Of a DNA stretch of 20,000 nucleotides, positions 1 through 20,000 are shown piece by piece. The position numbers and the translations under genes are program-made. The DNA lies in IMG/VR virus record IMGVR_UViG_3300042318_000627, positions 53,751-73,750 of that record. The stretch is one strand, 5' to 3'. This stretch comes from an uncultured virus (IMG/VR IMGVR_UViG_3300042318_000627) (lineage: Duplodnaviria > Heunggongvirae > Uroviricota > Caudoviricetes). Below the pieces are notes generated by a model that ran no database searches, was not told the DNA's origin, and saw only the letters and a list, made by a program, of their open reading frames with translations. Within the stretch, counting starts at the first letter, position 1, and each line of letters begins with the position of its first letter.

Positions 1-614
1 GGATCTCCGCACATAAATACTTTACAAAATTCTCCAGTTCTTGTCATCATGGTGATCAATTCTTTCTGTGTGCAATTCTGCAATTCATCTCCCACCACAG
101 CTTTTGCATTCCAGTTTAATCCTCTCAAATATCCAATTGGCAATCCTTCTACTCTGTTTTCTTTTATCAAATATTGAATATCTTCTTTTGGCAGAAGTTC
201 ATCCATTTTGTCTATCAGTGGTCGTTTGAACGGAGATAATTTGTCGTCGGCTTCACCTGGCAATGTTCCCATTTTAACATCCGCACTTTCAACAATACTT
301 CTTACATAAAGTATGTCGCTAACTTTTTTCTCATTCATGAGCATCAATGATGCTAGTACAGACAAATATGTTTTTGTAGAACCTGCTGGACCAGATATGA
401 GCAACAGTTTTACTTTACGATCCATTGCCAACTCAATGAAAGCTTTCTGCTTCGGAGTAAGTTCTCTGTGCAATATGGTTAAATAATGATCTATTTTATT
501 TCTTTGATGAACAACTGGACTTTTATCTTTTGCGGGTTGTTGAGACAAAGATAATGTTTGGCTTGGTGCATTATTTTTCTTTTTGTTGTTGTTCAGTCGT
601 TTTTGTTTTGACAT
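1..614 (-). CDS. phoH: PhoH-family ATPase (3' end runs off the window)
   Basis: Manual translation from ATG at 614 (MSKQKRLNN...) gives PhoH motifs LISGPAGSTKT, VRSIVES, MGTLPG, YLRGLNW, GDELQN, TRTGE and CGD, open to the window edge. Not in the supplied ORF track. Confidence 0.93.
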   Translation of the reverse strand, partial: MSKQKRLNNNKKKNNAPSQTLSLSQQPAKDKSPVVHQRNKIDHYLTILHRELTPKQKAFIELAMDRKVKLLLISGPAGSTKTYLSVLASLMLMNEKKVSDILYVRSIVESADVKMGTLPGEADDKLSPFKRPLIDKMDELLPKEDIQYLIKENRVEGLPIGYLRGLNWNAKAVVGDELQNCTQKELITMMTRTGEFCKVFMCGD

Positions 615-615
615 A

Positions 616-987
616 TTATTTTTTTATTTTTTTGTATGTGAATATAGTACTCAATTTATCCAATTTACTTATAATTTTTTTAATTCTTGCACAAATTTGA
701 AACTGTTGATGGTCCATACTGAACTCAAAGACAGTTTCTAAACTTTCCTTGAAATCTTTTCTTTGCAAGACCACCACAAAACTTGAATTTTTAAAACAGA
801 ATAATTCTATTCCGCCAAGTTTGTTTGATATAGCATACTCTATTGTATTTACAATATTGATATTTATTTCTTTTCTGTTTTCCAGAACATACTTTTCCAT
901 TTCGGAATTATCACAGGGAAGTTCAACAACTTCATATTTTGAATTTAAAACTTTATTAGACTTCTTTTTACGCGGAGTCTTTTTCAT
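616..987 (-). CDS. hypothetical phage protein (123 aa)
   Basis: Open frame abutting the phoH start; ATATTTAT motif 9 nt upstream of the ATG. Confidence 0.8.
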   Translation of the reverse strand: MKKTPRKKKSNKVLNSKYEVVELPCDNSEMEKYVLENRKEININIVNTIEYAISNKLGGIELFCFKNSSFVVVLQRKDFKESLETVFEFSMDHQQFQICARIKKIISKLDKLSTIFTYKKIKK

Positions 988-1345
988 ATACTGAAGATAA
1001 ATATATCTCTAGCCATGCTTTACCCATCATATTCACAAATTTTTCGTTCTGAGAAAGTTTTAGTTCTCCTGTAGAATCTAATATAATATGCACAACTTCG
1101 TGAAAGAATGTTTCTATCATTGTTTCTTCTGTAATGATTAACTTTCGTTCCACCATTTTGCCGTCTTCTTTATATCGTTTTGTTACTTCTCCCAAATCTT
1201 GAATTTGAATCAACTTCAAATCTTCGTCCGCGTTTCCATAACAATCCTCGGTTTCAAACAAATCTTTTTTTATAACAACGGTATATTTGTGTCCAAGTAG
1301 TGTAAATTCTTTCGGAATATTGATTTTTTTAATTGGATTCAGCAC
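968..1345 (-). CDS. putative zincin-type metallopeptidase-like protein (HExxH)
   Basis: ETFFHEVVHIIL motif; GTG start preceded by ATACTTAT. Confidence 0.7.
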   Translation of the reverse strand: MLNPIKKINIPKEFTLLGHKYTVVIKKDLFETEDCYGNADEDLKLIQIQDLGEVTKRYKEDGKMVERKLIITEETMIETFFHEVVHIILDSTGELKLSQNEKFVNMMGKAWLEIYLSSVYEKDSA

Positions 1346-1359
1346 TACATATAAGTATC

Positions 1360-1479
1360 ATGGAAAATAGAAAAGAACCTAATTTAGTTGATAAAGCAAG
1401 AAGTTTAGGAACTGCTGTAACCATTATATACACTTCATCAAAAGTTTATAATAATAAGTATAATCCATTCTGCGCTTAA
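1360..1479 (+). pseudogene. possible truncated gene remnant (MENRKEPNLVDKARSLGTAV...)
   Basis: 39-aa ORF. The first 20 aa read like a natural protein N-terminus; the rest is antisense to the 3' end of the 1424-1879 gene. Confidence 0.3.
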
Positions 1480-1879
1480 CACTGCCAGATTTGTGCTTGA
1501 ATACACTTTTTATAGTAACAAAATCGTCTCCAATTTTTTCTGTATCAAACATAGTTGACAGATATTCATTCACCGCAATATCTTGTGATATGTTTGACCA
1601 TTCTCTGTCATGCTTTGGATTAATTAGCCAATGACCAAACATAACATGACACATTTCATGGCAGATAATAAATACTTTTTTTGTATCATCACATTTCTTC
1701 CAAAAATTTGGATTGGCAACAATTCTAAAATTATTGTTGTGTATTTCTAACTCAACACTTTCAGCATCTTTGTTAAATACCATATGCTCAAATGTTCTCC
1801 ACATACCATCAAACAATGGATTGACGCACAAAAGTTGCATTGACAACCAACCAAAATCTTTCTTGTTCAATTTTTTCAT
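1424..1879 (-). CDS. metallopeptidase-like domain protein (DUF2201 N-terminal-like, no VWA domain)
   Basis: NPNFW...ICHEMCHVMFGH...NISQDIAVNEYL matches the HExxH + NxAxDxxIN pattern of the metallopeptidase domain usually fused to VWA. Confidence 0.7.
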   Translation of the reverse strand: MKKLNKKDFGWLSMQLLCVNPLFDGMWRTFEHMVFNKDAESVELEIHNNNFRIVANPNFWKKCDDTKKVFIICHEMCHVMFGHWLINPKHDREWSNISQDIAVNEYLSTMFDTEKIGDDFVTIKSVFKHKSGSVKRRMDYTYYYKLLMKCI

Positions 1880-1883
1880 AAAT

Positions 1884-1908
1884 AAAAAAGGGGAGCATAT
1901 GCTCCCCT
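1884..1908 (-). terminator. rho-independent terminator
   Basis: Minus strand: GGGGAGC-ATAT-GCTCCCC then TTTTTT, just downstream of the 1914-2117 gene. Confidence 0.85.
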
Positions 1909-1913
1909 ATATT

Positions 1914-2117
1914 TTATCGGCTACGGCGAGCCTTTTTCTTGGGCCTCTCGGTCTTGGTGGCAACATACTTCTCACCAGCAGACTTTCTGCGTGCTGCATT
2001 TACCCACGAGTTGCGCGTCTTGCGACTAGCAAACTCGTATGTTTTACCTTCTGCCAGCAGACTTTTCACCTCTTCCTCGGAGGTTGCCAGCAGGATTTTT
2101 TGCTTTAGTCCAGTCAT
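1914..2117 (-). CDS. small basic hypothetical protein (67 aa)
   Basis: Operon-like spacing with neighbours; followed by a terminator. Confidence 0.75.
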   Translation of the reverse strand: MTGLKQKILLATSEEEVKSLLAEGKTYEFASRKTRNSWVNAARRKSAGEKYVATKTERPKKKARRSR

Positions 2118-2120
2118 AAA

Positions 2121-2315
2121 TTAACGACGATAGTTGAGTTGACGAACATCAAGCTTGCTACCATCTGGATTGCGCTTGATAATACCCGCCCAATACTCAT
2201 ATTCCCTTTGGGCATCTAGCTTGGAGTCATACTCCGAATCGCTTACGCGGATGCCGTTCCGAAAAATGGCATACATTGCTGGTTCAGTTTGATTGTCAAC
2301 TGTGTTATTTTGCAT
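2121..2315 (-). CDS. hypothetical protein (64 aa)
   Basis: Tight operon spacing; A-rich leader. Confidence 0.75.
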   Translation of the reverse strand: MQNNTVDNQTEPAMYAIFRNGIRVSDSEYDSKLDAQREYEYWAGIIKRNPDGSKLDVRQLNYRR

Positions 2316-2327
2316 ACTTTTTGTTTT

Positions 2328-2516
2328 TTAGTCGTTATACTGAGAATAGGCATAACTGTCGAGCATAGACAGTTCGTCTGTAATATCATGAATTGTGGGC
2401 TCAATCATGGCTGGTAGCCCAACCATCTTAACAGGTTGTTCAGTGTCCACAGAAACATTGTTTTTGGGACGACCAACGCCGCGAGTTTGTTTAGTTGTAT
2501 TGGATGTTTTATTCAT
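2328..2516 (-). CDS. hypothetical protein (62 aa, MNKTSN...; AT-hook-like GRPK)
   Basis: Start reassigned to the ATG at 2516, which lies 7 nt after a -10 box. Confidence 0.7.
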   Translation of the reverse strand: MNKTSNTTKQTRGVGRPKNNVSVDTEQPVKMVGLPAMIEPTIHDITDELSMLDSYAYSQYND

Positions 2517-2552
2517 CTTGTATATACTGGCTGCACATTTAATAAAAGTCAA
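2514..2552 (-). promoter_or_regulatory. sigma70-like leaderless promoter (outlying copy of the array cassette)
   Basis: TTGACT-17 bp-CAGTAT-ATACAAG-ATG. Confidence 0.7.
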
Positions 2553-2591
2553 CCACTTTTTTCGTAAATATACTATTTATAATAACCCCTC

Positions 2592-2738
2592 ATGAAAAAT
2601 AGCATATACACATTTTTTGATAGAATGAGGCACGCTGGTATGCATTGTTTGTGCATAATAAAATGTATAAGATTGAGAAGAAATCCTGTGTTTTATATCA
2701 AAGGATTGTGTCGTACATTATTTACTATAAAGTATTAA
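2592..2738 (+). CDS. small hypothetical protein (48 aa, [14 protein letters not shown]...)
   Basis: Fills the gap, is preceded by TATTTATA, and its TAA overlaps the convergent gene's stop (TTAA at 2735-2738). Confidence 0.45.
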
Positions 2739-4132
2739 CAAGCGCGAGATGACGTGGCGGCGGTTCCTGTATACTGGGTTGTTATCGCAACTCCGCATGC
2801 AACAGAATACACTTTTCCATTTGGAGTTCCGGACGTGCTACTTGCGTTTCTGGTTACACCATATGGGTCGGTATAATCAAAATTGTAATTACCCTGCTGA
2901 TTACAAGTTGCATCAATCTGACGCGAATCCAATCTTGGGTCCGATGTTGATGAACACGCGGAAGTTCTCAAATTTGTTCCATACACAAGACGAAGTGAAT
3001 TTTGAACAATACAAACTCCGTTAACAGCGGTGGTGTATGGAGTTCCAGTTGAAGAAACAATCGTCGGTCCTCCTCCGGAATTCTCCCACGATGCAGATAC
3101 TCGACCAACCGAATCATAGTCCATCCATATTCGTTGACTTGGAACCGGAGTGGCCGTTGGCGTCGGTGTAGGCGTTGCTGTTGGTGTCGGCGTAGGAGTT
3201 GCCGTTGGTGTGGGAGTCGGCGTTGGGGTTGGTCCGGTTGGTGTTGGCGTTGGTGTTGGCGTTGGACCGGTTGCTGTTGGAGTTGGTGTCGGCGTTGCTG
3301 TTGGCGTTGGTGTTGGTGTCGGAGTGGACGTTGGCGTTGCTGTTGGCGTCGGAGTTGGTGCGGCAACACAATCAACAACATTTTCTGGATCAAATGAAAA
3401 TACATCATTATAACTCACAACTTCCAACAAATCAACACATGGAAATGCTCCAGACCCCGTTAAAGATTGAGTTGTAACTCCGTTGATAATTTCACTGATA
3501 TTATCAGATCCACCCGTACTAAGATTTCTGGTGTGATATTGATAATACCCGGATGCATTAAAAACTTTTAAATTTGTTGAGTATGAACCAGAACGGTATG
3601 AAAATAATTGTGCTTTTTTCAAACCATTTCCAGTTACTTTTGTCACTCTCATACGCACAGTATCCGGTATATTAGTTGTACGCATATATGAAAGAATATA
3701 TGTTCCGGATTGGAAGTTTGATGTGATATTATAAGATTGTCCAGTTGTCAATGTTGCTGCTACTACATTTCCATTAAAAACCACAGGATCGAGTGTTGTT
3801 GCAGCACGATCCCAATCAAGTGTATATGCTGTTTGTGATTGCGAGTCTATTCGCCAAACCAACTTTACTTCATTACCATAGCATTTTGTTGAACCAGTGA
3901 TTTGTATTTCATTGCAAGAAAACGATGCGGACATGTTTGCATCAACTGTTGGTGTTGGTGTTGGCGTTGGTGTTGGTGTTACATCTGAAACATACGGATC
4001 TCCCCAGCCAATATTGCGAGAATCAAATTCTTGTTTTAGATAAGCAAGTCCTTCGTCGGTGCCAATAATTTCTCCAAGTTTTCCAAATACGCTTCCCGAT
4101 GGTGTCCCGTGTGATGCAATTGTGTTAGACAT
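2735..4132 (-). CDS. Pro-Thr-linker virion surface/fibre-like protein (465 aa)
   Basis: True start is probably the ATG at 4132 ([13 protein letters not shown]...), which aligns with the N-terminus of the 4125-5114 protein. Two PT repeat tracts separate beta-rich Ser/Thr/Gly domains. Confidence 0.75.
3150..3365. repeat. degenerate hexanucleotide coding repeat (Pro-Thr/Ala)
   Basis: (GTTGGY/GTCGGN)n on the + strand encodes PTPTPTAT on the minus strand. Shorter tracts at ~3948-3980 and ~4845-4970. Confidence 0.9.
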
Positions 4133-5114
4133 AAATTGTGATATAACCATTGCCGGTTGCCAAACTTTCTTGGTTTCCTGTCTCATATACCCCACCGCCG
4201 CTGCTTCCGCCTCGTATGAAGGAAATTCCCACGTCACCACCTCCCGCACCACCACCACCTTGGCCGGGACCATATGTGTTGGTATTATGATTCTGAGGAC
4301 CGGAAGGACCATCTATTGCAATAAACAATATATCTTGCCACTCACCGTATGACGGCCCGACTGGACCGGCGTTACTAGAGCCACCACCTCCACCGCCACC
4401 ACCCACACCGATTTGTAATTCATCAGACCCATTTAAAATCACCGAAGCTCCACCTCCACCACCCCCGCCAGTTGAAAATGCCTCTCCCATAGCAGCAACT
4501 CCACCACGCCCACCGCTGTAATACCCAGCACCGGGCTCTCCGCCCTCCCATGCAAAATACCCAACACTACCACCCACGTTTCCTGGAATTAATTTATATG
4601 TTCCATCCAAACCGAAACCTCCTGAGAATCGCGACCCTTTTCCTCCAACTCCACCGGAATATGTCGAATCTCCACCAGCGCCCCCCGCAGCGCCGTTGAT
4701 ATCAATATACACGTTAAACGCACCCACCGCCGGAGAAATTGTCCACGTGTTATAACCAGATACAGTCAAAGGTCCATCCACATCCAAGTTCCATGTTGTT
4801 TTTGATCCTATTGCGGGTGATATATTCAACACTCTTTGTCCTGATGTCGGAGTAGGGGTTGGTGTCGGACCTCCTCCAGTTGGAGTTGGTGTCGGCGTAG
4901 CCGTTGGTGTCGGCGTAGCCGTTGGAGTTGGTGTTGATGTCGGAGTTGGCGTAGGCGTCGGAGTTGGTGCAACATTATACGCTCTCCATCCAATATTTGA
5001 AGAATCGCCAGATATTTTCACATATTTTAATCCATCGTTCATTTCTATCAATGATCCTATGGTGCCAAAAACTTGACCATTTGGATTTCCATGCAGTGGT
5101 ATTGTTCTTACCAT
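4125..5114 (-). CDS. Pro-Thr-linker, glycine-rich (polyglycine II-like) adhesin/tail-associated protein (329 aa)
   Basis: Shared ~45-aa N-terminal module, PT linker, and a C-terminal GAAGGAGG...GGGGGGAS...GNGYITI glycine-rich domain. Confidence 0.75.
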
Positions 5115-5117
5115 AAA

Positions 5118-6857
5118 TTATATATCTCCTTCATTCACATTCATTATGTTATTAAACTCTGCCACAGTTATGCCAAGTGCATCTGCGATTTCAATTGCTT
5201 TTATATTTTTGTATCCCATTGCCAACAATGCTTCACGCTTTTTTGCTGGTGGCAACAAATGAATCTTTTTATTCAATTTTTCAATTTCTTCTGGTGGCAA
5301 TGATTTGATTTTTTTCACATCACCAAACAGTGTAGAAATAAAATCTTTTTGATTTGCATCTGGCTTGCCGGTGTTGGCATCAACATTACTTGCTTTGGTG
5401 AGTGGAGTTGTTGATCCATTGCCGTAACTTCTTTCCAACCAATCAACTTCATAATCATTCAAGTCGCCAGTTTCTTTATGCATGTTTTTGAAAAAGTTTT
5501 TTACCCAATTCCAATTTTTCACAACTTTTTGTGTATTATTCCAAAAACTCATCAGTTTCTTTCTATACCACAAACGACCAAAAATTGTTCCTTGTATGTT
5601 TCTGAAATTAATACCTTGGTTTCCGGTTCTGCCGCCGTTTTTTAAATATTCATGAAATGCACTTGGTTGCGTCAACAGTTCTCTTAACGCAACTATATTG
5701 TCGGTATTTATGCCATTCTTTTCAAGTCTTCTTTGCAAACTTGCGTCGTTGGCATCTGGGCGGTCCAGTAAATATATATACAAAGTTTCCATTGTATCCA
5801 TGATGTCAGCGTGTATTCCACCCACATTGACTATGCTGCATTTTTGTGTGATAATAAAAGCAACAGCATCTGCATCTGTCCATTCAGAAATTTCTTTTCC
5901 CGACAAACCAACCACAGCGTCAGGATCTTCATTTATCAAATCTTTTAGTTTGATATGACCTTCCAGTGCTGGTACAGCAGCATCTGCTCTAGCAGCATAA
6001 TCAAACCCTTTGGCAGCTTTTTTCAAGTGATCTGCTTTATATGTTGATCCAGCTAATTTTTTCTTTGCTTTTGAATCCAGATGTTGAACCGCCAATAGTT
6101 TTTTTATTTCTTCTGGACTCAATTTTTCTTTGTTTGAATTGCCCACAAGTTCTGAATATGCAAACAAACCTCGCGTGTCCACAAATTCATAAGCAAACTT
6201 TGTTTTATCAAGTTTCATTGCACTCATCAACTTTTCAACAAGTTGGAAATTTTCATTTACAATTTCATCCTTGCTGTTCCAAAAACTGATTGCATTTTTC
6301 TTGATCCAAATTCTACCAGCCGGAACAGTGGCTGAATCGTCCGCGTTTCCTCGAATATTCAATTGACGAAAACGCAGTCTATTGTTGTGTAAATAATTTC
6401 TGATTGTTTCAACATCATCACCTTGTTGCTGCAAACCAACAAAACCCACAGTTGCTGCATCATCACCATCATCTTCTTTTTCTGCGTATGAATATGCAGA
6501 TATATTACCAAACACATCACGCTTGATTTTATACATGTTTTTGAACGTGGCGGCATATAAGGTGGCTTTATGTGAAGCTGTTTGCAACATTTCTTCCATG
6601 CTGCCATGGGTGTTTTTTTCAGAATACATTATTACACCAGTTTCAACATCAAAGAAAAAAGCATAAGCATCATTAGATAAATATTTGAATGTTGCACCAG
6701 TTTTTGGCACAGCTGCACCAAGACTGTTTAGTCTTTCTGCATCAGATTTTTTTGTTTTATCATTTGAATTTCCCGACAAATCAATTCTGTCAGGAGATTC
6801 ATCCAATATACTTTCCAACAAAAATTCTATATCAAATGGCAATCTGGGCTTGTTCAT
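5118..6857 (-). CDS. 579-aa protein with internal two-fold duplication, possible head/internal protein
   Basis: Repeated motifs ESPD/EDPD, DAYAF/DAVAF, GRIW..ISFWN/GRLW..MSFWN and LSPEEIKKL..HL/LPPEEIEKL..HL. Confidence 0.8.
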   Translation of the reverse strand: MNKPRLPFDIEFLLESILDESPDRIDLSGNSNDKTKKSDAERLNSLGAAVPKTGATFKYLSNDAYAFFFDVETGVIMYSEKNTHGSMEEMLQTASHKATLYAATFKNMYKIKRDVFGNISAYSYAEKEDDGDDAATVGFVGLQQQGDDVETIRNYLHNNRLRFRQLNIRGNADDSATVPAGRIWIKKNAISFWNSKDEIVNENFQLVEKLMSAMKLDKTKFAYEFVDTRGLFAYSELVGNSNKEKLSPEEIKKLLAVQHLDSKAKKKLAGSTYKADHLKKAAKGFDYAARADAAVPALEGHIKLKDLINEDPDAVVGLSGKEISEWTDADAVAFIITQKCSIVNVGGIHADIMDTMETLYIYLLDRPDANDASLQRRLEKNGINTDNIVALRELLTQPSAFHEYLKNGGRTGNQGINFRNIQGTIFGRLWYRKKLMSFWNNTQKVVKNWNWVKNFFKNMHKETGDLNDYEVDWLERSYGNGSTTPLTKASNVDANTGKPDANQKDFISTLFGDVKKIKSLPPEEIEKLNKKIHLLPPAKKREALLAMGYKNIKAIEIADALGITVAEFNNIMNVNEGDI

Positions 6858-6893
6858 ATATTTTATAAATATAAATATACGAAACTACTGACA

Positions 6894-7088
6894 TTATAGC
6901 GGTTTTGGTGGTGTTACTCTACCCAGTGGCTTGGTCAAAACTGTTTCATAACCCATACGAGCATTGGTCTTGTCAACAATACCCTGTTTCACAATCTCAG
7001 CAGCAGCTGCATTATAGTTTGGTGCAGAAGTGACATCTTTGGTCATGTCTTTTACAATTTTTCCAATTTCGGAGATATTTGGTTTCAT
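6894..7088 (-). CDS. hypothetical protein (64 aa, MKPNISEIG...)
   Basis: Start reassigned to 7088, preceded by ATACTTAT; the upstream extension in the ORF track overlaps a + strand gene. Confidence 0.7.
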   Translation of the reverse strand: MKPNISEIGKIVKDMTKDVTSAPNYNAAAAEIVKQGIVDKTNARMGYETVLTKPLGRVTPPKPL

Positions 7089-7159
7089 ATATATCAATAA
7101 GTATATGCTCAAGACATTTATGTTGATATATACAAAAACTATATAACAAAAAATCAATC

Positions 7160-7187
7160 TTGACTTATTATGAAACATGTTCATGAT
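7160..7187 (+). promoter_or_regulatory. putative sigma70-like promoter for the two + strand genes
   Basis: TTGACT-16 bp-CATGAT, with the same C-initial -10 style as the array cassette. Confidence 0.5.
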
Positions 7188-7209
7188 ATATGCCACAACT
7201 AAAAAAGAT

Positions 7210-7551
7210 ATGCTATTTAATTTAGAAACAATCAAACGTAGACTTGATATGCTAAAATTGCCGCCAACGACAGGGCAAATTATATTAAACAAGTGGCATG
7301 CTAGAAAATTTAAAAAGAAATTCAAAATTTCATATCAAGCGTGGATAAATGATGACGCAAGTATTATATCCGAGGATGAAGTAGTCGAATGGGAAGCATC
7401 CTTTGGATGGAACGATGAATGTTTCGAAGAACTATTTTGTCATATAAAATATGCTAAATGGCGGGGAAATAGATGGAAATTTACATATAGACCAGAAACC
7501 AAAGAATTTCGAAAAGAAATGTTCCAGCGTTGGAGAAATGCCACATATTAA
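7210..7551 (+). CDS. hypothetical protein (113 aa, Trp-rich)
   Basis: Open frame; start chosen downstream of the putative promoter. Confidence 0.65.
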   Translation: MLFNLETIKRRLDMLKLPPTTGQIILNKWHARKFKKKFKISYQAWINDDASIISEDEVVEWEASFGWNDECFEELFCHIKYAKWRGNRWKFTYRPETKEFRKEMFQRWRNATY

Positions 7552-7566
7552 AATACACAATATATT

Positions 7567-7863
7567 ATGCCAATAAACATGGATATAATCGAAAATAGGC
7601 TATATCAGCTTAGATATGAAGAGTATATGTCAAAGCCTAAAAAGAAAACCAAACCTGAAGTATATACTCAATCTCGGATACAAGAAGAAATATTCTTTAA
7701 TGACGCATTGTATTTTGATATACACAGAGAACACTCACACGAGTTTTCTGATCTTATGAGAAATGGTTGGCCAGAAAATCTGTCAAAGGAAAATTTAAAA
7801 TTACAAAAAATCTATATAAGAAGAAGAGTATATGATATGGGTAGATATGTTATCAAGAACTAA
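7567..7863 (+). CDS. hypothetical protein (98 aa)
   Basis: Open frame 15 nt after the previous gene. Confidence 0.65.
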   Translation: MPINMDIIENRLYQLRYEEYMSKPKKKTKPEVYTQSRIQEEIFFNDALYFDIHREHSHEFSDLMRNGWPENLSKENLKLQKIYIRRRVYDMGRYVIKN

Positions 7864-8200
7864 CATATAGAATATCATATATACAAAAATCCTATAAACA
7901 AAAATTAGAAAAATTCTAAATTCAAAAAATAGGGTATAATATCATAAAAGTGTGTATAGGATATATGAAATTTTAACTATATGAAAAATACATGCACAAC
8001 ATATGCTTTTCGTATATACGAAAAGTGTATAAGAAAAATTGACCTCGAATAGAGAATGAATATGGACCCCCGTGGGGGGTGGGGGTTTACCCCACCTAGA
8101 AGGCACCAAACACCCCACCTAGAGGGGGGAGGGGTGGGGGGTTAAAGCCACCGTCCCCCCATCCCCCCGTGCGGGGGTGGCGTGATCCACGCCACCCTCT
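7864..8200. other. non-coding structured DNA element (AT-rich tract, 20-bp palindrome, G/C-tract hairpins)
   Basis: Palindrome CTTTTCGTATATACGAAAAG at 8006-8025; direct repeat ACCCCACCTAGA at 8089-8100 and 8112-8123; hairpin GGGTGGCGTG-ATC-CACGCCACCC at 8175-8197; several G5-G6 and C5-C6 runs. Confidence 0.75.
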
Positions 8201-8202
8201 CG

Positions 8203-8475
8203 TCAGACCGTCGGCTCTTGCCAGTAAACCTTGCTGAAGGTCGTGCCCCAAGTGTCGGGACGAACGGCGATGGCCTTGAAGACCAAGGAGTTGTCGTGGC
8301 TCGGGTCAAAGACCTGATAGCCATATACCGGCCCCTTGTTCATGTCGCTGTCGCGCAGTATGTTGACGGCATAGCCCACCCGCTTGGCCTCCTTGACCAG
8401 ATTCTTGATGAAGCTGGTGGAGCAGACGCGGGTGAAGGTTGACCGAACAGGAGCAGTGTTGATGGTGGAGTTCAT
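8203..8475 (-). CDS. early-type hypothetical protein (90 aa), GC-rich codons
   Basis: ATG at +1 of the cassette copy at 8473-8510. Confidence 0.85.
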   Translation of the reverse strand: MNSTINTAPVRSTFTRVCSTSFIKNLVKEAKRVGYAVNILRDSDMNKGPVYGYQVFDPSHDNSLVFKAIAVRPDTWGTTFSKVYWQEPTV

Positions 8476-8521
8476 GTTCTAAACAATGACGATTATTTAT
8501 AAAAAGTAAAGCACAAAGCAC

Positions 8522-8546
8522 AAAAAAGGGGCTTTTTATTGCCCCC
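8522..8546 (-). terminator. rho-independent terminator
   Basis: Minus strand: GGGGC-AATAAAAA-GCCCC-TTTTTT. Confidence 0.7.
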
Positions 8547-8554
8547 TGTTTTAT

Positions 8555-8878
8555 TTAAATGATGCCCGCAACAAGCATCCAACTTGGACTACCTTCGCTG
8601 TCATAGCCGTCTGGCTCAACTACCTGACCAAGCATTGACTTGGCAACACCATCGTCGCTCCACTTTTCCATGGTCTTGAGCGAAGGAGCCTTGAACTTAG
8701 TGAAGTAGCGTGGCAGACTAGAGCAACGCAGCTTCACTGTCACAGGAACGCCGCCAGCACTGCCACCAGCCAGTGCGCAAACAGTGCCACCATCCTTGAA
8801 GATTACATTTAATTTTGTGCCAACAGGAATAACCAGACCGTTCTTGAACTTGATTTCTTTGTTATTAACGAGGTTCAT
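8555..8878 (-). CDS. hypothetical phage protein (107 aa; C-terminal VEPDG...PSW motif)
   Basis: Cassette-led ATG; the C-terminal motif resembles a recurrent small phage family (recalled, not searched). Confidence 0.85.
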   Translation of the reverse strand: MNLVNNKEIKFKNGLVIPVGTKLNVIFKDGGTVCALAGGSAGGVPVTVKLRCSSLPRYFTKFKAPSLKTMEKWSDDGVAKSMLGQVVEPDGYDSEGSPSWMLVAGII

Positions 8879-8909
8879 GTTATAGATAGTGTCTTACTTT
8901 TTATAAATG

Positions 8910-9176
8910 TCAACCAATTATTTTATCCAACGCGCTGATTGCAAGCAAATGACTTTCTTTACATTGCTTTGCACGCAGTTGCAAGTGCTCAACACTAACA
9001 TTCTTATAAAAATTATCTATAATATATTTGTTTTTGTCGCTCACATCTCCGTTGCTAATGTCATGAATGCATTCAGCACGACTATATTCATAACTGTCAT
9101 AATCCAAAGTGTCCATTTCCGAAAGTAAAATGTCTTGCAAAGCCCAAGGCAAATCAAAGAATGATGTTGGTTTCAT
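8910..9176 (-). CDS. hypothetical protein (88 aa)
   Basis: Cassette-led ATG; TGA stop lies inside the next -35 box. Confidence 0.8.
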   Translation of the reverse strand: MKPTSFFDLPWALQDILLSEMDTLDYDSYEYSRAECIHDISNGDVSDKNKYIIDNFYKNVSVEHLQLRAKQCKESHLLAISALDKIIG

Positions 9177-9208
9177 GTTCTAAACTATGAGTTAGATTTT
9201 ATAAAATG

Positions 9209-9415
9209 TCAAGGATTTTTATGGTCGCCAACCCAGATTCCAATGGGCGACTTGGAACGATCATATGCGCCATTCGCGCCGATAGGATAAATAAGATCAA
9301 GCGCATTTATGCCAGAAAATCGACCAGTTACACCGTTCATAACATCACAGCTAATGTCTCCACCGTGAACTTTCTTGATGTCGTTGAGTTGCTTGATAAG
9401 GTCTTTAAGTTTCAT
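9209..9415 (-). CDS. hypothetical protein (68 aa, MKLKDLIKQ...)
   Basis: Start reassigned to the cassette ATG at 9415. Confidence 0.8.
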   Translation of the reverse strand: MKLKDLIKQLNDIKKVHGGDISCDVMNGVTGRFSGINALDLIYPIGANGAYDRSKSPIGIWVGDHKNP

Positions 9416-9462
9416 GTTATAAATACTGACAGAGTTTTTATAAATGTCAAACCAAATTTCAA

Positions 9463-9669
9463 TCAATCCATACGCTTAACAATTACTTTAGTTTGTTTCA
9501 TTATGGATGAAAAAACGACCTGACTCAGTCTTTCGTTCCTCTGAATTTCGCCCAGTGTATTTGGGTTAACAACTCGTTGTGCTCCCTCTTGGCTAATACC
9601 ATAACCGTTTGCGGCATAAAATGAACCAAGCAAAATATAGTTTAGAGAATAGACGTAAATTAAGTTCAT
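9463..9669 (-). CDS. hypothetical protein (68 aa, MNLIYVYS...)
   Basis: ATG at 9669 follows a half cassette (-10 part only). Confidence 0.7.
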   Translation of the reverse strand: MNLIYVYSLNYILLGSFYAANGYGISQEGAQRVVNPNTLGEIQRNERLSQVVFSSIMKQTKVIVKRMD

Positions 9670-9679
9670 GTTATAAATA

Positions 9680-9835
9680 CTAAAATAGGGTGCTGCCAAT
9701 GTATGAGAGAATCAATCCAATAGAGCACAACAGTAATGCCAATTTACGGTATTTACCTTGCCCAATAGAATGGTTGTAAATAAAAAAGCCAGCGATAGAG
9801 AGCAAGCAGCCGAATAAGAGCAGGAATGATTTCAT
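9680..9835 (-). CDS. small membrane protein, two hydrophobic segments (51 aa)
   Basis: Cassette ATG at 9835; segments FLLLFGCLLSIAGFFIY and LALLLCSIGLILSYIGSTLF. Confidence 0.75.
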   Translation of the reverse strand: MKSFLLLFGCLLSIAGFFIYNHSIGQGKYRKLALLLCSIGLILSYIGSTLF

Positions 9836-9866
9836 GTTATAAATACTGACAGAGTTTTTATAAAAG

Positions 9867-10070
9867 TCAAGCCTTTGGAACAAGCACACCTTCTTTATTT
9901 CGTGAACGCTTTAAAGCATACCACGTCCAAGCGAATGGAAGAGCGAACGAAAGTAGAATTACAATTAACTTAAGAGTGATGGTTTCTTTCTTGAACGCTC
10001 TGATTGAGTAGTTTACATTCGATTTAAAATGCGCTTTGAAAGAGGTGTCTGTGGTTCGCGTGTAAATCAT
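9867..10070 (-). CDS. small membrane protein (67 aa)
   Basis: Cassette-led; one hydrophobic segment LIVILLSFALPFAWTWYAL. Confidence 0.75.
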   Translation of the reverse strand: MIYTRTTDTSFKAHFKSNVNYSIRAFKKETITLKLIVILLSFALPFAWTWYALKRSRNKEGVLVPKA

Positions 10071-10101
10071 AAGAGAGATAATGACTTACTTTTTATAAAT
10101 G

Positions 10102-10317
10102 TCAAGCAGCCTTTTCACCTTTGATAAACAGCAATTCTTTGACCTGCTTGATCTTGACAGTTTGACCCTCCTCGGCCAGAATTTTTGCTTCTTTCATAGC
10201 AGATTTGAGTGTTTTGAGTGTGGTGTCCAAGGTTTCATCGTCATATTCTCCCCAACCACTTGTGGCACCAATCGTGTAGAGTTCAAAGTATGTCTTGGTA
10301 AGTTTCTTGGATTTCAT
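10102..10317 (-). CDS. hypothetical protein (71 aa)
   Basis: Cassette-led ATG; TGA in the next -35 box. Confidence 0.8.
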   Translation of the reverse strand: MKSKKLTKTYFELYTIGATSGWGEYDDETLDTTLKTLKSAMKEAKILAEEGQTVKIKQVKELLFIKGEKAA

Positions 10318-10349
10318 GTTATAAATACTGACTTACTTATTATAAAATG

Positions 10350-10568
10350 TCAAGCACTCAATGCAAAATTGCTGCCAAATTTTCCAGTAACATTGCTGCG
10401 TTCAAAAGCAACAATGTCATTGTTCACAGAAAAAACAATTGAACGTATGATACCATATTCATCAAATTGAATGTTCAACAGTTTATATGATGTATTGGGT
10501 GCTACAACAATCCAAGTGTTGTTGTAGGTTTTCAAATTGGCGACATTGTTGAAGATAACAAATTTCAT
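10350..10568 (-). CDS. hypothetical protein (72 aa)
   Basis: Cassette-led ATG; TGA in the next -35 box. Confidence 0.75.
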   Translation of the reverse strand: MKFVIFNNVANLKTYNNTWIVVAPNTSYKLLNIQFDEYGIIRSIVFSVNNDIVAFERSNVTGKFGSNFALSA

Positions 10569-10607
10569 ACACTTAGATTGATCTATTATTTATAATAAGT
10601 CAAGAAA

Positions 10608-10772
10608 TTACTTCTTTTGATTTTCTAGAATCTCCTTTAGTTCCTTGGCGAAATCAACGACCCAGTATTCATCCAATCCAAGATCGCCCTTGGCCCAATG
10701 ATCGCCGCCGAGACGCTTTGCGTGCTTAATGAAAAGCTTATCTACCAGTTCTTGAAAATCGTTGTCGTTCAT
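10608..10772 (-). CDS. hypothetical protein (54 aa, MNDNDFQELVDKLF...)
   Basis: Manually translated (below the ORF track cutoff); ATG at +1 of a degenerate cassette. Confidence 0.8.
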   Translation of the reverse strand: MNDNDFQELVDKLFIKHAKRLGGDHWAKGDLGLDEYWVVDFAKELKEILENQKK

Positions 10773-10818
10773 AAAAGTAATAGTGAACTAAATTAAAAAA
10801 AAGTCCAGACAAAAGTAT

Positions 10819-10854
10819 AAAAAAAAGAGGGAGTCGCCACCACGCGACTCCCTC
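10819..10854 (-). terminator. rho-independent terminator
   Basis: 11-bp stem GAGGGAGTCGC/GCGACTCCCTC, 6-nt loop, T8 tract on the minus strand. Confidence 0.9.
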
Positions 10855-10880
10855 AACTATGAACACTCTCAACCTAAATC

Positions 10881-11234
10881 TTAGTGGTGGTTATAACAAG
10901 AAATTGGCTTGCCACCCCACACATAAAAGTTGCTGTAGCTGTTGTTCTTGACGCGATAGCCGTCGCCATCAGCAGTAAACCGCTTGGTTTCAGTATCACC
11001 CTTGATGCGATCCGTAGCAGGCGTGCTGATCCATTCCATGCCACCGCCGCCACTGTATTTGTTGTCAGCAGGCAAGCGCACAATCTTGACGCTTTTGCCA
11101 GTTACGGCCACAACCTTGGCCCACGACGCAATGCTGGCTTCATAGCCACTGATGCTGACCAATATGTCGCCAACCTTGGGACCATTGACAACCGTGGGCT
11201 TGTTTACCAGATCAGGAGAAAAGATAGAGTTCAT
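10881..11234 (-). CDS. hypothetical phage protein (117 aa; KVGDILVS..GYE motif)
   Basis: Cassette-led ATG; followed by a terminator. Confidence 0.85.
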   Translation of the reverse strand: MNSIFSPDLVNKPTVVNGPKVGDILVSISGYEASIASWAKVVAVTGKSVKIVRLPADNKYSGGGGMEWISTPATDRIKGDTETKRFTADGDGYRVKNNSYSNFYVWGGKPISCYNHH

Positions 11235-11277
11235 GTTGTAAACTATGACTGGTTTTTATAAAAAGTCGAGACAATAA

Positions 11278-11694
11278 TCAAATGTTGTTGAGAATATTTT
11301 GACTGTTGACGAATGTCTCATCGCCATTGTCATGCATAATCTTAACGCTAAAATCCTTGGCATCTAGACCATCAAACAAAGATGTGTTCAAAAACATATG
11401 TGGAAAAGATTCAATCAATTCAACAAATCCACTGTTAAATGATGGCGTATGAATCCAACGACCATTGCTGAGTTTATTAAACTCCTCACTATGAGTGCCT
11501 TTCACAAGCAAATTGGACCATTCCATAAGTTTTTGTTTATCAACAGATGCATCTCCACAAAATTTGCCAGAATTATATGGAAGATTGAAATACTCAAGCA
11601 GCATTTCATGCATGATCTCAGATTGATAGTCAGACAGACTTTGCTTGATCTCGTCGATTGTCAGAGCAATTGTGGTGTGCTTGGTGATCTTCAT
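11278..11694 (-). CDS. hypothetical protein (138 aa)
   Basis: Cassette-led ATG. Confidence 0.85.
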   Translation of the reverse strand: MKITKHTTIALTIDEIKQSLSDYQSEIMHEMLLEYFNLPYNSGKFCGDASVDKQKLMEWSNLLVKGTHSEEFNKLSNGRWIHTPSFNSGFVELIESFPHMFLNTSLFDGLDAKDFSVKIMHDNGDETFVNSQNILNNI

Positions 11695-11738
11695 GTTTAG
11701 AATACTGACAGAGTTTTTATAAAAAGCAACAGTATTTT

Positions 11739-12026
11739 TTAGTCAAACGCAGGATGACTGGCATTTGCAACATAGATATGAAAATGTGCTGTGCTGCGTG
11801 GAGCACGATAATCATTCAAATTTACGACATTAACATATTTCATTTCGTTGCGCGACTTGACCCAGCTCAATAGCTTGTCAACACTAGCATATGATTCCAC
11901 AGCCCAAGCCACACGGCTGGCTCCACCTCTTGCTCCACCCCAGCCGCTCATGCACTTGTCCTTGGCAACGATTGCCCACTTGTGAGTGATTTTCTGAGAT
12001 TCATTGCGATCATCTACGGTTTTCAT
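11739..12026 (-). CDS. hypothetical phage protein (95 aa; DKCMSGWGGA motif)
   Basis: Start reassigned to the cassette ATG at 12026. Confidence 0.85.
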   Translation of the reverse strand: MKTVDDRNESQKITHKWAIVAKDKCMSGWGGARGGASRVAWAVESYASVDKLLSWVKSRNEMKYVNVVNLNDYRAPRSTAHFHIYVANASHPAFD

Positions 12027-12069
12027 GTTATATATACTGACTATTTTTTTATAAAAAGCAACTCTATTT

Positions 12070-12201
12070 TTACTGCCACTTGTTGTTTCTGTTCTTGCGA
12101 GTGTAGGCACCTTTGCCTTTTTTGGTTTTGTGAATCTGATTGCCCAGATTCATGCCAGAGCTGAACACGCTGCGAAGTTTGATTGGCGAGTTGGTCTTCA
12201 T
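12070..12201 (-). CDS. ArfA-like (alternative ribosome rescue factor A-like) small basic protein, 43 aa
   Basis: MKTNSPIKLRSVFSSGMNLGNQIHKTKKGKGAYTRKNRNNKWQ; KKGKGAYTRK matches the ArfA KKGKGSYxRK signature; own cassette promoter. Confidence 0.65.
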   Translation of the reverse strand: MKTNSPIKLRSVFSSGMNLGNQIHKTKKGKGAYTRKNRNNKWQ

Positions 12202-12233
12202 GTTGAATACACTGACAGAGTTTTTATAAAAGG

Positions 12234-12419
12234 TCAAGAAGCTTCTTCGGTATCTTGATCAACGTAACTGTATGAAATACAATCAATTTCGTTCCAAAAC
12301 TTATTCAAGGCTTTGATCTCGGCCTCAATTTTGGACTCTGCTGAAACGGTATATGTGCGTTCTACCTGTTCACGCGGGTCATAAACACTTTGAGCGTAGA
12401 TGGTGGTGATGAAGTTCAT
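12234..12419 (-). CDS. hypothetical protein (61 aa)
   Basis: Start reassigned to the cassette ATG at 12419. Confidence 0.8.
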   Translation of the reverse strand: MNFITTIYAQSVYDPREQVERTYTVSAESKIEAEIKALNKFWNEIDCISYSYVDQDTEEAS

Positions 12420-12450
12420 GTTTATGACTATGGCAGAGTTTTTATAAATG

Positions 12451-12672
12451 TCAAACAGATATTGGTGCTGGACGACCAGTGGCGTCATCAAAAATATAAT
12501 TCACTGCATCTTCTGATTGTGCAGCACGACTTTTGATTGGAACATACCAACGAGAAAGCAGCTCATGCCCAGCTTTTTCAGCTTCAATTTTGGTGGCAAA
12601 TCGCAGAGCATTGCTTGCCCAAGATTTTTCGCCTTGATACATTGTGCAAACTTCAGTTTTCCAAGATTTCAT
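12451..12672 (-). CDS. hypothetical phage protein (73 aa; NALRFAT.EAE motif)
   Basis: Start reassigned to the cassette ATG at 12672. Confidence 0.85.
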   Translation of the reverse strand: MKSWKTEVCTMYQGEKSWASNALRFATKIEAEKAGHELLSRWYVPIKSRAAQSEDAVNYIFDDATGRPAPISV

Positions 12673-12710
12673 ATTTAAGATAATGTATGAGTTTTTATTA
12701 AAAGCGAGAC

Positions 12711-12875
12711 TTATTTTACTTTTTTGGATGATAGTTGAGCTTTCCAAGCAGCAACAACTGCATCAACTGCGAACTTATGCTCGTCTTCTGTGATTCTCGT
12801 AGCAGCACAAGCTTCGTCCAGCTCAAACACAATGTTGCCAATTTCAACGCCAGTGATAATTGATTTAGAGTTCAT
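12711..12875 (-). CDS. hypothetical protein (54 aa)
   Basis: Start reassigned to the cassette ATG at 12875. Confidence 0.8.
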   Translation of the reverse strand: MNSKSIITGVEIGNIVFELDEACAATRITEDEHKFAVDAVVAAWKAQLSSKKVK

Positions 12876-12921
12876 AAATAAGATAATGTATGATTTTTTA
12901 TTAAAAGCGAGACTTATTTTT

Positions 12922-13119
12922 TCAATCAACAAAGTAAATCACTTTGTCAGAGTGCCCTACGTCATAACTCAGTCTCATTTTCATAAGCCGTTCAGAGTTC
13001 TTGTCGAGATAGTCGTGGAACTCTTCATATGAGCAATCAGTAAACCGCATCCAAATTCTCAATCGAAGTTGAGTAGGAAACCGGCCAAGCTCTCTCTCAA
13101 AGTTGATGATAATTTTCAT
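12922..13119 (-). CDS. hypothetical protein (65 aa)
   Basis: Cassette-led ATG. Confidence 0.75.
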   Translation of the reverse strand: MKIIINFERELGRFPTQLRLRIWMRFTDCSYEEFHDYLDKNSERLMKMRLSYDVGHSDKVIYFVD

Positions 13120-13157
13120 ATTTAAAACAATAGCAGAGTTTTTATAGAAAGCGAGAC

Positions 13158-13376
13158 TTATTTTAAATTTTCAACGGTCCAACCACGCTGCCAAGCATCC
13201 ATGAGCTTCAACAGTTGCTTGGTAAATTTCCAATCAGCTGTGCTGTATTTCTTGATGAAATAACTAAACTCAACATCAGATGCACAAGCACACAAGATGC
13301 CACGCTGAAAAGCGGCTGCACCCATAACAGTTGCTTTGTTCAAGTCGTTCTGAAAATCTGCTTTGGTGAGGTTCAT
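13158..13376 (-). CDS. hypothetical protein (72 aa)
   Basis: Cassette-led ATG. Confidence 0.8.
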   Translation of the reverse strand: MNLTKADFQNDLNKATVMGAAAFQRGILCACASDVEFSYFIKKYSTADWKFTKQLLKLMDAWQRGWTVENLK

Positions 13377-13412
13377 ACTTAAAACAATGTCAGAGTTTTT
13401 ATAAAAAGCAAG

Positions 13413-13441
13413 AAAAAAGGGGAGGTTTTTTATGCCTCCTC
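13413..13441 (-). terminator. rho-independent terminator
   Basis: Minus strand: GAGGAGG-CATAAAAAA-CCTCCCC-TTTTTT. Confidence 0.7.
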
Positions 13442-13466
13442 TTTTCTTATGAACCCAACGAAAAAA

Positions 13467-13658
13467 TCAAAAGTCAAGAAATTCTGGTTCAATAAGTGAT
13501 ACATTTATAGCATCATCAAACAGCAGCACATTGTCACCATTGTCTTCATCAACCCAATATGTCAATGACATATTTTGATTTTCATGAATAACTGCAACAG
13601 TGCCTGTGCTTGTTGAACAGTTATGAGGAAATGATAATCTGTCGCCTACAAGATACAT
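13467..13658 (-). CDS. hypothetical protein (63 aa, MYLVGDRL...)
   Basis: ATG 1 nt after the upstream stop (TAA-A-ATG), so probably translationally coupled. Confidence 0.75.
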   Translation of the reverse strand: MYLVGDRLSFPHNCSTSTGTVAVIHENQNMSLTYWVDEDNGDNVLLFDDAINVSLIEPEFLDF

Positions 13659-13659
13659 T

Positions 13660-13971
13660 TTACTCGTCCTCCCCACCAAAGCTGTCAATCGACGGGCAGT
13701 AGTTTTCCTCGTCATCATAGCCAGCGGAACGCAGAGCGTCAGCATCAGCCTCGCCGTCGTGGCGAAACTGGTCAGGCTCGTTGTCATCACCAGAGCTACC
13801 GAAATCAACAATGCCTTGCTCATGCAACAAGTCCACGAGATAATCAACATCATCGGTGTTGATTGTCATATTGTCATAATCAACGCTATACTGGGGCGTG
13901 CTGTCAAGCTCCAGAGCAGTGACGGCGAGCAGAAACAGACCCTTTTCGGTGAAGGTGATTGAGGAGTTCAT
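13660..13971 (-). CDS. highly acidic protein (103 aa)
   Basis: Cassette-led; very Asp/Glu-rich, with few basic residues. Confidence 0.85.
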   Translation of the reverse strand: MNSSITFTEKGLFLLAVTALELDSTPQYSVDYDNMTINTDDVDYLVDLLHEQGIVDFGSSGDDNEPDQFRHDGEADADALRSAGYDDEENYCPSIDSFGGEDE

Positions 13972-14013
13972 ATTTAAAACAATGACAGAATTTTTATAAA
14001 AAGCAAGACCTAT

Positions 14014-14205
14014 TTATTCTTCGGAGGTTTTGGACTTACATGGCAAAGGGCGGACAATTTCCAGATCAACACGCCACTCATAAGTGGCATCATTTCCATA
14101 AGCAATCTTGACCAAATTACTTCCATCTCCGTAGTGGCCAACAACCATACACTGAAAGCCCTTGAACCTGCCCTTATGTGGGATGACGATTGAATGAAGT
14201 TTCAT
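14014..14205 (-). CDS. hypothetical protein (63 aa, possible SH3/KOW-like)
   Basis: Cassette ATG at 14205; VIPHKGRFKG..CMVV pattern. Confidence 0.75.
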   Translation of the reverse strand: MKLHSIVIPHKGRFKGFQCMVVGHYGDGSNLVKIAYGNDATYEWRVDLEIVRPLPCKSKTSEE

Positions 14206-14243
14206 GAGTAATACTATGACTATTTTTTTATAAAAAGCAACTC

Positions 14244-14471
14244 TTATTTTGCCAATTTGCTGTTCACAACGTGTTTGATCAGGTCGTTGAGACCCTTGCC
14301 CACATACTTGCAACGCTTGAGCAAGTTTTTGCTGTCATAATTCGGAAAGCCACTTTCTTCTTCTATCGAATCGGGTGAAAGAAAAACCCACTTATTTTCT
14401 GCCCTGAGATACAGATAAATAAAACCTTCTTTATTTTCAACGTAATAACCGGGTTTTGGTGATTTGTTCAT
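14244..14471 (-). CDS. hypothetical protein (75 aa)
   Basis: Cassette-led ATG. Confidence 0.8.
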   Translation of the reverse strand: MNKSPKPGYYVENKEGFIYLYLRAENKWVFLSPDSIEEESGFPNYDSKNLLKRCKYVGKGLNDLIKHVVNSKLAK

Positions 14472-14509
14472 ATTTAGAATAATGTCAGAGTTTTTATAAA
14501 AAGCAACAC

Positions 14510-14755
14510 TTATTTATCAAAAGTTGCGATTGGCTCAATGCCACCCACCAAGCTGCGAACAAAATGACATTTCAGCGTGTCGCTGTTCCAAGCAGTAAAA
14601 GTGAATTTGCGACCATCATAGCTCAACACTTTTTTGCTGATCTTCTTTACATCATCCCAACCATTTGGAACATCAACAGTAAGAAATTCACGCTGAACAT
14701 CTGGACGATATGAGTAAACAACTGAAATGTCGTTGGGAAGAATGGTTGCTTTCAT
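14510..14755 (-). CDS. hypothetical protein (81 aa)
   Basis: Cassette-led ATG. Confidence 0.8.
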   Translation of the reverse strand: MKATILPNDISVVYSYRPDVQREFLTVDVPNGWDDVKKISKKVLSYDGRKFTFTAWNSDTLKCHFVRSLVGGIEPIATFDK

Positions 14756-14793
14756 ATTTAAAACAATGACAGAATTTTTATAAAAAGCAACTC

Positions 14794-14922
14794 TTATTTT
14801 TTCTTCTTTGGCACACTAACAATGTATTTTCCACTGCGTTCAGAGAAAGCATAATTGCTTGTTGCTAAATTTTTCTTGGCAAATTCAATAACTTGCTGCT
14901 TTGTGAATCGTTTGAGTTTCAT
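14794..14922 (-). CDS. small basic protein (42 aa, MKLKRFTKQQVIEF...)
   Basis: Manually translated; fills the gap, with TAA just before the next cassette. Confidence 0.6.
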   Translation of the reverse strand: MKLKRFTKQQVIEFAKKNLATSNYAFSERSGKYIVSVPKKKK

Positions 14923-14973
14923 GAATAAAAATTGTGCGTGAGTTGATATGCGCACCCCATCATTGAAATTTAT

Positions 14974-15267
14974 TTACACAATCTCAACGTCCTTGAAATA
15001 TCGCTCAGAACGATGCAGAATTTCACTCCAATCATTTTCTACGCTACTTGGAATTTCATCATCAAAGTGCGGAAACGCTTCGGCACGACCAAGCGCAATG
15101 TTCAACGCCAGTTCTGGGTTGAACTTGTCGCCTCGGTTGGTGGCACACAGGCTGTAGCCAAAGCCAACTGTATTGTCGTGCCGCTTCACAGCGACGACCA
15201 CGCCGACTTTTTGCCGTCGCCGGTTGCGAACATACTGAAAGATAGTGTTGTTAGGAGGATTGATCAT
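14974..15267 (-). CDS. hypothetical phage protein (97 aa; GYSLC..DKFN..LA..IA..RA, N4 Gp49/Sf6 gp66-like pattern)
   Basis: ATG at 15267 after a ~25-nt CAA-rich leader. Family resemblance is from memory only. Confidence 0.75.
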   Translation of the reverse strand: MINPPNNTIFQYVRNRRRQKVGVVVAVKRHDNTVGFGYSLCATNRGDKFNPELALNIALGRAEAFPHFDDEIPSSVENDWSEILHRSERYFKDVEIV

Positions 15268-15336
15268 AGGTATTGTGTTGTTGTTTGACTGAAATAATGA
15301 TAGTAGCAGAGTTTTTATAAAAAGCAACTCTATTTT

Positions 15337-15699
15337 TTAGCGAAGATACGCAGGACCATATTCAGTGAATTTGGTCAGCACGTTGGCATCCTTGACGTTG
15401 CCGCGCACGCCCTTGGCAACAGGAGCCTTCCAAGTGCCTTTGAGCAAATCGCCAGTGGCTACGTCATAGAAGCAATAAACGCCAACGGCTTTGAGCGGAC
15501 CAGTGCGATGCGGCACGCGCTCACACTTAGCAAGTTTGGCATAACGCTCGCCCACGCTGTCAACCATGACCACGGGAGCATCATTGTGCGTGAAGTTGTT
15601 GCGTTGCCAATAATCACTGATTTTCTTGTTCACGCCACGAATAAAATCCGTGAGCGGCATATCATTTTTCAGAGCATCAATAGTGTCGGTCTTGTTCAT
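15337..15699 (-). CDS. conserved-type phage protein (120 aa; TGDLLK..WKAP..RGNV motif)
   Basis: Cassette ATG at 15699; the motif resembles a recurrent small family of T4-like phages (recalled, not searched). Confidence 0.85.
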   Translation of the reverse strand: MNKTDTIDALKNDMPLTDFIRGVNKKISDYWQRNNFTHNDAPVVMVDSVGERYAKLAKCERVPHRTGPLKAVGVYCFYDVATGDLLKGTWKAPVAKGVRGNVKDANVLTKFTEYGPAYLR

Positions 15700-15734
15700 G
15701 TTTAGAAATATGTCAGAGTTTTTATAAAAGTCAA

Positions 15735-16124
15735 TCACCAATCATACATTTTAGGAACCATTTTTCCATTTTCACGCAGCCAGCCCACGTTTCCATGATG
15801 TAGGTCAGGAGCATAACCCTTGGCGATGTATGGTGCCAGTTGCCTCAGCAGCACCCCTACAGCCTCTTTTAAGCGGGTTTTCTTCACAATTGGCTGCACA
15901 ACCCACCCTCGCTGCAATTTGGTCGTAGGAACGCACAGAAACGACGGCGTTCGGGGTTCTAGGATGAGCGCAGGTCGCTTCACGACGATGCCCAGACCAT
16001 GATGATAATACGCATCAATGACGCGATATGCCGACTTTACTTTCTGAAAGCCAGCCACCTTTATGTTGTTCTCAAACAACAATGTTGCAGAATTGAGTGA
16101 TTTTATGATTTGCTTTTGCGTCAT
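15735..16124 (-). CDS. minimal protein-kinase-like (PKL fold) protein (129 aa)
   Basis: IVVKRP (VAIK-like Lys), PDLHHGNVG (catalytic loop) and terminal MYDW (DFG equivalent); ATG at 16124. Confidence 0.65.
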   Translation of the reverse strand: MTQKQIIKSLNSATLLFENNIKVAGFQKVKSAYRVIDAYYHHGLGIVVKRPALILEPRTPSFLCVPTTKLQRGWVVQPIVKKTRLKEAVGVLLRQLAPYIAKGYAPDLHHGNVGWLRENGKMVPKMYDW

Positions 16125-16125
16125 G

Positions 16126-16160
16126 AAAAATAAATGGTCCACCGTTTTCTGGTGGACCAT
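16126..16160 (-). terminator. rho-independent terminator
   Basis: 10-bp stem ATGGTCCACC/GGTGGACCAT, 7-nt loop, then TTATTTTT on the minus strand. Confidence 0.8.
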
Positions 16161-16166
16161 GTTCAG

Positions 16167-16469
16167 TCAGCAAAGGTCAGACGCCACCGCCTCAACCGCA
16201 GATGTCAGGGGCACAGCAGTCTTGGCATCGGCCCGAGTGAAGATCAGTTCACGCGCACCACGCCGAGCCTTGGCAGGCGTCTTTGCACCAACCACAGTGA
16301 TGGTGCCAGCCGCCAGAGCCTTCTTCACGCGCATATACGCAGTGATATACTTGGGATGGTTGCCCGTGGATGTCAGGCTCTTGACCGTGAAAGGCTTGCT
16401 AGGAAAGTTGAGCGTGAAGCCATACTTGATGCGCTTGGATGCAGTGGCAGTGGCAGTTGTATTGGACAT
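16167..16469 (-). CDS. basic, possibly winged-helix DNA-binding protein (100 aa)
   Basis: PFTVKSL...YITAYMRVKKALAAGTITVVG...RRGARELIF pattern; own promoter and terminator. Confidence 0.7.
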   Translation of the reverse strand: MSNTTATATASKRIKYGFTLNFPSKPFTVKSLTSTGNHPKYITAYMRVKKALAAGTITVVGAKTPAKARRGARELIFTRADAKTAVPLTSAVEAVASDLC

Positions 16470-16536
16470 ATTATTGTTGTTGTTTTTTATTACTTTATTA
16501 CTGTAGCAGAGTTTTTATAAAAAGCAAGACTATTTT

Positions 16537-16701
16537 TTAGTTTGGGTTTTTGAGCATACTTTCATATGCTTCTTTGATACGAACCCGCACATAATTTTGA
16601 CGAGATTCACTGTCTTTGAGAGCAAGAAAATCATAATCTGTTGCAAGCATTTTCAGAGTAGATTCCAAATAACCAGCGAGGTAAGGATAGTTGTAGTTCA
16701 T
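16537..16701 (-). CDS. hypothetical protein (54 aa)
   Basis: Start reassigned to the cassette ATG at 16701. Confidence 0.8.
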   Translation of the reverse strand: MNYNYPYLAGYLESTLKMLATDYDFLALKDSESRQNYVRVRIKEAYESMLKNPN

Positions 16702-16766
16702 ATTATAGATAATGTATGAGTTTTTATAAAAGTCGAGCAGAAAATAAAACAAAGCAACTCTATTTT

Positions 16767-17108
16767 TTACCAAAAACTCCTATTCAATTCATATCCTTCA
16801 TTCTGAAACAATGCACAGATTCGATTGTAAATTTCTTTCTTTTGCATCATGTAATGATAATCACGTTCACCTGGTCGAAAATTGCTCCATTGATTTGCTG
16901 CATAACTTTGAGCCAATTGAGCCTTGAGATCATTCACATCTGCATAAGCACCACGAAATCCATAAAGATTATAGTGAGCAATAAATCCGCTTGACAAATA
17001 AAGAAACTTGTAAGCAGAGTTGGTGAGATTATTGATGTCATTTGTTTCAAACACTTTGCGAATGCTTGAAACAATGAGGTCGGTTTGGCGAAGAGTTTTA
17101 AGTTCCAT
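16767..17108 (-). CDS. hypothetical phage protein (113 aa; GFIAHYNLYGF motif)
   Basis: Cassette-led ATG. Confidence 0.85.
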   Translation of the reverse strand: MELKTLRQTDLIVSSIRKVFETNDINNLTNSAYKFLYLSSGFIAHYNLYGFRGAYADVNDLKAQLAQSYAANQWSNFRPGERDYHYMMQKKEIYNRICALFQNEGYELNRSFW

Positions 17109-17152
17109 GTTTAAAACAATGACAGAGTTTTTATAAATGTCCAGACTTATTT

Positions 17153-17380
17153 TTAATCTTTGCTTGCGTATTCAACGGCGCGATCCGCATCCAGTAGTTC
17201 GGAATAGGCGTCGGCAACCGCGTCGTTGGCGGCGGTGTAGGCGTTACCGAGTTTGTCAATTTCGGTCTTGCTGGATCTGGCTTCAATGGCGGCGACGTAG
17301 GCAGAGAAAGCAACCTTAGCAGCGGCTTTGGCTTTTGCGTGAAATAAGAGGGCGCGTTTGGCTTTGGTTTTAAGATCCAT
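17153..17380 (-). CDS. Ala-rich helical protein (75 aa)
   Basis: Cassette-led ATG. Confidence 0.8.
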   Translation of the reverse strand: MDLKTKAKRALLFHAKAKAAAKVAFSAYVAAIEARSSKTEIDKLGNAYTAANDAVADAYSELLDADRAVEYASKD

Positions 17381-17425
17381 AAATAAAACAATGACTATTT
17401 TTTTATAAAATGCAACTCTTATTTT

Positions 17426-18016
17426 TTAGAATGACTTCAACTTGGCAACTTTTCCTGCGATGGTTTTTTTATGCATATCTGTCAAAGAATACTTGACAGA
17501 CGATTGGCATACATCATAAACAGAACAGCCAAAGCAACGATCATTGAGATTGCGATTGGGATAAACGCAACTGTTTTTAGTTTCATTCTCAAAATTGAGA
17601 GGCACGTGCGGACTCTTGAAGTAGTCAGGATTGCCGCTCCAAGGAAAAATCAACACCTTGGGCTGTTCTGGCTGTTTGACTAGCTCAACCTCACATACAG
17701 GTAGATTCTTGGATGCTTTGGCAGGCTTGGATGACTTATTGTTTAATGCTGGCAGCTTGCCATCATTTGCTTTTAGAATGGCTAATATGCTGTCAGAATC
17801 CCATCCAGCATCCACATATTTCTGCACAGGTCGCAGCACATAAGTCTTGAACAGCTTTTCTTCAGTGCCATATTTCTTGACCACATCCTTGAAGCGTGGT
17901 TCTGGAGCAAATGTTTCTTGACCAGAAACAATGCATTTCCAATAAAAATATTTTCCATTGCCACTGGTTTCAATACCAGAGGGACGAACAATGCGAGCAA
18001 TTGATTTACGAGCCAT
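17426..18016 (-). CDS. hypothetical protein with C-terminal Cys cluster (196 aa)
   Basis: Cassette-led ATG; CVYP...CFGC...VC may bind metal. Confidence 0.85.
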   Translation of the reverse strand: MARKSIARIVRPSGIETSGNGKYFYWKCIVSGQETFAPEPRFKDVVKKYGTEEKLFKTYVLRPVQKYVDAGWDSDSILAILKANDGKLPALNNKSSKPAKASKNLPVCEVELVKQPEQPKVLIFPWSGNPDYFKSPHVPLNFENETKNSCVYPNRNLNDRCFGCSVYDVCQSSVKYSLTDMHKKTIAGKVAKLKSF

Positions 18017-18115
18017 GTTGTTATATTGAACTAAATTTTATAAAAAGCAAGACAAATCTGGCGTGATAAAGTTTTTCGCCACCCACTACGAGACTACTCG
18101 CTACGGTAAAAATTT

Positions 18116-18237
18116 CTCTCACAACACCCAACGTCGCCGCACAGTCTTGACCAATGCCTATTTCATTATTATCAAGATTATAACTGTCGGCAACCAAAAC
18201 ATCAATAGGTTCGTGAAGTTTGTTAGGAGCGTGAGAG
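18116..18237 (-). ncRNA. candidate structured ncRNA domain with pseudoknot
   Basis: Nested complementary segments 18231-37/18116-22, 18222-27/18127-32, 18188-94/18133-39, 18183-87/18141-45, 18172-76/18146-50 and 18164-67/18153-56; loop 18157-62 complements 18204-09. Confidence 0.6.
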
Positions 18238-18268
18238 TCCAAGGAGATCAATCCTCAGAAAGTTTTAA

Positions 18269-18340
18269 TGTGGCGGCGGTAGTTTTCAACCGCTAATACC
18301 CAGCACTAGGAAGGGCTGCTCCATGCTTTGCTTCACCACA
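18269..18340 (-). ncRNA. tRNA-like 72-nt cloverleaf (non-canonical or pseudo-tRNA)
   Basis: 7-bp acceptor-like stem TGTGGTG/CGCCACA; adjacent 5-bp T-like stem GCGGT/ACCGC with non-canonical loop TGAAAACT; CAGC..GCTG arm; no encoded CCA. Confidence 0.5.
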
Positions 18341-18362
18341 AAAAATATTATAAAAGAACTTG

Positions 18363-18456
18363 TCAATCAACTGCATCATGACCTAATTCATTCTGCAATG
18401 CTTCGCTGGCAGTATCCCACCTCGCGTCCGCTAGGCTACGGCTTCTGTTGATTGAC
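18363..18456 (-). ncRNA. candidate ncRNA domain closed by a 10-bp terminal stem
   Basis: Begins at the predicted +1 of cassette 18464-18491; GTCAATCAAC pairs with GTTGATTGAC. Confidence 0.55.
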
Positions 18457-18487
18457 TATCCCAACACTAACAGTGTTTTTATAAAAG

Positions 18488-19093
18488 TCAATAACTAAAC
18501 AAAACTTTCCATTGTCCAGTAGCCAAACCTTTGTTTTCTTTCATTGCTGCATATGAATCTGCGCGACTGGGTATATGATATTCTTCTGTTGCAACAAATG
18601 CAAATGGTTTCATAGAGTTTTTGGTTCTGCTGTTTAAGAATTGAGAATAAGCATATTTCAGAACATCTGGATTGAATGTAACAGCATCCTTTTTGGAAAA
18701 GTTCATCACAATTTGTTTTGACGTTGGATTATAAAGAACAAACTGTTGTGCATCTTTATAAATGATGGTTTCTTGAACATATTTTTTACCCAACTTCACT
18801 GCATCATCAAATGAAATTTCTGGAATAAATAATGATCTTTCTTCGGCGGGAGTGCCATCATCATATGTGTATCCAGACTTTTGCTCAATATATCCATGCT
18901 TCAAAGCACGCACATCCGCTTTTAATTGTGCAAACAACTCTAGGTTTTTTTCTAAAGTATTTTCATTTCTGAATGGAGAAATAACAGCAAAACTTTCGCT
19001 GTTGGTGACATGTTGCCATACACGACTCAATGTTGTTTCATTCACAACTTTGAATTTATTTCCGCCGATGTTCTCAAAAATGTTATTTACCAT
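18488..19093 (-). CDS. conserved-type phage protein (201 aa; NETTLSRVWQH...FAVISPFR...ERSLFI...QETI)
   Basis: ATG at 19093 is preceded by ATATTTATT rather than the early cassette; AT-rich codons. Confidence 0.85.
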   Translation of the reverse strand: MVNNIFENIGGNKFKVVNETTLSRVWQHVTNSESFAVISPFRNENTLEKNLELFAQLKADVRALKHGYIEQKSGYTYDDGTPAEERSLFIPEISFDDAVKLGKKYVQETIIYKDAQQFVLYNPTSKQIVMNFSKKDAVTFNPDVLKYAYSQFLNSRTKNSMKPFAFVATEEYHIPSRADSYAAMKENKGLATGQWKVLFSY

Positions 19094-19110
19094 AACAATA
19101 AATATCAAAC

Positions 19111-19791
19111 TTATTTAGATAGATGCTTGCAAACAATATTGATAATTTCCAAACTTGCAGCAGCCGCATCAGTTGATCTCAGCCGATACTTATCAAACAA
19201 AATTGTTTGAATGTCTTTTTCAGCCGTGTTATCATTATCAAATGGGTTTGTTTCTGGGCCTTTTTGCACAACACCCAAAATGGTTTTGCAGTCTCCATCG
19301 TAATCACTTCCAATAGCAGTAACAACAGCTTCCCAAGAAGGCCCATTGTTATAATAGTTAGGCAAAAACACAGTGTCTCCCACCTTCACATCAACTGGTC
19401 CAGTCAAATAGGTGTATTGACCATTGATCATGATCTTTTGACCACCAAACACTTCATCTCCACCATCGGAATTCAAGATGGTGCTTGGAGCGTGCTTGCG
19501 AATGAGCTTATAGAACTCAACCACAACACTGTCATATGGCTTGCGAGCAGTTTTGCAAAACTCAAATTCACTTGCACCCTTGTAAACAACAGCAGTTTCG
19601 TGCGAATCGTCACCGATACCATTGAACATGATATGCCGAGTATTAAAAACTGGCTTGCTGCCAATTTCACCATTGGCATCACCCAACGGCACGTTTGAAT
19701 TTTTAATCAGTTTCTTTACATCCTCAGTCAATGCAGCCCATTGACTATCAGTGAAAGCAGGTTTGTTTTTAAAATAATGTGAGTAGCCCAT
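19111..19791 (-). CDS. phage protein, apparent two-domain fusion (226 aa; MGYSHY...FNG...HET...FCKTARKPYD)
   Basis: Cassette-led ATG; the N-terminal motif set resembles a recurrent phage family (recalled, not searched). Confidence 0.85.
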   Translation of the reverse strand: MGYSHYFKNKPAFTDSQWAALTEDVKKLIKNSNVPLGDANGEIGSKPVFNTRHIMFNGIGDDSHETAVVYKGASEFEFCKTARKPYDSVVVEFYKLIRKHAPSTILNSDGGDEVFGGQKIMINGQYTYLTGPVDVKVGDTVFLPNYYNNGPSWEAVVTAIGSDYDGDCKTILGVVQKGPETNPFDNDNTAEKDIQTILFDKYRLRSTDAAAASLEIINIVCKHLSK

Positions 19792-19830
19792 ATAGAATAG
19801 AATGATTGTTTTTTATAAAAAAGTCAATAC

Positions 19831-20000
19831 TTATTTTTTCAATTCACCAGCAAAATCTTCATCAAGAAAGATGCATACACCGTTGTTGCCTTCGCCACTT
19901 TCGGTTGCATCCCAAACATCGTCGCAACTATTTGGAAAATGTTTATCAGTGAACTCAACCATCTTTTGATAAGTTGGCAGTGGAATACCATCAGGTGAAT
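19831..20000 (-). CDS. hypothetical protein, 5' end outside the window
   Basis: Open frame ...SPDGIPLPTYQKMVEF...FAGELKK* ending just before a cassette. Confidence 0.7.
   Translation of the reverse strand, partial: SPDGIPLPTYQKMVEFTDKHFPNSCDDVWDATESGEGNNGVCIFLDEDFAGELKK

Follow-up and report, generated by a model that had tools for sequence, protein, structure and literature searches.

We have found that a short gene on the minus strand of a phage genome encodes a 43-residue peptide, MKTNSPIKLRSVFSSGMNLGNQIHKTKKGKGAYTRKNRNNKWQ, that by its sequence is ArfA-like in the half that would bind the ribosome and new in the half expected to decide the outcome. The gene lies in a window (the whole stretch of DNA that was analysed, 20,000 nucleotides long) that corresponds to G000:C1:53751-73750 of a 73,750-base virus record; coordinates are collected in Table 1. 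We think it probable that the peptide is a phage-encoded, pre-trimmed ArfA-like rescue factor that frees stalled host ribosomes. That phages carry ArfA-like genes is already known, and what is new here is the front half, RSxF[TS]SGxNLG. Indeed, a phage ArfA would not in itself be a novelty, since gp30 of Pelagibacter phage HTVC027P, which has a canonical ArfA N-terminus, has been named ArfA, with PF03889, and is reported to be highly expressed early and late (PMC12753301), and GenBank annotations of such genes exist.

Table 1. Positions of the features discussed (plain numbers refer to the window, prefixed ones to other records)
Feature	Position	Strand	Details
ArfA-like ORF, 43 aa	12070..12201	minus	ATG at 12201, TAA stop at 12072-12070
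HKTKKGKGAYTRK motif, codons H24-K36	12094..12132	minus	E30-K42 in E. coli ArfA, within the mRNA-channel segment
Block KxRSxF[TS]SGxNLG, codons K8-G20	12142..12180	minus	in place of the RF2-activating region of ArfA
Promoter-like cassette of the ORF	12202..12237	minus	-35 TTGACC (12237-12232), 17 nt, -10 CAGTGT (12214-12209), 7 nt, ATG
Cassette of the next gene	12027..12061	minus	begins 9 nt past the ORF stop; ATG 12026
Small-gene array holding the ORF	8203..19791	minus	most genes with a like cassette; putative early region
Two proteins with long Pro-Thr repeats	2735-5114	minus	525 and 329 aa
PhoH	3-614
[FW]NTG-type ArfA-like peptides	L011, L054, L055, L057, L062, L063; L030, L032, L033		phage contigs; chromosomal in MAGs (L030, L032, L033)
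[FW]NTG ORF of Verrucomicrobiota MAGs	L030:5971-6090, L032:5971-6090, L033:5971-6090, L108		39 aa, GTG start, chromosomal
[NS]EI[SG]RGxGxHK-KKGKGSY proteins, Clostridia/other Bacillota	L026:5896-6084, L027:5905-6093, L029:5905-6123; P0080, P0086
ArfA-like motif inside larger proteins	L015:4710-5195 (also L016, L017, L019), L012:1940-2302, P0083		120-161 aa
Canonical ArfA ORFs unannotated or wrongly annotated in GenBank phages	L025:2486-2638, L111:434-556, L113:365-517, L114:389-514, L110:398-541
tmRNA of relative G001	L076:7795-8185
Auxiliary genes of relative G001	L074:18475-L075:3205, L075:13679-15652, L076:3407-4897, L079:6831-7379

A conserved gene in a small-gene array

The original prediction was of a small ORF with an ArfA-type motif near its C-terminus and named no strand; the minus strand is the coding one, and on it the 43-residue product does carry HKTKKGKGAYTRK at residues 24-36. 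The ORF is a real, conserved protein-coding gene. Its start, length and stop are fixed across a family of about 80 sequence clusters, whose DNA context, where seen, consists of viral contigs only, and the family is under purifying selection (pN 0.21, pS 0.66, pN/pS 0.32; uncorrected values from a 29-codon core of 15 coding sequences). A search with the single sequence returned nine clusters at 77-93% identity (9/9 candidates), and a 12-sequence profile returned 134 proteins at E <=1 among 1,804 candidates, the best 77 of the matches listed having E <=6.6e-6; both of these protein searches covered lengths of 23-79 aa. An index-free search gave 15 matches and added eight family members once one spurious protein had been removed (P0124, a 2,332-aa repeat protein without the matched stretch). 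Classified by pattern, 83 of 128 proteins belong to the RSxF[TS]SGxNLG family. The claim that the peptide is unannotated needs qualifying, as a PF03889 match is precomputed for 22 of the 77 closest clusters and JGI names six of the 77 ArfA.

The alignment comprises 62 sequences that remained after removal of entries with over-long start calls, of fragments and of some near-duplicates. The aligned members are 38-49 aa long and end at about positions 48-54 of E. coli ArfA. R10, S11, G29, Y33 and R35 are invariant (62/62), and H24 (60/62), F13 and L19 (59/62 each) and G16 and N18 (58/62 each) nearly so; the N-terminal half thus has, at the level of sequence, its own nearly invariant motif, RSxF[TS]SGxNLG. 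A scan of 185,579 prokaryote genomes gave eight loci, none with an N-terminus of this type, a result to be read as not found rather than absent because the pattern covers 43 of the 62 members. In the ESM Atlas the top cluster for the peptide (0.93) has 50 members, 62% of them with PF03889. Of four metatranscriptome runs, one (X1, 11713-12184) has contigs over most of the ORF and X5 (11954-12101) over part of it, while a contig of X3 reaches 12184 at a joint; such contigs are blind to strand, start and level, and DNA may be present, so they are not proof that the ORF is expressed.

The gene was also said to have a cassette of its own, and this proved to be so: a TTGACC element and a CAGTGT element precede its ATG. 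The pattern recurs at 22 minus-strand sites in the window, of which 20 lie within 8.2-19.8 kb; positions -13, -12 and -8 are C, A and T, respectively, in 19 of the 22 each (-10 CAnnnT), and a repeat finder independently recovered the element as families of 19-21 copies. None of the 22 cassettes has a Shine-Dalgarno-like word. A generic sigma-70 scan did not flag the cassette of the ORF (two sites were found, against 2.4 expected), and a terminator scan of the window called none on the minus strand. Among the array proteins scanned, 25 of 30 had no PHROG match and five matched families of unknown function. Of 20 viral loci of the family, 14 keep the layout of the ORF's cassette while the neighbours change; relatives differ in gene order within the array, and contigs are joined at or close to cassettes, a pattern suggestive of recombination among the near-identical copies. 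From their spacing we infer that the cassettes may be host-polymerase promoters that give leaderless early mRNAs. When 194 genes of one Limisphaerales genome were examined for a leaderless -10 signal, a candidate was counted 15 times at offset -12 but just as often, 15 times, at -4. The description of the peptide as a constitutive early factor is apt as to the early-type cassette, and "constitutive" is better replaced by "not under tmRNA feedback".

An ArfA-like C-terminal half and a replaced front half

Several lines of evidence bear out the ArfA-likeness of the C-terminal half. The Pfam search called for by the original prediction returned ArfA (PF03889) as the sole match (22.7 bits, E 6.8e-5; residues 22-39 on profile positions 26-43 of 44), although the score is below the gathering cut-off of 25.5, and all 12 members of a first alignment likewise matched ArfA only. 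No NCBIfam model matches the peptide, and among PHROGs there was only phrog_37108, of unknown function (E 0.016). When a profile of the 62 sequences was run against 177,635 PDB sequences, E. coli ArfA chains took the first six places among eight matches (E 2.4e-4 to 2.6e-3; seventh place at 0.67), with peptide residues 22-42 on E. coli ArfA 28-48. Comparison by hhalign of the family with an ArfA alignment of ten sequences (the E. coli protein plus nine phage proteins that it retrieved) gave a probability of 95.4%. One part of the condition under which the proposal was said to fail was that no profile match extended beyond a low-complexity Lys/Gly motif. That concern holds in part: the match stops at residue 22, yet it is no low-complexity artefact, as none of 20,000 shuffles of the peptide reached the 19.7 bits that the real sequence scores against the profile of these independently found ArfAs (19,868 scored, the best at 12.5 bits). 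In addition, a relaxed form of the motif, sought in six-frame translations of phage and Verrucomicrobiota DNA (1,394,376 residues), occurred once, in the family member itself.

In register, the peptide corresponds to E. coli ArfA 7-49; G35, Y39 and R41 of E. coli ArfA are kept in 62 of 62 members and K or R stands at K44 in 59 of 62. ArfA is described as active when cut at Asn47 and dead when cut after Met40, and its residues 31-48 as lying in the mRNA tunnel (PMC5378476). The basic C-terminal segment KKGKGSYxRK of the peptide reaches past the equivalent of Asn47 and ends at E. coli position 49, just beyond the shortest active truncation, so that in length the peptide matches the trimmed form that is active. 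We consider an ArfA-like action at the mRNA channel a good inference from this homology. In E. coli, as set out in PMC8012679, the hydrophobic tail of ArfA puts arfA under tmRNA control and is regulatory, being unneeded for activity. The phage ORF was predicted to have a normal stop and no such tail, and it indeed ends with TAA ten residues past the motif Tyr, compared with 33 in E. coli ArfA; across the 62 aligned members the count is 9-15 and no tail is longer than 15. An arfA-like 3' hairpin was looked for at the ORF and not found, and the ORF shows none of the non-stop mRNA, hydrophobic-tail and tmRNA-feedback features of ArfA. To judge from its sequence, the peptide appears to be already trimmed and not subject to tmRNA feedback.

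The N-terminal half is a different matter, as had been suspected: hhalign gives 0.19% for the N-halves and 97.0% for the C-halves. Because the N-terminal halves do not align, RF2 recruitment and rescue remain putative. In ArfA, a minidomain at the N-terminus (Ala18, Pro23 and Leu19/Leu24/Phe25) is reported to open RF2 (PMC5378476). The peptide does not reproduce it, and only the placement of L19 on F25 (59/62) is safe in both registers that we considered. In the ungapped register Ala18 falls on a mostly bulky position (V, I or Q in 52/62), and in the one-gap register of hhalign, which is of low confidence, on the invariant Ser11; the Pro23 position is V/L/I/M or Gly, depending on the register, and the Leu24 position is Asn. 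Residues R26, R28 and E30, which according to PMC8012679 touch the decoding centre or form part of the strand that binds RF2, are respectively G, variable and H in the family. The strand 25-30, which in ArfA augments the sheet of RF2 domain 2/4, is hydrophobic at F25 in 59 of 62 members, I or V at V29 in 46 of 62, and G-rich between. The KH motif that ArfA shares with BrfA is lacking: the H45 position is His in six of 62, Tyr in 33 and Asn in 12, including this ORF. With 43 residues and no GGQ, the peptide also has no catalytic domain of the ArfB/release-factor kind. Since it departs from ArfA in score, N-terminal domain, KH and regulation, we do not file it as ArfA proper. A complex prediction that paired the peptide alignment (62 rows) with RF2 domains 2-4 from Limisphaerales as a stand-in (21 rows) scored 0.00 in two runs; the controls did not fold, and the score counts neither for nor against an interaction.

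Proposed ribosome rescue and its alternatives

We propose that the peptide would be made early by the host RNA polymerase from a leaderless mRNA, that its basic KKGKG[SA]YxRK tail would enter the empty mRNA channel of a 70S ribosome stalled on a truncated mRNA, as ArfA 31-48 does, and that residues from about 19 to 24 would supply an extra strand to a class-I release factor of the host. The RSxF...NLG block would then take the role that the minidomain at the N-terminus plays in ArfA and open the release factor (most likely RF2, possibly RF1), so that peptidyl-tRNA could be cut without a stop codon. As the gene ends in a normal stop and lacks a hydrophobic tail, the promoter rather than tmRNA would set the level of the peptide. 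The phage would gain additional free ribosomes for its own translation at a time when host mRNA is decaying or is being cleaved by defence nucleases. Our certainty is greatest for early leaderless synthesis and falls through channel entry and release-factor opening to the promoter-set level; ribosome binding is deduced from homology, and activation of the release factor is the weakest step of the mechanism.

Release-factor-dependent rescue factors are described as species-adapted and most divergent at the N-terminus, as in ArfA and BrfA (PMC8012679, PMC6881298), and for that reason the replaced front half fits a host-adapted rescue factor. It also fits the main rival explanation, namely that the peptide plugs the ribosome channel with an ArfA tail whose N-terminal block does not activate a release factor. 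Such a plug would compete with SmpB-tmRNA, ArfB or hibernation factors; alternatively it might hold RF2 closed, as does the ArfA A18T mutant, which is reported to bind RF2 without activating it (PMC8012679, PMC5378476), or protect idle 70S ribosomes for leaderless initiation. Demonstrable ArfA-likeness is limited to the channel half, the residues at the Ala18 position in the ungapped register are those given above, and the small-gene array of the phage appears leaderless, all of which speaks for a plug. Position 18 is, however, unconserved among canonical phage ArfAs too, most members keep L19 on F25 and a hydrophobic residue at V29, and relatives of the phage carry their own tmRNA, which fits the promotion of rescue more than its blocking. 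We regard a plug as unlikely.

Somewhat less probable is an action off the ribosome, in which a basic peptide that descends from ArfA, or resembles it by convergence, would bind nucleic acids, for instance phage DNA or RNA, or work inside the head. It has 11 K/R and no acidic residue in 43, an AlphaFold2 model of the peptide alone is without secondary structure (pLDDT 67.6, pTM 0.20), and the motif is also embedded in head-cluster proteins (L012, L015-L017, L019). The exact conservation of G, Y, R and their spacing goes beyond mere charge, though, the length of the peptide ends at the functional boundary of ArfA, and the gene sits in the small-gene array, not among head genes; as for the model, the ArfA chain is likewise described as flexible and partly disordered (PMC8012679, PMC5378476). 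That the ORF is a chance Lys/Gly-rich frame in a repeat-rich region, with no function, is very improbable: it is short, it scores below the Pfam cut-off, tblastn with the peptide found no match in 50,697 phage records, and its ESM recognition value of 2276 is slightly below the 2300 mark, but these points are set against the fixed start, length and stop of the clusters, the excess of pS over pN and the retention of the cassette despite changing neighbours.

If the peptide does rescue ribosomes, then phages supply unregulated rescue to hosts in which surveys find no ArfA: Table 1 of PMC11633108 gives arfA in 0 of 211 PVC, 0 of 1,956 FCB and 0 of 2,376 Alphaproteobacteria genomes. Its N-terminal block would be a further natural means, after ArfA, BrfA and ArfT, of opening a release factor without a stop codon. 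If instead it plugs without rescue, it would be a 43-residue ribosome ligand with a new activity. We note that ArfA is reported to rise in DRT2-defended cells, where it is proposed to release the toxic Neo protein (PMC11100668); because rescue pathways touch anti-phage defence in this way, the direction of any benefit to the phage is not obvious.

Related peptides, the phage and its host

The peptide shares with E. coli ArfA (YhdL; PF03889; PDB 5U4I, 5MDV, 5H5U, 5MGP) the C-terminal motif and its spacing, a basic composition, the absence of GGQ, the length of the active trimmed form and L19 on F25. Unlike E. coli ArfA it has an N-half that cannot be aligned, altered R26, R28, E30 and KH, no hydrophobic tail or 3' hairpin, and a normal stop, and it is phage-borne. 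The canonical phage ArfAs (HTVC027P gp30 and those of Brevundimonas phage Bambus, Citromicrobium phage RXM and Pseudoalteromonas phage J2-1) are, like the peptide, phage-encoded and short, and most of them have a normal stop soon past the motif. Their N-terminus is NPxAxxLxxPxF/YR, in contrast to the RSxF[TS]SGxNLG of the peptide family, and all seven that were scanned (a set that did not include gp30 and J2-1) reach the Pfam cut-off, whereas the peptide family stays below it. Several carriers infect Alphaproteobacteria. An E. coli ArfA query matched 17 records of the phage collection at E <=10, three of them annotated as alternative ribosome-rescue factor, and a roseophage query matched 34; many of these matches are weak, and each list includes three Salmonella records resembling E. 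coli, which in the E. coli ArfA list are 95-99% identical to the query. Canonical ArfA ORFs were also noted in GenBank phages in which they are unannotated (pf16, RsoM2USA, Cr30 and CRP-212) or called "ribosomal protein L2" (Arash), and all five pass the Pfam cut-off. In searches of the mainly open-access literature we found no paper that describes the present family or tests any phage ArfA. Precedent comes from BrfA of B. subtilis and ArfT of F. tularensis, small release-factor-recruiting rescue factors with lineage-specific N-termini. ArfT is reported to use RF1 or RF2 and not to be regulated by tmRNA (PMC6881298, PMC8012679), a likeness to the peptide by description only. BrfA, unlike the peptide, is made from non-stop mRNA; no BrfA chain was among the PDB matches at E <=10, and the helical N-terminus of BrfA has no counterpart in the low-confidence lone model of the peptide.

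At least five N-terminal types are seen on the channel motif. Besides the family described here, the 128 proteins include 14 of an EIxRG/NRG type, 11 canonical-like, five [FW]NTG, five RRPDW and ten others. The closest sister is the [FW]NTG type (hhalign 98.3%; N-halves alone 6%), which like the peptide has HK before the motif and N-[LT]-G at the same place, and one member of which (L062) starts KIRS. Its N-half differs in being two residues shorter and in lacking the F[TS]SG block; its nearest PHROG is 37108, of unknown function, and we found no function described for it in the literature. A chromosomal ORF of this type in Verrucomicrobiota MAGs has a normal stop, scores 24.7 bits against Pfam and is syntenic in L030 and L032. 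It is not a general gene of that phylum, being found in one of 401 genomes of the phylum and three of 201 of the order, with the seed genome (G006) in both counts. PF03889 run over 301 Verrucomicrobiota genomes gave 19 matches at E <=0.1, none above the cut-off and only that of G006 credible on inspection. In Clostridia, EIxRG/NRG-type ORFs (L026, L027, L029) follow Shine-Dalgarno-like words and score below the Pfam cut-off; the Bacillota proteins of the [NS]EI[SG]RGxGxHK-KKGKGSY form are candidates for unrecognised rescue factors.

The motif is also found inside larger proteins. One such gene (L015) has a prohead protease (PF03420) on one side and a scaffold-like gene on the other and precedes the capsid gene, and the C-terminal part of these proteins has no profile match but presumably resembles T4 prohead core proteins. 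The embedded motif could be a virion-borne copy, and because it sits inside head-cluster proteins the ArfA-like motif may serve other ends. It is conceivable, if somewhat doubtful, that the ArfA channel motif is mainly a phage-borne module with interchangeable N-terminal adaptors fitted to host phyla, the bacterial ArfA-like genes being scattered captures. RSxF[TS]SGxNLG would then be, with the same degree of doubt, a new release-factor opener or a block that plugs or reserves 70S ribosomes for leaderless phage mRNAs, acting in hosts that are believed to have no ArfA, and head-cluster copies could even be delivered with the virion.

The carrier is a large freshwater bacteriophage: sequence related to it occurs in freshwater, lake and estuary RNA runs, and a relative (G001, 297 kb, 100% complete by CheckV), which covers 66% of the 73,750-base record at about 81% identity, encodes a T4-like terminase, Gp23 capsid protein, tail sheath and family B polymerase. 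This relative also carries a tmRNA (94 bits), 37 tRNAs, peptide deformylase, RlaP and RNA ligases. A full tmRNA is present in three of the five records with the peptide gene; no release factor (one of the five being complete) and no SmpB was found in any of the five. tmRNA and tRNAs are common in large phages, and their co-occurrence with the peptide is for that reason weak support. The tmRNA of G001 has an unusually long predicted tag, AKRNLAKVSFLSVRKNSGAETLVAA, which arises from an insertion relative to the Rfam model, and no SmpB was found with it. Auxiliary genes of the same phage (a CsgG, FecR and CHASE2-cyclase cluster, a TPS/haemagglutinin-like protein, and tyrosinase, haem oxygenase, UvdE and RlaP) suggest a Gram-negative host. 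A beta-barrel-like protein of G001 has 119 homologues and weak matches in two of 151 Verrucomicrobiota genomes (E 1e-6 and 2e-4), and Verrucomicrobiota are a weak lead as host. Lastly, elsewhere in the window are a PhoH gene and two Pro-Thr repeat proteins, the latter probably tail-fibre or adhesin linkers.

Follow-up and report, generated by a model that had tools for sequence, protein, structure and literature searches.

Stable RNAs encoded beside phage tRNA genes have been known since T4, the annotation of which places rnaC (species 1, 139 nt) at 70908-71046 and rnaD (species 2, 119 nt) at 71053-71171, immediately after tRNA-Arg. ROOL and GOLLD, which are much larger, occur at the same address, and none of these RNAs has an assigned function. 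ROOL and GOLLD are both described as phage-encoded, without an assigned function and “often near tRNA islands”; kissing loops build their tertiary and quaternary structure, and many GOLLD RNAs are over 800 nt long (PMC12286853). A further set, the candidate structured RNAs (csRNAs) mined from IMG/VR (10,006; 8,495 IMG/VR candidates), is characterized as intergenic, covarying, 29–151 nt long and in many cases tRNA-like (PMC10690425).

Here we analyze a stretch of DNA of 20,000 nt (the window), which forms the final 20 kb of an IMG/VR virus record of 73.75 kb, with an estimated completeness of 27% for the record. An initial annotation had flagged an RNA domain of 122 nt on its minus strand, at 18116-18237, which we call the rod. 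Comparison with its homologs shows that the rod is real: a Y-shaped non-coding RNA conserved among uncultured phages of lakes. No catalogued RNA family includes it, and it represents an undescribed family of a known but unexplained kind. We think that it is probably one cassette in a phage-encoded array of stable non-coding RNAs, such as occur in the tRNA islands of phages, and that it would act in trans.

The Locus and Its Relatives

The close relatives of the window are a complete phage record of 297 kb (G001) and a 56-kb fragment (G002). Among 50,697 phage records, no cultured phage matches the locus (blastn) or either of the flanking proteins (tblastn), and for the PhoH-like gene at the start of the window the best identity to a cultured phage is only about 32%. 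Lake water is the label of the 14 public DNA runs that hold half or more of the stretch. Six public runs recorded as RNA hold 9–23% of its words, and contigs from four RNA runs, compared over 17400-19100, cover the rod and the flanking genes; these contigs are assembled and may stem from DNA carry-over, so that neither transcription nor the ends of an RNA can be read from them. They include forms that skip 18261-18351 or 18261-18451, and identical variants occur in DNA contigs.

Versions of the rod were collected from the loci around relatives of the 196 amino acid long protein encoded downstream and by pattern scans, and were confirmed with a covariance model (R1). Ten distinct versions were found, with 73–92% identity to that of the window; the family is small, its ten sequences falling into about four groups. 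Three pattern scans of IMG/VR with independent anchors (the loops, the base helix and the hairpin P0, all described below) led to the same eight viral contigs. The first of them, anchored on the loops, returned 114 stretches, eight of which are real; 112 of the 114 were run through R1 and six matched, while the two left out (L136 and L215) are further copies of G001 and G002. A match of an earlier pattern, L011, lies in a high-GC coding region and was discarded as a chance match. The rod is single-copy in each genome: blastn found no paralogs in G001 or G002, and R1 with filters off found none in 100 kb of the tRNA-island and rod regions of G001 and G006, the latter belonging to a second phage lineage (see below).

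Cellular genomes gave a single pattern match, on a 4.2-kb contig (L242) of a MAG labeled uncultured Flavobacteriia, and R1 had no match in 150 other genomes from the class of this MAG. On L242 a phage-type tRNA/tmRNA operon and the rod are binned in a bacterial MAG, which may hint, weakly, at the host or may mean that a phage contig was mis-binned.

A Covarying Fold on the Minus Strand

All the helices named in the initial annotation are present on the minus strand (18237-18116). The rod folds at −43.1 kcal/mol, compared with −26.4 ± 3.3 kcal/mol for dinucleotide shuffles (n = 200; z = −5.12), and none of the 200 shuffles is as good; its plus strand folds at only −29.1 kcal/mol (z = −2.71). 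The strand had also been called correctly: two U-G pairs, one on each side of an AA bulge, are the same in every one of the ten versions and would be mismatches on the other strand, which establishes the minus strand. When 326 segments of the minus strand, each 122 nt long, were scored in a coarse scan against 15 shuffles apiece, the rod came second, and z ≤ −4 was found for seven of the segments. Folding energy thus does not set the rod apart in this stretch of DNA and would not, by itself, carry the claim of a structure. Two minus-strand segments inside ORFs, 5666-5787 and 16951-17072, fold as strongly as the rod (z = −6.3 and −5.3, noisy values from 15 shuffles each).

It is covariation that makes the structure more than chance. 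The initial annotation had pointed to homologs as the place to look for compensatory changes, and these are present. In an alignment of the ten versions fitted to the structure (A6, P0 included), 94.4% of 569 cells are paired and 17 of the 57 pairs are changed on both sides; none of 500 shuffles attains these values, and pairing falls to 33–44% of cells in a control with slid partners. Because the ten sequences form about four groups, the number of independent events behind these counts is small. From a plain MAFFT alignment of nine versions, RNAalifold derives 13 compensatory pairs among 36. Examples are CUUGA/UCAAG, which becomes CUCGA/UCGAG, CUUCA/UGAAG or CCUCA/UGGGG; AAUG/CAUU, which becomes AGUG/CACU; and CCUAAC/GUUGGG, which becomes CCUGGC/GCUGGG. 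The version in L036/L037 is an exception, in which the 5′ strand of the lower P4 helix is changed without compensation and pairing is lost. By this pattern of substitutions, the fold of the rod is under selection.

We find it hardly credible, then, that the locus holds no functional RNA and that the signal reflects a fold arising by chance, a hairpin at the DNA level or a gene for a small protein. It is true that two ORFs of 76–77 amino acids overlap the rod (18021-18251 on the minus strand and 18063-18296 on the plus strand) and that several coding segments fold about equally well. However, the compensatory changes and the invariant U-G pairs contradict such a reading, eight of the ten versions have stops in all six frames, indels of 1–2 nt between versions break the frame, and neither ORF has a PHROG or Pfam match.

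A Three-Way Junction with Two Complementary Loops

The base helix of the rod (P1 and P2) pairs 18237-18222 with 18132-18116 on the minus strand. It carries a side hairpin, P3 (18221-18197, with the loop CGAACCUAU at 18213-18205), and a long, bent arm, P4 (18194-18133), which ends in the apical loop AAAUAGG (18163-18157). Within P4 there are a one-sided internal loop of 6–8 nt, at 18183-18178, and the invariant AA bulge between the two invariant U-G pairs. The segment 18221-18197 had been described as a one-sided bulge of about 27 nt. It is in fact the hairpin P3, in which four of seven pairs are changed on both sides (e.g., AAAC/GUUU to UGGU/ACCA). The rod is therefore a three-way junction, and the pseudoknot proposed in the initial annotation becomes a contact between two loops.

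The candidate partners in this contact are CCUAUU in the P3 loop (18204-18209) and AAUAGG in the P4 apical loop (18157-18162). Both are invariant in all ten versions; the first base of the apical loop varies among A, G and U. The complementarity of the two words (18209-18204 with 18162-18157) is real, and the computed duplex energy of CCUAUU with the apical loop is −6.3 kcal/mol. For the pairing itself, the five testable pairs never vary in the ten versions, and since both loops are invariant, covariation neither supports nor refutes it. In composition-matched shuffles, at least five contiguous pairs arise with a chance of 1.1% for the two loops and of 29% over all unpaired segments. The loop motifs matter, as shown by their staying fixed while the internal loop and many stems vary. 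We put the chances that the P3 loop pairs with the apical loop at about even, and the contact may be either intramolecular or intermolecular.

The initial annotation had not recognized the domain, and this is borne out by database searches: no Rfam family matches the rod in the window or in its relatives. Rfam gave nothing at gathering score in the whole window. In 17900-18600, with E-values up to 10, it gave three chance-level matches (E-values 2.5–5.2), which lie outside the rod and far below gathering scores, and in the loci of seven relatives it gave tRNAs, tmRNA and weak noise only (manA, E-value 0.058, in another module). ARAGORN found no tRNA in the window, and a tRNA scan of the whole 73.75-kb record found none; the Rfam models RF00005 and RF00023 gave no tRNA or tmRNA match in 17900-18600, and the same tools find the tRNAs and tmRNA that neighbor the rod in its relatives.

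A three-way junction with complementary distal loops is an architecture type of some small ribozymes. By analogy, the rod could be a new self-cleaving ribozyme or a ligand-binding aptamer, the core of which would be organized by the loop-loop contact across the junction; many of its unpaired bases are invariant, and the transcript in which it sits has to be divided. We nevertheless give a ribozyme or aptamer, both of which had been suggested in the initial annotation, very little chance. No Rfam ribozyme or riboswitch model matches, even at E-values up to 10, and there are almost no conserved unpaired bases at the junction to form a core. In the tRNA-operon contexts there is no regulated gene downstream: in the relatives, the rod is followed by RNA modules or tRNA genes and not by a gene that could be regulated. 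The third suggestion, a protein decoy, is possible.

The RNA Unit and Its Promoter-Like Motif

Between 8504 and 19820, small genes stand in an array on the minus strand, and a separate promoter-like motif belongs to each of them. The 29 copies of this motif consist of a TTG-type −35 element, the word TTTTATAAAA and a CAnTAT-type −10 element, and 26 copies have an ATG at a fixed distance of 19–21 nt after the TTTTATAAAA word. This distance leaves no room for a leader or a ribosome-binding site, which suggests that the array genes are leaderless early genes. The copy that belongs to the RNA unit (18464-18491, minus strand) is made up of TTGACT (18491-18486), a 16-nt spacer with TTTTATAAAA, and TAGTGT (18469-18464), and it overlaps the stop codon of the ORF at 18488-19108. 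It is one of the three copies without an ATG; at the ATG position begins the first stem of a structured module, M1. From the register of the motif, transcription would start near 18456.

M1 (18362-18456, minus strand) is a predicted four-way junction of 95 nt, with a 10-bp closing stem and three hairpins. On seven distinct versions, RNAalifold gives 29 pairs with 96.1% of cells paired, five pairs being changed on both sides. One arm of M1 contains a tandem GA/GA, and the module has no Rfam or tRNA match. It is followed by the first AU-rich spacer (18340-18361, minus strand; AAGTTCTTTTATAATATTTTTT). A related spacer (ATTTTGTTCTTT..AAA..CTTT) lies after the 3′ end of tRNA-Lys in L242, and one is also found after each non-tRNA module in L183, L242, L021 and L036; the AU-rich spacer is a candidate processing site. 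Then comes M2 (18270-18339, minus strand), a module of 70 nt delimited from its sequence and alignment, in which the closing stem (6 bp) stacks directly on a hairpin of 5 bp (GCGGU/ACCGC). M2 is about the size of a tRNA, and the stacked stem and hairpin followed by an A recall an acceptor stem and T arm; neither ARAGORN nor the Rfam tRNA model calls it a tRNA. A second spacer lies between M2 and P0, a 7-bp hairpin with the loop UUGAUC (18239-18258, minus strand) directly in front of the rod. In P0, 95.7% of cells are paired, and one pair changes from A-U to U-A in two versions.

Directly after the rod there is a AAAUUUUU tail (18108-18115, minus strand), in which AAAUUUU is invariant in all ten versions and which may be a processing site or a protein-binding tail. 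The two tail hairpins (18059-18100, minus strand), CGAG-UAGU-CUCG at 18100-18089 and UGGCG..CGCCA at 18081-18059, are kept in the window, L006, L029, L034 and L036. Behind them, L034 and L036 have a U-rich run and next a tRNA-Leu(taa), and the hairpins probably mark the end of the RNA unit. The next gene (17426-18016) has a promoter motif and ATG of its own at 18014-18050 on the minus strand (TTGCT at 18050-18046, ATG at 18016-18014), and the distance of 19 nt from the 10-mer to its ATG agrees with that in other units, so that this gene does not require the structured gap as a leader. The order of the unit is promoter motif, M1, spacer, M2, second spacer, P0, rod, AAAUUUUU and two tail hairpins. 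We infer that the gap is not a leader but an ORF-free transcription unit of about 400 nt, with the start and end of the transcript placed by prediction.

Such a layout raises the question of whether the rod serves only the transcript that contains it. As a cis-acting element of a polycistronic transcript, it would be punctuation for the processing, protection or termination of tRNA/RNA operons, and would be functionless once released. The rod always lies between other RNA genes, with conserved AU-rich spacers on its flanks and the invariant AAAUUUU behind it, and a long closed stem would block exonucleases. On the other hand, punctuation or a terminator needs no three-way junction of 122 nt, nor a pair of invariant loops or an AA bulge kept without change between U-G pairs, and a terminator scan did not call the rod, the base helix of which is followed by AAA and then UUUUU. 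Many tRNA-operon junctions in the same genomes have no rod, which is present in a single copy, and in L022 and L026 no RNA that it could protect lies upstream, the rod itself coming first after the promoter. A purely cis-acting role is in our opinion unlikely.

Gain and Loss of Modules and the tRNA-Island Context

The set of modules differs from one strain to another. The window and L023/L101 have M1, M2 and the rod; G001 and L029 have M1 and the rod without M2; L022 and L026 have the rod alone, without M1 and M2 and first behind the promoter. M2 is also present in L021 (which has extra inserts), L034 and L036. L049 has M1 (446-539) without the rod, and in L027 the tail hairpins are the sole remnant behind the promoter. 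Even near-identical strains differ in their module sets, with breakpoints at the spacers, and by these comparisons the rod is a cassette that is swapped between strains. Because close relatives such as L027 and L025 are without it, it is dispensable.

In the second lineage, distantly related to that of the window, the rod lies inside tRNA/tmRNA operons. One strand of L242 carries tRNA-Arg, tRNA-Glu, tRNA-Lys (223-299), a 24-nt spacer, P0 and the rod (318-465), structured modules, tRNA-Met (889), tmRNA and tRNA-Val, and the layout is of the same kind in L140/L147/L183 and in L150/L190/L199. In these seven loci and in L034 and L036, where a tRNA-Leu comes after the unit, the rod lies within a tRNA gene cluster and on the tRNA strand. 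In G006 (140 kb, 84% complete) it is inside the main island, which has 23 tRNAs and a tmRNA. In G001 a cluster of six tRNAs ends 2.3 kb upstream of the rod, and the record that contains the window ends just short of the equivalent place; the tRNA-island context is indirect for the window itself, since there is no tRNA within 20 kb there. P0, the AU-rich spacers and tRNA genes are the constant companions of the rod, and no protein gene is among them.

G006 and G001 are, by sequence, only distantly related. Their blastn matches amount to 7.2 kb in 140 kb, mostly at 65–83% identity, and their GC contents are 43% and 37%. The rod, which is one of these matches, is 73.5% identical between the two, and shared genes are 65–68% identical. 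The presence of the rod in two such lineages, and the differences in M1, M2 and rod content between near-identical strains with breakpoints at spacers, might suggest a selfish or mobile cassette, the modules of which spread by recombination at the shared spacers and have folds that serve their own transfer or maintenance. We see little chance of this. The rod is single-copy in each genome, and no terminal repeats, integrase or endonuclease stand beside it in the stretches read. It also diverges at about the rate of the shared genes, which fits vertical descent, or an old transfer, under RNA-level selection.

Other parts of the islands are conserved between the two lineages. Two non-tRNA stretches, one at G006 67506-67724 and G001 88468-88682, and the other at G006 68591-68700 and twice in G001 (88120-88229 and 89077-89180), have 81–83% identity between G006 and G001. 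The tRNA islands seem from such stretches to hold several RNA modules of no known identity. ARAGORN and Rfam both find a tmRNA of the phage's own in L183 (2115-2485), L190 (656-1024), L242 (985-1353) and G001 (107795-108185), and in the G006-type lineage the rod is followed by the tmRNA at a distance of a few hundred bases. In the tRNA island of L183, just upstream of the rod unit, there is a promoter motif of the window type followed by a short ORF starting ATGAAACTAATA (1171-1385); its product reads like a small hydrophobic protein.

Neighboring Proteins and a Proposed Mode of Action

The gene downstream of the rod (17426-18016, minus strand) encodes a 196 amino acid long protein of an unannotated family with 81 database homologs. 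The protein has five invariant cysteines (C28, C150, C161, C164 and C170) and no Pfam or PHROG match. As a partner of the rod it was rejected, since it was not found in any of five rod-bearing records of the other lineage; moreover, the rod is present in only 11 of the 99 loci fetched around relatives of this protein. Ro60 (TROVE) and RtcB were found in none of the five phage records searched, and the TROVE search was positive in control genomes. The gene upstream of the rod (18488-19108, minus strand) matches DUF3293 at 26.5 bits (cut-off 25) and, below cut-off, the S-adenosylmethionine lyase family (21.2 bits; cut-off 28). Its database homologs bear both Pfam labels, and it may be a SAM-lyase-like early gene.

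If the rod is, as we favor, a stable RNA acting in trans, it would be transcribed early, either from the promoter of its own unit or within a tRNA operon, and host enzymes that take tRNA precursors apart would release it at the AU-rich spacers. It would then fold into a compact particle, possibly closed by the contact between the P3 and apical loops, and, serving as a decoy or scaffold, would bind a protein or RNA that belongs to the RNA or translation machinery of either host or phage. Regulation of a neighboring gene by the rod would not be expected. A bolder proposal, which we regard as a long shot, is that P0 and the rod (approximately 160 nt) represent a new class of self-organizing phage RNA. 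In this proposal the complementary loops would close a triangular particle or link copies head-to-tail into rings or chains, as miniature counterparts of the ROOL and GOLLD cages, and the RNA, expressed early from tRNA islands, would trap a factor of the host that serves tRNA, translation or defense.

Comparison with Known Phage RNAs

The rod resembles rnaC and rnaD of T4 in several respects: all are small structured RNAs of similar size, without an assigned function, on the tRNA strand inside a phage tRNA cluster, and rnaC also folds strongly (z = −4.57). However, rnaC ends in a tRNA-type T arm and the rod does not. R1 with filters off found nothing at rnaC or rnaD, the best score in a 5-kb stretch of T4 being 7.5 bits (E-value 1.3) at another place. 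Homology with the two T4 RNAs was considered and rejected, there being no match in sequence or structure.

A second group of RNAs tied to tRNA biology, like the rod, consists of the tRNA-like and Y-RNA-like (YrlA) RNAs, which the stacking of M2 recalls through its similarity to an acceptor stem and T arm. YrlA differs in that neither the Rfam Y-RNA and tRNA models nor ARAGORN matches the rod or M2, and in that TROVE is missing from all five phage records. The csRNAs of PMC10690425 come from the same data source and, by their description, are the same kind of object as the rod. Four signature words of the rod are absent from the six files of that catalogue that were searched.

With ROOL and GOLLD the rod family shares the phage tRNA-island address, and where those RNAs have kissing loops, the rod has two invariant complementary loops. 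GOLLD was first seen in lake metagenomes, and the rod family also comes from lake-water data. The sizes differ: 122–160 nt for the rod, against several hundred nucleotides for ROOL and GOLLD. The Rfam models of ROOL and GOLLD have no match in the window (at gathering score), in 17900-18600 (E-values up to 10) or in the loci of seven relatives (E-values up to 0.1).

The rod family extends the stable RNAs of phage tRNA islands by a small example, which covariation defines well and which has a simple architecture with two invariant complementary loops. It is common to two distantly related groups of large lake phages, in which it is swapped as a cassette. These phages and their hosts are uncultured; an RNA of 122–160 nt lends itself readily to transcription, probing, mutagenesis and use as bait. 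If the reading of the rod as a self-organizing particle were true, the family would offer a small and tractable model for the unexplained link between ornate RNAs, such as ROOL and GOLLD, and the tRNA islands of phages.
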